Made by a program: the position numbers and the translations under genes
Origin: Patescibacteria group bacterium
Lineage (GTDB): Bacteria; Patescibacteriota; Patescibacteriia; PEXW01
Direction: 5' to 3'
Assembly (NCBI GenBank): GCA_041671325.1
Contig: JBAZBR010000005.1
Coordinates: forward strand, 14,184 to 78,183
DNA length: 64,000 nucleotides
Notes under the pieces: model-generated
Told to the model about the DNA's origin: nothing
What the model saw: only the letters and a program-made list of their open reading frames with translations
Databases searched by the model: none
Shown: in pieces, positions 1-64,000 of the stretch
How positions within the stretch are numbered: the first letter of the stretch is position 1
How the letters are laid out: every line of letters starts with the position of its first letter

Positions 1-903
1 TTCATTTTTTTGATAGGCGCCGCTATGAAATAAGAAACCTTTCACAATAGCAAGCCATGTATCATCTTGAATTTGTTCACCCTCACCCATTGGGTCATAA
101 ACTAATTGTCCCAAAGCAGAAAAATTATCCAGATAGATGCCTTTAAAAACCTCGTCATCGGTTCTTAAATAATTAAAAATCTTATCCCCAGGGTTGAAAA
201 TAATTTTTTTGTTTCCTCCAAAAGAAACTCTGTAATTCTTATAGGGCTCAACTTGTCTTACCCTTTTAATAAATCCAGAAGAGATCTTATTCATATGACG
301 TAAATCTTCAATACCCAAACCATGGATATCAAGTCCCACACCGTCTTTAGTAACCCCCGAAAGCCGAAAGAGTCCTTTTCCGCTCTGCATAACTGGTTTC
401 GAGTCGGCGAATGGCGCAATTTTCTCGCTTATTACAAAACCTATAGAATCCAATTTTTTGAATATGTTAGACTCAGACTCTGTTTGCTCCTCACCTGAAA
501 ATTTGGGGACTGCGAAGTAAAGATCTAAATCGCTTTCAATACGCGCCTTGCCAGTCGCATATGAACCGCCTACCCATAATGTTGATTGAGCTTTTTGTTG
601 GCGCAAATATTCAACTAGCTTTTGGATATTTGCATCTTGCTTTTCTCTTTGCTCTTCTGGTAAGAATGATTCTGGAAAATTTAATGACCAAAACCTATGA
701 AGTAAGTCTTTTTTAAAGCCCTCAGTATTTAACGAATCTCTTTCGTCTGTAGCATCAATATCCGCACTTTCGCAACGTTTAAGTATTGTTTCATTGTCTT
801 CCGCATTAAATAATAACTTTTTAAAGATAAAATACTTTTCCACCTTTTCCTCATTTACTTCTTTATGCTCAAAAATTTTTTCTTTGGATGACTCTTCTGA
901 CAT
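1..903 (-). CDS. Nucleotidyltransferase-fold protein (Pol-beta-like NTase domain), C-terminally truncated by the window edge
   Basis: Hand translation of the minus strand from an ATG at 901-903. The ORF stays open to position 1 and is absent from the supplied track because it is edge-truncated. It contains GGSYATG...DLDLY, the GS-x(9-13)-DxD minimal nucleotidyltransferase signature. Confidence 0.5.
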   Translation of the reverse strand, partial: MSEESSKEKIFEHKEVNEEKVEKYFIFKKLLFNAEDNETILKRCESADIDATDERDSLNTEGFKKDLLHRFWSLNFPESFLPEEQREKQDANIQKLVEYLRQQKAQSTLWVGGSYATGKARIESDLDLYFAVPKFSGEEQTESESNIFKKLDSIGFVISEKIAPFADSKPVMQSGKGLFRLSGVTKDGVGLDIHGLGIEDLRHMNKISSGFIKRVRQVEPYKNYRVSFGGNKKIIFNPGDKIFNYLRTDDEVFKGIYLDNFSALGQLVYDPMGEGEQIQDDTWLAIVKGFLFHSGAYQKNE

Positions 904-919
904 TTTTGTACAGTATTAT

Positions 920-2203
920 TTAGAAGCGAGACTCAAAACAAATAAATGGCACGATCATCTCTTCCAAAGAGATCCCACCATGATGCGCCAGGTGCTTGAT
1001 GGTAAATTTTTTATCTTTGTTCCACCAAACCAAATTCCTGTTATTTGGCAGAATAACCAAATTTCCAACTCTCTCCAACAAAAGTTTTTGACGGACATTG
1101 CTGCCAAAAAAACCTAGCTTAATTAAATTGATCGTTTTATGCACGCTCGCTTTTCCTTCCAATCGTTTATTGAGCAACTTATAAACCTGCCCCAGCTTCT
1201 CATCTTTAATGTATAAAAACATATCACGACAACTCCCCGCTGGAACCAAGGACTTTCCGGATTTAGATTTTTTAAATTTTTCTTCAAGATCCGGAATTAG
1301 TTTATTTAGATAAATAGTCTTTTTGGGATCAACCCCAATTTGTCCATGATCGGCAGTTATAATAAACAACGTATCATTGATTTTTAAATTTGAGTTTTTA
1401 AAAAAAATCTTTTTTAAGGCCTTAAAAAAGATCTTGACTTCGGCAATTGTGTTTTTGGAATAAGGACCGTTGTGATGTGACACTGAATCAATCTTATCGA
1501 AATAAAACAGATTATATACTCTTCCTTTCCTATCTAACTTATTTTTAAGATCAGATAGGCCTTCTATTAATTCCTTATAGCTTACTATTTTAGAACCTTT
1601 CGTAAAATGGGCAATATATGGGGATGGAAAATAATTTTGTGGAAAAAAAACAGAAGACTGTATCTTGTTTTTTTTCAATTGGTCGTAAAATGTCTTATTT
1701 GGAAAAATTTTTTTAGCGTCCACCCCTGTGCTTTGTAGCGTATTTCGCTCTTTGTCCCCAACGAAAGAAAAACGCAACGGGTTAATAATTGCATCCAGGT
1801 GCTTCTCATAATAGAACCATTCACAGACCCCGCTTTCGCCGACTGATAAGTCGGTGTGCAGAGAAGACATTTCTGCTGCAGTTGTCGAGGGAAATTGGGA
1901 GGTTAATTGAGAAACAACGCTAATTTTAGAAATTTTTTTTAGAAAGTCGTCATTTTTGCTCATTTTTTTAAAAAGTGACCAACCGAAACCGTCCATTAAA
2001 AAAATAACAACATTTTTATAACTTTTTCGGCATTTGCCCAAAACATCAATTGGTAAGGCCGGTCTTTGATCCCTCTCTAAAAAAATATTTTCAATAGTCC
2101 CACAAATATTGGAAAAACAGTAACTCTCATAAAGAGGTCGCTTTATAAAGCCCCTAGAGGATGTGACTTTTAATATTTCCCGTTGCGATTTAATGTTAAG
2201 CAT
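920..2203 (-). CDS. Alkaline-phosphatase-superfamily enzyme (type I phosphodiesterase / nucleotide pyrophosphatase-like)
   Basis: 427-aa ORF. An N-terminal VVIFLMDGFGW motif and a distal ITADHGQ motif are typical of AlkP-core metalloenzymes (PF01663-like). Confidence 0.6.
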   Translation of the reverse strand: MLNIKSQREILKVTSSRGFIKRPLYESYCFSNICGTIENIFLERDQRPALPIDVLGKCRKSYKNVVIFLMDGFGWSLFKKMSKNDDFLKKISKISVVSQLTSQFPSTTAAEMSSLHTDLSVGESGVCEWFYYEKHLDAIINPLRFSFVGDKERNTLQSTGVDAKKIFPNKTFYDQLKKNKIQSSVFFPQNYFPSPYIAHFTKGSKIVSYKELIEGLSDLKNKLDRKGRVYNLFYFDKIDSVSHHNGPYSKNTIAEVKIFFKALKKIFFKNSNLKINDTLFIITADHGQIGVDPKKTIYLNKLIPDLEEKFKKSKSGKSLVPAGSCRDMFLYIKDEKLGQVYKLLNKRLEGKASVHKTINLIKLGFFGSNVRQKLLLERVGNLVILPNNRNLVWWNKDKKFTIKHLAHHGGISLEEMIVPFICFESRF

Positions 2204-2245
2204 TCTAATCCTTATAACTTCTAATAAGTAATGTTTAACGGATTC

Positions 2246-3112
2246 TTATCGTCCTTCCAGTTTCCTGACAAGACCCTCTAGTTCTTCGGCATCTGAATAA
2301 TCAATGCTGATACTACCGCCTTTACCGCGGGAATTGATTTTTACTTTTGTATCCAAGACTGACCTTAACCTGGCTTCCTTGGCTTTGATTTCCACGTCTT
2401 CACGGAAAGTCCGGGTGTATTTTTTGACGGTAATTTGCCTTTGGGTATCCGAAGATTTCACGCTCAAGCCTTCTTCTAAAATCTTTTTGAATAATTGCTG
2501 CCTGGCTTTTTGATCCGTAATACCTAACAGCACTTTAGCGTGGCCTTCGGATATTTTTTCCTCCCTTAATGCCGCCTGAATATCCGAAGGCAAACTTAAC
2601 AAGCGTAAAGTATTAGCCACGGCCGGCCGGCTTTGCCCGACTTTCTTGGCTACTTCGTCTTGGGTCAAGGAAAATTCATCCACCAAGCGTTGATAGGCCT
2701 TAGCCCGCTCCAAGGCATTTAAATTTTGTCTTTGCAGGTTTTCCACTAAAGCCAATTCCAATTTCTCTTGGTTGGTAACACTGCGAACAATCGCTGGCAC
2801 ATCAGCCAAGTTGGCCAATTTGGCCGCGCGCAAACGCCTTTCCCCGGCAATCAACTCATAGCCCCTGGGAGTTTCACTGACTATCAATGGCTGGAGAATT
2901 CCGTGGACTTTAATGGACGCTACTAAGTCTTCCATGCCTTGGCGTTCAAACCTTTCGCGGGGTTGGTGCGGATTAACTACGATCTTGGTAACTGGAATTT
3001 TTTCCACGGGCTCGCCTTTTTTGGCGTTTGTTGATTCCGCGCTCCAATAATTTTTTCCGCTGGCCGGCGGGATCAATGAAGAAAGGCCGCGGCCTAAAGT
3101 AGTTTTTTGCAT
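2246..3112 (-). CDS. parB: Chromosome partitioning protein ParB/Spo0J
   Basis: The LIAGERRLRAAKLA ParB box and an HTH region are present. It sits immediately downstream of parA. Confidence 0.9.
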   Translation of the reverse strand: MQKTTLGRGLSSLIPPASGKNYWSAESTNAKKGEPVEKIPVTKIVVNPHQPRERFERQGMEDLVASIKVHGILQPLIVSETPRGYELIAGERRLRAAKLANLADVPAIVRSVTNQEKLELALVENLQRQNLNALERAKAYQRLVDEFSLTQDEVAKKVGQSRPAVANTLRLLSLPSDIQAALREEKISEGHAKVLLGITDQKARQQLFKKILEEGLSVKSSDTQRQITVKKYTRTFREDVEIKAKEARLRSVLDTKVKINSRGKGGSISIDYSDAEELEGLVRKLEGR

Positions 3113-3118
3113 AATTTT

Positions 3119-3886
3119 TTAGTTATTATGGGTATCCAAAATTTCCCGGGCTAATTTTTCATAGGCTTTGGCGCCTTTGGACTTAGGGTCAAAATGCCTA
3201 ATGGGTTTGCCGTAACTTGGCGCCTCGGCCAAGCGGACATTCCTCGGGATTACGGTCCGAAAAATCTTGTCGGGAAAATACTGGTAAATCTCCTGGAAAA
3301 CCGCCTGGGACAATTTATTCCGGTCATCAAACATGGTCATGACCACGCCCAAGATGTTCAAGCCAGGTTGCAAATTTTCCCTGACCAAATTAATAGTCTG
3401 CACTAATTGGCCCAAGCCTTCCAAGGCGTAATACTCGGTCTGGACGGGAATTAGAATTTCTTCCGCTGCCACTAAACCGTTAATGGTTAACAAACCCAAA
3501 GAAGGCGGACAATCAATGATGATGTAATCATATTCATTCCTTATTTCTGACATACTTTCGCGCAAGCGGTGTTCGCGCCGCTCCAATGGCACTAGTTCCA
3601 CATTGGCCCCGGCCAAATCCAAGGTTGCCGGCGCTACGCGCAAGCCATCAACTGTACTGGGATGAATAATTTCCCGAAACGTCTTTACTCCCACTAAGGC
3701 ATGATAAACCCCATGAGGTAAATTTTGGTGGTCCAAACCAATGCCGGAAGAAGCATTGCCCTGCGGATCCACGTCAATCAGTAAAACAAACTTGCCCAAA
3801 GCCGCCAGTTCAGCAGCCAGATTTACGGCCGTGGTGGTTTTGCCTACCCCGCCTTTTTGGTTAACAACAGCAATAACGTGTGACAT
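3119..3886 (-). CDS. parA: Chromosome partitioning ATPase ParA/Soj
   Basis: Deviant Walker A KGGVGKTT. The track ORF runs to 3946, but the likely start is the Met of MSHVIAVVNQKGGVGKT at 3886. Confidence 0.9.
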   Translation of the reverse strand: MSHVIAVVNQKGGVGKTTTAVNLAAELAALGKFVLLIDVDPQGNASSGIGLDHQNLPHGVYHALVGVKTFREIIHPSTVDGLRVAPATLDLAGANVELVPLERREHRLRESMSEIRNEYDYIIIDCPPSLGLLTINGLVAAEEILIPVQTEYYALEGLGQLVQTINLVRENLQPGLNILGVVMTMFDDRNKLSQAVFQEIYQYFPDKIFRTVIPRNVRLAEAPSYGKPIRHFDPKSKGAKAYEKLAREILDTHNN

Positions 3887-3964
3887 ATTTGTGTCTTCAT
3901 CATACCAAAAAAGCCCAGACAATACGAAAAAAGGGCGCCAAACCAAGCCTGGTTTAAAACGCCC

Positions 3965-5266
3965 TTATGAATGTGCATTGCGAATCTCTCGATTCCTTTC
4001 CATCAGCCTTCTTAATTTGCAATAGGCAATCCCAGTTATTTTAACTAATGCGCAGAGCGCATATTCCTTGCCCGCAAAAATGCCTGGCCGGTTTTGGGTT
4101 TCTAGGTTCGGGTTATAAGGACTTACATCGAACAAACCGTAATAGCGGCAGAGATTTTCTTGCTGTGAGGTTTCCAAGGCCAGAATGGCCTGACGCAAGC
4201 CGCTCATCCAGAAAGCCATCTGCTCTTGATCCAGTTTCGAAAAAGCTTTAGCCGGAGTTTTTACTGAGCGCTGGGATAGCTCTGCTAGCACTGGATCAAA
4301 CTTTTTATTCCTGGGCATGAGTATTTGGTCTTGCCGGATGTTCGTCGATTTCTTAACAGATTTACCCGGATTCTTTAGCTTCAGCTTTTCTACCGACCCA
4401 ACAATTTCCAGGTCTTTAGTCAGTTTTTGGCGAAGCTTATAGAGAGCTTGCTTTTTGATTTGTCTGACTCTTTCTTTGGTTATATTAAACCTTTCCCCAA
4501 TTTGCTCAAGGAATAAAGGTTTTTCGTCATTCAAACCAAAAGACAAGGTTAAAATTTCGGCTTCCCGAGGAGATAAGATTTCCAGTATTCGCCAGATGTC
4601 TTCTTTTTTCAACTCTTGGCGGGTTTCAGGATCTGGCAAAGACTCTGTCTGATCTCCCAAGTTTTCAATCAAGCTTTCGCCATTCTCTAATGGCTCGTCC
4701 AAAGACGTATAGCCTGGTTTTATGCCTAATGCCTCTTCCACCTTATCGAAAGATAAACCAAGCGCTTCGGCGATCCTTTCGGTAGATGCCTGACTAGCCC
4801 AAACTTGATTAAGCTGCTTAGTGGTTTTCTTAATTCGGCTGATTAAAGCCACCTTACTCATTGGCAAAGCCACGATCCCGCCTGATTCAGCTACGGCCTG
4901 CAAAATTGCCTGCTTAATCCACCAATCCGCGTAAGAGATGAACCTAAAGCCCCGTTCAGGATCAAAGCGCTTAGCAGCCGTAATCAAGCCAAGATTGCCT
5001 TCGTTTATCAAATCCACTAATGATAAGCCGCGGCCTTGATAAAGACTGGCAACCGAAACGACAAATTTTAAATTGGCGGTAATCAGCCTGTCTAAAGCTT
5101 TTTTATCGCCATTCCTAAACCGTCTGGCTAGATTAATTTCCTGCTGTTGGGTCAGCAATGGGGTTGAACCGATTTCTTGCAAATAAATTTCCAGCGAAGA
5201 ATTCGACTCTTTCCCGCTGAAAGCCAAGCCGCGAGACGTCTTCAAAGCTCTCATGCTTCTAATCAC
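3965..5266 (-). CDS. Sigma-70 family RNA polymerase sigma factor with an ~150-aa C-terminal extension
   Basis: Region 2 (NLKFVVSVASLY...DLINEGNLGLITAAKRFDPERGFRFISYADWWIKQAI) and region 4 (ITKERVRQIKKQALYKLR) are present. About 150 residues follow region 4 with no recognisable motif. Confidence 0.8.
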   Translation of the reverse strand: MIRSMRALKTSRGLAFSGKESNSSLEIYLQEIGSTPLLTQQQEINLARRFRNGDKKALDRLITANLKFVVSVASLYQGRGLSLVDLINEGNLGLITAAKRFDPERGFRFISYADWWIKQAILQAVAESGGIVALPMSKVALISRIKKTTKQLNQVWASQASTERIAEALGLSFDKVEEALGIKPGYTSLDEPLENGESLIENLGDQTESLPDPETRQELKKEDIWRILEILSPREAEILTLSFGLNDEKPLFLEQIGERFNITKERVRQIKKQALYKLRQKLTKDLEIVGSVEKLKLKNPGKSVKKSTNIRQDQILMPRNKKFDPVLAELSQRSVKTPAKAFSKLDQEQMAFWMSGLRQAILALETSQQENLCRYYGLFDVSPYNPNLETQNRPGIFAGKEYALCALVKITGIAYCKLRRLMERNREIRNAHS

Positions 5267-5415
5267 CTCCCTTAAAAGGCTAATGGGTTTTTAATGATCG
5301 CTTTTCAATAACACACCTTAGCAAATATTGAGAATCCGTCAATTAAAAACTCCTCAAGCCATATTCTGACTTGAGGAGCTACATAGCTGAAAACATTTTA
5401 CCCCCAAAAATGTTT

Positions 5416-6777
5416 CTAAATGACCATGACTTCATGGGGACGAGCTTTGTCAGCTTCTCCCCTTAAACGAAAGTACAAGCCCTGAAGACTGTAAGTATTA
5501 GCCGGAACCAGTCTAGGTTCGCCATTACTTATGATTTCGGAAACCACTCTCCCGGCCGAAGGTGACTGCATGATGCCATGGCCGGAAAAACCGCAACAGT
5601 GGATAAGGTTTTCAGCGTTCGGATCACGGTCAATGATTGGACTATGATCAGCGGTCAGCTCATAAAAGCCGGTGGTGGCCCTGGCAAACCCGCAGCTAGA
5701 CAATAGAAATGGCAGGGTACTGGATAACTTCTCGCACATTTCATCGCCATAAGTCGGGTCGTCACGCAAGCCAAAGCCCTCTTCAATCAAATCCTGGAAG
5801 AGCTGCGATTCGCTTTCGTTAGCGATATCGGGAAGCGTGCTTACCACGTCCTCTTTGGGTTTAGCATCCCAGCCCAGCATAAATAAGTCATGATCGGGTC
5901 GAGCATAGGCTCCGCCGGGGACAATGGTAAACGGCATTTCATCCATCGGTAGGGGGAGATTATTTTCTTCCGCAAAAGAATTGTAATTCTTCCCGCCAAG
6001 ATTTGGTTTCATGAAGTAAAGATAACGCCGGACTGCGCTGACCGGTAGCTGAGTACCGACCAGCTTGGCGATCTCCGGGGACCACATGCCGGTAGCATTT
6101 ACCACTTCCCGACATTCAATTTCACCCTTGTTGGTCACCACGTGAGTGATCTGGCCATTCGCTTTCCTTTTAAAACCAGTCACGCGGGTATGTTGGAACA
6201 GCCTGGCTCCATGCTTTTCTGCCTTCTCAAATCCATCATTTGTAATGACGTCAGGGAAACAGAAACCATCCGAAGGGCAAAAAGTGGAACACGCCACGTT
6301 AGTAGTATCGATATAAGGAAAACGGGCACGGATATCCTCCGGTAAAAGTAAAACTACGTCCCGCAAGCCACGCTCCTGTTGGAAGCTGACTCGTTTACCG
6401 ATAGCTCCAATCACCATATCCGGCAGGAACTTTTGGCTTCCACTCCCATCTTTAACATAACCGTCGTACATGAAATGGTAGCCAACGTGTTTCATTGGCG
6501 GCGTTCTGCCGTCTAAGGTTTCGGCGTATCGACGGAAAAAATCAATGGAGTATAGTTGCATGGCGATATTTTCGGCCATTCCGAATTGCTGACGTGCAGC
6601 GGCCGCCGAACGGCTGGAACTACCGAAATTTTTACTATTTGCTTCTACACAAATAACTTCTACGCCCGCAAGAGCCAGGTGCAATGTGACCATCGCGCCA
6701 ATAGCTCCCCCGCCTATTACCACAACCTCTGTTTTCTCTGGCAGTTCACTGCTCCCAGCAACGAGCCGACTAGACAT
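5416..6777 (-). CDS. FAD-dependent oxidoreductase (DAO family)
   Basis: N-terminal VVVIGGGAIGAMV dinucleotide-binding motif. The C-terminal HCCGFSGHGIMQSP region is typical of DAO-type amine oxidases and dehydrogenases. Confidence 0.7.
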   Translation of the reverse strand: MSSRLVAGSSELPEKTEVVVIGGGAIGAMVTLHLALAGVEVICVEANSKNFGSSSRSAAAARQQFGMAENIAMQLYSIDFFRRYAETLDGRTPPMKHVGYHFMYDGYVKDGSGSQKFLPDMVIGAIGKRVSFQQERGLRDVVLLLPEDIRARFPYIDTTNVACSTFCPSDGFCFPDVITNDGFEKAEKHGARLFQHTRVTGFKRKANGQITHVVTNKGEIECREVVNATGMWSPEIAKLVGTQLPVSAVRRYLYFMKPNLGGKNYNSFAEENNLPLPMDEMPFTIVPGGAYARPDHDLFMLGWDAKPKEDVVSTLPDIANESESQLFQDLIEEGFGLRDDPTYGDEMCEKLSSTLPFLLSSCGFARATTGFYELTADHSPIIDRDPNAENLIHCCGFSGHGIMQSPSAGRVVSEIISNGEPRLVPANTYSLQGLYFRLRGEADKARPHEVMVI

Positions 6778-6987
6778 AACTTCATCCTCCTAAAAGGGTT
6801 TTTAAGTTGTGAAAAGAACGTTTAGTTCTTTTATTTCCAAGCACAATTAACCTAATTTAGGATATTATCATGTTACACAAAAACTTGCAAAACAAAGAAC
6901 AATTATAATTGCCAATGGCTTAATAACTTAAATAAAACAATACCATTGCCAAATCCTAAAGCAACTGATTTTAATAATATTATTACA

Positions 6988-8439
6988 TTAATAAGCCCTT
7001 GCCCAAACGGCTGTTGATTGCCCAGATTTGCCGCAAACCACGCATTTTTTCTGGATCTTCGGTTGATTAAAAGGAACCACCCTTGCAGTTGCCTTGGTTG
7101 CTTCTTTGATACTGTCCTCACAGGCCGTCTGTCCGCACCAGCTCGCAATTGCAAAACCTTTTTTGACTTCAATGACTTCTTTAAACTCATCGTAGGTCTT
7201 TACTTCAAAAGTGCGGTCATGCAAATATTGGCTGGCACGGGCAAATAAAGACTTTTGGATCTGTTCCATTAAGATCCTAAGCTGGGCAGGTAATTGCTTA
7301 TTAGCTATTACCTCTTTTTGGCCATTATCTCGGCGTACAATTTTAACTTGATCATCTCGTATTTCCGCCGGACCGATCTCAAGCCGAACCGGAATGCCTT
7401 GCATTTCCCAATCGTGAAATTTGAATCCAGGCGTTACATCATCCCGATCATCGACTGTAACTGAAAACTGATCCTTTAAGTTTAAAAATAAGTTATTGCA
7501 AGCCTTTAGTACAGATTCCTTTTCTTCATTGGTTTTGTAAATGGGCACAATAACCACTTGAATTGGAGCAATTTTTGGAGGTAAAATCAAGCCAGCTTCA
7601 TCTCCATGAACCATTATCAAAGCGCCAATAATTCTGGTTGAAAGACCCCAACTTGTTTGCCATGCATAATCAATTGACTTGTCTTTGTTTTGAAAAGATA
7701 TATTAAAAGCTTCTGCTTTTGAAAAATTTTGCCCAAGGTTGTGCGAGGTTGCCGCCTGCAAAGCCTTGCCATCCGGCATCATGGCTTCACAAGAAGTCGT
7801 ATACAAAGCTCCGGCAAATTTTTGGCTGTCAGTCTTTTTACCAGTTATAACTGGAATGGCTAAGGTGTTCTGGATAAAATCGGTGTAAGCTTTAAGCGCG
7901 TCCATTGTCTGCTTGTCAGCCTCCTCCAGGGTTGCATGAGCGGTATGACCTTCTTGCCATAAAAACTCTAGGGTGCGTAAAAATGGAAAAGTTCTTTTTT
8001 CCCAGCGGATCACGTTACACCATTGATTGACTTTTAATGGCAAATCTCGCCAAGAATGCACCCATTTTGAAAACATAGAGTACATAATGGTTTCTGAAGT
8101 TGGTCGGACCACCAAGGGTTCTTCAAGTTTTTGTCCACCCCCAATAGTAACCACGGCAAGTTCAGGGCTAAAGCCTTCCACATGTTCTTTTTCGCGATGC
8201 AAAAAACTCATGGGAATAAACAATGGGAAATATGCATTACGCGTGTTCATGGCTTTTATTTTTAGATCAAACAAACGAACAATATTTTCCCAAATCGCAT
8301 AACCATTCGGCCGAATAACCATACAGCCTTTTACTGGCGCATAATCAGCTAACTGGGCAGCTTGCACGACTTCTAAGTACCAAGCTGACAAGTCTTTTTC
8401 TTTGGTATTTCTTCTTGACATGTTGTTCTCCTTTTGCAT
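6988..8439 (-). CDS. proS: Prolyl-tRNA synthetase, archaeal/eukaryotic type
   Basis: 483-aa class II aaRS. The N-terminal SAWYLEVVQAAQLADYAPVKGCMVIRPNGYAIWE is characteristic of type-3 ProRS. The C-terminal zinc-binding tail ends in Tyr (VWARAY). Confidence 0.85.
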   Translation of the reverse strand: MQKENNMSRRNTKEKDLSAWYLEVVQAAQLADYAPVKGCMVIRPNGYAIWENIVRLFDLKIKAMNTRNAYFPLFIPMSFLHREKEHVEGFSPELAVVTIGGGQKLEEPLVVRPTSETIMYSMFSKWVHSWRDLPLKVNQWCNVIRWEKRTFPFLRTLEFLWQEGHTAHATLEEADKQTMDALKAYTDFIQNTLAIPVITGKKTDSQKFAGALYTTSCEAMMPDGKALQAATSHNLGQNFSKAEAFNISFQNKDKSIDYAWQTSWGLSTRIIGALIMVHGDEAGLILPPKIAPIQVVIVPIYKTNEEKESVLKACNNLFLNLKDQFSVTVDDRDDVTPGFKFHDWEMQGIPVRLEIGPAEIRDDQVKIVRRDNGQKEVIANKQLPAQLRILMEQIQKSLFARASQYLHDRTFEVKTYDEFKEVIEVKKGFAIASWCGQTACEDSIKEATKATARVVPFNQPKIQKKCVVCGKSGQSTAVWARAY

Positions 8440-8568
8440 AAAAATTATTAAAAAAGAAAGTAAATGAATTTTTTATATTTTTAAACCGCTAAAGAACTTT
8501 AGCTTATATTATTCTGTTAAACGAAATAAGATAACCATATTATAATAAAAAAATGTAATTTTTACAAA

Positions 8569-8602
8569 TGAAAACCCCTCAAACGCTGTAAACATTGAGG
8601 GG
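8569..8602 (-). terminator. Intrinsic terminator downstream of the rSAM/B3-4/MTase operon
   Basis: CCCCTCAA..TTGAGGGG hairpin at 8575-8602 with an A-run on the plus strand (a U-run on the minus transcript). Confidence 0.5.
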
Positions 8603-8611
8603 TTAAGGTGC

Positions 8612-9316
8612 TTAAATCTTTTCAGATGTCAGCAAATATGCGATGCCTATTTCTGAAAAGGATATGCTTGCAATTGCAAGAGAATTAGCAAGACACAATT
8701 GCCTAAAATAAAGAGGATGGTAGGCAATTGACTGTAGTCCGTCATCTGACTTAAAACAGACTCCTTGAGCGTTTTGTACCAGCTGGACGTTTAAGTACTT
8801 GCAACGGTTGTAATAATCAGCTCTTGAAGCGTTTGATTTTTCGTCAGTCAGGTATGTACTAATGACAAACCGCAAATTGCATTGCTTAAGGCTTTGGATA
8901 ACCGACTCGACGGCGGGCATGTTTCCAATGCTATTGAATGGGAAAAAAAGTAATAATTTATCAGCATCAGCTTTCTGTAACTTGTCTTTCAACACACTTG
9001 AAAGATCTTCAGCGCTGCCTAACCTGAACTGATATAAATCTTGGGATAATTTTCTTGAAAGAATTTCATCATTTCCGGCTTGAATATATCTTTCAACCAC
9101 GTCAATCCCAATATACTTTTTATCTCGCTCTATAGCCCAGTCCAAAAACCTGCCGGTCATGCAACCAACCTCAACTAAGATTGAGAATGATTCGACTAAT
9201 CTTTCCAACAGCCTTTCTTCCTCCAAAAGAAAGCTGGCGACATCCGGAGGATAATTAGTCGGATCAATCAATCGGTCGCCATTGCCCTGGCCGTAAAAAT
9301 TCCAGATTGAAGGCAT
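8612..9316 (-). CDS. Class I SAM-dependent methyltransferase
   Basis: LVEVGCMTGRF matches motif I (xLDVGCGxG-like) of Rossmann-fold methyltransferases. Last gene of a three-gene minus-strand operon. Confidence 0.5.
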   Translation of the reverse strand: MPSIWNFYGQGNGDRLIDPTNYPPDVASFLLEEERLLERLVESFSILVEVGCMTGRFLDWAIERDKKYIGIDVVERYIQAGNDEILSRKLSQDLYQFRLGSAEDLSSVLKDKLQKADADKLLLFFPFNSIGNMPAVESVIQSLKQCNLRFVISTYLTDEKSNASRADYYNRCKYLNVQLVQNAQGVCFKSDDGLQSIAYHPLYFRQLCLANSLAIASISFSEIGIAYLLTSEKI

Positions 9317-9331
9317 GGTCGTTATACCTCA

Positions 9332-9994
9332 TTATTTGATGATTGCAGTTTCAAAGTTTGTTGCTCGGGTATAACGTTGCAGTAGAAGTGAAGTTTCGGC
9401 CAAATCTTCAGGAAGATGCTTTTCACCGTCAAAGGAAATGATAACCATTAAAAGGTTATTGGTTTCCTTTGTAATCATCGACCTTTCGGAATCACTGGTC
9501 GGACTGCCAAAGGGGCCTTGGGTATCGGCAAAAAGCGGCAGTTCGGCAATATTAATTAGTTCTTTGCCGATCCCTTTGTAAGTTTCCCCGGGCAAACCAA
9601 TCCGAAATTGCACAGGCGGGCGCAAAGCATCAAGGTTGTATGAACCAACAGAATGCAAGGTTTTTAGGGAAATCAAGTTGTTGATGTCAACAATCGTGTT
9701 GACTTGATACAAACCTTTCCCTTGTAAAATCCTTCTGGCCAGAGCTTCGGCCGAACCACGATACCTAGTCGGATCTTTGCCAATGGACTTATAGCCGTCT
9801 CTCAAGGCTTTGACATTCGCTTGATGCGGCAAATCTGCCAGACTCATTCTCTTCTGCATCCCAATGGTGAACTGGTTAATTTCTCTCCATAAACCGCTGT
9901 CGTTTTCAGAAACCACAACCGAGCAACAAACTGCGCCCAATACTAACCTGGGCACTCTTGTTGCGAGCTTGGAATCAATCGAAATCGCAATCAT
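9332..9994 (-). CDS. B3/4 domain-containing protein (PheT B3/4-like tRNA-binding domain, stand-alone)
   Basis: YRGSAEALARRILQGKGLYQVNTIVDINNLISLKTLHSVGSYNLD follows the conserved B3/4 pattern (SxEALxRR..KG...N..VD..N). Confidence 0.65.
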   Translation of the reverse strand: MIAISIDSKLATRVPRLVLGAVCCSVVVSENDSGLWREINQFTIGMQKRMSLADLPHQANVKALRDGYKSIGKDPTRYRGSAEALARRILQGKGLYQVNTIVDINNLISLKTLHSVGSYNLDALRPPVQFRIGLPGETYKGIGKELINIAELPLFADTQGPFGSPTSDSERSMITKETNNLLMVIISFDGEKHLPEDLAETSLLLQRYTRATNFETAIIK

Positions 9995-10039
9995 ACTGCT
10001 CCTTGGTTATTTTCATGAAGGGTAGTATATCAAGGTATA

Positions 10040-18405: not shown

Positions 18406-19029
18406 TTAAGAATTGGCTAATTTTTGAATCATCGCAACCGGATCAGGGCTTTTCCATATCGTCGTCCCCACAACCGCCCGGGAAATCCCCGAAACTTTAA
18501 GGTCGATAATATTTTTTTCGTTAATTCCCCCATCAACAGCTACTGGCATGCTCGGGAAGGCCTGATGAAAAGCTTTTACTTCTTCAATGACTTTTGGTAA
18601 AAATGGGTTGCCCTGCGCACCGGGCTGGACGCCTAAAAACATGACCTCATCAACTAAATCCAAGTATGGCACCACTTTTTCATAACTGGTGTCTGGATTC
18701 AAAGCAACGGCAATATCGCAATCCAATTCACGGCACTGGGCAATAAATCTTTCCAAATCACCTTCCGCCTCTACGTGAAAAATAATTTTTTTGGCTCCCA
18801 AGTGCGCCCAGTCGGCCACAAAACGGTCAGGTCTTTTTACCATCAAATGGACTTCAATGGCGGTTAAAGGGCGATATTCACCCAAAGCCCGGGGCAAGAC
18901 CGTGACGGCAGGAATAAACTGGCCATCGCCAACGTCAATCTGGATTAAATCAACGCTGTTTTCAACCACCCCGATTTTCTTTTTTAATTCTTCGGGAGTG
19001 GTTTCAAGCACGACTGGGGTTATTTGCAT
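18406..19029 (-). CDS. rpe: Ribulose-phosphate 3-epimerase
   Basis: IQIDVGDGQFIP, HLMV..P, HVEA, VALNP and VDGGIN align to the conserved RPE motifs. Confidence 0.75.
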   Translation of the reverse strand: MQITPVVLETTPEELKKKIGVVENSVDLIQIDVGDGQFIPAVTVLPRALGEYRPLTAIEVHLMVKRPDRFVADWAHLGAKKIIFHVEAEGDLERFIAQCRELDCDIAVALNPDTSYEKVVPYLDLVDEVMFLGVQPGAQGNPFLPKVIEEVKAFHQAFPSMPVAVDGGINEKNIIDLKVSGISRAVVGTTIWKSPDPVAMIQKLANS

Positions 19030-19035
19030 ATTTTT

Positions 19036-19482
19036 TCAATTAAAATGTTCTATTCTGGCAATCTGGCCTAAGCGCCGGCGATATCTGGGAATCCGGCGAA
19101 AGGGCGTGGAGAGCCAAATTTGAATTAATTTTTGAGCCAGAGTGGAATTCACGAATTTAGCCGGTAAAACTAAAATGTTGGAGTTGCCTTCCAAGCTTGC
19201 CATTTTGGCTGATTGTTCATTCCAAACCAAGGCCGCCCGGATGCCGGAAAATTTATTGGCGGCTATTGCCATACCATTCCCGCTCCGGCAAATTAAAATC
19301 CCACGGTCATCAGTTTGGCGACGAACGCGTTTGGAAACTGCCGCTGCAAAAATTGGATAATCATCTTCTCGGTCAAATTTGCTTGGACCTAAGTCCTCGA
19401 ATTTCAAACCCATTTTTGTTAGGCCACGGATTATTTGCTGTTTAAGGGCAAACCCGGCGTGGTCAGAAGCTACAACAAGCAT
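19036..19482 (-). CDS. rpiB: Ribose-5-phosphate isomerase B
   Basis: 148 aa. SDHAGFALK, ICRSGNGMAIAANK, the RpiB/LacAB family pattern. Confidence 0.8.
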   Translation of the reverse strand: MLVVASDHAGFALKQQIIRGLTKMGLKFEDLGPSKFDREDDYPIFAAAVSKRVRRQTDDRGILICRSGNGMAIAANKFSGIRAALVWNEQSAKMASLEGNSNILVLPAKFVNSTLAQKLIQIWLSTPFRRIPRYRRRLGQIARIEHFN

Positions 19483-19514
19483 GGGATTAGTATAGCATAA
19501 GCTATTTCTTGAAA

Positions 19515-20240
19515 TTATTTCAGAAATAAATCCAGGGCTTTTTCAAACGTTTCTTTAGGAATCAAGCCTTTGACTTTCTTGCCGTTAAAAAAGAAAGTCG
19601 GCGTACCGGTAACCCCATTAGCTACGCCATCAGCAAAATCTTCATTAATCTCCTGTTTGCGCTCGCCCTTAGAGATGCATTCTGAAAATTTTTTTTCATC
19701 CAAACCAATTTGGACAGCGTAGTTCTTGAGGTCCGCATCTGCCAGCTTATCTTGACTTTGGAATAATTTATCATGGTAAGCCCAAAACTTTTCATTGCCT
19801 TGGGCAAAAGCGCAACCCGCGGCTTCGGCGGCAGCCTGGGCGCGGTCATGAATCTGGCTTAATGGGAAATCCCGAAAAATAAATTTTACCCAGCTTTGGT
19901 ATTTGGCTGCAACTTCCCGCACGGTTTGGTATTCGCTCTGGCAATAAGGGCACTGAAAATCCCCGAATTCAACCACGATAATATTCGCATCCTTGGGCCC
20001 AAGATAAGGGTCATCGCTGGTTTCCAATTGCGGTATTGCTGACCGGGCCGCTTGGTTGATGTTTTCCGAACTTGATTGCGTGTCAGAACCTTCAGTCAAT
20101 TCGGCTAAAGGATCCACCTGCTTCTTTGAATTATGGTAATCAATAATTATTATCGTGCCTAAAAAAACTAAAATAAAAAGCGCCAAAAACCACATTAAAG
20201 GCTTAAACCAATGCTTCTGTTGTGCGGGAACTTGTTCCAT
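19515..20240 (-). CDS. DsbA-family thiol:disulfide oxidoreductase (paralog 3)
   Basis: TM anchor plus CPYC (EFGDFQCPYCQSE). Confidence 0.75.
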   Translation of the reverse strand: MEQVPAQQKHWFKPLMWFLALFILVFLGTIIIIDYHNSKKQVDPLAELTEGSDTQSSSENINQAARSAIPQLETSDDPYLGPKDANIIVVEFGDFQCPYCQSEYQTVREVAAKYQSWVKFIFRDFPLSQIHDRAQAAAEAAGCAFAQGNEKFWAYHDKLFQSQDKLADADLKNYAVQIGLDEKKFSECISKGERKQEINEDFADGVANGVTGTPTFFFNGKKVKGLIPKETFEKALDLFLK

Positions 20241-20310
20241 GCTATCTAAAGTTTAGCATAAAAAACAACCCTCGAAATGAGGGTTGCTTCTTTTTTGATT
20301 GCGTCAATAA

Positions 20311-20631
20311 TTACCAGCGATTTCCACCACTGCGGCGATTGTCAAATCCTCCGCCATTACCGCCCGTTCTTGGGGCGCGTGGCTTCATTTCGCGGGCTTC
20401 ATTCACGGTTAAGGTTCGACCTTCGAACTCTTTGCCGTTCCAAGCCTCAATGGCTTTCTGAGCATCTTCGTCCGTAGCCATTTCCACAAAGGCAAAGCCT
20501 CTTGAGCGGCCGGACATGCGATCCATGATGATGGTCGCTGATTCAACGTTGCCTGCTTGGGCAAATGCCTGTTGTAAGCCTTCTTGGGTAGTTGAATAAG
20601 GTAAACCACCAACGTATAATTTCTTTCCCAT
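20311..20631 (-). CDS. RRM-type RNA-binding protein with Gly/Arg-rich tail
   Basis: RNP-2 (LYVGGL) and RNP-1 (RGFAFVEM) motifs, with an RGG/GGN-rich C-terminus. Confidence 0.8.
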   Translation of the reverse strand: MGKKLYVGGLPYSTTQEGLQQAFAQAGNVESATIIMDRMSGRSRGFAFVEMATDEDAQKAIEAWNGKEFEGRTLTVNEAREMKPRAPRTGGNGGGFDNRRSGGNRW

Positions 20632-20787
20632 ATTGAACTTATAAATTTAAATATTTGAGAAGATGTAAGTCGACCCTTCTCACTCGCTTTTTACTTAAGC
20701 CCTTATTATTGGCCCAAGATCCCGTTTTGCGGGCAAACTAACTAAGAAAGCTTACACTGGCTCTTAGTATATAGATTTTCTACGTTT

Positions 20788-20903
20788 TGTCAACCCCGCA
20801 CCGCTTTCTAAACAAATATCAAATCAGGTATTCAATATATTATTTTTGACAAACATTTTACGATTTAAGAAGGGGTTGTTTATAGAAAGTGGTGCGGGGT
20901 CAA
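20788..20903. repeat. ~116-bp element with ~23-bp terminal inverted repeats (copy 1)
   Basis: Left arm TGTCAACCCCGCACCGCTTTCTA (20788-20810) is the near reverse complement of right arm TATAGAAAGTGGTGCGGGGTCAA (20881-20903). A second copy lies at 36527-36639. Confidence 0.6.
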
Positions 20904-20919
20904 TGGCTTAGCGCAAAGA

Positions 20920-20946
20920 TTGACAATAAGTCATTTCTGATATAAT
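20920..20946 (+). promoter_or_regulatory. Promoter with extended -10 (TGaTATAAT) for the 20988 gene
   Basis: TTGACA at 20920-20925, 15-nt spacer, TGATATAAT at 20938-20946. GGAGG RBS before the ATG. Confidence 0.5.
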
Positions 20947-20987
20947 CTCTTGGGAACAACAAAAAAACCAAAACCGGAGGTTAACAA

Positions 20988-21593
20988 ATGCCTTTAAAGA
21001 TTGATTATCCTCACCCAATAACTCTTGATTATCGGATCGGCGAGGAAATATTCAATGGACTGCCTGACAGCCTGGTTGTCGAAACCAAGTACCTTATGCT
21101 CCAAGTCATGCCGGAAGAATCTGCTAATGGCCAAACTGAAACTTGGACAAAGATTATTACCCGGCCGGCCTTTGAGATCGCTTTTTTGATAATGCTCAAT
21201 GGGGAACTTCACCTCATGCTCATGCAAAAGCGAAGAAAAGCCAATGACTCGCTGTTGACCAAACTGCCGGGCGGCTATTTCTCTGATGATTTGAATTACG
21301 ATAGGCTCATGGAGGAAAAAGTTCTCCATGACACTGGCATCCGCTTTTCTTCAACTGATTTAGTTCAATTGAACTCGGTTATCGGCCATTCGGAAATTCA
21401 TACTCCAATTTCGCTTTTTTACACAACTGCTTGGGAAGTAACCGGTGCCCCCAAGGATGGCATAACCATTGAGGCTGTTCCGTTTCGGCATGCTGTTGCT
21501 CTGGCCATAAATGGCGGCATTGAAAATGACAGTAGTTTTTCAGCTATCATGCAACTATTTGTACTCCAACAATGGAAACGCTTGAAAATCTAA
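20988..21593 (+). CDS. Hypothetical protein (201 aa)
   Basis: Promoter and terminator are defined. PGGYFSDD...EEKVLHDTGI resembles a Nudix box loosely but does not fit the GX5EX7REUXEEXGU spacing. Confidence 0.35.
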   Translation: MPLKIDYPHPITLDYRIGEEIFNGLPDSLVVETKYLMLQVMPEESANGQTETWTKIITRPAFEIAFLIMLNGELHLMLMQKRRKANDSLLTKLPGGYFSDDLNYDRLMEEKVLHDTGIRFSSTDLVQLNSVIGHSEIHTPISLFYTTAWEVTGAPKDGITIEAVPFRHAVALAINGGIENDSSFSAIMQLFVLQQWKRLKI

Positions 21594-21864
21594 CGCTCTT
21601 AAGGCGGTGCAATCAGCATCGCCTTTTCTTTTTTATGGAATTTGACAGGATTTTTCCAATGCTTTATCTTTAACCGCAGAACATGAAAGACTGCAAAATC
21701 CACTTTAAAGACACTTATTACCTGAAGTGTCTATTTTTTTGGGAATTTCTCCAAAGAAGTCTAGCCATCGGCCCCGTCCACCAGACGGGGTGTTTTTTTA
21801 TACCCTCAAAAATCGGCCTTTGAAAATTAAATAACCCAAAAACCCTTTATCTTTCAGGAGGTAA

Positions 21865-22911
21865 TTGAAGATGAGTTACTATGACCCGAACTTTAACATG
21901 ATCCAATTTGGCGATTTAATGATGCAAATTGGCGAAGCGCATTTGCGCAACCGTGGCTTTTTGCGCGTGCCCACGCCGCGTATCGTGCCTGCCAGTGGTG
22001 CCTGTGAAAACGTGGACACTTTGTTCGAAGTCACGGTCAATGGCGACCCGCGTTGGTTCCATGGCGGCCAAAAACGCGCTTACATTGCCCAGACTTGCCA
22101 GCTCTACCTGGAATCCATGCTAGGGCAGGGCGGCAAGCCAAAGTTGTACTGTGTTGGACCTTCAGCCCGCGCTGAAGCCACCATAGACAATCGGCACCTG
22201 ACCGAATTCGAAATGGTGGAGATTGAATTTCGCGGCAGTTTTTCCGAACTGCTTTTGGAAATCAATTTATTCATCAATGCCTTGGTGGATGCAACCAAAA
22301 AAATTCCTGAGGCTGACCGCGCGGATTATGGGTTGCCAACTGACCTTAAGCATTTGGAAAATCACCCTCTGGAATTTCCCCGAATTCGATATGCTGATGC
22401 CATTGCCGAATTGGGATTGCCTTGGGGCGCAGACATTTCCTCGGATTTGGAAAAAGCCCTTATCGCCAATCATGGCCAGGGCCCAATTCTCATCACCCAC
22501 TATCCAAACCCCGCGAGTGAAAGGATGAAATTGCTTTTTGACCACAAGGTAGACAAACTGGCCATCAAGTTCTTCAACATGCTGCCTGATCCGGAAAACC
22601 CGGAATATGTCTTAAGCTGCGATTGCATCGTGCCCGCTGGCGGTGAGTGCGTGGGTTCGGCCGCACGGGTACACGAGCTGGCAGAATTTCAAACCCGACT
22701 TTTATCTTCGCCAATGTTTAAAAGGCTGGAAACAAAAGACGCCTACGCTAAAGAAGGCTTTGCCTGGTACTTGCATATGCTGGAAAAGTTCCCGGCCATG
22801 CCCCATGCCGGTTGCGGTTTTGGCATGTCCAGGATCTATCAGTATTTGCTAAATGAAACCGATATTACCAAAGTCGTGGTCTTGCCTTCCAACCGTGCCA
22901 GGCTTTACTAG
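21865..22911 (+). CDS. Class IIb aminoacyl-tRNA-synthetase catalytic-core paralog lacking an anticodon-binding domain (AsnA/AsnRS-like)
   Basis: 348 aa. Motif-1-like GFLRVPTPRIV. The motif 2 region YCVGPSARAEATIDNRHLTEFEMVEIEF parallels the FRAE...RHLxEFTMLE segment of AspRS/AsnRS. Motif 3 GCGFGMSRIYQYLL follows the GLGIDRL pattern. No N-terminal OB fold. Local GC looks higher than the flanks. Confidence 0.65.
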   Translation: MKMSYYDPNFNMIQFGDLMMQIGEAHLRNRGFLRVPTPRIVPASGACENVDTLFEVTVNGDPRWFHGGQKRAYIAQTCQLYLESMLGQGGKPKLYCVGPSARAEATIDNRHLTEFEMVEIEFRGSFSELLLEINLFINALVDATKKIPEADRADYGLPTDLKHLENHPLEFPRIRYADAIAELGLPWGADISSDLEKALIANHGQGPILITHYPNPASERMKLLFDHKVDKLAIKFFNMLPDPENPEYVLSCDCIVPAGGECVGSAARVHELAEFQTRLLSSPMFKRLETKDAYAKEGFAWYLHMLEKFPAMPHAGCGFGMSRIYQYLLNETDITKVVVLPSNRARLY

Positions 22912-22916
22912 ATCTT

Positions 22917-22946
22917 TTTACCAAGAAAGGGAGAATGAAATATTTC
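22917..22946. terminator. Bidirectional intrinsic terminator between convergent genes
   Basis: AAGGGAGAA..TTCTCCCTT hairpin flanked by T/A runs on both sides. Confidence 0.6.
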
Positions 22947-22953
22947 TCCCTTT

Positions 22954-25167
22954 TTAATTTGCTTTGAATCTTTTTAAAAGCAAAGAATTGCCAACCACGG
23001 AAACGCTGGATAAAGCCATGGCTAAACCCGCAAATTCCGGCCGTAAAGTCAGGCCAGCAAAAGCGAAAACTCCGGCCGCGATTGGAATGCCGATAATGTT
23101 GTAAAATAATGCCCAAAATAAATTTTGGATAATTTTCCTGAATGTTGCTTGTGAAAGTTGTAATGCTTTAATGACATCCCTTAAATCTCCTCTAACTAAG
23201 ACAATCTGACCAGCTTCCAAAGCCACATCCGTACCTGCGCTCATGGCAATACCTAGATCTGCTTGGGCCAAAGCAGGAGCATCATTAATACCATCGCCCA
23301 CAAAGGAAACTTTCATATTTTTAGCTTGGAGCTTTTTCACTTCATCAGCTTTATTTTGCGGTAAAATTTCCGCCCGAAAATCCTCAATGCCCACTTGCTT
23401 GGCAATTGCCTGGGCGGTTTTTTGATTGTCACCCGTAATCATCATGGTTTGGATATTAATTTTTTTTAAGGCGCTAATAGCGGCTTGGGTTGAAGGTTTG
23501 ACCGTGTCAGCCACACCCACAGCACCGACTAACTTATTGCCAATACCCAAAAACATAACGGTCTTGCCTTGATTTTCAATAGCGGAAATTTCGATTTCAA
23601 AATTTTCCGTTGCCAGGTTCTCTTGAACCATTAAGGCGCGATTACCAAAAACAATTTTTTCATTATTAATTTTGGCTTCAACACCTTTGCCGGTCAGGCT
23701 TTTGAAATCAGCAACCTCTGGCGGATCAAGTTTTAAATTTTTTGCCGCGGTGACGATTGCTTCAGCCAAGGGATGTTCGGAGTGTTTTTCAATTGCCGCG
23801 GCAATGCCTAGGATTTGATTTTTATCATAATCAGGACTGATGCTCAAAATGTCCGTAACGCTGGGTTTGCCCACGGTCAAAGTCCCAGTCTTATCAAAGA
23901 CCACGATGTCAATCTTCCTGGCCGCTTCCAAGGCTTCACCGCCTTTAATTAATATGCCCTGACTGGCGCCCAAGCCAGTGCCAGTGATAATGGCGGTTGG
24001 CGTCGCCAACCCCAAAGCGCACGGGCAAGCAATAACCAGGACCGCGATAAAAGCCAGCAAGCTTGGCACAAAAGACTGACCTATCAGGAAATACCAGCTG
24101 ATAAAAGTTATCAAAGCCAAGGCAATAACCGAGGGCACAAAATAAGCTGAAACTTTATCCGCAAACCTCTGGATGGGCGCTTTGCTGGCTTGGGCTTGCT
24201 CTACTAATTTTATAATTCCGGCCAATAAGGTTTCTGAACCGACTTTAGTGGCTCTGAAAATAAAACTGCCAGTAGCGTTAATGGTCGAGCCAATGACCGC
24301 ATCCCCTGCTTGCTTTTCCACAGGCAAACTTTCACCAGTGACCATGGATTCGTCAACGCTGGAATGGCCATCAGTAATAACGCCGTCCACTGGAATTTTT
24401 TGACCGGGCTTGACCCTAAGCAAATCTCCAACTTGGACTGATTCAATAGGCACTTCAATTTCCTCTCCATCCTTAATCACAATCGCGCTTTTGGCTTGGA
24501 GTTTGGCTAAGGCACGGATGGCTTCACTAGCCTTGCCTTTGGCTTTAGCTTCCAGCCATTTGCCCAAAAGTACGAAGGTTATAAGGATTGCCGCGATTTC
24601 ATAATAAAGCTCGCCTTCTACCAAACCGAGCGTAACCAATAAGGAATAAACAAATGCAGCCGAAGTGCCAATAGCGATTAAGGAATCCATGTTAGCGGTC
24701 CGGGCCCTTAATGCGCCCCAAAAACCTTTGAAGAACTGCCAGCCAGCATAAAATTCTACTGGCCCGGCCAAGAGCAATTGCCACCAAGCTCGGCCCGGCA
24801 GGTTTTCAATAGCAGGTATTACTAACATGCCCATGCTAATGACCAGCAAAGGGATTGATAAGACTAAAGAAAAAATAAACTTTTTTTTGACCTTTTGGAT
24901 TTCCTGGTTTCGCTGTTGGCTTTCTCGATCCCGAGAATCAGAGTCGCCTGGTTCAAATTTTTCCGCACCATAGCCAATTCTCCTGACTTCTTCGGCAAGC
25001 GTCGTTTCATTCACAACCTCCGGATCATATTCCACCTGGGCTCGTTCAGTGCTGACATTTACGCTGGCAATTCTTACGCCTGGAGTTTTCTTCAGAGTCA
25101 TTTCAATTAATTGGCTGCAACTGGCGCAATGCATGCCCGAGAGTGACAAGGATACTTTTTTATTCAT
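22954..25167 (-). CDS. copA: Copper-translocating P1B-type ATPase
   Basis: N-terminal HMA domain (GMHCASC), CPC transmembrane metal site, DKTGTLT phosphorylation motif, [10 protein letters not shown]. Confidence 0.9.
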
Positions 25168-25183
25168 GCTTTTAATTGCTCAA

Positions 25184-25549
25184 TTAATTAACGATAATTT
25201 TGCCTTGGTACATGCCCATATCGCAGGTAAAATTCAATTCCTCTTTGGTTTTGGGGGTAAAAATTATTTCAGTCTTTTTAAAAGCCGGCAAATCTTTACG
25301 GATTTTAAGTTTTTCAATGCTGACAAACCTGGAACACTCCTCGGATTCTTGGCGGTTAAATATCAATTTAACTGGCTTGTTTACTTGGACTTGAATAGTG
25401 TTTGGGTTATAAGCGCCGCGGATTAAAATCTCAATTTCTTGAAGACCTGAACTAGATAAGATTGCGGTTTCTTGCTTACGCTGAAACTTCAACCATAAAA
25501 CATATAGCCCAATTATAATAACGATTAAAATAATACCAATAATTTGCAT
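25184..25549 (-). CDS. Small membrane-anchored cupredoxin-like (cupredoxin_1-type) protein
   Basis: N-terminal TM helix. The C-terminal FTCDMGMYQGKIIVN parallels the C-terminal domain of the upstream fusion protein (FSCGMGMYRGEFTVVN). Confidence 0.5.
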   Translation of the reverse strand: MQIIGIILIVIIIGLYVLWLKFQRKQETAILSSSGLQEIEILIRGAYNPNTIQVQVNKPVKLIFNRQESEECSRFVSIEKLKIRKDLPAFKKTEIIFTPKTKEELNFTCDMGMYQGKIIVN

Positions 25550-25560
25550 AAATTATTCTT

Positions 25561-27000
25561 TTAATTTACGACTGTGAATTCACCCCGATACATGCCCATG
25601 CCACAACTAAAATTATAGGTCCCTGGATCGGTTGGGGTAAATTCGATGACGTTGACCCCGCCTTGCATGGCTTTACCAACATTAAGTTTTGGAATCTGCA
25701 AAAATGACCGACAGCCGCCAGCATAGCCGGCGCCATCGACTTCCCAACGCACTCGTTTGCCAGCTTTGACAGTAAAAGTAGTAGGCGAATAACCCGAAGA
25801 AGTAAAACTGGTTTTTACCACTTGGACATCCCCGTCCGCAACTACGTTTGGGTCATCAGTCTGGGAAACATTTTGGGCGACTGAAGACTTTGGAAAACTT
25901 GGCCAAGAAATTGGATGGCCTGTTATGGCCAGACCATTGCTGAAATTATAAAGGCCCAAAACTATCACTGCTGCCCCGGCAAAACGGAAAAATATTTGCC
26001 CAGCTTTGCCTTTTAAGGCATTGGAAGCCCAGCCTAAAGCTAATAAGGCTGGTGCCGTGCCCAGGGCGAAAGCAAACATAGTCATGGCGCCTGTTAGGAT
26101 GTTGCCCGTGCTCAGCACGTAGATTTGCAAAGCCTGAGTAAAACCGCAAGGCAAAAAGAAAGTCAATGCGCCAAAAATAAATGGTGAAAAATAATGATTA
26201 TGCTTTTGGTCATCCAGGACTTTCCGACCGATAAATTTTGGGGTTCTGGGCATCATGGCTTTCAACCATCGTGGGGCAATATGCAGCATATCCAAGCCCA
26301 TTACAAACATAAAGATTGCCGCCGCAATGGCAATCAAGCCAGTCACTAAGGGTGATGGCGATAAAGCCTTACCAATACCGGCCACCAAACCGCCAAGCAC
26401 GGTATAGCCGACTATGCGACCAGCCACAAAAATGCTAACTGGCAACATCCGGGCTTTGCCTGGCATAAGTTCGTAACGATCGCTAACCCTTTCGACCACG
26501 GAAAGCAACAATCCGCCCGAGACTGCAATACAGGAACTACTTGCGGCAATTAGGCCAAGAATTAAAATAGCAAAAAATCCAGTAGCCCCATTAATCTCCG
26601 TGTTAATTTTTAATAGCCCAAGCTTAGAAAGCAGAAAGCCCACTGCTAAAACTACAGCAAACGCTCCCAAAATTTGCAAAAATCTTGGTTTTTTGGCATG
26701 CGTATCTTGGCTTGGGGATTTGGCCTGTTTCCCAGCGCCAATACGGTAACCATGTTTTTTAAGTTTTTCATCGATAATTTCTCGGCTAGGCAATTGGTTG
26801 GCGCTACACAACATTTTAACCTGGCCTCGATCGGCATTGGCACTGACTTTTTGGACTCCGGGGAAATCCTTAAATTCATTTTCAATCAACAATTCACAGC
26901 TTCGGCAGTGCATGCCAGCCACATCAACAGTCAATTTAATCTGTTTTGGGTTATTAGTTTTCTGCTTTTCTGATTCAGGCATGTTTAATTCTTGAACCAT
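25561..27000 (-). CDS. HMA-domain / CcdA-DsbD-like transmembrane / cupredoxin-like fusion protein
   Basis: N-terminal GMHCRSCE metal-binding domain, a polytopic membrane core, and a C-terminal cupredoxin_1-like domain. Embedded in the csoR-copA operon. Confidence 0.55.
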   Translation of the reverse strand: MVQELNMPESEKQKTNNPKQIKLTVDVAGMHCRSCELLIENEFKDFPGVQKVSANADRGQVKMLCSANQLPSREIIDEKLKKHGYRIGAGKQAKSPSQDTHAKKPRFLQILGAFAVVLAVGFLLSKLGLLKINTEINGATGFFAILILGLIAASSSCIAVSGGLLLSVVERVSDRYELMPGKARMLPVSIFVAGRIVGYTVLGGLVAGIGKALSPSPLVTGLIAIAAAIFMFVMGLDMLHIAPRWLKAMMPRTPKFIGRKVLDDQKHNHYFSPFIFGALTFFLPCGFTQALQIYVLSTGNILTGAMTMFAFALGTAPALLALGWASNALKGKAGQIFFRFAGAAVIVLGLYNFSNGLAITGHPISWPSFPKSSVAQNVSQTDDPNVVADGDVQVVKTSFTSSGYSPTTFTVKAGKRVRWEVDGAGYAGGCRSFLQIPKLNVGKAMQGGVNVIEFTPTDPGTYNFSCGMGMYRGEFTVVN

Positions 27001-27001
27001 A

Positions 27002-27277
27002 TTATTTGTTATACAGCTTAGTTACGGTTAAAATTTCTTGGGCCATAGCCTGTTTGAGTTTTTCATTTTTTGAGGCCATGGCATTTTTAAAACAGGAATT
27101 CAAATGGCTTTCCATAAGCATTTGGTGGGCGGATTTAAGCAAGCCAATAACCGCCAAATTCTGCTGCATGATGTCAATGCAATAAGCATTTTCTTCCGCC
27201 ATTTTATTTATTTTGGCCAAATGGCTTTGGGCTTTGCGGAAATTTATCAGGATTTTATCATGATTGTGTTTTTCCAT
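27002..27277 (-). CDS. csoR: CsoR/RcnR-family metal-sensing transcriptional repressor
   Basis: 91-aa helical protein with the C-H-C ligand pattern (AYCID...ESHLNSC) of copper-sensing CsoR. Confidence 0.75.
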   Translation of the reverse strand: MEKHNHDKILINFRKAQSHLAKINKMAEENAYCIDIMQQNLAVIGLLKSAHQMLMESHLNSCFKNAMASKNEKLKQAMAQEILTVTKLYNK

Positions 27278-27306
27278 AGTCTAGATTGATTAAGTAAATG
27301 TGATGT

Positions 27307-27324
27307 ACCTACCCCCCAGGTATA
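27307..27324. promoter_or_regulatory. Candidate CsoR operator (AT arms around a C6 core)
   Basis: TACCTACCCCCCAGGTATA, 30-47 nt upstream of the csoR start. It resembles known CsoR operators (ATACC-C/G run-GGTAT) as recalled. Confidence 0.4.
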
Positions 27325-27422
27325 GGCATTTTTAAATTTATCACATATAAAAAAAGTGTCAAATATGACAAAAAACTCCGTTTCCCTAAGTGAGCCTGGC
27401 GTAAACGAAAGCTAAGAATTAA

Positions 27423-28928
27423 TTATTTCCTGGCAATGGTATAAACGTGGATGTGTTTCAAAGCCGCAGCTGCCAATTTTAACCGACTATTACTGCCGGC
27501 GTAACAAGTATAAAGGATTTCACCAGCTAAAACTCTTTCATTTAAGCGCTTTTTCAAGTGCAGACCCCCGACTTTGTCATCTGGGGCGCCAAGCGACCGA
27601 GCCAACTCATCAATAGCGCGATTATTGATTCTGACGATGCGGCCAGCATGTTTGGCGACCACGCGGAAACGCTTGGCGCCCAAAGTCACATCTTCTGAAT
27701 CCAAATTAGGATTGCCGCCTTGGCTTTTGATTATGCCTTGCATGGCTTTCCAAGCTTTGCCAGAAATCAGCTGGTCCCTGACTACGGAATAGCCCAGGCC
27801 TTTACGGGCAACACCAACCAACTCAATTAATAAGCCTGCTAAGCGCAGGGATTTTTCTTCCAAATCCCTTGGCCGATATTCTTTCTGTTGCAAGACGCGC
27901 AAAACATCCCTGGCTTCCAGGGCCGGGCCAATGCCATTGCCAATTGGCTCTTTGGCTTCAATCATGGCTACCTTGGTTTTAATGTTAAACCGCTTGCCAA
28001 TATACCTAAATTTAGCAGCCAACCTCTTGGCTGAGGCTAAGTCAGGAATTTTAGTGTTACGGCCGTAAGGCATATCAATTACCAAATGGGTAATGCCCAT
28101 AGCGACCTTTTTGGCCATTATGGAGACAATCATTTTTGAATAAGGCTCTAAAGACAGTGGGCGCGAAACCTTGATGATCCGGTCATCAGCCGGTGCCAGT
28201 TGCAAACCGCCGCCCCAGACCATGCAGGCATTATTCTTTTTAACAATCTTGAGAATTTTTTCAACTGGAAAAGTTACGGGTGCCAAAACTTCCATGGTAT
28301 CTGCCGTGCCTGAAGGGCTGGTGATGGCCCGAGATGAAGTCTTGGGTATGCAAAGGCCAGCGCTGGCAATAATCGGCACCACAATCATGGTTGTCCGGTT
28401 GCCAGCCAAACCGCCGACCGAATGCTTGTCAGCTACAATTTTTTTATTGAACCGAATTTGCTCGCCATGAGTGGCGATTGATTTGGTCAGATAGTACAAT
28501 TCTTGGTTGGTGTATTCCTTGATAAAACTGGAAGCTGCAAAATAGGTAAGTTCGGTTGTGCCAAAACGATAATTCACAATATCCCCCACAATCGCATCAA
28601 ATTCTGCTTGATTTAATTTCTTGCCCAAAAGCTTCTTTTTCAAGGCTTCAATGGAAAGCGGCCGGCCAAATGGCGAAATTTCAATTGGGGCTAAAGCCTC
28701 AATTTTATTTTCTTTCCAAACCTCCCTAAACAAGCCGATTTCTCCGGGGCGAACCCGGCGATGGGTCAAATCCGCCTGGACAATAATTTTCTTACCGTTG
28801 CTTTGCAAGACCAAGCGGTCGCCGGCGTGGATGCCAAAATTCCTGCCGTCTTCATTGCGGATGACCACCACATAAGGCTGGCCGCCAGTGCTTAAATCAA
28901 ATCTTTTAGCGCGTAAAACAAATGCCAT
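27423..28928 (-). CDS. AMP phosphorylase (archaeal-type, thymidine phosphorylase/DeoA family with N-terminal extension)
   Basis: 501 aa. KHSVGGLAGNRTTMIVVPIIASAG matches the pyrimidine-nucleoside phosphorylase glycine-rich loop. The ~80-aa N-terminal extension and overall length match archaeal AMPpase rather than a 440-aa DeoA. Confidence 0.7.
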   Translation of the reverse strand: MAFVLRAKRFDLSTGGQPYVVVIRNEDGRNFGIHAGDRLVLQSNGKKIIVQADLTHRRVRPGEIGLFREVWKENKIEALAPIEISPFGRPLSIEALKKKLLGKKLNQAEFDAIVGDIVNYRFGTTELTYFAASSFIKEYTNQELYYLTKSIATHGEQIRFNKKIVADKHSVGGLAGNRTTMIVVPIIASAGLCIPKTSSRAITSPSGTADTMEVLAPVTFPVEKILKIVKKNNACMVWGGGLQLAPADDRIIKVSRPLSLEPYSKMIVSIMAKKVAMGITHLVIDMPYGRNTKIPDLASAKRLAAKFRYIGKRFNIKTKVAMIEAKEPIGNGIGPALEARDVLRVLQQKEYRPRDLEEKSLRLAGLLIELVGVARKGLGYSVVRDQLISGKAWKAMQGIIKSQGGNPNLDSEDVTLGAKRFRVVAKHAGRIVRINNRAIDELARSLGAPDDKVGGLHLKKRLNERVLAGEILYTCYAGSNSRLKLAAAALKHIHVYTIARK

Positions 28929-29010
28929 ATGTTAAAGTATAACACGAACGTAAATAACGCCTCTTTTAAAGGAAGCGTTATTTTTTTGTAACTTGTGTTA
29001 TTTATCAGGA

Positions 29011-29088
29011 TCAGGTTCCACAGGTGCAGCCTTCCACTGCGCAAGGCTCCCCTGGTTCGTGTTCGTGACCACAATCTGGACAAGCCAT
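29011..29088 (-). CDS. Cys/His-rich micro-ORF (25 aa, MACPDCGHEHEPGEPCAVEGCTCGT)
   Basis: Hand translation; below the ORF-track size cut-off. GGAGGTG 6 nt upstream of the ATG, and a hairpin with a U-rich tail after the stop. CPxCG and CxCG knuckles. Confidence 0.3.
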   Translation of the reverse strand: MACPDCGHEHEPGEPCAVEGCTCGT

Positions 29089-29119
29089 ATTGCTCACCTC
29101 CTTTTTTAATTAAGGAAAA

Positions 29120-29611
29120 TTATTCAACCACCACCGTGCCTTTTTCCGTGGGGTCTAGGTGGTTATGGTAGCCCCAGGTGCCAATTTTATTAAAAGTATA
29201 GGAATAAGTTTGCCCATTAGCCAAACTCCCTGAATTCAAGTCTGGCAAATCCGTATGGGTTGGATGTGGGTCTGAAGCAACCTGAACGGCTGAGCCTGAA
29301 GTATTATTCCAGGTTACGACTGAGCCAACCTTGACCGTTAGGGTGCTTGGGGTAAAACCTGAAAAAATTATAGTGATTGTTGATGAAACTTGATTTGAAT
29401 TAGTATTGGAATTCAGGTTTGCGTTTCCATGATTAAAATTAACATTTGAAACGTTTGAATTAGTGTTAGCCGTATTAATGTTTAAAACTGTTGAATTGGA
29501 ATTATTGGTCAGATCAATAATCGTGATATTGGTATTGATATTCGTCCCACAAGCAGACAATAACAAAACTCCAACTGCAATTAAGCTGAATAAAAAATAC
29601 TTGTTCTGCAT
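29120..29611 (-). CDS. Lipoprotein with N/S/T-rich linker and Cys-less cupredoxin-like C-terminal domain
   Basis: Lipobox LLSACG, a low-complexity NxNxN region, and a C-terminal beta-domain resembling the blue-copper paralog at 32092 but with His-rich WGYHNH in place of the Cys ligand. Confidence 0.45.
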   Translation of the reverse strand: MQNKYFLFSLIAVGVLLLSACGTNINTNITIIDLTNNSNSTVLNINTANTNSNVSNVNFNHGNANLNSNTNSNQVSSTITIIFSGFTPSTLTVKVGSVVTWNNTSGSAVQVASDPHPTHTDLPDLNSGSLANGQTYSYTFNKIGTWGYHNHLDPTEKGTVVVE

Positions 29612-29641
29612 ACAGATTTTTCTGTCTAATGAATAAACAGC

Positions 29642-29857
29642 TTAAGGAACAATCTGCTTGCCGGTTTCGTCATGGATAATGATTGCTTGGGTTGGACAAG
29701 ATTTAGCGCCTTCGATAATGGTAGCCTCATCATTGCCGGTTGGGTTCTTGATTATTGCCTTGCCTTCGCTATCTAACTCAAAAGTTTCCGGTGCGATTGC
29801 TATACAAGTGGCAGCAGAAATGCATTTTTCCCGATCAATGGTAATTTTTAATGGCAT
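29642..29857 (-). CDS. Single-cluster ferredoxin
   Basis: 71 aa. CxxAxxC...CP ligand spacing typical of 3Fe/4Fe single-cluster ferredoxins. Confidence 0.7.
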   Translation of the reverse strand: MPLKITIDREKCISAATCIAIAPETFELDSEGKAIIKNPTGNDEATIIEGAKSCPTQAIIIHDETGKQIVP

Positions 29858-29918
29858 ATTAATAGTAGGTTAATTATTAGTGAATTAAGAATAACTAAAA
29901 AACCCTTGTCGGACAAGT

Positions 29919-30281
29919 TTAGCTTAAGGCTTTCTTCAAGGCCTCAATGCTTAAAGTTGCGCATTTTTGCCTGGAAGGATTCAAATTTTCACCGACAATC
30001 TTTAAAATATGCTTGTTGCCGGTCTTTTTTAGCTCTGCCAGGCTTTTACCCATTAACATTTCGGAAAGCAAAGAGGCTGAGGCTTGGGACAAGGCACAGC
30101 CCTCACCTTGCCATTTTACCCCTTCGACTTTTTTTTGTTTGTTGAGCTTTAAAAAAATTTCCACCCGATCCCCGCAAACTAAATTGTCTTCTCCGCCATG
30201 AAAATCAGGATTCTTCAATTTCCCAAAATTTCTGGGTTTTTTATAGTGATCAATAATAATTTCCCGATAGAGATCTGACAT
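29919..30281 (-). CDS. sufU: Fe-S cluster assembly scaffold SufU (IscU/NifU-like)
   Basis: NLVCGD...GEGCALSQASAS, the conserved Cys ligands of SufU/IscU. Confidence 0.8.
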   Translation of the reverse strand: MSDLYREIIIDHYKKPRNFGKLKNPDFHGGEDNLVCGDRVEIFLKLNKQKKVEGVKWQGEGCALSQASASLLSEMLMGKSLAELKKTGNKHILKIVGENLNPSRQKCATLSIEALKKALS

Positions 30282-30332
30282 GGTTATAACATTTTAGTTA
30301 ACTGGCGAGTTAGCAAGTTAGTTTAAGACAAA

Positions 30333-31565
30333 TTATAAATTAAAAACTTTCTTAGCTCTTTCAATAGCGGCTAAAAATTTATCAGCTTCTTCAAGCGTGT
30401 TGTAAAGATAAAAGCTGACTCGCGCTGCGGCTGGCTTGCCATACGCTTCCAGCATGACTTGGGCGCACATATGCCCGGCCCGGATGCAAAGCCCCTCTTC
30501 ATCAAACAAACTGGCCAAATCATGGGGATGCATACCTTCCAGCCAAAAGGAAAAAATCGCTCCTCGGTTTTTAGATACCTCTGGAATACCAAAGACCTTT
30601 ATACCTTTGATAGCCTTTAATTTTGGTAATAAGTATTCAACGAACTTTTTCTCGTGTTCCCAGACATTCCGCATGCCAACTTGATTTAAATAATCAATCG
30701 CCGCACCCAAGCCAATAACCCCAACTATGTTCGGCGTACCGGCTTCAAACCGCCAAGGCAAATCATTCCAAATTGATTTTTGCTTGGTCACTGACTTAAT
30801 CATGTCGCCACCGCCAATAATTGGTTCAATAGTTTCTAACAAGTCTTTTCTTGCCCATAAAACCCCAATTCCGGTCGGTCCTAACATTTTATGGCCGGAG
30901 TACGCATAGAAATCCGCATTGATTTTTTGTACATCCACAGGCAGATGTGGTACGGCCTGGCAGCCGTCAACTAAAACCTTTGCACCGATTTTGTGAGCTT
31001 GCTCGATAATTTTTTCAATCGGGTTGATTGTCCCAAGTAAATTCGATATATGCCCAATGCAAACCAGTTTAGTTTTGGATGATAACAAGTTAGCAAGCTT
31101 GCTCAAATCCAAAATTCCCTTCTCCGGAATAGTGGGTAAAAAATTTAACTTTAAGCCTTTTTCTTTGGCTAAAATCTGCCAAGGCACAATATTGGAATGG
31201 TGCTCCATTTCCGTGGTTAAAATTTCCTCTCCTTTTTCCAAATTTTGCCTAGCCCAAGTTAAAGCTACTAAGTTTATGCTTTCCGTGGCATTGCGAGTAA
31301 AAATTATTTCTTCGCTGGTTTTGGCATTAATGAACTTTGCGACTTTCTGCCTGGCGGTTTCGTACAATTCCGTAGCCTCTTCACTTAAAGTATAAATCCC
31401 GCGGTGGACATTGGCATTATGCTGTCTTTGAAAATCATCCATGGCTTTCAAGACTATCCTTGGTTTTTGGCTGGTAGCGGCATTATCCAAATACACCAAA
31501 GGCTTGCCATTGATCTGGCGACTTAAAATCGGAAAATCCCGACGGATATTTTCTGGTGAAAACAT
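30333..31565 (-). CDS. sufS: Cysteine desulfurase SufS
   Basis: Class V aminotransferase fold. HK(M)LGPTG PLP-lysine region and RAGHMCAQ active-site Cys loop. The track ORF extends to 31592; the likely start is MFSPENIRR. Confidence 0.85.
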   Translation of the reverse strand: MFSPENIRRDFPILSRQINGKPLVYLDNAATSQKPRIVLKAMDDFQRQHNANVHRGIYTLSEEATELYETARQKVAKFINAKTSEEIIFTRNATESINLVALTWARQNLEKGEEILTTEMEHHSNIVPWQILAKEKGLKLNFLPTIPEKGILDLSKLANLLSSKTKLVCIGHISNLLGTINPIEKIIEQAHKIGAKVLVDGCQAVPHLPVDVQKINADFYAYSGHKMLGPTGIGVLWARKDLLETIEPIIGGGDMIKSVTKQKSIWNDLPWRFEAGTPNIVGVIGLGAAIDYLNQVGMRNVWEHEKKFVEYLLPKLKAIKGIKVFGIPEVSKNRGAIFSFWLEGMHPHDLASLFDEEGLCIRAGHMCAQVMLEAYGKPAAARVSFYLYNTLEEADKFLAAIERAKKVFNL

Positions 31566-31626
31566 GCACCCAGTGTAGCGAATGCATCTCAACCTGACAA
31601 CCTGATGCGCTCTTATCCTCTTGAAA

Positions 31627-32088
31627 CTATTTTTTAGGCTGCAGAATTTCCAAATCCTTTAATATCTGCTCAGCGTGTTTGGATGGATCAACTGATTTGT
31701 AAATTTTGACAACCTTGCCTTCGGGATTGATGATAAACGAACGGCGTTTGGCGTAAAAAGTCCCTTTGACCCCAAAAGCATTGATCATTTTCTGGTTTGG
31801 ATCAGCCAGCAAAGTGAATGGCAGGCCGTATTTTTTAGCAAATTCCGCGTGGCTGGCAATGCTGTCAGCGCTGATGCCGACAATCTTTATTTTCTTCTGT
31901 AATTCCCCAAACTTATCCCGTAAACCACAGGCTTCTTTGGTACAGCCAGAAGTAAAATCTTTGGGATAAAAATAAAACAAAACCCAGGTCCCCTGGAAAC
32001 TAGCCTGGGTATAAATTTTGTTGTTCTGGTCTAAAGCCGTGAAATTTGGGACTTGATCGTTAATAGCTATTTTCATATTTTTTAACAT
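31627..32088 (-). CDS. bcp: Thiol peroxidase, Bcp-type peroxiredoxin
   Basis: FTSGCTKEACGLRD, the Bcp peroxidatic and resolving Cys pair. Confidence 0.8.
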   Translation of the reverse strand: MLKNMKIAINDQVPNFTALDQNNKIYTQASFQGTWVLFYFYPKDFTSGCTKEACGLRDKFGELQKKIKIVGISADSIASHAEFAKKYGLPFTLLADPNQKMINAFGVKGTFYAKRRSFIINPEGKVVKIYKSVDPSKHAEQILKDLEILQPKK

Positions 32089-32091
32089 TGC

Positions 32092-32571
32092 TTATTGCAC
32101 GGTTACCGTGCCGGCCATTGCGGGATGGATAGTACAGCGATAATTATAAGTACCAGCTTGAGTAAAAGTGTGGGAATAGCTGCTGCCTGGAATGATATTC
32201 CCGCTGTCAAAACCCGTGCCGGTCACCGTATGCGCAACTGAATCATTATTGGTCCAAGTGACTTGGGTGTTATTGGCAATTGTCAAAGTTGCTGGCTGAA
32301 AAGCCATGTTGGCAATGGAAACCTGGCTGGTTTGGCTGGAATTAATATTGATATTTGCAGTATTTGTATTGGCATTCAAATCCCCATTTGTATCCATGAC
32401 TGCATTATTGTTGCTAATGGTGTTTGAATTCAAATTGCCATTATTATTCAAGGTGGAGTTTATCGATGAATTCGTGTTGGAATTTGAGCTGCCGGAAAAC
32501 GAACGGAAGGCTAGATAGCCCAAACCGCCCAGGGCGATGATAATCAAAATTGTAATTAGAATCTTATTCAT
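32092..32571 (-). CDS. Type-1 blue copper protein (plastocyanin/pseudoazurin-like), membrane-anchored with N/S/T-rich linker
   Basis: Ligand set H (AHTV)...C-x2-H-x2-M (CTIHPAM) at the C-terminus. N-terminal TM helix. Confidence 0.75.
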   Translation of the reverse strand: MNKILITILIIIALGGLGYLAFRSFSGSSNSNTNSSINSTLNNNGNLNSNTISNNNAVMDTNGDLNANTNTANININSSQTSQVSIANMAFQPATLTIANNTQVTWTNNDSVAHTVTGTGFDSGNIIPGSSYSHTFTQAGTYNYRCTIHPAMAGTVTVQ

Positions 32572-32761
32572 ATTGTTACTTTTTTATTAATAAATTTCAT
32601 AATCGCTACATATATTAGTGCCAAAATCGACTTTTTCTTTCAAATACGCTTATCGGGATTTAACCAATAACCCTTGACTTGATTAATTTTAAATGCTAAT
32701 TTAGCAGGAATAAAAAACCAAAATGCTTTTAAATAAACGCTCGTTGAAAGGACAAAAAACC

Positions 32762-33145
32762 ATGGCTAAAAATACCAAACGCAGAATTTTAGTGGTTGAT
32801 GATGAACCGGATTTCTTGCAATCTCTTCAAGAGTTCCTGGAAATATTTGGTTTTGAGGTGGTTACTGCGGGTAATTACATTCACGCCTTAGCTCGTTTTG
32901 CTGATTCCGGACCGTATTTTGCCATAATCAGTGACTATAACCTAGGTGAAGGCAAAAACGGGGTGGACCTTATCACTCAAATTATCACTTATTTCGGGAA
33001 GGAAAAATTCACCCTATTGATCATGATGTCCGGAAACGATTCTGAGCTAAGAGCCGACCTAGCTGCTGCGCGGGTTAAAGTCGATAAGATTTTCCCAAAA
33101 CCCTTTGACGTTAATGAGCTTGTGAATGAACTTAATAAAACCTAA
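32762..33145 (+). CDS. Single-domain response regulator (CheY-like receiver)
   Basis: ILVVDDEP, a phospho-acceptor Asp in ISDYNLG, and a conserved Lys in the KIFPKPF region. The track ORF starts at 32723; start taken at MAKNTKRRIL. Confidence 0.7.
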   Translation: MAKNTKRRILVVDDEPDFLQSLQEFLEIFGFEVVTAGNYIHALARFADSGPYFAIISDYNLGEGKNGVDLITQIITYFGKEKFTLLIMMSGNDSELRADLAAARVKVDKIFPKPFDVNELVNELNKT

Positions 33146-33226
33146 ACCAATATAAGCGGTTTTTTACGAAATTTTTAAAGCGCTTCGGGAATTTCCTCGA
33201 TGCGCTTTTTGGTTTTCGTAAGTTTT

Positions 33227-33946
33227 TTATTCTTTAAATAAAAATGGCTGGCAAAAGGCTTTGGGCAAACGGGCAATGACTGAAGTAAAAAAACCGGCAG
33301 TGATGCATTCTCTGGCTTGCTCAAAATCCAAGCCGCGGGACGCCAGATAATAAACTTGGTCTCGATTTATCCGGCTGACGCTAGAACCATGGGACGCTTT
33401 CACGTCATCAGTCAATATTTCCAAGGTTGGGCTAGAAATTGCCTTGGCTGAATCTAACAGTAAAACCTCGTCTTGATAATATGAATTGGTTTTTTTGGCT
33501 TTCTGGCCGACTTTAATCAAGCTCTGAAATTTTCCGCTGGCGTGATTTTTGTAAACCGCCTTAACTAAGACATTTGCCTTGGTATTTGGGCTTTGGTGGT
33601 CAATTAAAATTTGAAAAACATGCTGCTCATTTTTATTCCCTTGGAACATATTGGTGACTTGGCACTCGGCACCAGACCCTAATAATTTGACAACGCTCCT
33701 GGTTTCGATTACCTGGCCACCAGAAATGCCTTCAACAAAATTCAGTTTGGAATTTTGATATAGCTTAATATTTATTTTTAAGAAACTCTCAATCCTCGGC
33801 TTTTGAAAATTATTTAAAATCAAAACTTCAGCCTTAACCCCGGGTTTGACCTTAATTTCAATTTCTTGAACTCCATTTATCCGATAAAGAATTACTGGCT
33901 TAAGGCTGGTGGGTATGATTAATTTTTTTTTATTTAAATTTTTCAT
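33227..33946 (-). CDS. sufD: Fe-S cluster assembly protein SufD (short form)
   Basis: C-terminal SufB/SufD beta-helix region (ASHGSSVSRINRDQVYYLASRGL). Sits between sufB and the response regulator. Confidence 0.7.
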   Translation of the reverse strand: MKNLNKKKLIIPTSLKPVILYRINGVQEIEIKVKPGVKAEVLILNNFQKPRIESFLKINIKLYQNSKLNFVEGISGGQVIETRSVVKLLGSGAECQVTNMFQGNKNEQHVFQILIDHQSPNTKANVLVKAVYKNHASGKFQSLIKVGQKAKKTNSYYQDEVLLLDSAKAISSPTLEILTDDVKASHGSSVSRINRDQVYYLASRGLDFEQARECITAGFFTSVIARLPKAFCQPFLFKE

Positions 33947-33951
33947 AAAAA

Positions 33952-35340
33952 TTAGCCGACCAAACCCGACATTTCTAATTTAATCAAACGGTTTAATTCA
34001 ATGGCGTATTCCAGGGGTAATTCCTTCACGATCGGCTCGATAAAACCCTGGACAATAATGTTCCTAGCCTCATTTTCGCTAATTCCCCTGGATTTCAAGT
34101 AAAAAAGCTGATCAGCGCCAATCTGGCCTACGGTTGCTTCATGGGTAACTCCTGAATCTGCTTCATAAACCTCCATTTTGGGATAAGTATCAGTCCTGGA
34201 GTTTTTATTCAGTAAAAGCGCATCGCAAACCACCGAGGCTGTGCAATTTTTGACATTCTTCGGGATTTTAATTAAACCCCGATAACTGGTTCGGCCAGAC
34301 TCTTTCGAAATGGACTTGGACACGACGCTGGAAGAAGTGTTTGGCGCCCCATGAATTATTTTGGTACCCACATCCTGGTGTTGCCCAGCGCCAGCCAAAG
34401 CGATTGATAACACGCTGCCTTTTGCGCCAGTACCCAGCAAATAAATGCTTGGATACTTCATGGTGGTTTTACTGCCTAAATTCCCATCTACCCACTCCAT
34501 AATGCCATCTTCGTAAACAAAAGCGCGTTTGGTCACCAAATTGTAAACATTTTTAGACCAATTTTGGACTGTGGTATAGCGCAAGCGCGCCCCGGGTTTG
34601 ATGATAATTTCCACAACCCCGGCGTGCAAAGAATCAGCGGCATAAACCGGGGCAGTGCAGCCTTCCACGTAATGCGCCTGGCTGCCCGCTTCGGCAATAA
34701 TCAAGGTCCTTTCAAATTGGCCAACCTGCTTGGCGTTTATCCGAAAATAAGCCTGCAAAGGAATATCAACTTTCACGCCTTTGGGTATATAAACTAAGCT
34801 GCCACCGCTCCAAACGGCAGTATTCAAGGCAGAAAATTTATTATCAGCCGTTGGCACTACGGTACCAAGATATTTTTTTACCAGCTCGGGATGTTTTTTA
34901 AAACCCGTATCCATGTCTAAAAAAATCACGCCTTGCTTTTCCAGCTGCTTTTGCAATGATTGATAAACTGCCATTGATTCATATTGGGCAACCACTCCGG
35001 CCAAAAATTTTCGCTCGGCTTGGGGGATGCCGATTTTTTGGTAAGTTTCCCGGATTTTTTTAGGCACTTCTGACCAAGAACCAGCAACCTTGTCTATAGG
35101 CCTTAAAAAATACCGGATTTTTTTATAATTAATTCCCGAAAGGTTAGCGCCCCAGGTTGGCGTGGGTTTGCTTTTGAAAATTTTAAAAGCCTGCAAGCGC
35201 TTTGCCAGCATCCAACTTGGTTCTTGTTTATAGGCAGAAATTTCCCGAATTAAATTTTCAGATATTCCCGGTTTGGAAATATACTGATAATCAAGCTCAT
35301 TAGTTAAAGACAAATCTTTATGGCTTCTGGTTTTAGCCAT
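33952..35340 (-). CDS. sufB: Fe-S cluster assembly protein SufB
   Basis: 462 aa with the conserved C-terminal FYLKSRGISENEARNIIVQGF block. Confidence 0.9.
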   Translation of the reverse strand: MAKTRSHKDLSLTNELDYQYISKPGISENLIREISAYKQEPSWMLAKRLQAFKIFKSKPTPTWGANLSGINYKKIRYFLRPIDKVAGSWSEVPKKIRETYQKIGIPQAERKFLAGVVAQYESMAVYQSLQKQLEKQGVIFLDMDTGFKKHPELVKKYLGTVVPTADNKFSALNTAVWSGGSLVYIPKGVKVDIPLQAYFRINAKQVGQFERTLIIAEAGSQAHYVEGCTAPVYAADSLHAGVVEIIIKPGARLRYTTVQNWSKNVYNLVTKRAFVYEDGIMEWVDGNLGSKTTMKYPSIYLLGTGAKGSVLSIALAGAGQHQDVGTKIIHGAPNTSSSVVSKSISKESGRTSYRGLIKIPKNVKNCTASVVCDALLLNKNSRTDTYPKMEVYEADSGVTHEATVGQIGADQLFYLKSRGISENEARNIIVQGFIEPIVKELPLEYAIELNRLIKLEMSGLVG

Positions 35341-35350
35341 AATTATTTCA

Positions 35351-36097
35351 TTAAAACGCCTGATAGCCGGATTTTTCCAGCTTCTCGGCTAATTGCTTGC
35401 TGCCGGTTTTGACAATCTGGCCTTTCACTAAAATATGAATTTTTTTCGGTAAAAGGTATTTTAATATCCTCGAATAATGGGTAATTACTAAAAGGCCAAT
35501 ACCCATCCTTTTTGCCCGCAACATGCCTTGAGCGACTGTCTTTAAAGCATCAATATCCAAGCCTGAATCAATTTCGTCCAAAATTGCGTATTTTGGCTTC
35601 AACATTAAAAGCTGCAGAATTTCCAGGCGTTTTTTTTCACCGCCAGATAATCCTTCGTTCACCGATCGTTTAAGGAAATCCGGTTCAAATTTTAAAGCTT
35701 TAGCTTGTTTATCCAATTCATTCTGAAAAACATTTAATTTAAACTGGGTTTTCTGGGCCAACAGGGCTAAACGCAAGAAATTCCTGATCGAAACCCCGCT
35801 GATTTCCACGGGTTGCTGGAAAGCCATAAATACCCCGGCTTGCGCCCGTTTTTCAGTCGGCAAACTGGAAATATCTTTTTTGTCTAAAATTATTTTACCC
35901 GCTATGCGATTGGCCTTTGGATGACCCATTATTGAATTGGCTAGGGTTGATTTGCCTGATCCATTCGGGCCCATCAGGGCATGAATCTCGCCAGGCTTTA
36001 TTTCCAAGTTTATCGCTTTTAATATCAAATTACTTCCAACTTTCACGCTTAAATTGCTGATTTGCAGGGACATTTTGAAATTATTTAAAATCAGCAA
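35351..36097 (-). CDS. sufC: Fe-S cluster assembly ATPase SufC
   Basis: ABC ATPase: GPNGSGKST Walker A, LSGGEKKR signature, ILDEIDSGLD Walker B. Confidence 0.9.
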   Translation of the reverse strand: MLILNNFKMSLQISNLSVKVGSNLILKAINLEIKPGEIHALMGPNGSGKSTLANSIMGHPKANRIAGKIILDKKDISSLPTEKRAQAGVFMAFQQPVEISGVSIRNFLRLALLAQKTQFKLNVFQNELDKQAKALKFEPDFLKRSVNEGLSGGEKKRLEILQLLMLKPKYAILDEIDSGLDIDALKTVAQGMLRAKRMGIGLLVITHYSRILKYLLPKKIHILVKGQIVKTGSKQLAEKLEKSGYQAF

Positions 36098-36473
36098 TGC
36101 TAAACTTGCGCAAGGTGTTGGCTAATTGGTTTTGCATTTTTATCCAATTACCCTTCATGCAGCAATTTTTTTCATTTGGGCAATGGCCAGATTTGTTGGT
36201 ACAGCGGGTGCAGGCAAAATCTCCTTCAAATAATTCCACAACTTCAATGACTTTGATATTTTTGGGATTTTTAGCCAGCATATATCCGCCCTGGATGCCT
36301 TCCCGGCTCTTTAAAAAACCAGCTGCCTTCATGAACACTGCCAAACGGCTTATATAGCGGTAAGGCAAATGATAATCCTGGGCAATAAGCCTTAAGGATG
36401 AAAAACTTTTTTTCTTACTTAAACCAACCAGTAAGACTAAAGCGTAATCTGTCCGGGTTGAAAAAATTGGCAT
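36081..36473 (-). CDS. Rrf2-family transcriptional regulator (IscR/SufR-like)
   Basis: N-terminal wHTH (TDYALVLLVGL...) plus a Cys cluster (CTRCTNKSGHCPNEKNCC). First gene of the suf operon. Confidence 0.8.
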   Translation of the reverse strand: MPIFSTRTDYALVLLVGLSKKKSFSSLRLIAQDYHLPYRYISRLAVFMKAAGFLKSREGIQGGYMLAKNPKNIKVIEVVELFEGDFACTRCTNKSGHCPNEKNCCMKGNWIKMQNQLANTLRKFSIADFK

Positions 36474-36526
36474 AGCATTAATTATTAATACTAACTCCCA
36501 CTATTATAGAGGGAGTTAAAAATGTT

Positions 36527-36639
36527 GTCAACCCAGAGCCACTTTCCAAAATAACTATACTTTAGTTAAGGATATTTATTCTGAATTAATACCTATTTAA
36601 GATAAGCAAAATTTTTTATGGAAAGTGGTGCTGGGTCAA
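36527..36639. repeat. ~113-bp element with ~23-bp terminal inverted repeats (copy 2), in the suf operon leader
   Basis: TGTCAACCCAGAGCCACTTTCCAAA (36527-36550) against TATGGAAAGTGGTGCTGGGTCAA (36618-36639). Same TIR family as 20788-20903. Confidence 0.6.
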
Positions 36640-36680
36640 AATTAATTTCGGCGATTCTCCCGTACGTCAATATTGAATTA

Positions 36681-37730
36681 TTAGGTCTTGGATACTTTTA
36701 GGGTCCAGCTAGTTAAACCTGTTGTAGTGATATAAATGGTATGCAAGCCGTCAGTCACGTCGCCTTTCAGGGTTTTTGACAATATGGCTTCATACTCTTG
36801 GTAAACCCGATCGCCCACAACCACATCCGTATTTTCAACTTTAAATTTAGCCTTGCCTTTTAGGATGCCAAGTTCAAAAGTATATGAACCGCTTTTCGGG
36901 AAATCTACAATAACTTGGTTTTCATAAGTTATTGCCGCATCTTCAACCCCGCCCTCACCCCGGCCGTCAATGGAAAATGGCGGCGTAGGCGCCGGAAAAA
37001 CCGTCAAAGTCCCGTTCATGTTTGAGGTGGTGGCAAAATGCGCGCCTTTGGTAAAGTCTTTGCCGACTTGCCAAACCTTGCCTTTGTTATAATTGCCTTT
37101 TAAAATTGTATACTTTCCGTCCAAATTAAATGTTGGGCCATTGTTGTTTTCTCCGCCGGCAAAATCCATGACTAAATTCACGTTTGGTAAAGCTTTTATT
37201 GATTCCAGTCTTAAGGTTACCGTCCCCTCATCTTTTCTTACCCGGATTGGAAAACTCTGGACAGCCTTCATGGGTGTGGAACGGACAATCGGGGCCGGTA
37301 CGCCAGGCGTATTAACTGGCTTAAGCTGGCTGATGACTTTCGGGTCTTCAGCTGGAATTTTTGTGGGATCATAGCCAACCCTGACTTCATCCCCGTCCGT
37401 AAAACCATCCCCGTCCGTATCCGCATTCAGGGGATCAGTTTTGTATAACCTTTCTTCATTATTAGTCAGTCCGTCATTATCAGAATCAACATTGCCATTG
37501 GTGTTTAAATTGGAATTATCATTTAGGCTCTGATTGCTATTATCATTGGCATTCAGATTTTCATTGGCATTAGCGTTGGCATTCCCGTTAACATTAGGAA
37601 TTTCAGCATTAACATTCTCATTGGCATTAGTATTAGCATTGGCTGGTGGCGGGGTGGTTTTTTTGCCGCAAGCCGAAAGACCGACTGCCAAAGCTATGAT
37701 TAGAAAGCTAAAAAATATGGTCTTATTCAT
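36681..37730 (-). CDS. Lipoprotein with Asn/Ala-rich repeats and thrombospondin-type-3-like Ca-binding motifs
   Basis: Lipobox LSACG, NANANENLNAN repeats, DSDNDGLTNNEE and DTDGDGFTDGDE (DxDxDGxxDxxE). Start taken at MNKTIFF. Confidence 0.5.
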   Translation of the reverse strand: MNKTIFFSFLIIALAVGLSACGKKTTPPPANANTNANENVNAEIPNVNGNANANANENLNANDNSNQSLNDNSNLNTNGNVDSDNDGLTNNEERLYKTDPLNADTDGDGFTDGDEVRVGYDPTKIPAEDPKVISQLKPVNTPGVPAPIVRSTPMKAVQSFPIRVRKDEGTVTLRLESIKALPNVNLVMDFAGGENNNGPTFNLDGKYTILKGNYNKGKVWQVGKDFTKGAHFATTSNMNGTLTVFPAPTPPFSIDGRGEGGVEDAAITYENQVIVDFPKSGSYTFELGILKGKAKFKVENTDVVVGDRVYQEYEAILSKTLKGDVTDGLHTIYITTTGLTSWTLKVSKT

Positions 37731-37887
37731 ACCTATAAAATACCACTTTCCAATTGGCTTGGGCAATGGCTATTGCACCCTCACATCCTCTAGTCCCTAT
37801 AACCCCTTTTTGCACACATTGACAAAAAATATGAACTTGATATTATTAGACGAAAATCGTTCCTCAGACTGAAAAAAGGAGTTTTGT

Positions 37888-38232
37888 ATGTTCCCAATTT
37901 TATCTCGTGTATTGGGCCTGCTTGGCCTATTTGGAATCGGCATGCTTCTTATCTCCGATCTGGAAGGATGGTTTGTCCGTAAAGCTGCCCGAACCAAAGA
38001 GATCCAAAAATATTTCCGCTTATGGTATCTTCTTAACTCTTTCCTTATCTTCTTGCTCCTTTCGAATATTGAGATACTTATAGCAAATAGACTCTGGATT
38101 GGTGGATTTGCTATCGCTGCTGTTGTTGGCCTTGTTCTTGCAGGCTTATTCTTCCAAAAGAAAAAGAGGCAATTTTCCAAACTCGTCGACGTACAAATTA
38201 GTTTAGAACTTAACTGCAACCTGCCCACGTGA
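37888..38232 (+). CDS. Small membrane protein (114 aa)
   Basis: AGGAG RBS, three predicted TM helices, and a hairpin with T-tract after the stop. Confidence 0.4.
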   Translation: MFPILSRVLGLLGLFGIGMLLISDLEGWFVRKAARTKEIQKYFRLWYLLNSFLIFLLLSNIEILIANRLWIGGFAIAAVVGLVLAGLFFQKKKRQFSKLVDVQISLELNCNLPT

Positions 38233-38259
38233 TTCGTTCCGTGGGCTTTTTTTATTTTC

Positions 38260-39417
38260 CTAAGATGTTTTTAATGCCTTAACCCTATCCAGTCTTTCCC
38301 AAGGGAATTCCACGTCTGTTCGGCCAAAATGGCCATAAGCCGCGGTCTTTTCGTAAATTGGTTGCTTCAAGTGTAATTGTTCGATAATTTCCGCTGGTTT
38401 GACTGGGAAATGTTTTTCAACGATTTTTTCGATTTCTTCATCTGACTTCGTACCAGTGCCATAAGTATCAACCATAATTGAAACCGGTTGAGCTACGCCG
38501 ATGGAATAGGCTAATTGGATTAAACACTTCTTAGCTAATCCGGCCGCAACCACATTCTTGGCAATATACCGGGCGGCATAGGCCGCACTGCGGTCAACTT
38601 TGGTAATACACTTTCCGGAAAAACAGCCACCGCCGTGCGGCGCTGAACCGCCATAAGTGTCGACGATAATTTTTCGGCCAGTCAAGCCTGTATCAGCTGG
38701 CGGCCCACCCAGCACAAACTTGCCTGTGGAATTAATGAAAGTCTGGGTCTCCGGCGTATACCAGGAGCCTAACACCGGTTTAATGACTTTTTCCATAATA
38801 TCTTTTCGTAAAGTCGTCATAGCCACGGTATCGGCATGGTGTGCGGCAATAACCACAGTCACAGCCCGAGTTGGTTTGCCGTCTATATATTCAATGCTTA
38901 TTTGGGATTTACCATCTGGCCGCAAGTATGGCAAAGTTCCATTTTTTCGAACTTCGGCCAGTTGCTTAGCTAGCTTATGAGCGAGCGAAATGGGTAACGG
39001 CATTAGTTCCGGAGTTTCATCGCTGGCATAACCGAACATCAAGCCCTGGTCACCCGCGCCTTGCTCCTTGAATTCACCTGCACCTTCATCAACCCCTTGG
39101 GCAATATCAGGTGATTGTTCATGCAAAGTACTAATCACGCCAATGTCTTTGGAACAAAACCCAAAATCCGGGCTGTCATAACCAATCCGGTGAAGCGTCC
39201 GCCTGACCACTTGCTGGATATCCACATAAGCCTTGGTGCGGGCTTCCCCACCAACCATAACTAAACCCGTGGTGGCAAAGCATTCAATACCTGCGTGCGT
39301 TTCCGGGTCTTGTTTGAGCATTTCATCATAAATCGCATCTGAAATTTGGTCACAGACTTTGTCCGGGTGACCTTCAGTTACGGATTCGGAAGTGAAAATA
39401 TGAGTTCGGCTTGGCAT
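38260..39417 (-). CDS. metK: S-adenosylmethionine synthetase
   Basis: [12 protein letters not shown] and GGGAFSGKD-type motifs. Start taken at [11 protein letters not shown] (39417). The track ORF extends upstream through the riboswitch. Confidence 0.9.
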
Positions 39418-39439
39418 ATGATAATCGGTTAAAATTAAT

Positions 39440-39618
39440 AATTTTAAAAAAGTCCTCACTAAATGAAGACGGTATGTTTTGCATCTTCCCTTAGCGGGTC
39501 TCGATTTGGCACCTTTCACTTAACTAATTAAGTGGCGGTTGTCGGCTGGATTCCGCCGCCGCCAAGGCTTTGGCGGACAGGCATCGGGCGAGTTCCCTAC
39601 CCAGCACTCTTGATACGT
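39440..39618 (-). promoter_or_regulatory. SAM-I (S-box) riboswitch in the metK leader
   Basis: Minus-strand reading gives TATCAAGAG..GG..GGGAAC.CGCCCGATG ... GGTGCCAAATC, matching the S-box consensus (ATCAAGAG, CCCGATG, GGTGCTAAATCC) as recalled. A terminator hairpin GTCTTCA..TGAGGAC plus T6 precedes the metK ATG. Confidence 0.75.
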
Positions 39619-39760
39619 TATTTAATTGTATGGATATAATAAACGAAAAGAATCAATTTGGCAAACGAATTTAAATTTGACACGCCAAGTTTAAAAAGAT
39701 AGGATAATCCAACAAAAAAGCTCTTGAAAAATTCACTTAATAATGAGAAAGGAAATTACC

Positions 39761-41191
39761 ATGAGTTTGAACCTCATGATGCCTGGCTTCCCAAAGTACC
39801 AACCGCGAGACCTCCAAGAATACTTTGGGTACGATAATCTTTTTCGCGAGTTTGGGAACGTGGAATTCGCGACACTTTTGACCTTGGGTGACATCGGCGT
39901 TATTCCACCTAATGATATCGCCTTACTGACTCCAGAGGTGATGGAAAAAATCTTGGCTATCCCCACCACCGAAGTCGTCAAAATTGAACGGGAGATCACC
40001 AAACACGACATTCGCGCCTGGATCTATCTGGCCAACCAAATTTTGCCAGAACCCTTGCGCAAGTGGCTCCATATTCTGCTGACCAGCTATGACCCCTTGG
40101 ATACCAGCCGGATCTTACAGTTTCTAAAGGCCTACCAGCACGTGGTTGATCCGAAGTTGCGCCAAGTCATGGCTATCTTCGTCAGCCTGATTGAGCGGTA
40201 TGCCCGAACGCTGCAGATCGGCCGAACGCATGGCCAACATGCCATTCCGATTACTGTAGGGTTTTGGCTGGCCACAATTTTGAACCGCGTCTTTACAAAT
40301 GCGAAAAAAATGGAGCTGTTTTCCCACGAACTAGTTGGAAAAATCTCCGGTGCGGTCGGCGCTTATAACGCCCAGGTGGGTCTTGGGATTGAAGCACGTT
40401 GCGGCGAATTCACTTTTGAAAGACGGGTACTCGAGCGTCTCGGCTTAATGCCTGCTGTGATCAGCTCCCAAATTTTACAACCGGAGCCGCTGGCTTATTT
40501 CCTTTTTGCCGCCACCATGACTTCGGCCTCATTTGGTCAACTGGGCCGCGATTGCCGTCAGCTTATGCGAACGGAAATTGCTGAAATCGGTGAACCATTT
40601 TCCGCAGAACAATCTGGTTCATCAACCATGGCTCAAAAGCGTAATCCGATTAATTTCGAACACGTCGAGGGATTGCACATTGATACTAAGAATGAGTTTG
40701 GGAAAGTGCAGGATACACTCATCAGTGATCATCAGAGAGATTTGGTGGGCAGTCCAGTTGCACGAAAATTTCCGACGATACTGATTAACCTGACCTGCCA
40801 GCTGGATACCCTGCTTAGAAAAGATCCCGAAACTGGACGTCCGTTTTTAGAACGTATGACAGTCAATGAAGAAGCTTGCCAACGTAACTTCAATATGAGT
40901 GCTCATACTATTATGGCCGAGCCATTGTATATCGCCTTACAAATGGCTGGTTTCCAGGGCGATGCGCATAAACTGGTCAACCACACGTTAGTGCCGGTTG
41001 CAACTAGAGATCATCGCTATCTAATAGATACCACTATTGGTCTGGCCCAAGACAACCCGGACCTAGCTGAAGCCCTGAAACGCATACCAACTGAAGTGAT
41101 TGATTTGCTTAAACATCCTGAAACTTACATTGGCAAAGCGCCGGCAAAAGCGCTGGAGATCGCCAATGCTGTAAAAACGTACCTAGGCTAA
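39761..41191 (+). CDS. purB: Adenylosuccinate lyase (fumarate-lyase family)
   Basis: GSSTMAQKRNP matches the lyase-I signature GSSxMPxKxN. The track ORF begins at 39743. Confidence 0.75.
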   Translation: MSLNLMMPGFPKYQPRDLQEYFGYDNLFREFGNVEFATLLTLGDIGVIPPNDIALLTPEVMEKILAIPTTEVVKIEREITKHDIRAWIYLANQILPEPLRKWLHILLTSYDPLDTSRILQFLKAYQHVVDPKLRQVMAIFVSLIERYARTLQIGRTHGQHAIPITVGFWLATILNRVFTNAKKMELFSHELVGKISGAVGAYNAQVGLGIEARCGEFTFERRVLERLGLMPAVISSQILQPEPLAYFLFAATMTSASFGQLGRDCRQLMRTEIAEIGEPFSAEQSGSSTMAQKRNPINFEHVEGLHIDTKNEFGKVQDTLISDHQRDLVGSPVARKFPTILINLTCQLDTLLRKDPETGRPFLERMTVNEEACQRNFNMSAHTIMAEPLYIALQMAGFQGDAHKLVNHTLVPVATRDHRYLIDTTIGLAQDNPDLAEALKRIPTEVIDLLKHPETYIGKAPAKALEIANAVKTYLG

Positions 41192-41389
41192 TTAAAATAA
41201 GCCTGTTCCAAGTGGAACAGGCTTATTTATCTTTCAAAATTTATTTGGACTAACCACCCGGCTTGGCTGTATTTTATCTAACTTTACTCTTAAATTTCTG
41301 GACCTGCTTGATTTTCCTCAGCCGAAATGTCGTTGGCGTCCGATAACCTGGCCGGGTGGAAAAAGTCCTTTGAGACTTAAAATTTTTCA

Positions 41390-42253
41390 TTAGCGATAAA
41401 AGGAGTATTCAGAAAAAACCAAAACGTTCGGCAAATTCCTGCCAGGGCCAAGACGGTATTGACCCAGAAAAACAATGGAAGCAGATCCCCCGCCATCTTG
41501 GTTAATGGCATATTCCATGCCCAAAGCCTTCATGATGTAAGCCAAATCCATAACCGTGGCGTTGGAAGCGCATAAAACATAGGCGTTAGTTGATTTAAAA
41601 GCCGTGCCGCAACGCGCGCTTTTAACAGTCCTTTGCTTAGTATCTAATTCACTGTTCTTAAGGACTAATTGTTTATCAACAACTAGGGCTGGGCCGCTGG
41701 AAAACAAAGCTCGCAGCTTGGTTTGGTACTTCTTTTCAAAATTAGCAAGTCCTGGCCAATCCTTGGCTTGCCGCCAAAAATGCCAATGGTTTTCTGAATC
41801 AAAAGCTATCAATGGCCCGGAATTGAATTTATTCTGGTAGCTGTTTACAAAAGTTTTGGTCAAGGAATTGTAAACCATCCAAAAGTACGAGCCGGTCTGG
41901 CCAGCGCAAGAAGCGTATGAAGCCGGGCAAAAATAGGTGCCATTAATGCCAGCAAAACCCTTGACCCGGTCAACGTATGCCTTCAGAGGTGAAACCCGGC
42001 AATTATTTTTACAATCCGTGGGATTGCCAGTCAGGGTATAAATTTTTAATTTGGGATTTAATAAATTGACCGAAACGATTTGAACTGCAAATTTGCCTCT
42101 GGTCGTGCTGACCGTGGTTTTTTGCCAACTGGCGTTTTTTAAGACAATCTTATTGGGATCTGCGGCCTGAGCTTGGTTTGAGTTTACAAATAAAATTCCC
42201 AATAAAAAGATCAAGCTTGTGCTAATTTTGAAATAAATTGATTTTTTCTCCAC
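41390..42253 (-). CDS. Secreted protein, phosphodiester glycosidase (NAGPA/DUF2233)-like
   Basis: Signal peptide ending AQA. The INQDGGGSA motif is recalled as typical of the DUF2233 family. Confidence 0.4.
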   Translation of the reverse strand: MEKKSIYFKISTSLIFLLGILFVNSNQAQAADPNKIVLKNASWQKTTVSTTRGKFAVQIVSVNLLNPKLKIYTLTGNPTDCKNNCRVSPLKAYVDRVKGFAGINGTYFCPASYASCAGQTGSYFWMVYNSLTKTFVNSYQNKFNSGPLIAFDSENHWHFWRQAKDWPGLANFEKKYQTKLRALFSSGPALVVDKQLVLKNSELDTKQRTVKSARCGTAFKSTNAYVLCASNATVMDLAYIMKALGMEYAINQDGGGSASIVFLGQYRLGPGRNLPNVLVFSEYSFYR

Positions 42254-42267
42254 CCAAGAATTATAGA

Positions 42268-43374
42268 CTAAACCCGCTTTTCTTCAAAACCAAAAGTGAA
42301 ATTCGCTAAAACAATCAAGACAATTGACCAGCCCAACATCCAATACACATCCTTAGCAATCAGGCTAAAGCCAGCCCCATTAGCCATAACCTCCCGCAGG
42401 GCATGGGCGAAATGGGTTAGGGGAAAATATTGGACAATAGATTGCAGCCAGCCGGGCATGGAGTTTATGGGAAAAAATATGCCCGACAAAAACATCATTG
42501 GAAAAACCAAAAGGTTAGCCAGGGCTGGCACGCTTTCTACGGTTTTGGCAATGCCAGAAATTATAAAACCTAAACCTAGGAACATAATACCTCCCAATAT
42601 GGAAATCAATAGCACTAAAGGATAAGAACCGTATACGTGGGTTTTATAAATAAGAATTCCCATGATGATTAAAATCGCGGTTTGAGCAATGGCAACCATC
42701 AAACGCGTAATCACGTTGGCGGTCACGAACTGGAATGGCTTAAGCGGGGTGGCCAGCAAGCGTTTTAGAATACCTTTTTCCTTATAATCGGCAAAAACGA
42801 AAGCTACGGAAAAGACTGCCATTTGCATAACTGCCATAGCAATAATCCCGGGCAATAAAAAATCTATATACCTGACATTTTTAGAATTTATGGTTTCAGT
42901 TTTTAATTCAAACAAAGCTGGCGCCTTAGTAATTGTCAAAGTGGTCTTATCTAAAAACTGGCTGATGATACTAATCGCCGCCTGCGCTTGCTGTTCTTGG
43001 CTAATATTTTTGTAAACCGTAATAACTTGTTTGCTTGGGGGATTTTTTGAGCTTGGGTCTGGGATTAAATTATCTGGAATTTGCATAACAATTGCCCTTT
43101 TGTCATCTTTCAAGGCTTGCTTTTCGGTCTCAAGGTCTCCAGTGTTTATATCAAAAGCCGTAACTTGTTTGATGTTATCAATGAATTGCTGGGTGGATTT
43201 GCTTGGATTTCCCACCACCAAACCAATATCCATTTTTTGCGCCCGGTCAAAGCCAATCAAGCCAAAAATCGCCATGATCATGACGGGCAAGAATAGAGTA
43301 AAAAACAAAGACTGCTTATTCCTGATAAACATCTTAATGGAGGATTTAGTCAAGGTTAAGGTGGTGTTTGGCAT
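42268..43374 (-). CDS. ABC-2 type transporter permease
   Basis: Six TM helices and an ABC-2 architecture. Adjacent to the ATPase, overlapping by 1 nt. Confidence 0.75.
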   Translation of the reverse strand: MPNTTLTLTKSSIKMFIRNKQSLFFTLFLPVMIMAIFGLIGFDRAQKMDIGLVVGNPSKSTQQFIDNIKQVTAFDINTGDLETEKQALKDDKRAIVMQIPDNLIPDPSSKNPPSKQVITVYKNISQEQQAQAAISIISQFLDKTTLTITKAPALFELKTETINSKNVRYIDFLLPGIIAMAVMQMAVFSVAFVFADYKEKGILKRLLATPLKPFQFVTANVITRLMVAIAQTAILIIMGILIYKTHVYGSYPLVLLISILGGIMFLGLGFIISGIAKTVESVPALANLLVFPMMFLSGIFFPINSMPGWLQSIVQYFPLTHFAHALREVMANGAGFSLIAKDVYWMLGWSIVLIVLANFTFGFEEKRV

Positions 43375-43375
43375 A

Positions 43376-44293
43376 TTATTCTCTTAATTTTCGGCCAGTT
43401 AGTTTTAAAAACACATCTTCTAAAGTTGCTTGGCGAAGCTGGAGGTCGAAAATTTTGAAATTACATTCGGTTTCGTGATTAAATAAGGCTGGCAAAGTTA
43501 CTTCGGGATTATTTGAAATCATCCGGTAACCATGGTCTTCATTAGTAACTTTTTCAACCCCGGGTAATTTTTCAAAATGCACTTCTGGGCATTTATTATC
43601 CACGCGAAAAGTTATAGTCGAAGCTACTCCGGAATTCCTAAGAAGATTAAAAGGTGTGTCTAATACCATTATCTTAGCTTGATCCATAATAGCTACGCGG
43701 TCGCATAAAACTTCGGCTTCTTCCATGTAGTGAGTGGTTATGACAATAGTTTTGCCTTGTATTTTTATTTGGGTAATTAAATCCCACATATTCCGTCGGG
43801 CCTGCGGGTCTAAACCCGTCGTCGGTTCATCTAAAAATAAAACTTTCGGGTCATTAACCAAGCCGACGGCTATGGAAAGCCTTTGTTTCTGGCCCCCGGA
43901 TAATTCCTTGACTTTGCTTTTCCACTTGTCATCCAAATTAACGCTTTTTAACAAGGCCATTTCATCAACTTTACGCCCGTAAATTGAAGCAAAAGTATCC
44001 AATAATTCTTTCAAATTTAAGCCATCAAAAAAAGATGAGGCTTGCAATTGCACGCCAATTACCGCTTTAACTTCCCGAGCTTTTTCTTTGACATTCTTAT
44101 CATCCAAAATCGCTTCGCCATCAGTAATTGATTTAAGACCTTCAATCATTTCCAAAGTCGTGGTTTTGCCCGCGCCATTCGGCCCTAAAATGCCAAAAGT
44201 TTCACCGTTTTTTACCTCGAAAGAAATTCCGTCGACCGCTGTAAATTCTCCGTATTTTTTAGTTAAATCTTTAACTCGTATGATTTCGTTCAT
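43376..44293 (-). CDS. ABC transporter ATP-binding protein
   Basis: GPNGAGKTT Walker A, LSGGQKQRL signature, LFLDEPTTGLD Walker B. Confidence 0.9.
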   Translation of the reverse strand: MNEIIRVKDLTKKYGEFTAVDGISFEVKNGETFGILGPNGAGKTTTLEMIEGLKSITDGEAILDDKNVKEKAREVKAVIGVQLQASSFFDGLNLKELLDTFASIYGRKVDEMALLKSVNLDDKWKSKVKELSGGQKQRLSIAVGLVNDPKVLFLDEPTTGLDPQARRNMWDLITQIKIQGKTIVITTHYMEEAEVLCDRVAIMDQAKIMVLDTPFNLLRNSGVASTITFRVDNKCPEVHFEKLPGVEKVTNEDHGYRMISNNPEVTLPALFNHETECNFKIFDLQLRQATLEDVFLKLTGRKLRE

Positions 44294-44412
44294 AATTTGA
44301 AATTACTTGGAGAGTTTATTTTAGGGGTTTGAGTCAGTAATGGCAAGGGTCTGGAGAGTAATACAAAATCAGCCAAAATTTACTACAAAGTGATTTTGCA
44401 AAGTTAAGTACT

Positions 44413-44832
44413 TTATTTAATACTCATCATTATAGCTCCGGCCGTCAGCAAAATTGCGCCGATCCCCGCTTTCCAGGTTAAATGCTGGCTCAAGAATAAA
44501 ACGGCCAAGATCAAAACGAAAACCACGCTTAGCCTGTCCAAAGCTGCCACGCCCGAAGCGGGGCCATTCTTCAGGGCGAAAAAATAAAAAATCCAGGAAA
44601 TTGCCCCAGCAATGCCAGATAAGACGATAAACAATAAAGCCTTATTATTGATTGAGGACAGTAAATGATATTTACCCAAAGACAAGGTGACAATCACTAA
44701 AAAAATAGCCATAACAATGGCCCGAACTGCCGTGGCTAAAGTGGAATCAACATTGGCAATGCCAACCTTGCCAAAGATAGCGACTAAAGCCGCAAAAACT
44801 GCGGATAAAATGGCGTAAATAACCCAAGACAT
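44413..44832 (-). CDS. EamA-domain (DMT superfamily) small membrane transporter
   Basis: 139 aa, four TM helices, EamA-like pattern. Confidence 0.6.
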   Translation of the reverse strand: MSWVIYAILSAVFAALVAIFGKVGIANVDSTLATAVRAIVMAIFLVIVTLSLGKYHLLSSINNKALLFIVLSGIAGAISWIFYFFALKNGPASGVAALDRLSVVFVLILAVLFLSQHLTWKAGIGAILLTAGAIMMSIK

Positions 44833-44911
44833 ATATCTTGATTTTACTTCAACTTGAAATCTGAAGCAATTTGATCAATAAAAATGGCCAGACGGGTTTC
44901 GACTGACCATT

Positions 44912-45175
44912 TTAATCATAAAGCACGCTGCCAACCTGGCAGACTTTTTTTAGTCTATCGCCAGCAATTTTGACCCTGATCTGATGGGTGTCTTGGCCAA
45001 AGGTTTTGTTGATGCCTTTGATAATCGCTTTGACTAATCTGGCTTGGGTAGCAGTATGAAGAACTATTTGGCACTTTTTCCGGCTTTTTAAGGCTTCACT
45101 CAAGCCAATCACTATCTGCTGTTTCCAAACCGGCAGCGCTTCACCAAGCAAGTTCCGGGAATTCAATTTTTTCAT
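44912..45175 (-). CDS. Hypothetical small protein (87 aa)
   Basis: Overlaps the upstream ORF by 35 nt in a different frame. No motif recognised. Confidence 0.3.
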   Translation of the reverse strand: MKKLNSRNLLGEALPVWKQQIVIGLSEALKSRKKCQIVLHTATQARLVKAIIKGINKTFGQDTHQIRVKIAGDRLKKVCQVGSVLYD

Positions 45176-45404
45176 CAGCCAATCCCATGATGTAAGTTGT
45201 TCTTTGTTCGCAATTAATTCCGGCTGAAGCTAGAAAAGTCCGCCAGATTTCAATGGGCAAACCAATTTCCTGGTTATTCATGATTATGATTAACCAATCT
45301 CCTTTTTCAACTGCCTCATACCCGCCAGGCGGTAAAACCACTGATTGATTATTAGCAACACACCGAAGTCTTAAACCAGCTTGACTGACAATTTGAAAGG
45401 GCAC
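45141..45404 (-). CDS. Hypothetical small protein (87 aa)
   Basis: Immediately downstream of mgtA. Possibly the N-terminal part of a frame-shifted ~170-aa gene together with 44912..45175. Confidence 0.3.
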   Translation of the reverse strand: MPFQIVSQAGLRLRCVANNQSVVLPPGGYEAVEKGDWLIIIMNNQEIGLPIEIWRTFLASAGINCEQRTTYIMGLADEKIEFPELAW

Positions 45405-45473
45405 GCTTCACCTCCTTTTTATTTTTTACGCCTTAGTTCAAGACTTTAAAGCTTCCAAAGTTTTATGTCAAAT

Positions 45474-47990
45474 TTATTTACTGATTTCACTGCCGAATTT
45501 CCTGAAAAATATCCGTTTAGTAATTTCCACCAATACTAAATAGGCCAAAACAATACCAATAATTGTTGCCAGTACATACCAAGGCAACTTGGCAAAATGG
45601 AATAATTTGCTTAAAGGCGTAAAGGGAATTAACCAAGCTATGCCAACCCCGGCCAAAGTGCTGAGCAAAAGACCCAAACTTGGCCGACTCTTTATAAACG
45701 GCATTTTTCGGGTTCGGATTATAAAAATTACCAAGACTTGGGTAGCCAATGATTCAATAAACCAGCCGGTTTGGAATTGGGCATTGGAATATTTGAAAAC
45801 CAAATACAGAACTCCATAGGTAATAAAATCGAACAAAGAGCTTACCCAGCCAAAGACAATCATGTATTTGCGGATAAATTTGATATTCCAATGCGGAGGC
45901 TTGTCCAGCAAATCGACATCAACTTTATCGCCTGGCAGGGTTATTTGGGATGAATCATAAATAAAGTTATTCAAAAGCACTTGGGTCGGCAACATGGGCA
46001 AAAAGGGCAAAAAGGCCGAGGCGACCATCATGGAAAACATATTGCCAAAATTAGAACTTAAGCCCATCATCATGTATTTCAGGGTATTCTGGAAAGTCCG
46101 CCGGCCTTCCAAAACTCCATCTTTCAAAACTTCCAAACTTTTCCTTAATAAAATAATGCTGGCTGCGTCTTTAGCCACATCAACGGCATTATTGACGGAA
46201 ATCCCCACGTCCGCCGCGCTTAAAGCTGGCGCGTCATTAATGCCATCGCCTAAATAACCCACCACATTGCCGCTTTTTCTCAAGACCCTGATTATCCTTT
46301 CTTTTTGCACGGGGCTGACACGGGCAAAAATTGTAATTTTCTTGGCTTTAACTTTCAGCGCCTCGTCGGTTAAAGCCGACATCTGGGCTCCGGTTAGAAC
46401 GCCTTTGATAGGCAATTTGATATCCCGACAGATTTTCTGGGTCAGGATTTCATTATCACCAGTCAAGATTTTAATTTCCACGCCCTTTTCTTCCAACTCC
46501 AAAATCGCTTGCAAAGAACTTTCTTTGGCTGGGTCTAAAAAGCACATAAAACCTTCAAAAACCATGCCTTTTTCTATGTCATTTTCATAAACTTTTTTGT
46601 TTATTTCAGTGGGCACTTCTCTGGTGGCGACGGCCAATACCCGAAAACCATCGGCGCTTAACTTATCAAATTCCTGTTTGATGCGATTTTCAATATCACT
46701 ATGCAGGGGAATTTGCCGACCTGCTTCCTCGTAAAAACTAGCCACCCGTAAAACATCTTCAGGCGCGCCTTTGGTTATGACTAGCCTTTGACTGTTATTT
46801 TCAACTACAATTGACTGCCGGCGCCGAGTAAAATCAAACGGGATCTCGTCAATCTTTTTAAAATTCTTGATGTCCAATTCCTTATAATCCCTAATGGCGC
46901 TATCTAAAGGATTTTGAACCCCAGTATGGTAATAGCTGCTTAAGTAAGCGTTGAGCAAAACTTTTTCGGAAATCTTTCCAAAGCTATCAACGTGTTTGAC
47001 CAAGACAATTTTATCCTCAGTCAAAGTGCCGGTTTTATCCGTACATAATATATTCATGGAACCAAGGTTTTGGATAGCCGGCATGTTTTTCACCACCACC
47101 TCTTTTTTGGCCATTGCCAAAGAACCGCGGCTTAAGGAAACCGAAAGAATAACTGGCAACAATTCCGGCGTCAGGCCAATGGCAATAGCAATTGAAAACA
47201 TCAAAGATTCCAAAATGCCTTTATGGGTAAGCGCGTTGGCAAAAAACACGAACAAGACCATGAAAATAGTCACCTTCATGATAAACATGCTGAATTGCCT
47301 AATACCCTTTTCAAATTCGGTTTCTGTCTGATTAGCCCGCAGCCTTTCCGCAATCGCGCCGAATTCCGTATTTTTTCCGGTTTTCAAAACTCGAGCTGTG
47401 GCAAAACCCGTAACAGCGTTCGTACCCATAAATATTCGGTTGGTTTGTTCGGCAATATTACCGGTTGTCGCGGTCGCCTCTGAGGCCGGACATTTTTCAG
47501 CAGGAAAAGATTCACCAGTTAAAGCAGATTGGTTGACAAAAAAATCGTCCGCTTCTAAAACTTCACAATCTGCCGGAATGACATTGCCAGGCACCAAATA
47601 CACGATATCACCCGGTACAATATCCTTAATTGGCAAATTAATTTTTTTGCCATCACGAAAAATCGATACTGTAGTAACAACCTTGGCAAAAAGTTTTTCC
47701 TCGGCCTTACGGGAACGGTAGGTGTTGGCAAAATCCATTATCCCAGAGACTAAAACCATGCCAAAAACAATCAAGGCATTTACCTTTTGGCCCACAAAAA
47801 ACGCAACCACCGCGGCAATAATAAGCATTAACAGCAAGGGGCTGCTAAATTTCTTTACGAAAAAAACCGCTGGGCCAAATTTCTTCTTTTTGTAAACCAA
47901 ATTTTCACCATATTGCAGTAATTTGGCTTGAGCTTCTACACTGGTTAAACCTAATTTTGGTTTATAAACTATCGCGGGATTTTCCATCAT
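45474..47990 (-). CDS. mgtA: Mg2+-importing P-type ATPase (MgtA/MgtB family)
   Basis: 838 aa. [21 protein letters not shown], and a 10-TM P-type architecture with an MgtA-like N-terminus. Confidence 0.8.
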   Translation of the reverse strand: MMENPAIVYKPKLGLTSVEAQAKLLQYGENLVYKKKKFGPAVFFVKKFSSPLLLMLIIAAVVAFFVGQKVNALIVFGMVLVSGIMDFANTYRSRKAEEKLFAKVVTTVSIFRDGKKINLPIKDIVPGDIVYLVPGNVIPADCEVLEADDFFVNQSALTGESFPAEKCPASEATATTGNIAEQTNRIFMGTNAVTGFATARVLKTGKNTEFGAIAERLRANQTETEFEKGIRQFSMFIMKVTIFMVLFVFFANALTHKGILESLMFSIAIAIGLTPELLPVILSVSLSRGSLAMAKKEVVVKNMPAIQNLGSMNILCTDKTGTLTEDKIVLVKHVDSFGKISEKVLLNAYLSSYYHTGVQNPLDSAIRDYKELDIKNFKKIDEIPFDFTRRRQSIVVENNSQRLVITKGAPEDVLRVASFYEEAGRQIPLHSDIENRIKQEFDKLSADGFRVLAVATREVPTEINKKVYENDIEKGMVFEGFMCFLDPAKESSLQAILELEEKGVEIKILTGDNEILTQKICRDIKLPIKGVLTGAQMSALTDEALKVKAKKITIFARVSPVQKERIIRVLRKSGNVVGYLGDGINDAPALSAADVGISVNNAVDVAKDAASIILLRKSLEVLKDGVLEGRRTFQNTLKYMMMGLSSNFGNMFSMMVASAFLPFLPMLPTQVLLNNFIYDSSQITLPGDKVDVDLLDKPPHWNIKFIRKYMIVFGWVSSLFDFITYGVLYLVFKYSNAQFQTGWFIESLATQVLVIFIIRTRKMPFIKSRPSLGLLLSTLAGVGIAWLIPFTPLSKLFHFAKLPWYVLATIIGIVLAYLVLVEITKRIFFRKFGSEISK

Positions 47991-48261
47991 TAGAGCATTA
48001 AGACTTTGCCTCTAGTATATGTCAGTTTTGGCTGAAATAAAACCGTCCGCCAGAACTGGCAGTCTTGAATTAAAAACGCGATAAAACTTACTAAAAAAAG
48101 AAGGAAGAAGCCCTATTATTAATTCTTGGAGTACATTATAAGTCAGAAATATAGTTAGGTAAGCAGAGGTATTTAAAAAAGACCTGCAAGCTTGGGTTTA
48201 AGCCTGCAGATCTAAGAACGTTTGATTATTGACTGCTCAATATTGGGATGAAAACATTGCT

Positions 48262-49026
48262 TTAATGAGCTGGACTAAACCGATATCTAATTCCAAGTAA
48301 GGTCCGCGCTGCAGCAAGATTTGCATCTTTATCAATAAGCCTTTCTGGTGATTTATCAGAACCCCAAAGATGTAATAGCGCTTCATTCACATCGTATTGT
48401 CGTTGAGCTAAGAACTGTTCAATGCCTGCAATCACTCCATCCTGATCCCCGTCGTATTCCAAAGCGTAGGCGAGTCCCCAAACGCAGAGTGCATTGATTA
48501 ATAAGTTCGTTAACTCGCGCAAATGCTTGTGAGCCTGACCATTTTTGTACTCAGGACTAGAACCATGTTTCCATTCTTCATGGAGCGGCAAGAGGTATGC
48601 AGCCACGAAGCGCGGGTAAGGCGCCTCTTGGAGCGAATTATGGGTCTGGCCCAAGAACTGCAGGATCTTCTTATGCGCTTTAAAATATCCGAGGTAAAAA
48701 GCCAATCCAGGCGGCATGAGTTTCTTCAGCCAATGCTTCACAATTAGCTGCTGACATAAAGTCGAAATCTTCGGGTTAACGTGTCCCGCGAAGAGAAGAT
48801 AGAAATCAACGCGTTTTTCTATCTCGCTATCTCTCTCCAAAATAGGGACGGTATAATCGAATGGGGGAATGATTGTACCGCTATGCAGCAATCCGATCGC
48901 CTCCTCTTCGGTATCAATGGCATTCCACCGCTTTTTAAACTCATCCCAAGTTTCAATCCTTGTAAAAGTACGGTCTAAATCGCGTTTTGTGTCGTCACGT
49001 AACATGCTCTCTCCTTTTCTGGCCAC
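48262..49026 (-). CDS. Hypothetical protein (254 aa)
   Basis: No recognisable motif. Followed by a hairpin plus T-tract at ~48181-48215 on the minus strand. Confidence 0.5.
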   Translation of the reverse strand: MARKGESMLRDDTKRDLDRTFTRIETWDEFKKRWNAIDTEEEAIGLLHSGTIIPPFDYTVPILERDSEIEKRVDFYLLFAGHVNPKISTLCQQLIVKHWLKKLMPPGLAFYLGYFKAHKKILQFLGQTHNSLQEAPYPRFVAAYLLPLHEEWKHGSSPEYKNGQAHKHLRELTNLLINALCVWGLAYALEYDGDQDGVIAGIEQFLAQRQYDVNEALLHLWGSDKSPERLIDKDANLAAARTLLGIRYRFSPAH

Positions 49027-49140
49027 CCTTTTCTGGGTAGCTTTTGAGTTTCTATGAAAACGTGAGCCATAAAGACTTTAAAACACTCCATTACTGGCGT
49101 CAAGTTTAACAATTTTAAATAATGCACGCGGCGGAACTGT

Positions 49141-49380
49141 CGCGTGGAGAAAGTGAAGCTACTCTTATTTCCATTCTTTGGAGGTCCCCAGAAATTTGGC
49201 ACGGACTGAGCAGAGCGAAGGAGTACGAATTTCTGGGGTAAAGCGAGGCTTCTCGGTTGACCCCACAAGGCAGGAACGCAGCGTAGCGAGCACGGGCTTG
49301 TGGGGAAAGCGGCACGTTTGTGGAACCCGAAGTAGCCTCGCGAATGCGGGGATACGAAGGGTGAAACAAACGATGACGCG
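49141..49380. repeat. GC-rich structured repeat (R1) in the 3' trailer of tRNA-Asn
   Basis: Contains GGTCCCCAGAAAT (49183-49195), its inverted partner AATTTCTGGGG, and the core TGGGGTAAAGCGAGGCTTC (49234-49252). The same core occurs at 55475-55493 and 58303-58321. Confidence 0.55.
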
Positions 49381-49719
49381 TGGCTCCGCGAGTCGGACTC
49401 GGACCGACAACCTACCGGTTACATTTATCCTTATGTTTCCATAAAGCATGGACTATATCTTTACCCGTCTTCGTTGCTTCGCAACTTCGTCGGGCAGGCC
49501 CGACTAAAATTACAAAGATTCAAAGGTGGGGGTACTCCGGTATCTAGTCTCTACGGTGCCCCTGTACCGATTAATGATACAAGGTTCCCACGGTATTAGC
49601 TTATCCAAATTATTCTTGGATTTAGCTTTCACCGTTATCCCGGAATGTTCATCCCAACGTTACCGTCGGGAGCTGCGTCAAATCCACAGCCGGTTGCTCT
49701 ACCATTGAGCTATCGCGGA
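49381..49719 (-). tRNA. tRNA-Asn (anticodon GUU) interrupted by a group I intron; exons 49686-49719 and 49381-49421
   Basis: Joined exons give a 75-nt cloverleaf with acceptor TCCGCGA/TCGCGGA, D-arm GCTCAATGGTAGAGC, anticodon stem ACCGG/CCGGT, loop CUGU|UAA, T-arm GTCGG-TCCGAGT-CCGAC, and CCA encoded. Confidence 0.75.
49422..49685 (-). ncRNA. Group I self-splicing intron (IC3-like) in the tRNA-Asn anticodon loop
   Basis: 264 nt. The 5' exon ends in U. The internal guide GCAGC at intron nt 10-14 pairs with exon GCUGU, giving a U-G wobble at the splice site. The intron ends in G. The core GUAGAGACUAGAUACCGGAGUACCCCCACCU resembles the P7/P3 core of the Azoarcus and Anabaena tRNA introns (GUAGAGACUAGACGGCACCCACCU), as recalled. 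Confidence 0.7.
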
Positions 49720-49750
49720 ACAATAATATTAATTATTTTGTATGGAAATA

Positions 49751-50062
49751 TTACTTACTTTTGCTTTTTTTGGCAAGTTTACTGTGTATTTCTCTATGGC
49801 AATTTGCGCAAACTAACTGGCATTTATCTAATTCGTTTTTGACCTTTTGCCAACTCCGAGTATAACCTTTTTCGGATATACCAAACTTTTTTTCATGAAT
49901 ATGGTGAAACTCTAAAGCTTCTTGGCATTTAGCATACCCACATATTTCGCATTTCGAACCTTTTAACTCCCTTGCTAGGTTTCTTACTTTGATCCTTCGT
50001 TTCTTGACTGCTTCAATCAAGTACTTTCTTCGATCAATGTAGTTGCGCTTTTCTTTCGGCAT
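49751..50062 (-). CDS. HNH endonuclease (103 aa)
   Basis: CEICGY...LEFHHI...CANCHREIH, the Cys4 zinc and HNH catalytic motif. Its stop lies 31 nt upstream of the intron-containing tRNA on the same strand. Confidence 0.75.
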   Translation of the reverse strand: MPKEKRNYIDRRKYLIEAVKKRRIKVRNLARELKGSKCEICGYAKCQEALEFHHIHEKKFGISEKGYTRSWQKVKNELDKCQLVCANCHREIHSKLAKKSKSK

Positions 50063-50067
50063 AAACC

Positions 50068-51282
50068 CTAATAGTCTTTCAATTTCTTCATGACCTCATG
50101 CTCTTTGATTCGTTCCAAAGCTTTGGCTTCAATTTGGCGAATGCGTTCCCGGGTCACGCCGAATTCTTGGCCGACTTCTTCCAAAGTGTGAGCCACCCCG
50201 TCATGCAAGCCAAAGCGCATTTCTAGAATTTTCTGCTCCCGCGGGCTTAAGCCTTCTAAAATGTCTTTTACATGATCTTTTAGCAATTGCATGGCCGCGG
50301 CCCGGTCTGGCGAAATCGTCTTTTGGTCTTCGATAAAATCGCCCAGGGTTGAATCCTCGTCATCTTCGCCGACTGAAGTTTCCAAAGAAACCGTCTCTTG
50401 GGAAATTTTGATGATGTGATGGATCTTTTCCAAAGGCTCGCCCATTTCCGCGGCAATTTCTTCAGGCATGGGTTCCCGGCCCAAGTCCTGGATTAACTGC
50501 CGTTCAATCTGCTGGAACTTATTTATGGTTTCTACCATGTGAACTGGGATACGGATGGTGCGGGATTGGTCAGCCAAAGCCCGGGTGATGGCTTGGCGGA
50601 TCCACCAGGTGGCATAAGTGGAAAATTTATAGCCTTTACGGTAGTCAAATTTTTCCACGGCCCGGAACAAGCCAATGTTGCCTTCCTGGATCAAGTCCAA
50701 AAGCGATAAAGAGCGGCCCGTAAATTTTTTGGCAATGGAAACCACCAAGCGCAAGTTCGCTTCAACTAATTTCTTTTCCGCTTCCACATCCCCGGCTTCT
50801 TTCCTTTTGGCCAAGGTAACTTCTTCGCCTGGCCGAAGCAACGGCACCTTGCCAATTTCCCGCAAATACATCTGGATTGAGTCGCCGGAAATGTCTGATA
50901 AATCCAAACGGCTTAAATCCAAGCTGGCCTTCTCTTTTTCCTTGGCTTTTTTTTCTGGAACTTTCGGTGCCTCAAAACCGCCAAGGATGTTAGTGTTTTC
51001 CACCAACCGCAAGCCTAATAAATCCAGCTTAGTCAAAAAATCCTCGTATTCCGGCAAATAATCTTCCAAATCTGGAAAAGCGTATAAAATTTCGCCTTCA
51101 GTCACAAAACCCCTTTGTTTGGCTTTTTTGGTCATTAAGTCAGCCGAATCTATAGGAAAAACAAACTTGCGCCGGGGTTCCTTTTTTTCAACTGCTTTTG
51201 CTTTTTGGCGAATTTTAGATTTCTTTTTGGCCCTTTTTACAGCTGGCTTTTTAGTGATTTTACTTTTCTTCTTTTTTGGCAT
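50068..51282 (-). CDS. rpoD: Primary RNA polymerase sigma factor (sigma-70/RpoD)
   Basis: Lys-rich N-terminus, region 1.2/2 ([53 protein letters not shown]), region 3, and region 4 ([24 protein letters not shown]). Classical dnaG-rpoD arrangement. Confidence 0.9.
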
Positions 51283-51349
51283 AAAAATATTTTTTTGGGC
51301 AAATCAAAGGCTTGCCGACTTCAGTCTGCTTTAATATGTGTAACAAAAT

Positions 51350-53119
51350 CTATAACTTTTTTACTTTTTGGGTTAATTCTTGAAAAAGTTGAGTTAATTT
51401 TTCAACCTGATTTTTATCGCCCACTCTCTCGGCTTGCTTTAAGTCTTGAGTGAGTTGTTGCAGCTTCTTAGCTAGCCAAATCCTTTGGATTTCGTGGGTA
51501 ACGGCTTCAATTTCCCGGTGTTTTTCAACTGACGTGGCTGAACTTACGTCTGCGACTGCCATGGTCGATATTGCCAGGCTATCAGCCAGCGAAATATCAC
51601 GCTTAACAGCTTCTGTCTGCCAGCTGGCGGGATCAAAATTATTATTTTCACTATACTGAAGTTGGACGAATTTGTAAAGGCTTTGCCAAGACCCGGTAAA
51701 AGCTTCAGCTGGCAGATTTTTTGCCACCTCTGGAATCATAGTTGGCTCTAACTGCAATAAGCCTAATAGCCTTTGGCTTAATGTTTCATAACGATCGACT
51801 TTAGGCATTAAAATTGTGCGTTCGGGTTCGCCTTTGGTCATGATGGTTAACTTTTTCCTTAAGATATTTTCATCTACTCTTAACCATTCGGAAAATTTTT
51901 GTATATAATGAGCCTGTTCAATCGGGTCAGCGACCATTGAAAGAATGGGCAATAAAATCTTGGCAGCTTCTTTTTTATGCTGGACATTGCCGGCATCCCG
52001 GTTGTCCAAAGTCCGGCTGAAATAAAAATCCAAGATTGGCTGGGCTGAGCTTATGGCTTGCCGCCAGGCCGAAACGTCCTTTTTTATGCACTCATCTGGA
52101 TCTTTGCCAAATGGCAGGCTGATAACTTTAACGTCCAAGCCTTGCTTCCAAGCCACGGCAATCCCCCGCTTAGCCGCATTTTCTCCGGCTGGATCCATGT
52201 CAAAAGCCAAAGCCGCGGTTGGCGCATATCTTTTGATTAAATTTACTTGGTTTTCAGTCAAAGCCGTACCTGAAGAAGCCACCACGTTAGCCACGCCTGC
52301 TTGGTGCGAGGCAATGCAGTCCATATAGCCTTCTACCACTATTGCGACCTTGTTCTTTCGTATTTCTGCTTTGGCCAAATCCAAAGCGTACAAAACGTTG
52401 CTTTTGTTATAAACCAGAGTTTGCGGAGTGTTAATGTATTTTGCCGGTTCATTTTCATCCATGGCCCGGCCGCCAAAGCCAATGGTGTTGCCATGGGGAT
52501 CCCGAATCGGGAACATGATCCGGTTTCGGAATCGGTCATAAACGCCTTCGCCTTTTTCCCTGCGAATGCTCAAGCCTGAAGAAATCAAATGCGCTTCGCT
52601 TATTCCCCTTTTCTTCAAGGCTAAAGTCAAGCCATCCCAGGCATCAGGCGCATAGCCCAACTGGAAATTTTCAATGGTTTCGGGCTTAAGCCCGCGCATT
52701 TTTAAAAGATACTCCCGCGGCTGGTTAGCCGCTTGGGCTTTTAATAAATATTCGTGGTAATAAGAGGCGGCTAATTTCAAAGCATCCAGGATTTTTGTCC
52801 GTTCAGTGGTAAGTTTAGGGTCATATTGCGGTAAAGGCACATTGGCTTTTCTGGCCAACAGCCTTAAGGCTTCTGGAAATTCCAAGCCTTCCATCTTTTG
52901 CACAAAGGTAATTACATCTCCGCCCTCGCCGCAGCCAAAGCAATGGAAAATCTGCCGGTCCCTGGAAACCATGAAACTGGGCGTCTTTTCATTATGAAAA
53001 GGACAGCGGGCACGCAGTCTTTCCGGGCCGGCTTGTTTTAAGGGGAGATATTCGCCGATAACTTCGGCGATATCCAGCTTATTTTTTATTTCCTCGACTG
53101 GTGAATTTACTAAAACCAT
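51350..53119 (-). CDS. dnaG: DNA primase
   Basis: CHC2 zinc finger (CPFHNEKTPSFMVSRDRQIFHCFGCGEGGDVITF) and a TOPRIM domain (VVEGYMD). Confidence 0.9.
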   Translation of the reverse strand: MVLVNSPVEEIKNKLDIAEVIGEYLPLKQAGPERLRARCPFHNEKTPSFMVSRDRQIFHCFGCGEGGDVITFVQKMEGLEFPEALRLLARKANVPLPQYDPKLTTERTKILDALKLAASYYHEYLLKAQAANQPREYLLKMRGLKPETIENFQLGYAPDAWDGLTLALKKRGISEAHLISSGLSIRREKGEGVYDRFRNRIMFPIRDPHGNTIGFGGRAMDENEPAKYINTPQTLVYNKSNVLYALDLAKAEIRKNKVAIVVEGYMDCIASHQAGVANVVASSGTALTENQVNLIKRYAPTAALAFDMDPAGENAAKRGIAVAWKQGLDVKVISLPFGKDPDECIKKDVSAWRQAISSAQPILDFYFSRTLDNRDAGNVQHKKEAAKILLPILSMVADPIEQAHYIQKFSEWLRVDENILRKKLTIMTKGEPERTILMPKVDRYETLSQRLLGLLQLEPTMIPEVAKNLPAEAFTGSWQSLYKFVQLQYSENNNFDPASWQTEAVKRDISLADSLAISTMAVADVSSATSVEKHREIEAVTHEIQRIWLAKKLQQLTQDLKQAERVGDKNQVEKLTQLFQELTQKVKKL

Positions 53120-53269
53120 TGTTTGTTAAATTAAACTTTAGGCTAATTCCAAGACTACCACGCTGGTTATGCCAAGTAAAATACCCACGATTTGAAGGGT
53201 ATTTAAGGCTTTCTTACTAATCATAGCCTCGGTAAAAATAAAACTAAAAGAAAAATTTTCATATAATTT

Positions 53270-54142
53270 TTATGTTTTTAATCTGGTTAAAACGGTTTTT
53301 AAATTATTCTCAAATGGTCCTGGTTTTTCAATGGCCAAAGTTGCGACCATAGCTGCGAACTCGCCTTGCTGTCTTGGGTTATTGAATAATTCTTTGGCTT
53401 TAATAATGCCAGCTAAATACGAATCTCCAGCTCCGGTTGGATCAACCACTCGCTTGGGCGGGAAAAATTTTATATGCTGTTTCTTAGCTTCCAGAAATAA
53501 CCATGATCCAGCCCGGCCTTGAGTCATGATAATTTTGTGTAGACCTAATTTATTAAAAAAATCAATCGCTTTTTGGATTTGTTGTTTTTGGGAAATAAAT
53601 TTTAATTCCCGTTCATCTAAAATTAAATAATCAATGTGTTTTAATAACTTTTGGGCATTTTTAGGATTTTTCCAAATAATTCTTGTTCCGGACAAATACC
53701 GAATCAAACCTTGAGGGGCTAGCACGATTTGGGTTTTGAATTTTCGTAAATATTTGACCACAGCTAAAGACAGATTGTCATGAAAAAGCGGGCCTAAAAC
53801 TACAAAATCAAACTGGTTAAAATCATGCTTTTTAAGGCTTTTGATGGTAATTGAATTTTGAAAAATTTCTGCGCGTTGTAATCGATAATCAGAATTGGCT
53901 TTAGGGTATTCGTTAATGAATTTAATGGTACTTTTCGTAGGAACATGGACAAGTCGCTGACATTTCAAATTTTTTAACCACTCACGACTCCCCTGGCCAA
54001 AAGTCCCAAAGACCGTAACCTTAACACCTAAATTAAAAAGTGCGTTGCCGCAATAATAGGTTAAGCCGCCCATTTGTGAGGTCTTTTTATTGTTAATAAT
54101 AATTTCGTCCTTGCAAATAGGACCAATAATTGCGACTTTCAT
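53270..54142 (-). CDS. PfkB-family carbohydrate/nucleoside kinase (second paralog)
   Basis: DPTGAGDSYLAGII catalytic motif and an N-terminal GG sugar-binding pattern. Confidence 0.7.
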   Translation of the reverse strand: MKVAIIGPICKDEIIINNKKTSQMGGLTYYCGNALFNLGVKVTVFGTFGQGSREWLKNLKCQRLVHVPTKSTIKFINEYPKANSDYRLQRAEIFQNSITIKSLKKHDFNQFDFVVLGPLFHDNLSLAVVKYLRKFKTQIVLAPQGLIRYLSGTRIIWKNPKNAQKLLKHIDYLILDERELKFISQKQQIQKAIDFFNKLGLHKIIMTQGRAGSWLFLEAKKQHIKFFPPKRVVDPTGAGDSYLAGIIKAKELFNNPRQQGEFAAMVATLAIEKPGPFENNLKTVLTRLKT

Positions 54143-54144
54143 AT

Positions 54145-54786
54145 TTAGTCATTTATTTGATCTGGCGCAGAAGCTGATTCCTTTATTTGTTTTTTCCGTT
54201 TATATATAAGATAAACCACCCCAACAATAATTATGACAACTATAAGATAATCGACTATTTCCGTGTACTTCCGCAAATTTTCCCAATTCTGTTTAAGTAA
54301 AAAACCCACGTAAGTCAAAAGACTGTTCCAAATGGCTGCGCCAGTAACAGTGTAAAGGATAAATTTGCCTAAATTCATTTCCCCTACTCCGGCTGGAATG
54401 GAAATTAAATGCCTGACTACGGGTATAAACCGACTAATAAAAATGGTCTTATCGCCGTTTCTTTTGAAGAAGGCTTCGGTCTTGTCCAAATGGTGTTCAT
54501 TCAGCAAAAAATATTTGCCGAATTTTTTCACAAAGGGCCGGCCGCCGTACTTGCCGATATAATAGGAAATCAAAGAACCGGTAATACTGCCCAGAGTGCT
54601 AAAAATCACGATCAGCCAAAAATTCAATTTGCCATCTGACCACAAGAAGCCGGCAAAAGGCATGACCGCTTCACTTGGCACGGGAAATACCATGCTTTCC
54701 ATAACCATCAAAATCCCCACGCCGAAATAGCTGGTCTTTTCAATAATTAAAGTAGCGTAGTGGATGATAAGTTCGGTCAGCCCCAT
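54145..54786 (-). CDS. DedA/VTT-family membrane protein
   Basis: Conserved DedA core: FPVPSEAVMPFAGF, ...GK.GGRPFV..FG.....D....FF...G...F.SRFIP.VR. Confidence 0.7.
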   Translation of the reverse strand: MGLTELIIHYATLIIEKTSYFGVGILMVMESMVFPVPSEAVMPFAGFLWSDGKLNFWLIVIFSTLGSITGSLISYYIGKYGGRPFVKKFGKYFLLNEHHLDKTEAFFKRNGDKTIFISRFIPVVRHLISIPAGVGEMNLGKFILYTVTGAAIWNSLLTYVGFLLKQNWENLRKYTEIVDYLIVVIIIVGVVYLIYKRKKQIKESASAPDQIND

Positions 54787-54793
54787 TTACATA

Positions 54794-55378
54794 TTATTCC
54801 AGTTTTTCAGCAACTTTACCAACTAAGTCCAAACCAGGCTTCAAGGTTTTATTACCTTCTTCCCAACTGGCTGGGCAAGCCAGGCCTGGATTTTGCCGGA
54901 CATAGTCCAAAGCTTTGAGCTTGCGGAGGATTTCCCCGGCCGAGCGACCAATATTTTCCGCGACAATTTCCACAGCCTGTAAAATCCCTTCCGGGTCAAT
55001 GATGTAAGCCGCCCGATCAGCCTGACCACTGATTTCATTAAAAATACCTAGCTCTCGCGTTAACTTGCCAGTATGGTCAGCAGCTAAAGGATAAGAAATG
55101 TCGGCTAGCAATTTTTCCTCATTCATCCAAGCTTTGTGAGTAAAAACCGTATCCGTGCTAACGGACATGATCTCGGTGTTATATTTTTGGAATTCAGCAT
55201 AATGTTTGCCCATATCCTTCAATTCTGTAGGACAGACAAAAGTGAAATCCGCGGGATAGAAAAAGATGATCAGCCATTTACCTTTGAAGGCATCCAAAGA
55301 GACTGACTTTTCCTTGTCCTCTTTGGGATAATAAGCTGGCAAAGTGAAATCTGGAAACATTTGGTTGATTTTTGGCAT
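54794..55378 (-). CDS. Peroxiredoxin (AhpC/TSA family)
   Basis: FTFVCPTE peroxidatic Cys motif. Confidence 0.85.
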   Translation of the reverse strand: MPKINQMFPDFTLPAYYPKEDKEKSVSLDAFKGKWLIIFFYPADFTFVCPTELKDMGKHYAEFQKYNTEIMSVSTDTVFTHKAWMNEEKLLADISYPLAADHTGKLTRELGIFNEISGQADRAAYIIDPEGILQAVEIVAENIGRSAGEILRKLKALDYVRQNPGLACPASWEEGNKTLKPGLDLVGKVAEKLE

Positions 55379-55480
55379 AAAATTGATGGGTTAGTTTTGA
55401 ATTGGTTCTATTGATGAATACCATTTATTAATAGAGATTATTTCAGAGGGCATCAAATTTTCTTTTGGAAAATTTGGGGA

Positions 55481-55768
55481 AAGCGAGGCTTCGTGCGAAG
55501 GACGTAGCGAAGTTGCGCATGCGACTACGCGAAGCTCTGAGCGCGAAACGAGCTGGCGGAAGGGGCGACCCGCCTACGTTTAACTTCTGCGGGCAGGGAT
55601 TCGTCCATAAATTTGTTAATTATTTCATACCTCACGAATGAGGAGCGGACGAACGGAGTGAGGAGCACGCATTCGTGAGGAAATGCGAGGCTTCGTGCGA
55701 AGGGCGTAGCGGAGTTGCGGATGCGACTACGCGAAGCTCTGAGCGCGAAACGAGCTGGCGGAAGGGGA
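55481..55768. repeat. Tandem 85-bp direct repeat (2 copies, 4 mismatches, 118-bp spacer); each copy ends with the 12-nt 3' terminus of tRNA-Ser
   Basis: Copy a is 55481-55565 and copy b is 55684-55768, both read directly. Each ends ...GAGCTGGCGGAAGGGG, which is the reverse complement of the tRNA-Ser 3' end CCCCTTCCGCCA. Copy b is contiguous with the genuine tRNA. Confidence 0.75.
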
Positions 55769-55845
55769 GAGATTCGAACTCTCGAAAGGCTTTCACCTTT
55801 ACTTGCTTTCCAAGCAAGCGCACTCGACCACTATGCGACCCTTCC
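55756..55845 (-). tRNA. tRNA-Ser (anticodon GGA), class II with long variable arm
   Basis: GGAAGGG acceptor, anticodon stem-loop CTTGC-TTGGAAA-GCAAG, variable arm TAAAGGTGAAAGCCTTT, T-loop GTTCGAATC, CCA encoded. Confidence 0.85.
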
Positions 55846-55952
55846 TAATTTAAAACGGAAACTAAAAATACCATAACCTGTTTGGTTTAAAAAGGAAAGG
55901 GCTTTGTAGTTTAATCCTTACTATCAATAGATTTACTATTGTTTGCTAGTTT

Positions 55953-56549
55953 TTACTGTCTAATTCTTTTTAATTCTATCAATCTTCCCTGCCCTGTCGG
56001 ATGAAGCTTCATTGCTCTAATTAACTTATCAAGTTTAAATTCTCTCCACTTAGCTTGATTGGGAAGCGGATCTATTAACCTGATCGTATTTTTTATTGGA
56101 TATATTCTATCTATTACGCAGGCATGGCCATTATTGTTTTTGGTGCCATTTAAAACGTCACTATTAAGAAGAACTAAAAGATTTGCATCCTTCTTAATCC
56201 TACTAGAAATAAAAGTAATCAATTCCTTTTTAGTTTTAAAATTTACAATTGGATAATTTGTAGCTTTTAAAGGGATCCTTAATTTTTTAAAAACCGCATT
56301 CGCATCATATTGCTTTTTATTCATTTGAGTTCCGTAGCCAGCCCCGGGTCTTTTACCTGTTCTTACGTTCCAAAATAAATTCTTGTCTTTTTTATTCAAA
56401 ATCAGCCCCAAGTGGTAACCCAATAACTCTATAGGAATTAGGGGTATACCCAATTTATACATAACAATACTTATACTTGTTGGTACGCAACAAGAGTACT
56501 GCTGAGTAAATGGAATATATCTGGTGTCCTTAGGTATGATACTTTTCAC
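55953..56549 (-). CDS. Hypothetical protein, possible papain-like (C39-like) cysteine peptidase fold
   Basis: QQYSCCVPTSISIVMYKLGIP (Gln...Cys) followed by NGHACVIDRIY (His) is reminiscent of a C39-type catalytic arrangement. AT-rich gene. Confidence 0.3.
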   Translation of the reverse strand: MKSIIPKDTRYIPFTQQYSCCVPTSISIVMYKLGIPLIPIELLGYHLGLILNKKDKNLFWNVRTGKRPGAGYGTQMNKKQYDANAVFKKLRIPLKATNYPIVNFKTKKELITFISSRIKKDANLLVLLNSDVLNGTKNNNGHACVIDRIYPIKNTIRLIDPLPNQAKWREFKLDKLIRAMKLHPTGQGRLIELKRIRQ

Positions 56550-56658
56550 AACTCTATTTTAGCAGTATTTAAGACTACAAAGAAACATAATATATCAAAC
56601 CCGTGCAACTTAATTTTCTTATAAAAAACAAACCCCGTCCAGAATTAACTGCACGGGG

Positions 56659-56916
56659 TCATAAAAGAAAACCCGAAACTTGGATGTCTTTGAGCACTTC
56701 TTGTCCTAAGCGCTCCATGAATTCTTCGGGCGTAGAATTTACCATCAAACCAGACAAAACCCCGATCTTCCTGGCGAATTCCACTCGGGTAACATGGTCG
56801 CATCTAAGACTGCAATCAAAAAGCGCGTCCAGGACCGCTTTAGAAACCTCATCCGGATTCCCCCAAGCGGCTTTGACCTTCTCGGCAATCTGGCCGATTT
56901 GCTTATCATCCAGCAT
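56659..56916 (-). CDS. Small acidic hypothetical protein (~86 aa)
   Basis: Start moved to MLDDKQ because the upstream part of the track ORF is encoded by the repeated leader. Weak similarity to its neighbour (F.R.IG...G). Confidence 0.35.
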   Translation of the reverse strand: MLDDKQIGQIAEKVKAAWGNPDEVSKAVLDALFDCSLRCDHVTRVEFARKIGVLSGLMVNSTPEEFMERLGQEVLKDIQVSGFLL

Positions 56917-56972
56917 CAAGACCTTCTTTGTTTGGTTTTGGGATATATTAAGGACAATTTGATTTCGCCTAA

Positions 56973-57355
56973 CCTTAACAAATGCCTTAGACCTCGTCAA
57001 GAAAAAAACCGCCCTTATTCAGAGCGGCTATCTTCACGGAGCTGGGCAATGGTACGAATCCCCTTTGCGGAGAGTACGCCTTGGATAAACCCGAGCCAGC
57101 GAAAGGCTTTTTCCAGCTTACCCTGCGTTACTTGTTCACGCATCCGGTCAAGCATCCAATTAAGGTGTACGAGGAATTCCTCGTCGGTTTGTGGATGCAC
57201 TTCATAACTCGCAAGCTCTTTCGTTGGATAATCCGAGAGGAGGGTTTTGTACAGCTCAATGATTTTAAGGAGCTTATCCTTTGTCACAATTTTCTCCTTT
57301 TTTGATTTTGACTTACCTTAACAAAACCTCTTAGCCTAGTCAAGAAAAAACCGCC
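56973..57355. repeat. ~40-bp imperfect direct repeats (56973-57013 and 57316-57355) bracketing gene 57015..57287
   Basis: CCTTAACAAA..CTTAGMCYMGTCAAGAAAAAA(A)CCGCC occurs twice. Each copy runs into a hairpin plus T-tract. Confidence 0.6.
57015..57287 (-). CDS. Small acidic helical hypothetical protein (90 aa)
   Basis: A defined ORF with a terminator overlapping its stop. Bracketed by the direct repeats. Confidence 0.4.
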   Translation of the reverse strand: MTKDKLLKIIELYKTLLSDYPTKELASYEVHPQTDEEFLVHLNWMLDRMREQVTQGKLEKAFRWLGFIQGVLSAKGIRTIAQLREDSRSE

Positions 57356-57500
57356 TACCGAGGTAGACGATTTTTGTATTTGGAATTATTTTTTGGCATT
57401 TCTCGTTTAAAGATAGCATCAAACCTCCCTTGACTTTTATTAAGGATTAATTTAGGTTCAAGTCAGATCTTTTTAAACCAAAAACAGAAAGGAGCTTTAC

Positions 57501-58124
57501 GTGTATCAGGCACTGTTTTTTGAAATTAAAAACGATGTTGAGGTCATGGCCAAGCTTGTTGAAGCTGTGCCTGACAATTGGTCATGGGTTGACGGCTGCC
57601 TCTATGCTCCCCAACACCTTATTGATTCGGGTATGGTCCAGCAGGATACTGGCTTCACCTTAGCGCGTTTCCACAGCATTAACCCGACGATTGTCGGCGC
57701 CTATGAGGAACATAACGGCAAGAGAAAAAAGCCCAATCTCTTTGCCATGATGGTGGAGCAAAAGTTGCCTGGTTTTATCTCCTACGATGAAGCTGGGTTT
57801 GAAGACAATCCCATCACTCTCAAACTCACCAAGACCATTACGATTGGGTTCTTACGCAAAGGTTACCGTGGCGACCTTTGCTTCTACTGCGGCTACTACG
57901 ATAACAGCAAGTATGACAACCCAGCGCGCTGCAGTCTAATTTTTGAACCCTGGAACGGGCCTCCGATTATGGGCAAAGAAGCCGGACCGCAACCAGCGCG
58001 TATACAGTTGGAATGGAACAGCCGCTACCCCGGAACAGAAGAAAACATCGTCCCGATCGCAGCTGTATGCCGATCTCTCAATCTCAAAGAGTATACGCCT
58101 GTCGCTGCTGCACCCGTGCGATGA
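57501..58124 (+). CDS. Hypothetical protein (207 aa)
   Basis: Local GC looks higher than the surrounding genes. AAGGAG RBS. No motif recognised (CFYCGYY, four Cys). Confidence 0.5.
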   Translation: MYQALFFEIKNDVEVMAKLVEAVPDNWSWVDGCLYAPQHLIDSGMVQQDTGFTLARFHSINPTIVGAYEEHNGKRKKPNLFAMMVEQKLPGFISYDEAGFEDNPITLKLTKTITIGFLRKGYRGDLCFYCGYYDNSKYDNPARCSLIFEPWNGPPIMGKEAGPQPARIQLEWNSRYPGTEENIVPIAAVCRSLNLKEYTPVAAAPVR

Positions 58125-58254
58125 AATTACTGCTGCAATCTGTCCTTTATATACATTGCAAAACCGTCAAGCTTTTGGCCTGGCGGTTCTTTTTAACTTT
58201 GGAAATTTACTTCCGTTTTGCTTTCTTCTCCGCCTGACCAGCTCATTTCGCCCG

Positions 58255-58390
58255 TCGAGTTCCGTGGGTGCCGCATTTGCGTCTCCCACTCCACCCTTTG
58301 GGCGAAGCCTCGCTTTCCCCACGAACGCGTGCTCGTCCCGCAGGCGCGGGACTGTGCGCCACGTTCGCGGGGTCCCCAGAAATCTTGATT
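58255..58390. repeat. GC-rich structured repeat (R3) between the hypothetical gene and ppsA
   Basis: CGAAGCCTCGCTTTCCCCA (58303-58321) and GGTCCCCAGAAAT (58371-58383). Bracketed by GCTTTC..CGCCTGACCA direct repeats (58218-58252 and 58391-58425); the second lies inside the ppsA 3' end. Confidence 0.55.
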
Positions 58391-60869
58391 ATCGCCTTGC
58401 TTTCCGTTCTGCCTGACCAATAGCAATAGTCGTCTTGATGACCGTATCTGGATTTAAGGAAATGCTATCAATCCCCTCCTGGGCTAAGAACTGGGCAAAG
58501 TCTGGAAAGTCTGACGGGGCTTGGCCGCAAATGCCAATCTTCCTTTTGTATTGCTTGGCTCCTCGGATGACATTTCGAATAAAGGTTTTAACTGCTGCGT
58601 TCCTTTCGTCATAGACATGCGCTACCAAGGCTGAATCCCTATCCACGCCCAAGATCAATTGGGTCAAGTCATTAGAACCAATGGAAAAACCGTCAAAGAC
58701 TTTGGAAAATTCCTTGACCAAAATCACATTGGCCGGAATTTCACACATCACGTAAACTTCCAAGCCGTCCTTGTGCTGGACTAAGCCATACTTTTTCATG
58801 GTGGCCACAACCAACTGGCCTTCTTTAACTGTCCGGCAGAACGGTACCATGACTTTCAAATTTTTCAAACCCATAACATCCCGCACTTTCCGCAAAGCCA
58901 AACATTCCAACTTAAAAGCTGGCTCGTATTTTGGGTCATAATACCGGGAAGCGCCGCGCCAACCAATCATAGGATTATCTTCAATTGGTTCGAACTCTTT
59001 ACCGCCAATTAAATTCGCATATTCATTGGTCTTGAAATCTGACAAGCGGACAATGACATCTTTGGGATAAAACGCCGCCACAATCCTGGCCACACCTTCA
59101 GCCAAGCGATCCACGAAAAATTGCGCTTTGTTGCTGTATTGGGAAGTAACGGCCTGAATTTGGGCTTTGACTTTAGGATCTTTGAGCTTGTTGAAATTCA
59201 ACAAAGCCATGGGGTGGATTTTTATATAGTCGTTGATGACAAATTCTTCCCGAGCCAAACCCACACCGTCATTCGGAATGAAAGAATCGGTAAAAGCTGA
59301 TTCAGGGTTACCGACATTCATCATGACTTTGGTCTTGGGCCGCTTCAGGGATTTTAAGTTGGTTTTTTTGACAGCAAACGGCAACTTGCCAGCATAGACA
59401 AAACCTTTATCACCTTCAGCGCAAGACACGGTAACTAGCCCAGCTTTTTTCAAATCCTCAGTGCCAGTACCTGTACCGACGATGCAAGGTACGCCTAATT
59501 CCCGGGAAATGATGGCCGCATGGCAAGTCCGGCCGCCGGCATTAGTCACAATAGCCGAAGCTTTTTTCATGATCGGTTCCCAATCCGGGTCAGTCATTTC
59601 CGTAACTAATATTTCCCCGGCTTTAAATTTACCAATATCTTTCACGTCTTCAATCACGTGAACTAATCCAGTGCCAATCTTCGAACCGATCGAACCACCT
59701 TGGGTTAAAACCTTACCTCGTTTTTGTAAAACATAAGCTTCTAAAATGTTCGGATTGCGTTGGCTGGTCACAGTCTCGGGCCGAGCTTGGACAATGAAAA
59801 GTTGGTTGGTTTCCCCGTCCTTGGCCCATTCCATATCCATTGGTTTGAAGTGTCCGGCTTTTTTGGAATAATGCTCTTCAATAATGACTGCCCATTTCGC
59901 AAGTTTTAAAATTTCTTCATCCTTAATGGCGAATTTCTGCCGGTCAGGCAAAGAAACACGAATATTTTTGACTGGTTTGGTAGTGCCATAGGAATAAACC
60001 ATCTTAATTTCCTTGCTGCCGACTTGCTTGCCGATGATAGGTTTATAGCCTTGGGCTAGGGTTGGTTTATGCACATAATATTCATCCGGGGTAACCGCGC
60101 CTTGGACAATATTTTCACCCAAACCATAGGAAGCGTTAATCATGACTGCATCCTTAAAACCAGATTCCGTATCAATGGAAAACATCACGCCCGAAGCGGC
60201 TAAATCCGACCTGACCATTTTTTGTACAGCGATGGACAAAGAAACTTTAAAATGATCGAACTTTTTGGCCGCCCGATAAGAAATCGCACGGTTGGTGAAG
60301 AGCGAAGCAAAACATGATTTGCAAGATTCAATCAAAGCGTGGCTGCCGGAAACATTCAAATAGGTTTCTTGCTGGCCAGCAAAAGAAGCATCTGGCAAAT
60401 CTTCTGCCGTGGCGCTGGAACGGACTGCGGTGTCAACATTCCTGATTTGGTAATTTTTGGAAAGTTTTTGATAGGCTTCCAAAATTTCTTTTTTCAATTC
60501 TGGAGGGAATTCCGCATGCAGAATAGTTTCCCTGACCCGGCGGCCGCGCTCATATAAGTTCGTCAGATTGTTGACGTTCAGATCTTTTAAAATATCCTTG
60601 ATTTCATTTTTAATTCCCGAATATTTTAAAAGATATTGGTAGGTATAGGCGGTTATGGCAAAACCATTAGGGATCTTGACGCCCTTTTTGGTAAGCTCCC
60701 GATACATTTCTCCCAAAGAAGCGGTTTTACCGCCGACTAAAGGCACGTCTTTGATAGTGATTTCATCAAACCACAAAATAAAGCGCTTACGCTTTTCGGC
60801 CTGGCTGGGCATGGGTTTTGGCATATGGTGTTTGTTTAATTTAGAATTATTGTAAATTAACTCTAACAC
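58389..60869 (-). CDS. ppsA: Phosphoenolpyruvate synthase (PEP-utilizing enzyme family)
   Basis: N-terminal ATP-grasp PEP/pyruvate-binding region (VPLVGGKTASLGEM), the mobile His domain (GGRTCHAAIISRELGVPCIVG), and a C-terminal TIM barrel. Confidence 0.8.
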   Translation of the reverse strand: MLELIYNNSKLNKHHMPKPMPSQAEKRKRFILWFDEITIKDVPLVGGKTASLGEMYRELTKKGVKIPNGFAITAYTYQYLLKYSGIKNEIKDILKDLNVNNLTNLYERGRRVRETILHAEFPPELKKEILEAYQKLSKNYQIRNVDTAVRSSATAEDLPDASFAGQQETYLNVSGSHALIESCKSCFASLFTNRAISYRAAKKFDHFKVSLSIAVQKMVRSDLAASGVMFSIDTESGFKDAVMINASYGLGENIVQGAVTPDEYYVHKPTLAQGYKPIIGKQVGSKEIKMVYSYGTTKPVKNIRVSLPDRQKFAIKDEEILKLAKWAVIIEEHYSKKAGHFKPMDMEWAKDGETNQLFIVQARPETVTSQRNPNILEAYVLQKRGKVLTQGGSIGSKIGTGLVHVIEDVKDIGKFKAGEILVTEMTDPDWEPIMKKASAIVTNAGGRTCHAAIISRELGVPCIVGTGTGTEDLKKAGLVTVSCAEGDKGFVYAGKLPFAVKKTNLKSLKRPKTKVMMNVGNPESAFTDSFIPNDGVGLAREEFVINDYIKIHPMALLNFNKLKDPKVKAQIQAVTSQYSNKAQFFVDRLAEGVARIVAAFYPKDVIVRLSDFKTNEYANLIGGKEFEPIEDNPMIGWRGASRYYDPKYEPAFKLECLALRKVRDVMGLKNLKVMVPFCRTVKEGQLVVATMKKYGLVQHKDGLEVYVMCEIPANVILVKEFSKVFDGFSIGSNDLTQLILGVDRDSALVAHVYDERNAAVKTFIRNVIRGAKQYKRKIGICGQAPSDFPDFAQFLAQEGIDSISLNPDTVIKTTIAIGQAERKARR

Positions 60870-60913
60870 AAAAAATGATTTTTGTCCAGAAAATCAATAA
60901 GACAACTTTCGTG

Positions 60914-61258
60914 CTATATCTTATATTTCCCCAACCAATCCCCAATCAACGGGAGTTTATAGGGATTGCCGACAAAAGCTTGGTACAAACCATACAACTC
61001 GAACAATAAGATGATAAATCCCAAAGGCGGGATAAACCACAAGATTGAAAGCACGAAAAGTGCCGTACCGTTCTTGGCGTGGTTTAAAATGAAGGGGTCA
61101 TCTCTTTTCCAAAACAGGATGACGATGCAGATGAACCAAACATAGCCCAAGGCGGCTAAGAGGTTGCGGGTATTGTTAAAACCGGTATTTTTGGTTTTTT
61201 CGGTTATAGGGTCTTTCATAATGTTTAAATTATATACCCTGGTAATTTGACAAGTCAA
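60914..61258 (-). CDS. DUF4870-like small membrane protein
   Basis: LLAALGYVWFICIVILFWKRDDPFILNHAKNG follows the pattern recalled for this family (AALxYxxxxxIIxxxxxxDxFxxFHAKQ). Confidence 0.5.
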   Translation of the reverse strand: MTCQITRVYNLNIMKDPITEKTKNTGFNNTRNLLAALGYVWFICIVILFWKRDDPFILNHAKNGTALFVLSILWFIPPLGFIILLFELYGLYQAFVGNPYKLPLIGDWLGKYKI

Positions 61259-61316
61259 AATCTGGTGCTAAAGTTGAAGTGTTGAAAATATTTTGCACCC
61301 AGACGAGGTTACAACA

Positions 61317-61451
61317 TGGAGGTTAATATGCAGACCTTGACTAGCGACCCTCATCCCATACGCCATAAACTGGGAGGCCATGTTCTTTACTCAATAATAA
61401 TGCTGGCAATCTTCTTGATTATTGTCTATCTGTATAATTTGGGCAAATAGC
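61317..61451 (+). CDS. Small membrane protein micro-ORF (44 aa)
   Basis: Hand translation MEVNMQTLTSDPHPIRHKLGGHVLYSIIMLAIFLIIVYLYNLGK. Followed by a hairpin AACCCG..CGGGTT plus T5 at 61472-61500. Confidence 0.3.
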
Positions 61452-61471
61452 CAGCAAGACCAATCTTTAAA

Positions 61472-62428
61472 AACCCGCCAGCTATCTGACGGGTTTTTCT
61501 TATAATCAGTTAGATTGACTCGCCTAACTTACATACCGTAGTGATACAAGAATTCTTCTCTCACAATGACACCTAACTTTACATCGGATGGCTGCAAATT
61601 TTTTGAATATGGTTTATCTTCACGTACGTGTTCAGCCCAGTCAATCACATGCTTGGCCTGATTACTCTCAATATCAACGTCTGGAATTGTAGTAAAGCCA
61701 AGTCGCTTGGCAATACCGCGGGACATCATCCAGGAAACTGCGATGACTGCTTTAATTTCCGGATGTTCGGCGATATATTCAGCCATTTTCCGCAACGATT
61801 GCTCAACGTCCCGGACGCCAGTTGGCTTAATATCATCCTCATCTCCTGGCCAGCTTATCTCCAAAACCTTGTCACCGCTTACCAGCTTTGCACCGTTAGA
61901 AAGATTAACTTCGTGCCACTCAAAATCATGGATACTGCCCTTGAGGTGGCCAAAAGAAATATGATCTTTATTTTGCGCGGCCTGATCCTGACGTTCCGCC
62001 ATTATGCGATTACGCACTTCGGGATCAAAATACTCAGCCTGGACGACGTCAGCAATGGCCGCTACTGCTTCTTCGATAAACACATCGCGTGTTGAGCCGC
62101 GCAAGGCTTGGAACCTGGTAATAACTTTATTTATTGCTTCGTCGCCATAAAGCATCCGGCCGCGCTCCAGGTCATCGTTCAAAATCTCAGCGACTGGATC
62201 GCCGCCTTTTTCAATTGTTGAATCATAGAGTTTCGCCACATTAACACGCACCTGTTCCACGCGCGACTCAAACTTCCGCTGAAGTTCAGCCTGCTCGTCA
62301 TCACCACGCTGGGCAGTTGGGTCATTTGGATATTCCTCTGGCATATAACTCTATTGTACTATGGTGTTAATAAAATTGAAATTTAATATGACAATAACCC
62401 ACCAACTATCTGACGGGTTTTCTTATTT
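61472..62428. repeat. ~32-bp imperfect direct repeats (61472-61504 and 62396-62428) bracketing gene 61529..62344
   Basis: AACCCGCCAGCTATCTGACGGGTTTTTCTTATA against AACCCACCAACTATCTGACGGGTTTTCTTATTT. The first copy is a good plus-strand terminator; the second is a degenerate copy. Confidence 0.55.
61529..62344 (-). CDS. Hypothetical protein (271 aa)
   Basis: Acidic protein. Local GC looks higher than the neighbouring genes. No motif recognised. Confidence 0.45.
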   Translation of the reverse strand: MPEEYPNDPTAQRGDDEQAELQRKFESRVEQVRVNVAKLYDSTIEKGGDPVAEILNDDLERGRMLYGDEAINKVITRFQALRGSTRDVFIEEAVAAIADVVQAEYFDPEVRNRIMAERQDQAAQNKDHISFGHLKGSIHDFEWHEVNLSNGAKLVSGDKVLEISWPGDEDDIKPTGVRDVEQSLRKMAEYIAEHPEIKAVIAVSWMMSRGIAKRLGFTTIPDVDIESNQAKHVIDWAEHVREDKPYSKNLQPSDVKLGVIVREEFLYHYGM

Positions 62429-62788
62429 CAGGGATTTTATCTTTTGTAAAATTTCTTCCAAGACTCCTGGCAAGTTTGAATAAATATCGGAATTTAAAAA
62501 TCGAATTTCGTGAAGTCCTAATCCTTCAAAATATTTCTTCCGTGCCACGTCATATTGTTTTGCAATTTCAGTAAAATGAGATTCGCCATCAATTTCAATG
62601 ACTAATTTACGCTTAGGACAGTAAAAATCTACAACATACTTACCAATACTCACTTGGCGACGAAAGCGTATCCCTTCAATATTCTTACGACGCAGTTTTT
62701 GCCAAAGGATAATTTCGGCTTTAGGGGAATTGTTTCGAAGTGTTCGGCGCTTAGCTTTTTCTTTTACTTGATTAAAGAGTTCGGTCAT
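62423..62788 (-). CDS. DUF559 / Vsr-like endonuclease-domain protein
   Basis: GIRFRRQ...VDF.....KLVIEIDG..H.......D..R...L...G..EIRFLN, the pattern of the PD-(D/E)xK-type DUF559 family. Confidence 0.7.
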   Translation of the reverse strand: MTELFNQVKEKAKRRTLRNNSPKAEIILWQKLRRKNIEGIRFRRQVSIGKYVVDFYCPKRKLVIEIDGESHFTEIAKQYDVARKKYFEGLGLHEIRFLNSDIYSNLPGVLEEILQKIKSLK

Positions 62789-62914
62789 GCTCGTATTATA
62801 CCCCTCCCTAACCCTCCCCTTCGAAAAGGGAGGGAATGAAATACGTTTTCTACTAAAACCCCCTCCTTACGAAGGAGGGGGAAGGGGGAGGTCAATTATT
62901 TACTAATCGCCGGA

Positions 62915-64000
62915 TTAATAACCCATATCCATGCCGCCCATGCCTGGCATACCACCGGGCATGCCGCCTGGCATCCCTGCAGCATCTTTCTTTTCTGGCA
63001 AGTCAGTAATAACAACAGATGAACTCAAAAGCATTGATGCAACTGAAGTTGCATTTTCAAGTGCTAATTTTGTAACTTTTAATGGATCAATAATACCTTC
63101 GACTATCATATCTTTTACAATTCTATCTTTTTTGGCATCATACCCCGCATTAATATTTTTAATATCATCTGGATTTTTTACTTCAACAAACGAAATCCCC
63201 TTCGATTCTTGATCCAACATCTTTAAAACAACATTGATTAAGGCTTGGGGGCCATGTTTACCAGCATTTGCTGCAATTTTTATCAATGGGGCTTCTAATG
63301 CGGAACCAACAATCTGATAACCAAGCAGTTTATCTGAAATTGGACCTTCAAATTTAACTCCTAAATTACCAGTTAATACTTTTAATTTTGCTGCAAGTAA
63401 AGCGGTTCCCCCGCCAGCTACTATCCCCTCCTCAATAGCTGCTTTTGTTGCTGCAACCGCATCTTCAATCCTTTGTTTCTTTTCTTTCATTTCAACCTCT
63501 GTTGCCGCGCCAACCTTTAAAACCGCAACACCTCCACTAAGCCTAGCGAGTCTTTCTTTCAATTTTTCCTTATCAAATTCAGACGTAGAATCCTTGATCT
63601 CGTTTTTGATTTGTGAAATACGATCTTTAATTTCAGCTTCTTTCCCTTTGCCTTCAACTATTGTGGTATTTTCTTTGGATGCAATAACCTTGCGTGCATG
63701 CCCTAGCATATCAAGATCAGCGGAATCAAGTTTTAAACCTACTTCTTCTGACACTACCTTGCCTCCAGTAATAATCGCAATGTCTTGTAACATTTCTTTT
63801 CTGCGGTCACCAAATCCAGGTGCTTTAACAGCCAAAACATTGAAAGTGCCTCTTAATTTATTAACCACAAAGGTTGCCAAAGCCTCACCTTCCACTTCAT
63901 CCGCAATAATAACCATATCTTTCTTGCCAGTTTGAGCAAGTTTTTCTAATAATGGCAAAATATCACTGATTGCTGAAATCTTTTTATCTGTGATAAGAAT
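62915..64000 (-). CDS. groL: Chaperonin GroEL, N-terminus beyond the window end
   Basis: The C-terminal 347 aa include the GGM repeat tail ([19 protein letters not shown]). The reading frame stays open past 63958 to the window edge ([29 protein letters not shown]...). Confidence 0.9.

Follow-up and report, generated by a model that had tools for sequence, protein, structure and literature searches.

A probable miniature inverted-repeat transposon at promoter −35 hexamers of Patescibacteria

Two hairpin sequences of ~105 bp, with the same build and the same orientation, lie at 20788-20903 and 36527-36639 of a 64,000-nucleotide stretch of Patescibacteria DNA (the window). [quoted passage not shown] The source genome is low in GC (42.5%) and is syntenic with the MAG SURF_31, at roughly 70-75% protein identity.

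The two copies in the window and the promoters beside them

Both copies were found where they had been predicted, with inverted arms and with AT-rich interiors that differ between copies (~50% identical to each other). The predicted sites were right, but the predicted extents had added the flanking TCAA on both sides and TG/TTG on the left. Copy 1 occupies 20794-20899 on the plus strand (106 bp), with terminal inverted repeats (TIRs) at 20794-20810 and 20883-20899, and copy 2 occupies 36532-36635 on the plus strand (104 bp), with TIRs at 36532-36548 and 36619-36635. The nhmmer profile matches had E values of 7e-22 for copy 1, where the plus strand gave the better score, and 6e-20 for copy 2. 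Identical TCAA tetranucleotides abut both ends of each copy and are read here as target-site duplications (20790-20793 and 20900-20903 for copy 1; 36528-36531 and 36636-36639 for copy 2). Inverted arms were indeed present, but instead of the ~23 bp predicted their pairing was measured over 17 bp, with one G·T pair in copy 1 and one A/G mismatch plus one G·T pair in copy 2. The 5′ end of the window copies reads CCC(C/A)G..CC.CTTTC and the 3′ end GAAAGTGGTGC(G/T)GGG, and the arms of the two copies differ by two compensatory changes (C-G to A-T and T-A to C-G). In the element as a whole the TIRs are near-perfect over 17 bp (CCC[A/C]GC[A/C]CCACTTTC..), or over 17-20 bp when given for the family.

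The predicted hairpins had energies of −41.5 kcal/mol (z −5.3) for copy 1 and −34.4 kcal/mol (z −4.2) for copy 2, and both strands folded about equally well (−34 to −41 kcal/mol, z-score −4.2 to −6.1). A 19-nt arm pattern matched three times in the window against 0.05 matches expected from shuffles, and a profile built from 49 copies of other genomes revealed no third copy in the 64 kb (next best E about 6).

Copy 1 lies between a gene for an RRM-domain protein (20311-20631, minus strand; RRM_1 domain) and a hypothetical gene (20988-21593, plus strand). The original prediction had set it just upstream of the promoter of the latter, and a plausible plus-strand promoter does lie ~20 bp downstream of the copy; however, the left duplication itself forms the −35 hexamer of a minus-strand promoter facing the RRM-protein gene. 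This sigma-70-type promoter (20766-20793, minus strand; ATG 20631) had 11/12 matches in the promoter scan, and consists of a −35 hexamer TTGACA (20793-20788), made of the duplicated TTGA plus CA, a 16-nt spacer and a −10 hexamer TATACT (20771-20766). Copy 2 is located between the start side of an Rrf2 gene (36081-36473, minus strand), followed by sufC and sufB/D (Rrf2, SufC and SufB/D domains), and the stop codon side of a TSP3-repeat gene (36681-37766, minus strand), which ends 45 nt from the copy. It had been assigned to the leader of the Rrf2-suf operon, and it stands instead immediately upstream of the −35 hexamer of the Rrf2-sufCBD promoter (36503-36531, minus strand; Rrf2 ATG 36473). This promoter had 12/12 matches: a −35 hexamer TTGACA (36531-36526; again the duplicated TTGA plus CA), a 17-nt spacer and a −10 hexamer TATAAT (36508-36503). 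The best promoter match at both sites was thus on the minus strand, with the −35 hexamer straddling the left TCAA.

A further palindrome, AACTCCC-N11-GGGAGTT, lies outside the element at 36493-36517, across the −10 box of the Rrf2-sufCBD promoter. It was kept base for base between the window and the SURF_31 locus L037 (about 7505-7530), in a surrounding spacer that has diverged, and on this sequence comparison it is more likely to be the Rrf2 operator than the arms are.

Other features of the window were recorded in the course of this analysis. Two sigma-70-family genes with regions 1.2, 2, 3 and 4 are encoded within the 64 kb (3965-5266 and 50068-51282, both on the minus strand, the second adjoining dnaG), and their presence fits the canonical TTGACA/TATAAT promoters found throughout the window. 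The anticodon loop of a tRNA-Asn(GUU) gene (49381-49719, minus strand) is interrupted by a 264-nt group I intron, identified as Rfam Intron_gpI at 49429-49744; ARAGORN found this tRNA-Asn only with introns allowed. In addition, a GC-rich repeat family occurs in this AT-rich genome (55475-55568, 55679-55770, 58286-58335 and 49215-49320), including two direct 92-nt copies with 93% identity, separated by 202 bp. The second continues into the 3′ end of tRNA-Ser(GGA) (55756-55845, minus strand), the first carries a partial duplicate of that end (TGGCGGAAGGGG), and inverted pieces of related sequence are found around 58300 and next to the intron-containing tRNA-Asn. The family had no match in Rfam and could represent an att-like duplication or a tRNA-trailer element.

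Copies, flanking duplications and empty sites in other genomes

When 185,579 species, each represented by one genome, were scanned with a two-arm pattern, 45 loci were obtained, all of them in Patescibacteria assemblies except the GC-rich outlier L016. The hosts comprise SURF_31, Kerfeld-, Staskawicz-, Kaiser- and Yonathbacteria, Paceibacterota, and a number of MAGs that bear the label Saccharibacteria; within the NCBI Parcubacteria group, Kerfeld- and Staskawiczbacteria are distinct candidate phyla. The 'uncultured Candidatus Saccharibacteria' TPA assemblies (L002, L003, L007, L009, L021, L038 and others) have housekeeping stretches with 72-77% nucleotide identity to Staskawiczbacteria and 69-74% to SURF_31 or other Patescibacteria loci. 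Judged by these identities, the label is probably a coarse taxonomic assignment and the MAGs are probably Parcubacteria-group genomes; since they match Parcubacteria-group loci, we make no claim for true Saccharibacteria. The only match outside Patescibacteria (L016 3521-3618, in the Fimbriimonadaceae MAG DATJYD01) is a GC-rich hairpin whose palindrome is ~10 bp longer than the pattern (GAGTGCGGCG...CGCCGCACTC) and which lacks direct repeats at its flanks; a relation to the element is improbable.

Relaxing the search gave 57 copies of 91-109 bp in the genome set, including diverged ones beginning with TCCAG, with at least 19 copies in SURF_31 and at least seven in Kerfeldbacteria PEXW01, compared with two in the 64-kb window. 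Metagenome contigs were scanned with one arm plus TTGA, so that only one flank was fixed by the search. The 78 loci obtained corresponded to ~46 non-redundant real copies, 34-109 bp long and five of them on a single 496-kb contig, and to ~15 chance matches in GC-rich coding DNA. The check for further copies attached to the original prediction was thereby answered with ~57 in Parcubacteria-group assemblies and ~46 in metagenomes. In viral contigs, the single-arm scan gave only single chance matches among the matches listed, and the two-arm scan gave three chance matches lacking the left arm and no copy of the element.

Shorter forms also occur. Derivatives of 34-40 bp consist of two arms head to head, forming a near-perfect palindrome that is still flanked by TCAA/TTGA repeats (L178 7428-7467, L195 2010-2049, L204 2392-2431, L211 2159-2198, L237 5469-5508 and L240 58-91), and variants of 80-83 bp were seen at L197 and L225.

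Identical flanking repeats of at least 4 bp, abutting the terminal CCC... and ...GGG, were present in 33 of the 57 genome-set copies and comprised at least six different sequences: TCAA/TTGA in most, followed by TAAA/TTTA, TTAA, TATA, TTTGA and CAAG. The independent metagenome set agreed, with the same tetranucleotide on the unselected flank in 38 of the 46 non-redundant copies. Since the two flanks vary together, these repeats indicate a 4-bp target-site duplication, not a motif borne by the element or a duplication-free insertion of HUH type. Target-site duplications, whose presence was among the points to be checked, were therefore found in most copies, those of the window included. About 40% of the genome-set copies have no perfect duplication, and some have mixed flanks, such as TTAA at one end with TTGA at the opposite end. 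Non-matching flanks were noted at L228 5981-6082 (also L236), L020, L034, L040, L188 and L197, either as inverted TTGA...TCAA or as TTAA/TAAA opposite TTGA; such flanks suggest that dispersed copies have recombined with one another, by inversion or exchange.

Three comparisons between related genomes set filled against empty orthologous sites, with boundaries at the duplicated tetranucleotide. The Rrf2 promoter is filled in the window and empty in SURF_31 (L037): the alignment spans the −10 box, the spacer and TGTCAA, and similarity stops exactly at the element boundary. Conversely, the response-regulator promoter is filled in L037, where a copy (2656-2758) sits at the −35 hexamer TTGACT, and is uninterrupted in the window, where synteny with L037 and promoter alignment identify the unoccupied target as TTGACT-17-TAATTT (32674-32702, plus strand; ATG 32762). 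In the third case, L030 of Kerfeldbacteria is filled and L042 of SURF_31 is empty with a single TGTCAA, with orthologous genes on both sides. Conservation of the arms in orthologous intergenic regions, which the original prediction had entertained, gives way at these three sites to a difference between filled and empty. No polymorphism was seen at strain level: three other assemblies of the same strain, which is also present in ENA ERZ27249449 (618-kb contig), carry identical copies.

The same interior subfamily was found with the TTGACA flank on either side (e.g., L013 vs L036), and among the copies with a confidently orientable interior 11 had TCAA and five had TTGA. In some loci two copies bracket a single gene (L002 5614-7056, L011 5767-6668, L025 326-1161, L027 979-2163 and L010 2149-2841). 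The gene bracketed in L002 is glutamate-dehydrogenase-like, all four flanks are TTAA, and the arrangement resembles a composite transposon.

When oriented, the pre-insertion site reads TT(G/T)A with a C after it, giving TTGAC(A/T) or TTTAC(A). A promoter of the form TTGACN-16/18-TAnnnT pointing outward abutted 18 of the 56 copies, whereas such adjacency was found for 0.09% of random positions and for 13% of all TTGAC sites in the same loci. The preferred site of the element is thus TTGA^C, which is the −35 hexamer in promoters of sigma-70 type. The spacers occupied were tandem in 30 cases, divergent in 10 and convergent in two, so that at least one gene is almost always downstream, and the typical location is a short spacer between tandem genes, 20-80 nt past a stop codon and 40-90 nt ahead of the next start. 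The genes beside the copies are functionally unrelated and encode, among others, the RRM protein, the suf operon, the response regulator, pilins, a ribosomal protein and glutamate dehydrogenase. The −35 bias may reflect selection on surviving insertions instead of targeting by an enzyme; selection alone could produce it, because TTGAC sites inside genes would be lethal targets.

A second kind of target was found in some genomes, where insertion occurred at GGG TTT ACA, which in type IV pilin genes encodes G↓FT, with duplication of TTTA. In these pilin-like genes (copies at L009 3237-3341, L021 6148-6252, L022 6307-6411 and 6888-6989, and L038 1198-1302) the element abuts exactly at the cleavage motif G↓FT(I/L)(I/V)EL. 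The start codon and the whole leader peptide (e.g., MKKLFNLRNNHKKESGAG↓FTIIELL) are encoded within the element, the last codons being ESGAG, and in one case a frame beginning at an ATG further upstream crosses the whole element without a stop.

The nature of the element and the alternatives

We conclude that the element is very probably a mobile, non-autonomous DNA transposon that forms target duplications and has no coding capacity, that is, a MITE. It is small and non-coding, ends in TIRs, is flanked by a duplication of varying sequence, is present in several copies per genome and occupies sites that are filled in one genome and empty in another. The TIRs form 17 consecutive pairs; in A3, the subfamily alignment of 24 sequences, 98.5% of cells are paired, and the 56-sequence alignment shows arms of nearly constant sequence. 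The MITE option of the original prediction was accordingly borne out, as more copies, target-site duplications and empty sites at orthologous positions were all found.

The proposed mechanism starts from a transposase that would be supplied in trans and make 4-nt staggered cuts at the target, the repair of which would duplicate TTGA. With TTGA present twice, the side nearer the gene once more reads TTGACA, and the −35 hexamer (TTGA+CA) would be rebuilt there, while the distal side would keep a TTGACC look-alike running into the element. Insertions into promoters would be tolerated in compact genomes and hence persist. As a likely secondary effect on the host, the GC-rich arm would replace the native region upstream of the −35 hexamer, and a very stable hairpin would be placed at the 3′ end of the upstream transcript, in copy 2 past the stop codon of the TSP3-repeat gene; we infer changes in expression from both.

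Several observations stand against this verdict. Single arms and arm pairs spaced by 0.15-4 kb were sought, whether or not a duplication was present, and led to no autonomous element in 0.4 Mb and then in 0.93 Mb; arm pairs 0.4-3.5 kb apart with a duplication were not found beyond chance in 0.93 Mb of flanking sequence; the arm-pair searches picked up only chance matches or a gene with a neighbouring MITE on either side. BLASTN of all loci against each other showed no IS-sized multicopy repeats, and Pfam detected no transposase domain, Y1 included, among 30 ORFs of the window. An ORF-poor 2-kb stretch around the L034 copy was considered as a decayed transposase and rejected, as it contained only small ORFs and had no Rfam match. 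Furthermore, the arms hardly vary over several candidate phyla, an unusual trait in a MITE, and their variable positions change jointly. Columns 16/108 and 17/107 each show four pair types (CG 20, AU 16, GC 8 and UA 5 in the former; AU 25, CG 21, GC 3 and UA 2 in the latter). This covariation hints at a constraint on hairpin formation beyond a plain double-strand-DNA cut-and-paste model; it would also arise from concerted evolution of the ends or from several master copies.

A more specific version of the transposon reading is one that we advance tentatively and regard as rather unlikely. The element would be engaged in a long-lived, Patescibacteria-specific partnership with a candidate enzyme, possibly single-copy or domesticated, and would not be the remnant of a decaying IS. 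That the enzyme has its recognition site in the invariant CCC(A/C)GCACCACTTTC hairpin ends and is actively directed to −35 hexamers (TTGAC) is a similarly doubtful part of the proposal. If it were true, minimal genomes would have gained a mobile promoter-proximal cassette, also recruited to provide type IV pilin genes with their start codon and leader peptide (M...ESGAG↓FT).

Among the rival explanations, an improbable one is a single-strand-DNA hairpin element of REPIN/RAYT or IS200/IS605 (PATE) type, in which an inverted doublet of a ~17-nt unit would be moved by a single-copy HUH (Y1) transposase and inherited vertically with it. Two inverted units around a ~70-nt variable spacer, ~105 nt in all, extragenic and present in tens of copies per genome, are REPIN-like anatomy, but a REP unit folds on itself, which the arm, with its single G in a run of C, A and T, cannot do. 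The preservation of arm complementarity through double changes would be explained, as would the flanking repeats retained by the bare palindromes, the conservation of the arms across candidate phyla and the lack of an IS partner in the flanks searched. The flanks themselves speak on both sides. TCAA is the right-end cleavage tetranucleotide of IS608, and it is also a flank of the element; however, HUH transposition creates no target duplication and uses a fixed right-end tetranucleotide, whereas here the flanks vary together (TTAA..TTAA, TAAA..TAAA, TATA..TATA, TCAA..TCAA) and the empty sites hold one copy. The ends are, moreover, equivalent, with the interior in either orientation relative to the target, which argues against the PATE type, and the lack of a Y1 domain among the 30 window ORFs argues against HUH-type movement.

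A very improbable reading is that of a structured RNA or transcription signal, either a terminating or stabilising long hairpin or an sRNA, whose spread would be incidental. The very stable hairpin, the covarying arms and the usual position filling short spacers between tandem genes are consistent with it; the absence of an orientation preference and the nearly equal folding of both strands are not. The stem is followed by no T-run, the terminator scan was empty for both window copies, the interior shows little conservation and orthologous spacers lack the element. No Rfam family was matched by the element at gathering score in the window and seven loci, and the E-value mode returned for both copies only plant miRNA-precursor hairpins far below threshold. 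Two related attempts were abandoned: an inner hairpin, GATATTY...AAATATC, in the Kerfeld/SURF_31/window subfamily was 81% paired with almost no covariation, and the G·U vs A·C arm mismatches were too few, and in both directions, for strand assignment.

That the arms are operator half-sites ~90 bp apart, inverted and bound by Rrf2, the response regulator or a global factor, is scarcely credible: the arm is conserved and the element stands immediately upstream of −35 hexamers, but the adjacent genes are functionally unrelated, variable flanking repeats and empty sites denote insertion, and the SURF_31 Rrf2 promoter lacks the element and yet keeps AACTCCC-N11-GGGAGTT over its −10 box. The regulatory module of the original prediction, be it protein-bound or an RNA hairpin, is hence not supported: the element is absent from that promoter, occurs in either orientation and matches no Rfam family. 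Other candidates were discarded: an integron attC site, as the ends TGTCAAC and GGGTCAA (or GTTGACA) misfit RYYYAAC/GTTRRRY and the copies are dispersed, not arrayed; a tRNA-like arm (ACCCCGC-A-CCA), as the strand order of the hairpin leaves no free acceptor end; and CIRCE, the NrdR box and a DNA-uptake sequence, on sequence or copy number.

Taking the element as a MITE, its distribution is relevant to Patescibacteria (CPR), which have tiny genomes and are usually described as poor in mobile DNA. A family common to several of their candidate phyla would indicate that non-autonomous transposons do spread there, and its copies take a sizeable share of short intergenic spacers. The family could serve as a marker for strain typing and for gene flow between uncultured lineages. 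It also offers a natural experiment in promoter architecture: filled and empty alleles are comparable because the insertion splits the −35 hexamer and rebuilds it, and they would show the contribution of the region upstream of −35. In annotation, the arms should not be taken for an Rrf2/suf regulatory site. The mobilising enzyme, once found, could give a small, sequence-defined transposition tool for a group whose genetics is only beginning.

Comparison with known systems

A full-text literature search found nothing relevant on MITEs in CPR/Patescibacteria or on the arm sequence, and a 2024 survey of prokaryotic MITEs makes no mention of the phyla that carry the element. We are thus apparently dealing with a miniature transposon with no described precedent in the literature, and its likeness to known systems is partial in each case.

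With REPINs the element shares the inverted doublet with a ~70-nt spacer, the length of about 100 nt, the extragenic location, the maintained hairpin complementarity and, possibly, long-term persistence without a classical IS. REP units, however, are small palindromes moved in RAYT fashion without duplication, whereas the arm of the element does not pair with itself and a 4-bp duplication is the rule.

The ends recall another group. Elements of the IS1380/piggyBac type have termini CC(C)...(G)GG and an AT-rich duplication of 4 bp (4-5 bp in IS1380), which is TTAA in piggyBac. IS1380 serves as a prokaryotic outgroup or relative of piggyBac (PMC10813416). The element resembles them in two end features only, its CCC/GGG termini and its duplications TCAA, TTAA, TAAA and TATA, and differs from piggyBac in that the dominant target is TTGA(C) instead of TTAA and in that no transposase was found beside the arms. 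Kinship with IS1380/piggyBac, argued by analogy of the ends, would be a lead only.

In general build the element is like Correia/NEMIS of Neisseria, RUP, ERIC, Nezha and MITEAba12, which are non-coding, about 100-150 bp long and bounded by TIRs of about 20-26 bp. Correia-type MITEs also occur in tens of intergenic copies with a short target duplication, form long hairpins in transcripts and coincide with promoter hexamers or create them. For Correia and RUP the duplication is TA and the associated transposases are of IS630 type; the element, on the contrary, has a 4-bp duplication (TNAA-like, mostly TTGA) and unrelated repeat sequences. It differs from the Correia type, in addition, in being restricted to Patescibacteria, with arms nearly invariant across several candidate phyla, and its hallmark is insertion into the −35 hexamer itself, which the duplication regenerates.

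Follow-up and report, generated by a model that had tools for sequence, protein, structure and literature searches.

A stand-alone asparaginyl-tRNA synthetase-like core from Patescibacteria and the association of its family with pyrimidine biosynthesis genes

The gene and its surroundings

The window analysed here (the whole 64-kb stretch of patescibacterial DNA) carries a gene for a stand-alone protein of the class II aminoacyl-tRNA synthetase (aaRS) type, which is preceded by a leader with its own predicted promoter and is followed by the convergent gene copA (Table 1). An earlier note on this DNA had described the product as a 348-aa protein read from the TTG at 21865. The ORF itself (21865..22911, + strand) is present, but the TTG is probably not the start; the ATG at 21871 is the likelier one, since it sits 9 nt past an AGGAGG, the resulting 346-aa protein is identical to a database entry (P0001) and homologues begin at the same residue.

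Table 1. Coordinates of the features described in the text, numbered from the first letter of the window.
Feature	Position	Strand	Basis or remark
Intrinsic terminator of the upstream 201-aa ORF, outside the regulatory leader	21601..21635	+	ten-pair stem, then T-run
Sigma-70-like promoter TTGACA-17-TATCTT for leader and gene	21642..21670	+	10/12 consensus positions
Leader ORF, 46 codons, MKDCKIHFKDTYYLKCLFFWEFLQRSLAIGPVHQTGCFFIPSKIGL	21683..21823	+	translation; spans both attenuator hairpins
Putative attenuator hairpin 1 with U7 run, within leader ORF	21709..21741	+	hairpin scan
Putative attenuator hairpin 2 (GC-rich) with U7 run, within leader ORF	21771..21800	+	hairpin scan
Shine-Dalgarno AGGAGG of the main gene	21856..21861	+	read directly from sequence
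Main gene, KFFNM-family core, 346 aa from ATG	21871..22911	+	sequence, family, model, tree, context
Hairpin terminator between the main gene and convergent copA	22924..22955	.	twelve-pair stem

The gene is indeed flanked by terminators, as the note had stated, with hairpins upstream and another after the stop codon, where copA (22954-25167, - strand) encodes a P-type ATPase with HMA and E1-E2_ATPase domains. The three consecutive upstream terminators that it reported are likewise present as hairpins, but they do not form one block: the first, which begins 8 nt after the stop codon of a 201-aa ORF (20988-21593), ends that upstream gene, and the other two lie in the translated leader. The 201-aa ORF gave no Pfam or NCBIfam match, and its resemblance to Nudix proteins is faint (E 0.09); as it also adjoins the core gene in this genome alone, it was rejected as a functional partner.

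The main gene is GC-richer than its neighbours, as had been noted (GC 0.503, z 1.9; GC3 0.573, z 2.2, rank 1 of the 59 ORFs in the window). This mild GC3 excess lends some weak support to the horizontal acquisition proposed earlier, but it is confounded by strand (four of the six GC-richest window ORFs lie on the + strand, though few window ORFs do), the close relatives of the protein are all patescibacterial and the leader is conserved with them. Transfer from a foreign source was therefore discarded, and relocation within the lineage fits better, given the Patescibacteria-only close relatives and the conserved leader.

An intact catalytic core in a family of its own

The window protein is an intact class IIb aaRS catalytic core without an anticodon-binding domain, and in this respect the earlier description stands. 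Class II motifs 1-3 are intact, with their ATP-binding Arg residues, and the two strings quoted for their AspRS/AsnRS flavour, ARAEATIDNRHLTEFEMVEIEF and GCGFGMSRIYQ, are both found in the translation. The only Pfam match is PF00152 (tRNA-synt_2; E 1.2e-33, profile positions 28-307 of 308), and an AlphaFold2 model (pLDDT 92.6) was obtained; Pfam and structure matches together return the class II aaRS fold only. Pfam detected no OB/tRNA_anti-codon domain in the protein, no OB domain coding was found in the 270 bp upstream and no OB-fold ORF was found near the gene. The ATP-grasp synthetase domains of carbamoyl-phosphate synthetase (CPS) were not found in the window protein either.

Residues R100/E102 of motif 2 and G314-G316-G318-R321 of motif 3 do not vary in the family alignment. 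In the CPR and 'NY' subfamilies, this invariance covers the motif 2 Arg and Glu, the adenine-stacking Phe, the Mg-binding Glu and the motif 3 Arg, together with the AsnRS pocket residues E46, Q74, Q77, E117 and R266; the roles of these residues are well established in class II aaRS. Across more than 40 divergent sequences all ATP/Mg2+ catalytic residues are invariant, which favours catalysis. This argues against a non-catalytic regulatory subunit that would sense Asn or Asp on behalf of PyrD, PyrE or PyrB. Such a role has a precedent in HisZ, a HisRS paralogue without an anticodon domain that regulates ATP-phosphoribosyltransferase and thus serves a nucleotide-related enzyme, and PRTase-like domains are fused to, or lie beside, the core at one locus (L065). 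HisZ is, however, derived from HisRS and catalytically degenerate, and we regard the regulatory role as highly improbable for the present protein.

The motif-2 (tRNA-acceptor) loop has a mean charge of -1.2 in the family, compared with +1.1 in AsnRS. The acidic loop and the absent anticodon domain disfavour aminoacylation of tRNA-Asn, and, judged from its sequence, the window protein almost certainly does not charge tRNA.

The protein carries all the motifs of what we term the KFFNM family of stand-alone AsnRS-like cores, defined by a length of 300-370 aa, the signature G[AS]CE..TLF / QTxQL / KFFNM / GE..G.A.R (also given as GACEN..TLF / QTxQL / KFFNM / GE..G.A.R) and a position in the tree apart from AsnRS. 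The family is large, occurs in Patescibacteria and on archaeal-looking contigs, and is labelled 'amino acid--tRNA ligase-related protein' by NCBI. In the family tree all truncated cores fall in one clade, separate from full-length AsnRS, and the window protein nests in its CPR sub-clade; the KFFNM family is monophyletic, and AsnRS lies outside it. The core shares motifs 1-3 with AsnRS (class IIb; P. horikoshii 1x54, T. thermophilus 5zg8/9sh8), as well as an Asn-type pocket, in which Glu and Arg occupy the positions of AsnRS Glu228 and Arg364 and the Lys typical of AspRS is absent. It differs in having neither the OB domain nor a basic motif-2 loop, and in reading KFFNM for K.FYM, QT.Q for QS.Q, GSAAR for GGSQR and HAGCG for H.GFG.

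The best NCBIfam matches of the window protein are AsnRS equivalog models, all under their cut-offs (NF003037, 128.5 bits vs 414; TIGR00457, 107.2 bits vs 342.6). These matches, together with the presence of gatB upstream of the core gene in 17 of 61 loci examined (at 1.7-4.4 kb), could be taken to indicate a genuine AsnRS or AspRS that lost its end to an assembly or frameshift error, or that works with a tRNA-binding domain provided in trans (for example GatB/YqeY). The distance from the cut-offs, the acidic loop, the separate clade and the missing OB-fold ORF all speak against this, and we give it almost no credence. The frameshifted or mis-assembled AsnRS with an anticodon domain encoded upstream, which had been named earlier as the case that would overturn the stand-alone reading, is ruled out, because the same 330-370-aa architecture is repeated in hundreds of independent assemblies and the DNA upstream is promoter and leader, not coding sequence. 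A GatB or transamidosome link was also rejected: gatB was not found in the window and, where it occurs, it is kept apart from the core gene by a terminator, then by the promoter and leader of the core gene. We treat the proximity of gatB as probable conserved synteny beside an ancestral pyr locus (as in L012, below), not as an operon.

The earlier note had offered either an AsnA-type asparagine synthetase or a ligase acting on something other than tRNA. The second part, no charging of tRNA, is likely to hold, whereas the first agrees poorly with the curated models. An AsnA-type enzyme would convert Asp, NH3 and ATP to Asn, AMP and PPi, and could provide free Asn to a reduced genome. The conserved Asn/Asp-pocket residues are compatible with this activity, as is the frequency of gatB as an upstream neighbour (although that is better seen as synteny), and all the characterised truncated AsnRS relatives that we know of are amidating (AsnA-type) enzymes. 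Truncated relatives that have been studied are, among others, archaeal asparagine synthetase A (PDB 3p8t), which forms Asn, and SlgZ. The latter acts in tetramic-acid biosynthesis (PMC5357945), and is set beside the KFFNM family by its described role, not by sequence. The archaeal-type AsnA models (AS-AR; NCBIfam PRK06462), however, score the window protein at only 48.6, 45.5, 38.8 and 32.7 bits vs cut-offs of 309-389, bacterial AsnA (PF03590) gave no match at E<=1, no archaeal AsnA (AS-AR) chain appears among the PDB sequence matches at E<=1e-3, and a tblastn search with E. coli AsnA found nothing in any KFFNM-family locus. Identity to archaeal AsnA (3p8t) and bacterial AsnA (11as) is only 16-19%, and the family has its own clade and signature. 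The model for EpmA/GenX (TIGR00462), the EF-P lysyl ligase and, like HisZ and SlgZ, an aaRS paralogue with a task outside translation, is similarly distant (21.9 bits vs 286.9).

A leader with tandem terminators

Only a few nt separate the ATG of the leader ORF from the predicted start of transcription. At L056, L003, L007, L014 and L012 a TTGAC(A/C) box precedes a conserved ATG at this same distance (39-41 nt), and a script identified ORFs of 32-52 codons at the equivalent position in six leaders (per-leader shuffle P 0.03-0.2, with a product of ~1e-7 if the leaders are taken as independent); L013, read by eye, provides a seventh. Among 59 CPR loci scanned, 10 have a leader with an ORF through the first hairpin upstream of the core gene or of a pyrD-core pair. 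The tandem hairpin pair after TTGAC occurs once in the window, and of the 15 tandem leaders detected across 908 kb of related loci, 12 directly precede a family member or pyrD-core; the same type of leader also stands in front of pyrB at L012. This layout of promoter, ATG and ORF through two terminators is conserved and nearly specific to the KFFNM family.

No T-box or other riboswitch matched the 270-bp leader at the Rfam gathering score, and only noise was returned at E<=10. The best match, the PyrR site RF00515, scored 20 bits (gathering score 54; E 1.6), and its alignment consists for the most part of the terminators; a T-box or PyrR-binding leader RNA was rejected on these scores. The leader ORF lacks Asn/Asp codon runs.

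Attenuation at E. coli pyrBI is a well-established mechanism. Like the pyrBI (and pyrE) attenuator, with its short leader ORF running through a rho-independent U-rich terminator before a pyrimidine-related gene, the window leader combines an ORF and an overlapping U-rich intrinsic terminator in front of the gene, which is the structural hallmark of this attenuator type. It differs in having two tandem terminators and an ATG that lies within a few nt of the predicted start of transcription and has no Shine-Dalgarno sequence, and the two share no sequence similarity. By this analogy we read the leader as a putative pyrBI-like, UTP-sensing attenuator; to our knowledge, it would be the first attenuator of its kind described in Patescibacteria.

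Pyrimidine genes around the family and a candidate role

What the earlier note missed is the consistent link of the family to pyrimidine biosynthesis genes. A context census of 148 loci carrying a KFFNM-family gene, scanned over +/-10 kb, found pyrD in 37 (in about 25 of which it is fused to the core or no more than 100 nt away), pyrE in 28, pyrF in 23, pyrC in 7, pyrB in 4, pyrI in 2 and pyrR in 1, and carB in none of the 148 within that distance. Five loci have pyrG close to the core gene; the CarA-like matches nearby proved to be CTP synthase and GMP synthase, and were rejected as CarA. At the locus of a 62%-identical protein (L012), the order is core, pyrB, pyrI, pyrD, pyrC, pyrE, pyrF, OTCase; elsewhere it is pyrR-pyrB-pyrC-core (L027), pyrC-[core-MGS]-pyrD-pyrE (L072) or core-pyrB-pyrI (L148). 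In these four gene orders the core takes the slot of pyrAA/pyrAB in Bacillus-type pyr operons; it stands in front of pyrB or is flanked by pyrC and pyrD. Membership of pyr operons holds for the KFFNM family across distant lineages, and the tie to pyr genes, whether embedded or fused, spans two domains of life. We found nothing in the full-text literature linking the family to pyrimidine synthesis.

The fusions add to this picture. Fusion of the core to a C-terminal allosteric domain of the CarB type (MGS-like) was seen at 32 loci; the matches of this domain are to E. coli CarB 931-1042 (E 6.5e-11), the CPS1 allosteric domain (E 1e-6), MgsA (1.5e-4) and PurH (0.01). On inspection of the tail consensus, the residues at the sites that we take to be the UMP/IMP phosphate ligands of CarB appear conserved. 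One fusion consists of core + MGS (P0148), another of core + MGS + DHO_dh (P0203) and a third of core + MGS + DHO_dh + PRTase (P0152), in a locus that continues with pyrE and pyrF. The core thus resembles CarB/PyrAB in gene position and in the allosteric domain of its relatives, but its catalytic fold is class II aaRS, not ATP-grasp, and its chemistry is predicted to be AMP-forming, not ADP-forming. The window protein itself differs from these relatives in ending at residue 346 without an MGS domain.

The AsnA reading leaves the DHODH and CPS-type allosteric fusions unexplained, as well as the adjacency to pyrD/E/F/B/C and a pyr-type leader free of Asn/Asp codon runs, and we know of no AsnA described in a pyr operon or with such an allosteric fusion. 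The window copy and most CPR copies do lack an adjoining pyr gene, as that reading would expect; on balance we think it unlikely. From its sequence and the context of its family, the product of the window gene is probably not an asparagine synthetase but a hitherto undescribed, adenylate-forming enzyme that takes part in pyrimidine synthesis.

As the earlier note held, the substrate cannot be called from sequence alone. Our preferred proposal, which we advance tentatively and with slightly more doubt than conviction, is that the KFFNM protein is a tRNA-independent adenylating enzyme that stands in for CPS and catalyses the regulated first step towards the pyrimidine ring. In this proposal, a ligase descended from AsnRS would bind Asn (or Asp) in its AsnRS-type pocket and spend ATP to form an acyl- or carbamoyl-adenylate, with which either ammonia or the amide nitrogen of the substrate itself would then react. 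PyrB/PyrC/PyrD would thereby receive N-carbamoyl-aspartate, dihydroorotate or an equivalent donor of the carbamoyl group. In this organism, expression would be controlled at the two U-rich terminators, by attenuation that is coupled to translation and responds to UTP, and in relatives of the window protein the fused allosteric domain would act as the regulator. A more specific version, which must be called speculative and rather doubtful, has Asn bound, CO2 added to its alpha-amine, the carbamate adenylated and the ring closed by the side-chain amide, to give dihydroorotate in one ATP-dependent step. Carbamate adenylation of this kind may be likened to the chemistry of TsaC or dethiobiotin synthetase.

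Several observations count against an entry-step enzyme. The 64-kb window contains no pyr gene, about 45 of 55 CPR loci have none within 10 kb of the core and, among the matches to PyrD-like proteins (of the type associated with the family) and to PyrF, none was assigned to the organism's 618-kb contig. We know of no precedent for carbamoyl phosphate formation in class II aaRS chemistry. A direct reaction from Asn or Asp to the ring would be partly redundant with the PyrB and PyrC beside the core at L012 and L027, where PyrB, PyrI and PyrC are canonical with intact catalytic motifs and PyrC retains its metal ligands; the same canonical neighbours weaken the case for the core as a replacement of PyrC or PyrB. 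In Thermococcus lacking CPS, OTCase has been reported to supply carbamoyl phosphate from citrulline (PMC13260591). By analogy, the terminal OTCase of L012 could itself make carbamoyl phosphate in this way, in which case the core need not act as a CPS substitute.

The link to pyrD is by far the tightest, overlapping or adjacent in the loci counted above in addition to the fusions, and a divergent, catalytically intact subgroup of DHODH-like proteins occurs almost only on contigs that also carry a KFFNM gene. Both observations would suit a DHODH-coupled step, such as an ATP-driven cyclisation of N-carbamoyl-aspartate to dihydroorotate, in which the beta-carboxylate would be adenylated, the ring closed, PyrC bypassed or reinforced and the product passed to the adjacent PyrD. 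The pocket is also larger than that of AsnRS beside the Glu/Arg pair (Y->N in KFFNM, GGSQR -> GSAAR), and might fit a ureido group. At L027, L040 and L045, however, the core directly adjoins an apparently active PyrC, and the pair would waste ATP in a cycle. An enzyme of the third step would also not be expected to carry an allosteric domain of the CPS type, and a source of carbamoyl phosphate would still be required. We consider the general idea of such a step, and this mechanistic version of it, quite unlikely.

De novo pyrimidine synthesis is usually seen as a fixed six-step pathway that starts at CPS. In the KFFNM family, a widespread paralogue of tRNA synthetases is found at the position of the CPS genes, bears the allosteric domain of CPS and has fusions to DHODH. 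If the proposed entry-step role is true, a core pathway would begin with a non-orthologous replacement or with a shortcut, either of them new, and an aaRS-derived enzyme would have a new metabolic role. Hundreds of proteins with the misleading labels 'asparaginyl-tRNA synthetase' or 'tRNA ligase-related' would be due for correction, and there would be a bearing on the nucleotide supply of ultra-small CPR and DPANN cells and on their supposed dependence on hosts. In the more specific one-step version from Asn to dihydroorotate, the core with PyrD, PyrE and PyrF would make up a full pathway of four enzymes leading from Asn to UMP in reduced CPR/DPANN genomes, controlled by UTP attenuation or by a recycled CPS allosteric domain.

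The AsnRS-derived core

Among about 5.8 billion proteins, 340 relatives of the window protein (X) were found, and a member of the family is present in 55 species-representative genomes. The matches listed are 300-395 aa long and share the same single domain, which bears out the earlier note's description of a truncated AsnRS-type core; all those with a taxon label are from Patescibacteria and are named 'amino acid--tRNA ligase-related protein'. When 1.84 billion cluster representatives were searched with a profile, the matches formed a continuum of stand-alone cores 300-370 aa long, with full-length AsnRS (420-470 aa) only lower in the ranking. Nor does X nest inside bona fide AsnRS: motif inspection and a neighbour-joining tree place all truncated cores in one separate clade, with the signature G[AS]CEN..TLF, QTxQL.LE, KFFNM, GE..G[SA]A.R and HAG[CY]G.G..R, whereas AsnRS has K.FYM and GEIIGGSQR in place of the third and fourth motifs. 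Judged by its sequence, the window protein is neither an artefact nor an AsnRS. A full-length AsnRS with an N-terminal B3_4 domain (P0230) occurs outside the window.

In both the CPR subfamily, to which the window protein belongs, and a distant ('NY') subfamily (alignments A1 and A3), the motif 2 Arg and Glu, the adenine-stacking Phe, the GE Glu and the motif 3 Arg are invariant, as is the AsnRS amino-acid pocket (E46, Q74, Q77, E117 and R266); the functions that we give to these residues are those established from class II aaRS structures. The pocket is Asn-like, because the E117 position holds Glu as in AsnRS (AspRS has Asp there) and Leu stands where AspRS has Lys. Alternatively, Asp might be bound flipped, in an AsnA-like orientation. 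That X is a plain AsnA-type Asn synthetase we consider unlikely. Beside the Glu/Arg pair, the residues of X are smaller than those of AsnRS (Tyr to Asn, Ser-Gln to Ala-Ala), so the ligand may be slightly larger. In aaRSs, the motif-2 loop touches the tRNA acceptor end. The mean charge of this loop is -1.2 in the X family but +1.1 in AsnRS, and in one X subfamily it reads EEEED. Because of this acidic loop and the absent anticodon domain, tRNA charging by X is unlikely, and so is tRNA binding. X, which is likely to be an enzyme, is an intact adenylating core that descends from AsnRS and lacks features for binding tRNA.

Pyrimidine gene context and the fused allosteric tail

The earliest clue was pyrD immediately upstream of X in four CPR loci, together with a PF01180+PF00152 protein. 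Pyr genes were counted by iterated profile searches in 148 loci with the X family (55 from GTDB, 80 metagenomic loci of the NY subfamily, loci from protein look-up and the window). PyrD is present in 37 of these, and in about 25 of the 37 it lies at most 100 nt from X on its own strand, often overlapping the stop codon, or is fused to X. PyrE (28/148), pyrF (23/148), pyrC (seven loci, five of them adjacent), pyrB (four), pyrI (two) and pyrR (one) also occur; carB was found in none of the 148 within +/-10 kb of X. Six CarA-like matches near X were CTP synthase and GMP synthase. Independent Pfam neighbour censuses concur with these counts: DHO_dh (PyrD) is the commonest family beside the NY subfamily (16/118 ORFs), and the CPR subfamily is most often flanked by GatB, DHO_dh, Tmk and DHOase-type amidohydrolases. 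At least two of pyrD, pyrE and pyrF are present in 22 loci, only four of which also have pyrB or pyrC. Most CPR copies of X do not adjoin pyr genes, and none was found in the 64-kb window. X is a member of the pyr gene neighbourhood both in bacteria and on contigs that look archaeal, where Topo VI and DUF5789 are among the neighbours; the taxonomy of the NY subfamily is putative. PyrF of Woesearchaeota shares 52-57% identity with its CPR counterpart.

Gene order is informative here. In a Patescibacteria MAG (L012) whose X protein is 62% identical to that of the window, gatB, a methyltransferase gene and X are followed by pyrB-pyrI-pyrD-(102 aa)-pyrC-pyrE-pyrF-OTCase, all above NCBIfam or Pfam thresholds. 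Other loci read pyrR-pyrB-pyrC-X (L027, where PyrC keeps the DHOase metal-binding motifs), pyrC-[X-MGS]-pyrD-pyrE (L072; MGS, MGS-like allosteric domain) and X-pyrB-pyrI (L148). The Bacillus-type operon runs pyrB-pyrC-pyrAA-pyrAB-pyrK-pyrD-pyrF-pyrE; set against this order, X or X-MGS fills the carbamoyl-phosphate synthetase (CPS) slot.

The profile search also recovered natural fusions of the core with MGS, with MGS and DHO_dh, and with MGS-like, DHO_dh and PRTase domains (1134 aa, with pyrE and pyrF following in its locus). The X-MGS tail hits human CPS1 in its MGS-like allosteric domain (E 1e-6), and a profile of 32 tails matches E. coli CarB 931-1042 at E 6.5e-11, methylglyoxal synthase at 1.5e-4 and PurH at 0.01. 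By inspection, K954, T974, T977, K993 and N1015 of CarB, which we take to be the UMP/IMP phosphate ligands, appear conserved in the tail consensus. These matches identify the tail as an allosteric domain of CPS type; such a nucleotide-sensing module is expected on a flux-controlling first step. The window protein does not have the tail.

Four Kerfeldbacteria-type loci (L004, L008, L009 and L010) carry beside X a divergent DHODH-like protein with two insertions (160 bits; cut-off 269) that retains the catalytic Cys, Lys and Asn residues of class 1; nearly all of its close homologues are on contigs also bearing X. In the cultured Firmicute Psychrobacillus sp. PGGUH221 (L069, WP_375220472.1), X adjoins a DHOase-like amidohydrolase in a biosynthetic-looking (secondary-metabolite-like) cluster near a phage integrase, with epimerase, dethiobiotin-synthetase-like AAA_26, aminotransferase, NUDIX, ATP-grasp and PEP-utilizer genes. 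Given this member, the family may be functionally non-uniform.

The leader and setting of the window gene

Of the three consecutive terminators reported in the earlier note, all three hairpins are present, but not as one block: the first closes the upstream ORF and the other two lie within a leader ORF. A like leader precedes X homologues at L056, L003, L007, L014 and L012 (by script) and L013 (by eye). In the five scripted cases, the -35-to-ATG spacing is 39-41 nt and ORFs of 32-52 codons cross terminator 1 and end inside or past terminator 2. Shuffle P per leader was 0.03-0.2; multiplied over the six leaders found by script, including that of the window, these values give ~1e-7 if the leaders are independent, which homologous leaders are not fully. 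The CPR loci (908 kb) contain 15 'TTGAC plus tandem terminator' leaders, of which 12 are directly upstream of X or pyrD-X, distant-subfamily cases included; the single occurrence in the window is at X. The leader peptides contain no Asn or Asp codon runs, and the X leader matched no known RNA family. It is built like the E. coli pyrBI attenuator, in which low UTP slows transcription of the U-tract and the leader-translating ribosome then suppresses the terminator; by analogy, we infer that the X leader works in the same way.

X has the highest GC3 of the 59 window ORFs (z 2.2), and is GC-richer than its neighbours, as previously described. The horizontal acquisition proposed with it seems doubtful: the close relatives and leader are all Patescibacterial, and four of the six GC-richest ORFs are on the + strand, which holds few window ORFs. 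The synteny around X, where gatB is missing, the 201-aa neighbour is unique and the genes form a + strand islet, suggests a move inside the lineage rather than foreign origin. In two public assemblies of this genome a contig ends ~100 bp upstream of the 201-aa ORF.

Features of the window and of other loci with X
Feature	Location	Remarks
ProRS	window 6988-8439 (-)
B3_4 protein	window 9332-9994 (-)	stand-alone PheRS-beta editing-type domain, beside ProRS
516-aa ORF	window 10040-11590 (-)	no Pfam match
tRNA-Met (CAT) pair	window 13363-13439, 13640-13714 (-)	200 bp apart, tRNA-Leu nearby
201-aa ORF	window 20988-21593 (+)	upstream of X, in this genome only; no Pfam or NCBIfam match; faint Nudix hydrolase 1 resemblance (E 0.09)
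Hairpin 1	window 21601-21635	ends 201-aa ORF
Promoter	window 21642-21670	TTGACA-17-TATCTT, after hairpin 1
Leader ATG	window 21683	41 nt after -35 box start
Leader ORF	window 21683-21823	46 codons; passes hairpin 2 + U7 and hairpin 3 + U7
X	window 21871-22911 (+)	346 aa
Copper-handling cluster	window 22954-27277 (-)	convergent with X; CopA-type P-type ATPase, cupredoxin, HMA+DsbD+cupredoxin membrane protein, CsoR-type metal repressor
AMP / pyrimidine-nucleoside phosphorylase-like gene	window 27423-28928 (-)	Glycos_transf_3 + PYNP_C; with the L040 gene, part of a CPR-typical nucleotide-salvage route
Group I catalytic intron	window 49429-49744 (-)	directly downstream of 103-aa ORF; 52.3 bits, gathering score 50 (Rfam)
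103-aa ORF	window 49751-50062 (-)	HNH-endonuclease-like Cys/His motifs
DHODH-like gene	L010 9069-9947	Kerfeldbacteria-type
Second leader	L012, promoter 11127, ATG 11165	between X and pyrB; 43-codon ORF across two U-run hairpins
OTCase	L012 17406-18344	ends pyr cluster; TIGR00658, 282 bits
IF-2B-family gene	L040 3648-4682	ribose-1,5-bisphosphate isomerase-like, near X

Candidate reactions

Because all other pyr functions are found beside X and carB never is within +/-10 kb, and because X takes up the CPS position with an allosteric domain inherited from CPS, we tentatively favour the reading in which X catalyses the regulated entry into pyrimidine ring synthesis, standing in for CPS. In one form of this proposal, X would give PyrB a carbamoyl donor. 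This agrees with every context, but sits awkwardly with the chemistry of class II aaRSs and with a pocket of Asn type; the L012 OTCase could make carbamoyl phosphate from citrulline, and by analogy is a possible source of it in a CPS-less genome. Carbamoyl phosphate from citrulline has been reported in CPS-less Thermococcus (PMC13260591). Conversion of Asp, CO2 and NH3 to carbamoyl-aspartate would be AsnA-like chemistry, although the Glu in the pocket speaks against binding of a side-chain carboxylate. An X that formed dihydroorotate from Asn and CO2 would account for the Asn pocket, the tight PyrD coupling, first-step regulation and the recurring minimal X-D-E-F clusters, with no futile cycle with PyrC, but would in part duplicate PyrB and PyrC where these are present too. 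ATP-driven cyclisation of carbamoyl-aspartate, finally, would be futile beside an adjacent PyrC. That X catalyses another DHODH-coupled step seems to us more doubtful again than a plain Asn synthetase, and minor options make up the remainder.

Roles in metabolism are already known for aaRS paralogues (AsnA/AS-AR, HisZ, EpmA and SlgZ; PMC5357945). The full-text literature searched contained no AsnRS paralogue of pyr operons that has a CPS allosteric domain and is fused to DHODH, and the X family offers a realistic chance of a new reaction.

Follow-up and report, generated by a model that had tools for sequence, protein, structure and literature searches.

We report a family of structured repeats, here called element E, that is fused to the CCA ends of tRNA genes in Patescibacteria. 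That E is a real, conserved, multi-copy and strand-specific structured family is, in our judgement, close to certain. Literature searches found no description of it, and E is apparently an undescribed and well-supported structured element. The window from which the analysis proceeds is a stretch of 64,000 nucleotides of a Patescibacteria group bacterium (contig JBAZBR010000005.1, positions 14,184 to 78,183), and all coordinates below refer to it.

Copies in the window and in other Patescibacteria

A first-pass annotation of the window had described a family of GC-rich structured repeats lying 3' of tRNA genes and sharing three short motifs. All of the motif sites are present: motif 1 at 49234-49252, 55475-55493 and 58303-58321, motif 2 at 49183-49195 and 58371-58383, and motif 3 in the trailers of tRNA-Leu and tRNA-Met and in a SAM-I riboswitch; about zero matches were expected for each motif in dinucleotide-preserving shuffles. 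The repeat family itself is likewise real, as shown by a covariance model and by covariation. The model, termed R1, was built on a MAFFT alignment of 19 E copies, and it gave five matches in the window, where the annotation had listed three sites. The assignment of all the motifs to one family, however, was right only for motifs 1 and 2, which are parts of E. Motif 1 is the junction between its two domains, D1 and D2, and motif 2 forms the stem in one variant of D2; motif 3 is separate, and the tRNA-Leu and tRNA-Met trailers that contain it are without an R1 match. At its two sites motif 2, GGTCCCCAGAAAT, is seen on opposite element strands, which reflects the palindromic stem of the second hairpin, CCCCAGAAAT / ATTTCTGGGG. 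The G+C content is 53-68% in the E copies, compared with 37-49% in the window (1-kb steps).

The stretch at 49141-49380, which had been flagged as one of these repeats, is the 3' trailer of an intron-split tRNA-Asn(GUU) gene, like the other tRNA sites in that annotation. ARAGORN does not see this gene in the unspliced window because a group I intron lies inside it. The exons end right at the flagged stretch, and this stretch is therefore a tRNA trailer. The intron was matched on the minus strand at 49429-49744 by Rfam RF00028 (52.3 bits; gathering score 50) and occupies the 264 nt between 49685 and 49422; the spliced sequence was accepted by ARAGORN as tRNA-Asn(gtt) with an intron at 35/36. 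Group I introns of this class, in Patescibacteria tRNA genes that escape standard tools, have already been published (PMC13011429). We also observed an ORF at 49751-50062 that matches an HNH endonuclease with a score barely over the Pfam threshold. The content of the flagged trailer is a diverged E copy plus an extra copy of the second hairpin of E. A single-sequence fold of this E copy gives D1 and D2 again (z=-4.7), and the extra D2 module, whose leader GAAGCCTCGCTTT extends to 49252, includes both motif 1 and motif 2. Extra D2 modules also occur at loci L006, L017 and L033. Directly beyond the small hairpin at the end of the trailer is a promoter-like site (49103-49075) for the next gene, and another promoter-like site is found upstream of tRNA-Asn.

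Two further copies stand behind tRNA-Ser(GGA), where a tandem duplication had been described. The duplication is real, with a unit of 92 nt at 93% identity (55477-55568 and 55679-55770) and a spacing of 202 nt. In the second E copy, D1 is 94% identical to that of the first, and a short AT-rich hairpin takes the place of D2. The duplicate of the tRNA-Ser 3' end, CCCCTTCCGCCA, is located at 55565-55554 on the minus strand (duplicate score z=5.2). The remaining complete copy, beside ppsA, is preceded by CCA at 58238-58240 and folds with z=-4.1 (Table 1).

Table 1. Positions of element E, associated modules and host genes in the window
Feature	Position	Strand	Basis and remarks
tRNA-Leu(CAA) trailer, not E	12436-12504	minus	remnant of a different tRNA-Leu(CAA) allele, T-arm to CCA; no R1 match
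tRNA-Met trailer, not E	13243-13362	minus	module with motif 3, small hairpin and pseudo 3' end CCCCAGGTACCA
Small hairpin CACGCG...CGCGTG at trailer end	49125-49146	minus	sequence and fold; without U-tract, terminator role putative
Second D2 hairpin module (GCTTTACCCCAGAAATT...AAATTTCTGGGGACC)	49182-49249	minus	R1 45 bits, E=1.4e-8, aligned to D2 of the model
Element E, diverged, D1 and D2	49257-49380	minus	R1 60.2 bits, E=5.7e-12 (model match 49257-49379); starts right after the CCA of tRNA-Asn
tRNA-Asn(GUU) gene	49381-49719	minus	exons 49719-49686 and 49421-49381; 264-nt group I intron at 35/36
Element E, second tandem copy	55448-55553	minus	R1 67.6 bits; after tRNA-Ser
Spacer, small hairpin CCCGC...GCGGG and tRNA-Ser 3'-end duplicate	55554-55625	minus	sequence, direct repeat
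Element E, complete	55626-55755	minus	R1 109.1 bits; abuts the CCA of tRNA-Ser(GGA) (55756-55845, ARAGORN)
Direct repeat 1, displaced ppsA tail GQAEKKAKRK-stop (reverse strand)	58210-58240	plus	continuous with terminator region
Element E, complete	58241-58376	plus	R1 113.6 bits; antisense to ppsA, just beyond its stop codon
Direct repeat 2, ppsA tail in use GQAERKARR-stop (reverse strand)	58389-58419	plus	translation

The RNAalifold consensus of E is about 130 nt long and consists of two domains with 37 base pairs. D1 is laid out as GC, GUUUCG-NNN, a variable hairpin, N'N'N'-CGAAGC, CUC and GC, and is followed by a UUUN linker; D2 consists of an 11-bp stem (CCCCA-N6 / N6'-UGGGG), a conserved bulged CCA, a 4-bp helix and a variable tip, and the 3' tail of E is ACCC. 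An independent MAFFT/RNAalifold run on 19 copies showed compensatory changes in 23 of the 37 pairs. In an alignment of 56 sequences, 94.7% of cells were paired, compared with 75% when shuffled and 36-51% with slid partners, and compensatory (both-side) changes were seen in 32 of the 37 pairs; none of 500 shuffles reached the observed values. Given that the 56-sequence alignment was fitted to model R1, the independent 19-copy result matters. Two U.G pairs are near-invariant, and G.U cells exceed A.C cells (126 versus 51), which indicates that the tRNA-sense strand is the folding strand. The consensus ends (5' GCUCGUUUCG and 3' UGGGGACCC) are not complementary, so that E is without terminal inverted repeats. 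The proposal that these repeats are classical MITEs failed on this point and also on target duplication, which has no fixed length; the MITE-type traits that E does show are its small size, non-coding nature, multiple copies (83) and insertion polymorphism.

To describe the distribution of E, we scanned species-representative genomes with an exact pattern and obtained 38 loci, about 17 of which share long flanking similarity. All of these roughly 17 loci belong to Patescibacteria MAGs or evidently mislabelled relatives. One contig, CAZAMC010000002.1, is filed as Gammaproteobacteria and is evidently such a mislabelled relative. In every true genome case, the similarity sets in with GCTCGTTTCG directly behind CCA and ends about 125-155 nt further on at GGGGACCC. 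A scan of metagenomes, in which the pattern started at GCTCG and CCA was not demanded, gave 47 loci. R1 had 26 matches in the genome loci and 56 in the metagenome loci, the best of which reach E=1e-24 or better. We tabulated 83 copies, all on Patescibacteria contigs; five of them are the same DNA in two collections, which leaves about 78 non-redundant copies. CCA lies directly 5' of E in at least 72 of the 83 copies, and 47 copies abut an intact tRNA 3' end, with 26 anticodons and 14 amino acids represented. There are also a few non-tRNA sites, such as the ppsA 3' end, and these likewise end in CCA.

In tRNA arrays, E forms the spacer between genes in the order tRNA-E-(12-13 nt)-tRNA. Therefore, E in these arrays must be transcribed and excised, and it is no terminator. 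A role as an intrinsic terminator was rejected, in that neither trailer has a terminator-like site, ACCC comes after E and the next tRNA follows 12-13 nt on. CCA is encoded by all 97 tRNAs in the examined loci, and 43 of the 97 are then followed by E, in loci that were picked for holding it. Since all 97 tRNAs encode CCA with or without E, the element is not needed for tRNA maturation in general. The same count rules out that CCA was brought in by E, which would have hinted at an RNA-mediated origin; being encoded regardless of E, CCA is no clue to such an origin.

Probable exchange between loci, and the ppsA site

Copy counts, folds and comparisons among relatives, which had been proposed as checks with the first-pass annotation, yielded further copies, covarying structure and presence/absence differences alike. 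The Met/Leu tRNA cluster, for instance, is arranged in relatives as Met-(1 nt)-Leu-E, Met-E-Leu-E or Met-E-Leu, and in the window other trailers occupy the E positions. Furthermore, the variable interiors of D1 are 96-100% identical behind different tRNAs on different contigs, and such near-identical pairs include Val-UAC/Asn-GUU, Lys-CUU/Ala-UGC and Pro-UGG/Arg-UCG. Taken together with the duplicates described below, the near-identical copies behind different tRNAs and the variable presence suggest that E behaves as a mobile, non-autonomous element that is co-transcribed with tRNAs. We consider it probable that E is mobile, or at least exchanged between loci and genomes. However, near-identity across loci could also be due to gene conversion, and E is kept behind Arg-UCG, Pro-UGG, Ser-GGA and Asn across diverged genomes, which also fits a host function.

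The duplicated tRNA 3' termini that had been pointed out in the window recur elsewhere; they are about 20 nt long, run from T-loop position ~57 to CCA and accompany roughly one quarter of the copies examined. In the table of 83 copies, about 25 are linked to a tRNA-end duplicate, and most of the tRNA-abutting copies are without one. Two arrangements were seen. About 20 copies lie 48-200 nt behind the tRNA and are preceded by a duplicate of its terminal ~20 nt, from T-loop position 56-58 on. Eight copies directly adjoin their target, which is a tRNA 3' end in most cases and a gene end at ppsA and L016, and have the duplicate downstream. The duplicates measure 0, 12, 15, 20-22 or 31 nt. Given that most tRNA-abutting copies are without a target duplicate, one mechanism may not cover all insertions. 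Perfect tRNA-end duplicates of 18-22 nt enclose modules of 120-265 nt, and a search for distant duplicates showed that all clear ones are at most 265 nt from the original, so that kb-scale islands between E and distant duplicates were rejected. Two loci (L034 and L047) are weak island candidates, in which 1.9-2.6 kb of foreign-looking genes separate the tRNA from a degenerate duplicate, with E behind the latter.

The modules between the duplicates, termed X/Y modules, are structured, and a terminator-like hairpin often comes first. The local T-loop and T-stem recur in them in antisense, as a tRNA-specific copy of up to 15 nt (L074), together with one of a few conserved GC-rich cores and a small GC hairpin directly before the duplicate. 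E is found either inside the unit, in the order tRNA-E-Y-duplicate (L051, L064), or behind it (L087, L089). These features appear to resemble recombination in the T-loop-to-CCA segment, and sense and antisense copies together could re-form the target as a hairpin.

The copy beside ppsA does lie between direct repeats, as had been reported; they are 31 nt long and imperfect, with 22 of 31 positions matching. The peptide of the displaced tail, GQAEKKAKRK, is the functional ppsA tail in relatives P0006, P0008 and P0015, and the flank downstream of direct repeat 1 resembles that of the uninserted relative L044. The tail in use is the same in P0009 and reads ERKTRR in P0017, and both of those loci also have an insert at the site. 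At the empty sites (L044/L045, L094 and L095), the stop codon is followed directly by the terminator. Loci L042 and L043 carry a different GC-rich hairpin insert at the ppsA site, with a new ERKARR/ERKTRR tail and a displaced EKKAR-type tail.

The ppsA tree places the window with P0002 and P0003, relatives whose site is empty, and apart from P0009 and P0017; on a first reading this pointed to independent insertions that carried a replacement tail. That reading was withdrawn, because the last ~200 nt of the gene were imported from another clade. A sliding-window comparison places most of the window ppsA closest to L094 and L095, and its last ~200 nt closest to the L042/L043/L044 clade (80-86% versus 56-79%). 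This switch of clade means that homologous recombination brought the gene end and the insert into the window lineage. Judged from these sequence comparisons, the ppsA copy shows horizontal spread together with insertion polymorphism. Since it arrived inside a recombination tract, however, it is no proof of fresh transposition in the window lineage. The P0013 ppsA is 83% identical to that of the window, and an exact-protein look-up of the ppsA ORF from its GTG start returned no record.

Possible origins and related systems

At gathering thresholds, Rfam 15 matched only tRNAs and the group I intron in the whole window, and a search of 49000-49800 and 55350-58500 up to E=10 returned nothing above noise at the E copies. 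ORFs beside the window copies showed no Pfam domain of a recombinase, a transposase or a reverse transcriptase. Around copies elsewhere, where the genome pieces measure 2-15 kb and the ORFs were clustered rather than annotated, an all-against-all comparison of 429 ORFs showed no recurrent family except syntenic housekeeping neighbours. Viral contigs, phage records and plasmid records held no E copies, the single viral match being a chance match. An HDV-like fold was also rejected, in that inspection of the 19-sequence alignment found no conserved complement to GCUCGUU and no P1 partner for G1; the candidate P1 partners (CGAGU, AGAGC, ACAGU and others) showed no covariation with GCUCGUU in these 19 sequences.

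We prefer the reading, in our view slightly better than even, that E is a non-autonomous selfish element that is co-transcribed with tRNAs and spreads by T-loop-to-CCA recombination. E would be transcribed with the tRNA and then cut off at the CCA/G boundary, and the functional unit would be a folded single strand, most likely RNA. The element, presumably both selfish and dependent on other factors, would move between tRNA 3' ends by recombination using the T-loop-to-CCA segment, and this recombination could depend either on a recombinase that acts in trans or on joining guided by microhomology. E would also travel with homologous recombination between strains.

The main rival is that E is a host-beneficial tRNA-maturation device, either a self-cleaving ribozyme at CCA/G or a handle for RNase P, RNase Z or another nuclease, which releases the CCA-ended tRNA and became multi-copy by duplication together with tRNA genes. 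The exact CCA junction at 47 tRNAs and the position between co-transcribed array tRNAs, where excision is needed, agree with such a device, as do the invariant unpaired nucleotides, the constant helix geometry (11-bp D2 stem, bulged CCA), the ACCC tail that resembles a minihelix with an NCCA-like end and the sense-strand specificity of the fold. A precedent is provided by the HDV-like theta ribozymes, which lie beside phage tRNAs and trim trailers (PMC10879173). However, even in E-selected loci only 43 of 97 tRNAs are followed by E, although 97 of 97 encode CCA; moreover, non-tRNA E sites exist, close relatives differ in whether they have E, it matches none of the known ribozyme families and an HDV-type P1 from G1 cannot be drawn. 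We regard this explanation as unlikely. A broader idea, that E represents a new RNA class defining tRNA 3' ends, is in our estimate rather unlikely; E would then be a CCA/G ribozyme or a minihelix-like nuclease substrate, or else a mobile element, as RNA or as a single strand, whose recognition target is the tRNA terminus. If the mobile version is true, E would copy itself behind any tRNA, as the first repeat family in bacteria to have the CCA end as its target, and the T-loop-rebuilding hairpin modules would be a folded recombination site.

The main reading of the first-pass annotation was that these loci are attL/attR scars of larger integrase elements, which would make E a conserved attachment-site arm. 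The T-loop-to-CCA region is a classical crossover location of tRNA-targeting integrases. The duplicates span this region, and the attL/attR reading does explain the duplicated tRNA ends; it does not explain E itself, which is mostly found on an intact tRNA without a downstream duplicate. The tRNA-Leu trailer with the 3' end of another allele, the replacement and displaced tails of ppsA and the foreign-looking genes at L034 and L047 can be added on its side, as can the partial tRNA repeats in tycheposon arrays, which involve tRNA-targeting integrative elements (10.1101/2020.12.28.424599). An origin simply as scars of integrase-borne islands is nevertheless not supported, with 48-265 nt between duplicates (only 120-265 nt where these are perfect), no recombinase domain in ORFs beside the window copies and no recurrent family near copies elsewhere. 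The second repeat is absent at most E copies, the same E behind 26 anticodons would need many integrase specificities sharing one arm, and covarying hairpins with conserved G.U pairs are unexpected in attachment-site arms. For E, we consider this origin quite improbable. Very improbable, in our view, is a derivative of a single-strand-DNA transposon, REP/REPIN-like or of the IS200/IS605 type, that a trans-acting Y1 (HUH) transposase would insert 3' of CCA on the exposed single-stranded DNA of highly transcribed tRNA genes. Such a transposon would account for insertion on the 3' side of a short, fixed motif, in most cases with no duplicated target, for strict strand specificity with a different hairpin near each end and without terminal inverted repeats, and for a small, GC-rich, extragenic and multi-copy element. 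A 3-nt target, however, cannot account for the strong tRNA preference, and some copies have duplicates of 12-31 nt. The two hairpins of E are mutually unlike, whereas IS200/IS605 ends are alike; the sequence examined showed no Y1 transposase, and the conserved G.U positions fit RNA better. Finally, a chance likeness of unrelated GC-rich hairpins, for which nothing but general GC-richness and palindromic segments speaks, is refuted by the zero expected matches, the R1 values of E=1e-24 or better and the strong covariation, and its probability is negligible.

Theta ribozymes are HDV-like, small structured RNAs that adjoin phage tRNAs (PMC10879173). E is like them in lying immediately 3' of tRNA genes, in being co-transcribed and in having its 5' boundary at the tRNA 3' end region. 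It is unlike them in matching no HDV or other ribozyme model and having no P1 from G1, so that any catalysis is putative, and also in being about twice as long, with two domains, and chromosomal in Patescibacteria, with no viral copies found. REP, BIME and REPIN sequences, Correia elements, RUP and RPE are short GC-rich multi-copy extragenic repeats without an ORF of their own, and they are mobilised in trans. E is similarly short, GC-rich, non-coding, multi-copy, extragenic and often transcribed in gene 3' regions. However, we know of none of these repeats that keeps a fixed register with the CCA end of tRNAs, and E differs further from REP-type repeats in being without terminal inverted repeats or a GTAG head and in having long invariant blocks and a two-domain covarying fold. 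The attL/attR repeats of tRNA-targeting integrative elements were reportedly treated by Williams in 2002. E loci are like them in their tRNA 3' repeats from the T-loop, tandem arrays and gene 3'-end replacement (ppsA, tRNA-Leu), and unlike them in having inserts of 50-265 nt without integrase or cargo, mostly no second repeat and 26 anticodons.

Integron attC sites and the attP(+) hairpin of CTX phage are folded single-strand recombination sites with extrahelical bases, and they are strand-specific. E shares with them the priority of structure over sequence in parts, extrahelical or bulged bases and strict strand specificity, and the X/Y modules are like folded sites in that the antisense T-loop copy could pair with the duplicated sense copy, so that the target would be rebuilt as a hairpin stem. 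The long invariant blocks and conserved G.U pairs of E are unlike attC and attP(+), and any link to an integron integrase, attI or Xer is hypothetical. In the Mauriceville and Varkud retroplasmids of fungal mitochondria, tRNA-CCA junctions arise by template switching of reverse transcriptase onto the mature tRNA 3' end. The junction between tRNA-CCA and the 5' end of E is equally precise; however, no reverse transcriptase was found in the ORFs beside the window copies, and the CCA is gene-encoded anyway and hence not diagnostic. The leuZ 3'ETS of Escherichia coli is a functional tRNA trailer, a short RNA present in one copy that has no structure and works through base pairing. E may likewise be a trailer RNA that is released from a tRNA precursor and acts alone, and it is unlike the 3'ETS in being multi-copy, highly structured and variable in position.

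Much of bacterial diversity lies in Patescibacteria, whose tiny genomes are thought to be poor in repetitive and mobile DNA. In E-selected loci, E is located behind nearly half of the tRNA genes, in phase with the CCA end. If E is a processing device, these organisms, whose set of RNases is reduced, would mature their tRNA 3' ends by a route so far unknown. If E is mobile, it would introduce a new targeting logic, namely the tRNA terminus, and would make breaks in assemblies, replaced tRNA alleles and mosaic genes easier to explain. Model R1 can improve the annotation of Patescibacteria genomes, beside the tRNA genes missed by standard tools.

Structures carrying motif 3

As described in the first-pass annotation, the tRNA-Leu trailer in the window ends in GCGGCACCA, compared with the genuine terminus CCGGCACCA. 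Over its last 19 nt, this supposed scar matches the 3' end of another tRNA-Leu(CAA) allele, represented by locus L053, at 19 of 19 positions and the adjacent gene at only 12 of 19. Motif 3 in this remnant is a 29-nt GC-rich hairpin within the T-loop. The tRNA-Met trailer has no convincing R1 match. It may be what is left of a further tRNA-Met allele, beginning in the anticodon loop and with a 62-nt motif-3 hairpin at ~35/36; the partial alignment to the tRNA-Met of locus L080, which sets in at the anticodon loop, is no more than suggestive. Motif 3 is thus a separate small hairpin in the loops of structured RNAs or their remnants. Its third site is an expanded stem of the SAM-I riboswitch, which scores only 17 bits because it has a 53-nt insertion where the model has 18.

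tRNA-Asn and the trailers of tRNA-Leu and tRNA-Met

We examined the tRNA loci of the window together with comparable loci from relatives, and the features are collected in the table below. ARAGORN made no call for the unspliced tRNA-Asn(GUU) gene, and a canonical tRNA results once the intron is taken out. Intron-split tRNA-Asn genes of this class were recently described in Patescibacteria (PMC13011429), and some of their introns hold HNH genes within them (PMC13011429). In the window, an HNH ORF lies directly upstream of the intron-containing gene, beyond the limits of the intron. This free-standing copy could drive recombination at the tRNA-Asn locus.

What remains in the tRNA-Leu trailer derives from another tRNA-Leu allele and has a 29-nt hairpin within its T-loop, and the tRNA-Met trailer may likewise be what is left of another tRNA-Met allele carrying its own hairpin. 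The 3' fragments in these two trailers suggest that entire tRNA genes have been replaced.

Features of the window and of two database loci (L034 and L047), with the supporting evidence
Feature	Position	Strand	Evidence
tRNA-Leu trailer, remnant of another tRNA-Leu(CAA) allele	12436-12504	minus	19/19 match to database locus L053
tRNA-Met trailer, candidate remnant	13243-13362	minus	62-nt hairpin at about 35/36
SAM-I riboswitch, motif 3 at 39567-39581	39478-39619	minus	17 bits; gathering score 44.4
tRNA-Asn(GUU) gene, split	49381-49719	minus	264-nt group I intron at position 35/36
103-aa ORF with HNH endonuclease domain	49751-50062	minus	PF01844, 21.7 bits; cut-off 21.4
ppsA 3' ~200 nt, mosaic segment	58389-58600	minus	nearest clade L042/L043/L044
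Stretch between tRNA and degenerate copy of tRNA 3' end, then E	L034 4666-7226		
Stretch between tRNA and degenerate copy of tRNA 3' end, then E	L047 10435-12319		

Modules and candidate islands beside tRNA genes

Several families of structured modules of 50-180 nt were found among the database loci (L085, L074, L087, L089, L051, L064, L049, L054, L059 and L036), each separating a tRNA from a ~20-nt duplicate of its 3' end. Within these modules the T-loop and T-stem recur in antisense, as a copy specific to the tRNA concerned. Conserved cores (GCGACCCATCGGGAGCA; GGGCAG...CTGCCCAGGAC; CCGATGCGCC...GGCGCCGG) are also present, and a small hairpin of the form GGCCCC-loop-GGGGC stands immediately 5' of the duplicate. 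Longer stretches of 1.9-2.6 kb occur in L034 and L047, where they precede E, the two-domain element that starts directly after the CCA of tRNA genes. One protein encoded in the L034 stretch is 425 aa long and has a DGQHR-like motif, and the ORF lists of both stretches, judged by size, showed no evident integrase-sized ORF. Integration of small islands at tRNA genes may account for these stretches.

The 3' end of ppsA

The gene ppsA is a mosaic: over most of its length the nearest sequences are those of the relatives L094 and L095, and over the last ~200 nt they are those of the L042/L043/L044 clade. This two-part affinity indicates a homologous-recombination tract, in which the gene end and the insert were imported together. 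At the same site, the relatives L042 (8437-8580) and L043 (2733-2850) have a different pair of GC-rich hairpins and not E; one of these hairpins (TGAACCACTCACTT.GTTCGGGTTCA) recurs in L049 directly after the CCA of tRNA-Gly.

Riboswitch hairpin, tandem repeats and assembly breaks

The SAM-I riboswitch lies upstream of ORF 38260-39519, and a GC-rich hairpin of ~53 nt bearing motif 3, which the first-pass annotation had also placed in the tRNA-Leu and tRNA-Met trailers, replaces 18 nt of the model. A comparable arrangement is found in L007, a database locus. At 37519-37640, ORF 36681-37766 (minus strand) contains short repeats in tandem (e.g. GGCATT units), whose periods are 12 and 18 nt; it probably encodes a repeat-containing protein.

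In public assemblies of this organism, breaks fall near 55548 and 54650: one end of a Logan contig lies inside the tandem E copies (L003 starts at 55548), and a 618-kb ENA contig begins at 54650. The break at 55548 is consistent with repeats disturbing the assembly.

Follow-up and report, generated by a model that had tools for sequence, protein, structure and literature searches.

A free-standing HNH endonuclease gene beside a tRNA-Asn gene with an ORF-less group I intron: a candidate for homing in trans in Patescibacteria

Can a group I intron that encodes no endonuclease be moved by an endonuclease gene that lies beside it? This question is raised by a locus in the window (the whole 64-kb stretch of DNA that was analyzed), where an intron without an endonuclease ORF splits a tRNA-Asn gene and a gene for an HNH protein precedes that tRNA gene on the same strand. 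Nakagawa et al. (mSystems 2026, PMC13011429) described group I introns inserted at 35/36 in the tRNA-Asn, tRNA-Asp and tRNA-Tyr genes of Patescibacteria; they sought endonuclease genes inside the introns only, found four tRNA-Asn introns that bear an HNH gene, and concluded that most tRNA introns are without means to move. The class is already published, so the window intron alone is not new and stands as one further example of it; the neighboring HNH gene changes how the class is read.

The split tRNA-Asn gene and its group I intron

The tRNA gene was analyzed with ARAGORN in intron mode (-i), which found two exons on the minus strand, 49719-49686 and 49421-49381, that together make a canonical tRNA-Asn(GUU) of 75 nt, and reported a 264-nt intron at 49685-49422 (minus strand), flanked by 'gctgt' and 'taacc'. 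Without intron mode the site was missed. The spliced tRNA folds into a standard cloverleaf; its anticodon loop is CUGUUAA, its discriminator is G73, and the CCA is encoded in the gene. The 5' exon (49686..49719, minus strand, 34 nt; TCCGCGATAGCTCAATGGTAGAGCAACCGGCTGT) has U35 as its last base and is identical to the 5' half of an intron-free gene at locus L182 of a relative. The 3' exon (49381..49421, minus strand, 41 nt), delimited by ARAGORN -i and by comparison with relatives, includes the CCA and a T-loop TCCGAGT. The C55 of this loop is unusual and was found as well in the intron-free tRNA-Asn genes of relatives. The L182 gene is an intron-free twin of the window gene, with exons identical at 70/72 positions and CTGTTAA unbroken. 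No second tRNA-Asn was found within the 64-kb window; were this the only one on the whole 618-kb contig, the cell would depend on splicing.

A tRNA-Thr(UGU) with the boundary shifted by two bases (33/34) was considered and rejected, as the intron would then end in A, where a terminal G is the rule. Further reasons for the rejection were discriminator G73, the wobble in P1 and the L182 twin without an intron. This tRNA-Thr(UGU) at 33/34 is the call that ARAGORN makes for many homologs. All coordinates in the initial annotation, including those of the exons and the 75-nt product, proved correct.

The insertion (49422..49685, minus strand) is a group I intron, as the initial annotation had stated with the same boundaries. 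The covariance model Rfam RF00028 matched 49429-49744 at 52.3-52.9 bits (E values of 2e-10 and 1.5e-12), above the gathering score of 50, and the boundaries were returned by ARAGORN -i. The RF00028 score was marginal because the 5' part of the alignment was misplaced, with P1 and P2 wrongly matched to an AT-rich hairpin that precedes the tRNA. The insertion site, 35/36 in a tRNA with a GUN anticodon, is that of the published Patescibacteria class, as judged from ARAGORN and the L182 twin. At L182 there is also an ORF-less intron that is ~83% identical to the window intron over alignable columns. An endonuclease-sized ORF was sought inside the window intron and none was found, which agrees with the first reading of the sequence.

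The splice sites follow the rules of group I introns. The internal guide sequence GCAGC (intron nt 10-14; 49672..49676, minus strand), read from the sequence, forms P1 with the exon end GCUGU and was invariant in 8/8 aligned introns. U35 of the 5' exon pairs with a guide G and the last base of the intron is G (49422), such that the U-G wobble in P1 and the terminal G claimed at the outset were both present. Inspection by eye revealed no convincing P10 that would pair the 3' exon with the 9 nt preceding the guide.

The misplaced part of the Rfam alignment was replaced by a hand-built structure, derived from the window copy and checked by covariation in an alignment (A3) of 8 related introns of the window type. 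By this approach, 89% of the cells were found to be paired over 56 pairs (P2-P9 plus P7), compared to 33-46% in slid controls, and two-sided changes were detected at 31 pairs, compared to 7-13 in these controls. The observed values of pairing and covariation were reached by 0/500 shuffles. P2 is a hairpin with a GNRA tetraloop (CCCGACG-GUAA-CGUUGGG; 49653..49670, minus strand) and showed compensatory changes in 7/7 pairs. The catalytic core (49535..49645, minus strand) consists of P3 (49645-49640 with 49540-49535) around P4, P5/P5a and P6, and includes the 5' strand of P7 (GACUA, 49549-49545). P8 (UACCC at 49534-49530 with GGGUA at 49466-49462) encloses two extra hairpins and is followed by J8/7 and the 3' strand of P7 (UAGUC, 49455-49451), all within 49451..49534 (minus strand). 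P9 is a hairpin (CUUUAUG-GAAA-CAUAAGG; 49429..49446, minus strand) taken from the Rfam alignment, with 75% of its cells paired. Across the 8 introns P3 was 100% paired with 5/6 pairs covarying, P4 and P7 were invariant, P5 and P6 covaried, and P8 was 92.5% paired with covariation at 3 pairs. The P7 pseudoknot was likewise 100% paired. In the shortest relatives of this intron type, no hairpins separate the 3' strand of P3 from P8.

Homologous introns at 35/36 self-splice precisely in vitro (PMC13011429), and by analogy the window intron would be expected to do the same. In this process the guide GCAGC would pair with the exon end GCUGU and an exogenous G would attack past U35; the terminal G would then fill the site in P7 that binds G, and ligation of the exons would restore the CUGUUAA loop.

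The free-standing HNH gene and its family

The HNH gene (49751..50062, minus strand; supported by Pfam and PHROG) begins 5 nt past the rpoD stop codon and encodes 103 aa. The tRNA follows on the same strand, just as first annotated, after an AT-rich spacer of 31 nt (49720..49750, minus strand) that separates the HNH stop codon from the 5' end of the tRNA. The rpoD gene (50068..51282, minus strand), identified by its Pfam sigma-70 regions, lies outside the element and serves as a conserved upstream anchor. A scan for promoters and terminators found nothing above chance. A promoter-like match (TTGCCA-17-TAATAT, 49776-49748) overlaps the HNH gene at its end; matches of this kind are no commoner than expected by chance.

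The 103-aa protein matched Pfam PF01844 marginally (21.7 bits compared to a cut-off of 21.4) and matched HNH families of PHROG with a best E value of 6e-25. Residues C38, C41, H53, H54, C85, N87, C88 and H89 were invariant in two family alignments, and H93 was invariant or nearly so. The structure model (pLDDT 84.7) has strands and then a helix around the motif. In a fold search the top PDB hits were all HNH domains at weak scores (E 0.05 or worse, TM ~0.4), among them Cap5, the Cas9 HNH domain, ZRANB3, Gme HNH and T4 endonuclease VII. A sequence search of PDB returned weak hits alone, to the HNH domains of group II intron maturases (E 0.004). No characterized member of the family was found in the literature searched.

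We compared the window protein to the intron-encoded HNH sequences of Table S3 of PMC13011429. Identity to the HNH proteins encoded inside the tRNA-Asn introns of that paper was 53-57%, and none of the CxxC, HH, N and H motif residues was lost. More than 590 proteins, spread across many phyla and phages, were 55-70% identical to it. At ~68/80 bacterial loci the relative was encoded inside a tRNA-Asn intron. A free-standing HNH gene upstream of an intron-bearing tRNA-Asn gene was found at five loci: the window, three other bacterial loci (L002, L046 and L084) and a viral one (L211). The four besides the window were all positive for RF00028 (4/4), and the type of intron paired with the free-standing gene differed among the window, L002, L046 and L084. 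In phages (80 loci) the relatives were encoded within tRNA arrays, where tRNA-Asn was the nearest tRNA in 59/78 cases compared to its share of 74/529 among all tRNAs at these loci; at 41 phage loci a same-strand tRNA-Asn begins no more than 60 nt from the HNH stop codon. At L013 the homolog adjoins an intron-free tRNA-Asn gene, and a 5'-exon-like piece lies upstream of the HNH gene. Since homologs lie beside intron-free tRNA-Asn genes in phages and at L013, the intron is not required for self-protection. In a neighbor-joining tree of the family, which with ~100 residues is of low resolution, free-standing copies were scattered among intron-borne ones. Judged from these genomic positions, the HNH family is tied to tRNA-Asn, encoded in loop L1 of the intron in most bacteria and free-standing in phage tRNA arrays.

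The rpoD locus in relatives and possible routes of mobility

We examined the locus in relatives of the host, which belongs to Patescibacteria: proteins identical to its HNH protein and RpoD are named 'Patescibacteria group bacterium' at NCBI, and the next RpoD relatives are from Parcubacteria and Kerfeldbacteria. The order dnaG-rpoD-tRNA-Asn was found to be kept. Where RpoD is 82-88% identical, the relatives have no intron in the tRNA-Asn gene, which lies 60-125 nt past rpoD, and no HNH gene there; the HNH gene was absent downstream of rpoD in L085-L088, L164, L116, L121 and L147. Among the nearest relatives (RpoD 95-97% identical), L164 is intron-free and without HNH, while L092 and L135 have another intron type with an internal HNH gene whose product is 58-61% identical to that of the window. 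At L182 (RpoD 73%) an intron of the window type is present and HNH is absent. A second tRNA-Asn gene nearby is frequent in relatives, with tandem genes in L182, L086, L088, L164 and L121. L103, of which the RpoD end is identical over 36 residues, was tried as a comparison and set aside as uninformative on the HNH gene, as an unrelated 1.1-kb coding stretch lies before its tRNA-Asn gene. The HNH gene is polymorphic in presence and absence at a conserved rpoD locus, as is looked for in a homing endonuclease gene. The link between HNH gene and intron that had been suggested at the outset is strengthened by this polymorphism among relatives and by the finding that the family is encoded inside tRNA-Asn introns at 35/36.

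The exons were compared as well. Those of the window match L182 at 70/72 positions, L092 at 63/72 and L164 at 56/72, and thus look foreign in the window genome. The closer match to L182 than to the nearest relatives is indirect evidence that flanking sequence may have been co-converted with the element. Part of this exon divergence could be ordinary divergence, as rpoD DNA is only ~80% identical in these 'nearest relatives'; speaking against this, nearly the same tRNA-Asn was kept by four relatives across RpoD identities of 82-97%.

We consider it probable that the free-standing homing endonuclease and the ORF-less intron form a cassette gained by gene conversion, in a form of trans (collaborative) homing. 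The window has the arrangement by which trans homing is recognized, a free-standing HNH gene beside (31 nt from) a gene with an ORF-less intron (264 nt). Alleles of tRNA-Asn without the intron would be nicked or cut by the HNH enzyme and then repaired from the window locus, whereby HNH gene, exons and intron would be copied together. The intron would split the presumed HNH target in the host's own gene and may in this way protect it, and the mobile cassette would have replaced a resident intron-free tRNA-Asn gene. Given the different intron partners of the free-standing HNH genes, endonuclease and intron may have arrived separately. Also speaking against the cassette are the homologs beside intron-free tRNA-Asn genes and a requirement of homing: a free-standing upstream gene would need homology upstream of itself, which is present within a population and not between distant genomes.

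The alternative that fares best is that an HNH gene of the phage type landed by a tRNA-Asn gene already holding an unrelated, vertically kept intron, such that neither element depends on the other and the enzyme does not mobilize the intron. This would agree with the phage arrays, in which the same family lies directly upstream of intron-free tRNA-Asn in the layout of the window, with the variety of intron types that partner free-standing HNH genes, and with the window-type intron of L182, which occurs without any HNH. We nevertheless regard it as rather unlikely, since the HNH gene is only 65 nt from the intron insertion site and gene conversion would be expected to co-carry the intron, as for MobE and I-TevIII of T4 (PMC2790892). 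Furthermore, exons, intron and HNH are all absent or different in the nearest relatives, which is fitted better by joint replacement than by two events.

A second alternative, which we judge improbable, is that the HNH gene is a stranded remnant of loop L1 of an older intron, the core and 3' exon of which were lost to a second tRNA-Asn copy; the gene would then move nothing and its adjacency would be historical. Points that lean this way are the scattering of free-standing copies in the tree, the 5'-exon-like piece at L013, a degenerate 5'-exon-like stretch upstream of the L046 gene (score of 12 compared to a shuffled maximum of 11), and the tandem tRNA-Asn genes common in the lineage, which offer raw material for rearrangement. 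At the window itself, by contrast, no remnant of a 5' exon was found upstream of HNH, where the rpoD stop codon is only 5 nt away and the alignment score of 6 was below the shuffled 95th percentile of 10. Decay is also argued against by the catalytic and zinc-binding residues, which are all intact, and by a full-length copy (P0002), 93% identical, in another sample. Such an origin would, in addition, be compatible with continued activity.

It appears very improbable that the HNH protein has RNA as its substrate or a host function, for example in tRNA processing or like an anticodon nuclease, instead of being a DNA homing endonuclease. That the family is tightly linked to a single tRNA species, in bacteria as in phages, would suit such a role, and biochemical data were found for no member; however, most members are encoded inside loops of mobile introns, 55-70% identity is kept across phyla and phages, presence and absence vary between close relatives in the manner of a selfish DNA element, and DNA nucleases give the best matches in both fold and family. 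We give least credence of all to a disrupted tRNA-Asn pseudogene with no functional intron and tRNA-Asn supplied by another gene, for which the Rfam score barely above threshold and C55 might be cited, in view of the exact boundaries, the intact ribozyme core with helices kept by compensatory changes, the C55 in intron-free genes of relatives, the in vitro splicing of homologous introns at 35/36 (PMC13011429), and the lack of any other tRNA-Asn within the window.

Returning to the mobile cassette, we also put forward a broader reading, tentatively and with the balance of our judgment somewhat against it: a single HNH family specialized on tRNA-Asn may span all proposed stages in the life cycle of mobile group I introns, with the window as an intermediate stage in a bacterial chromosome. 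The stages would be a free-standing gene by an intron-free target (phage arrays), a free-standing gene by an intron-protected target (the window, L002, L046, L084 and L211), and a gene within loop L1 (most bacterial loci). If this were true, the intron would confer immunity to the neighboring enzyme while hitch-hiking on the gene conversion of HNH, and in this Patescibacteria lineage the rpoD-tRNA-Asn junction would be a hot spot repeatedly invaded by different pairs of endonuclease and intron.

A free-standing HNH gene by an ORF-less intron, at a locus whose state varies among close relatives, suggests that some 'immobile' introns move in trans, and we suggest that surveys of tRNA introns inspect flanking genes too. 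The HNH family links phage tRNA arrays with bacterial tRNA introns of many phyla and offers a natural series on the entry of endonucleases into introns. Standard tRNA finders miss or mislabel such genes, which distorts estimates of completeness for small genomes.

Comparison with known systems

The Azoarcus tRNA-Ile and cyanobacterial tRNA-Leu introns of subgroup IC3 are, like that of the window, compact self-splicing introns in the anticodon loops of bacterial tRNAs. A J6/7-P7 core of the form GUAGAGACUAGA is common to the window and IC3 introns; the likeness pointed out in the initial annotation rests on this core. The Nostoc tRNA-Leu intron has GCAGAGACUCGA at this position (Table S4 of PMC13011429). 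The core is common to many group I introns, and the tRNA introns of Patescibacteria were classed as IA and none as IC (PMC13011429). Insertion differs as well, at 33/34, 34/35 or 36/37 in IC3 introns compared to 35/36 in the window.

SegB of T4 is encoded in a tRNA cluster and prefers cutting within the tRNA-Asn gene (PMC2330249). Endonucleases of the SegB type are encoded by free-standing genes between tRNA genes, target tRNA gene DNA and spread with the flanking tRNA genes, and the relatives of the window HNH in phage tRNA arrays occupy SegB-like positions. SegB differs in belonging to another nuclease family and in that no intron is involved.

A parallel in arrangement is MobE of T4, a free-standing HNH endonuclease that mobilizes the neighboring nrdB intron in trans; the intron's own endonuclease, I-TevIII, is defunct, and both nicking and intron co-mobility were demonstrated in T4 (Wilson and Edgell 2009, PMC2790892). 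In both systems a free-standing HNH gene adjoins a gene interrupted by a group I intron that lacks a working endonuclease of its own. The mobE gene is promoterless and co-transcribed with the gene upstream, and the 5-nt gap suggests that the window HNH gene may likewise be co-transcribed with rpoD. The systems differ in that MobE acts at a phage protein-coding gene and the window HNH would act at a bacterial chromosomal tRNA gene, where mobility is inferred. Collaborative homing has reportedly been proposed for cyanophage psbA introns as well.

Also close to the window is the class of Nakagawa et al., which made tRNA introns of CPR/Patescibacteria, mentioned as known in the initial annotation, a published class with experimental splicing (PMC13011429). 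Host tRNA, insertion site, guide GCAGC, length range, core sequence and host phylum are the same, and genes of this class are similarly missed or mislabeled by ARAGORN and other annotation tools. The closest published copies, the introns of the GCA_030583765.1 tRNA-Asn, GCA_016699995.1 tRNA-Tyr and GCA_023898525.1 tRNA-Asp genes, align with the window intron throughout. The difference is one of position: the window has its HNH gene of that family not within the intron but 31 nt upstream of the tRNA.

The split tRNA-Asn gene and its group I intron

The exon halves of the tRNA-Asn gene lie on the minus strand at 49719-49686 and 49421-49381, with 264 nt between them. By use of ARAGORN in default mode, only four other tRNAs were detected in the window and the split gene was not called. 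When introns were allowed, a 75-nt tRNA-Asn(gtt) was identified with a 264-nt intron flanked by 'gctgt' and 'taacc', and the same tRNA-Asn was called without intron mode from the joined exons. The cloverleaf was regular (7-bp acceptor stem, anticodon loop CUGUUAA, discriminator G and encoded CCA), thus bearing out the canonical tRNA-Asn of the initial annotation. Its sole oddity was a C at position 55 of the T-loop (TCCGAGT, 49397-49403, minus strand; C55 at 49402), where nearly all tRNAs have U (pseudouridine 55). L164, in its intron-free tRNA-Asn, and L092 (two loci fetched for comparison) have C55 as well, so this base is characteristic of the lineage and is no error of assembly.

The intron boundaries proposed in the initial annotation are visible in the sequence: U is the final nucleotide of the 5' exon, exon GCUGU pairs with GCAGC (intron nucleotides 10-14) and places a U-G wobble at the splice junction, and the last intron nucleotide is G. 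Searches with the Rfam group I intron model RF00028 gave a match at 49429-49744 that exceeded the gathering score of 50 both when the whole window was searched (52.3 bits) and in a local search (52.9 bits). The core from P3 to P9 aligned well; the score was marginal because P1 and P2 were misplaced onto an AT-rich hairpin that precedes the tRNA.

A fold comprising P2, P3, P4, P5/P5a, P6, P8, P9 and the P7 pseudoknot (56 pairs) was written from the window sequence and examined in alignment A3, which combined the window intron with seven others of its sequence type: three taken from a published table (tRNA-Asn of GCA_030583765.1, tRNA-Tyr of GCA_016699995.1 and tRNA-Asp of GCA_023898525.1) and four from fetched loci (L182, L030, L063 and L075). 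Across these few, mutually related sequences, from one of which the structure was derived, pairing was 89% compared to 33-46% when the 3' partners were slid by 1-3 columns, and 31 pairs were changed on both sides compared to 7-13 in the slid controls; the observed pairing values were reached by none of 500 shuffles. P2, P3, P5, P6 and P8 covaried and P4 and P7 were invariant, as expected for the catalytic centre. The tRNA-Asn gene carries a structurally sound group I intron at 35/36 (between anticodon positions 35 and 36).

Introns of this class were recently surveyed in 95 complete Patescibacteria genomes, where 22 tRNA genes were found to carry an intron, 15 of which were tRNA-Asn(GUU) genes, all with the insertion at 35/36 (Nakagawa et al. 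2026, PMC13011429). In that survey, one tRNA-Asn and one tRNA-Asp intron self-spliced precisely in vitro, and nearly all of the introns were assigned to subgroup IA and none to IC (PMC13011429). The window comes from a Patescibacteria genome, since proteins identical to its HNH and RpoD bear that name at NCBI, and its intron is another member of this known and experimentally validated class. The core motif behind the likeness to Azoarcus and cyanobacterial IC3 introns suggested in the initial annotation is present, but it is widely shared and the published subgroup is IA.

The 35/36 introns of A3 and of Table 1 of the survey (PMC13011429) are all in tRNAs with GUN anticodons (Asn, Asp and Tyr) and have the guide GCAGC in common. 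The choice of site is explained by pairing of the guide with the loop sequence CUGU, and by the same logic tRNA-His(GUG) is a possible fourth host; two fetched loci (L032 and L047) called tRNA-His by ARAGORN may be real or mislabelled.

The HNH gene and its relatives in bacteria and phages

The HNH ORF (50062-49751, minus strand; 103 aa) ends 31 nt before the tRNA, as initially described, and starts 5 nt past the stop codon of rpoD. It matched Pfam HNH just above the cut-off and several phage HNH families strongly (E down to 6e-25). Starting so close to rpoD, the ORF may be co-transcribed with dnaG-rpoD; within the 3' end of the HNH gene, a match resembling a promoter was no better than chance. 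When the confident AlphaFold model of the protein (pLDDT 84.7) was searched against the PDB, the top matches were all HNH domains with weak scores, and no close solved relative was found.

HNH endonucleases (PF01844) are encoded by four tRNA-Asn introns of more than 500 nt in the survey, which makes no mention of free-standing or flanking endonuclease genes (PMC13011429). Three intron-encoded HNH genes were translated from the Table S3 sequences of that study, and the window HNH was found to be 53-57% identical to them in full-length alignment, with the CxxC pairs, HH, N and final H all kept. In these introns the 5' splice site is followed by loop L1, which houses the ORF, and then by the guide sequence; the final codons of the ORF cross the guide and enter P2. 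Based on this full-length likeness, the window HNH is a free-standing member of an intron-dwelling family; its gene is intact and the family is associated with tRNA-Asn.

A protein search returned more than 590 relatives of ~55-70% identity, named from Patescibacteria, Omnitrophota, WOR-3, Saganbacteria, Elusimicrobiota and Acidobacteriota. By scanning one genome per species, at least 557 HNH-encoding loci were detected, and the best 80 were fetched and sorted by ARAGORN intron mode and ORF positions. ARAGORN mislabels such genes as tRNA-Thr (PMC13011429), which was frequent among the fetched loci too. In about 68 of the 80 bacterial loci, the HNH gene was within the tRNA-Asn intron. It was free-standing upstream of an intron-bearing tRNA-Asn in L046 (Pseudomonadales; gap of 29 nt), L084 (Acidobacteriota; 83 nt) and L002 (a metagenome contig from a separate search; 43 nt), free-standing downstream of one in L009 and L081, and 9 nt upstream of an intron-free tRNA-Asn surrounded by odd tRNA fragments in L013 (Saccharibacteria); in six loci its position was cut by contig ends. 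RF00028 scored at or above gathering in L002, L046, L084 and L009 and below it in L081 (44 vs 50 bits). In a poorly resolved neighbour-joining tree, the free-standing copies were scattered among the intron-borne ones, with the window and L002 proteins as weak sisters; a single origin of the free-standing state is not supported by this tree.

HNH-bearing tRNA-Asn introns were also noted in MAGs (L005-L084) labelled as Omnitrophota, Planctomycetia, Nitrospira, Acidobacteriota, Elusimicrobia and Bacteroidota, and further as Ignavibacteriaceae, Gamma- and Deltaproteobacteria, Heliobacteriaceae and Margulisbacteria. In the complete-genome survey, endonuclease-bearing IA introns at 35/36 were found in Patescibacteria only (PMC13011429), and their occurrence in many other phyla extends that result. 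Two of the loci have further features. In L002, a 79-aa GIY-YIG domain ORF (3714-3953) starts ~50 nt past the tRNA-Asn, thus placing the intron-bearing gene between two endonuclease-like genes. In L013, a contig of 2792 nt, the HNH gene is preceded by a 5'-exon-like fragment, and another tRNA-Asn 3' half, itself interrupted, lies downstream; the contig may have been caught mid-rearrangement or may be an assembly chimera.

At least 571 relatives were detected in viral contigs by the same scan, and in the best 80 loci the HNH gene was free-standing in tRNA gene arrays. The nearest tRNA was tRNA-Asn(GTT) in 59 of the 78 loci having tRNAs (Asn share of all tRNAs in these loci, 74/529), and in 41 loci a same-strand tRNA-Asn started no more than 60 nt past the HNH stop codon or overlapped it by ~10 nt, with no intron called in 38 of the 41; many of these loci are near-duplicates, and the counts overstate their independence. 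One viral locus, L211, has the window layout with a 206-nt RF00028-positive intron, and L189 has the intron-borne layout. The free-standing position of the window HNH gene is thus found again elsewhere, in bacteria as well as in a phage. Relatives were also contained in 344 cultured-phage records, including Klebsiella phage Muenster and Bacillus phage BCU4, where a tRNA-Asn is annotated 64-74 nt upstream of an 'HNH endonuclease' gene. Taken together, the viral and cultured-phage loci reveal that the family is associated with tRNA-Asn genes whether or not an intron is present.

The rpoD-tRNA-Asn junction in relatives

The dnaG-rpoD order was kept in four genomes with RpoD 82-88% identical, all of which lack the HNH gene and have an intron-free tRNA-Asn 60-125 nt past the rpoD stop codon. 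A further 36 rpoD ends were collected from a metagenome scan with the rpoD 3' end as pattern. L164 (RpoD 97% over 68 residues) has an intron-free tRNA-Asn and no HNH gene, and in L092 (97.6%) and L135 (94.8%) the tRNA-Asn is split by an intron of another type that encodes an HNH protein (58% and 61% identical to that of the window, respectively). L182 (73%) has two tRNA-Asn copies with identical exons, 67 nt apart: the first is intron-free, and the second is split by an ORF-less intron of 220 nt that is of the window type. Given rpoD DNA identities to the window of 80-82% (L164, L092 and L135) and 76% (L182), these loci are from related genera or species, not strains. The window exons were identical to those of L182 at 70/72 positions, L092 at 63/72 and L164 at 56/72, and the window and L182 introns were ~83% identical over alignable columns. 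Homology between the window and L164 ends at the rpoD stop codon and restarts ~130 nt downstream of the tRNA; therefore, the block of HNH gene, both exons and intron differs from the content of the nearest relatives. At least three different states occur at this junction within a narrow lineage: the tRNA-Asn locus is polymorphic among relatives, and exon sequences do not follow RpoD relationships.

The L182 tandem (~20-460 nt past the rpoD stop codon, no HNH gene) represents both alleles in one genome, a rare combination (PMC13011429). In L103, where the rpoD end is identical over 36 residues, ~1.1 kb of unrelated coding sequence precedes a tRNA-Asn 5' half, which is yet another state. L086, L087 and L088 (~3850-4400 each) have one or two tRNA-Asn-like copies after the functional tRNA-Asn downstream of rpoD, with GC-rich hairpin inserts of 20-50 nt in the D-loop, variable region and T-arm; such copies may have arisen by duplication and be in decay, or they may have been hit by a small inserting element. 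In the window, three GC-rich hairpins (49165-49380, minus strand; 216 nt) directly 3' of tRNA-Asn had an MFE of -74.9 kcal/mol (z -5.2 vs shuffles) and no matching Rfam family. Their motif, GAAGCCTCGCTTT[AC]CCC, occurs four times in the window compared to 0.04 expected; other listed sites are 55475-55492 (minus), 55677-55694 (minus) and 58304-58321 (plus), two copies being just 3' of tRNA-Ser (55756-55845). In L164, homologous sequence is present after the tRNA-Asn genes, and the hairpins may be a repeated element or a terminator-like family tied to tRNA genes.

Proposed mobility and comparison with known systems

The HNH enzyme would nick or cut intron-free tRNA-Asn DNA, and repair from an HNH-bearing donor would copy not only the HNH gene but also the 34-nt exon and, just 65 nt away, the intron. 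By splitting the target, the intron would shield the host's own tRNA-Asn gene. This is the weakest step, since the phage copies and L013 adjoin intron-free tRNA-Asn genes; protection can arise by other means, and the cleavage site may not span 35/36.

The free-standing position fits either escape of the HNH gene from an intron or arrival of a phage-type free-standing gene. Escape is consistent with a degenerate 5'-exon-like stretch kept ~100 nt upstream of the HNH gene in L046, a similar piece in L013, and the tandem tRNA-Asn genes common in the lineage of the window, where the first copy could lose its core and 3' exon and so leave the HNH gene before the second. Arrival of a phage-type gene is consistent with the window layout being the commonest phage layout. 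No exon remnant was kept upstream of the window HNH gene, and neither route is therefore preferred.

Apart from the IC3 likeness, the initial observation and its interpretation hold. No such system for bacterial chromosomal tRNA introns was described in the literature searched; the finding sharpens a conclusion only recently drawn in the field and provides a natural series open to testing. Nothing in it is mechanistically unprecedented, and the endonuclease activity of the HNH protein is predicted. In phage T4, the free-standing HNH MobE carries along the nrdB intron and its defunct I-TevIII (PMC2790892), and the parallel in the window would be conversion of the HNH gene taking the neighbouring intron with it. 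An intron-family endonuclease standing free beside an intron, the turnover of its locus and the connection with phage tRNA arrays are probable variants of trans or collaborative homing.
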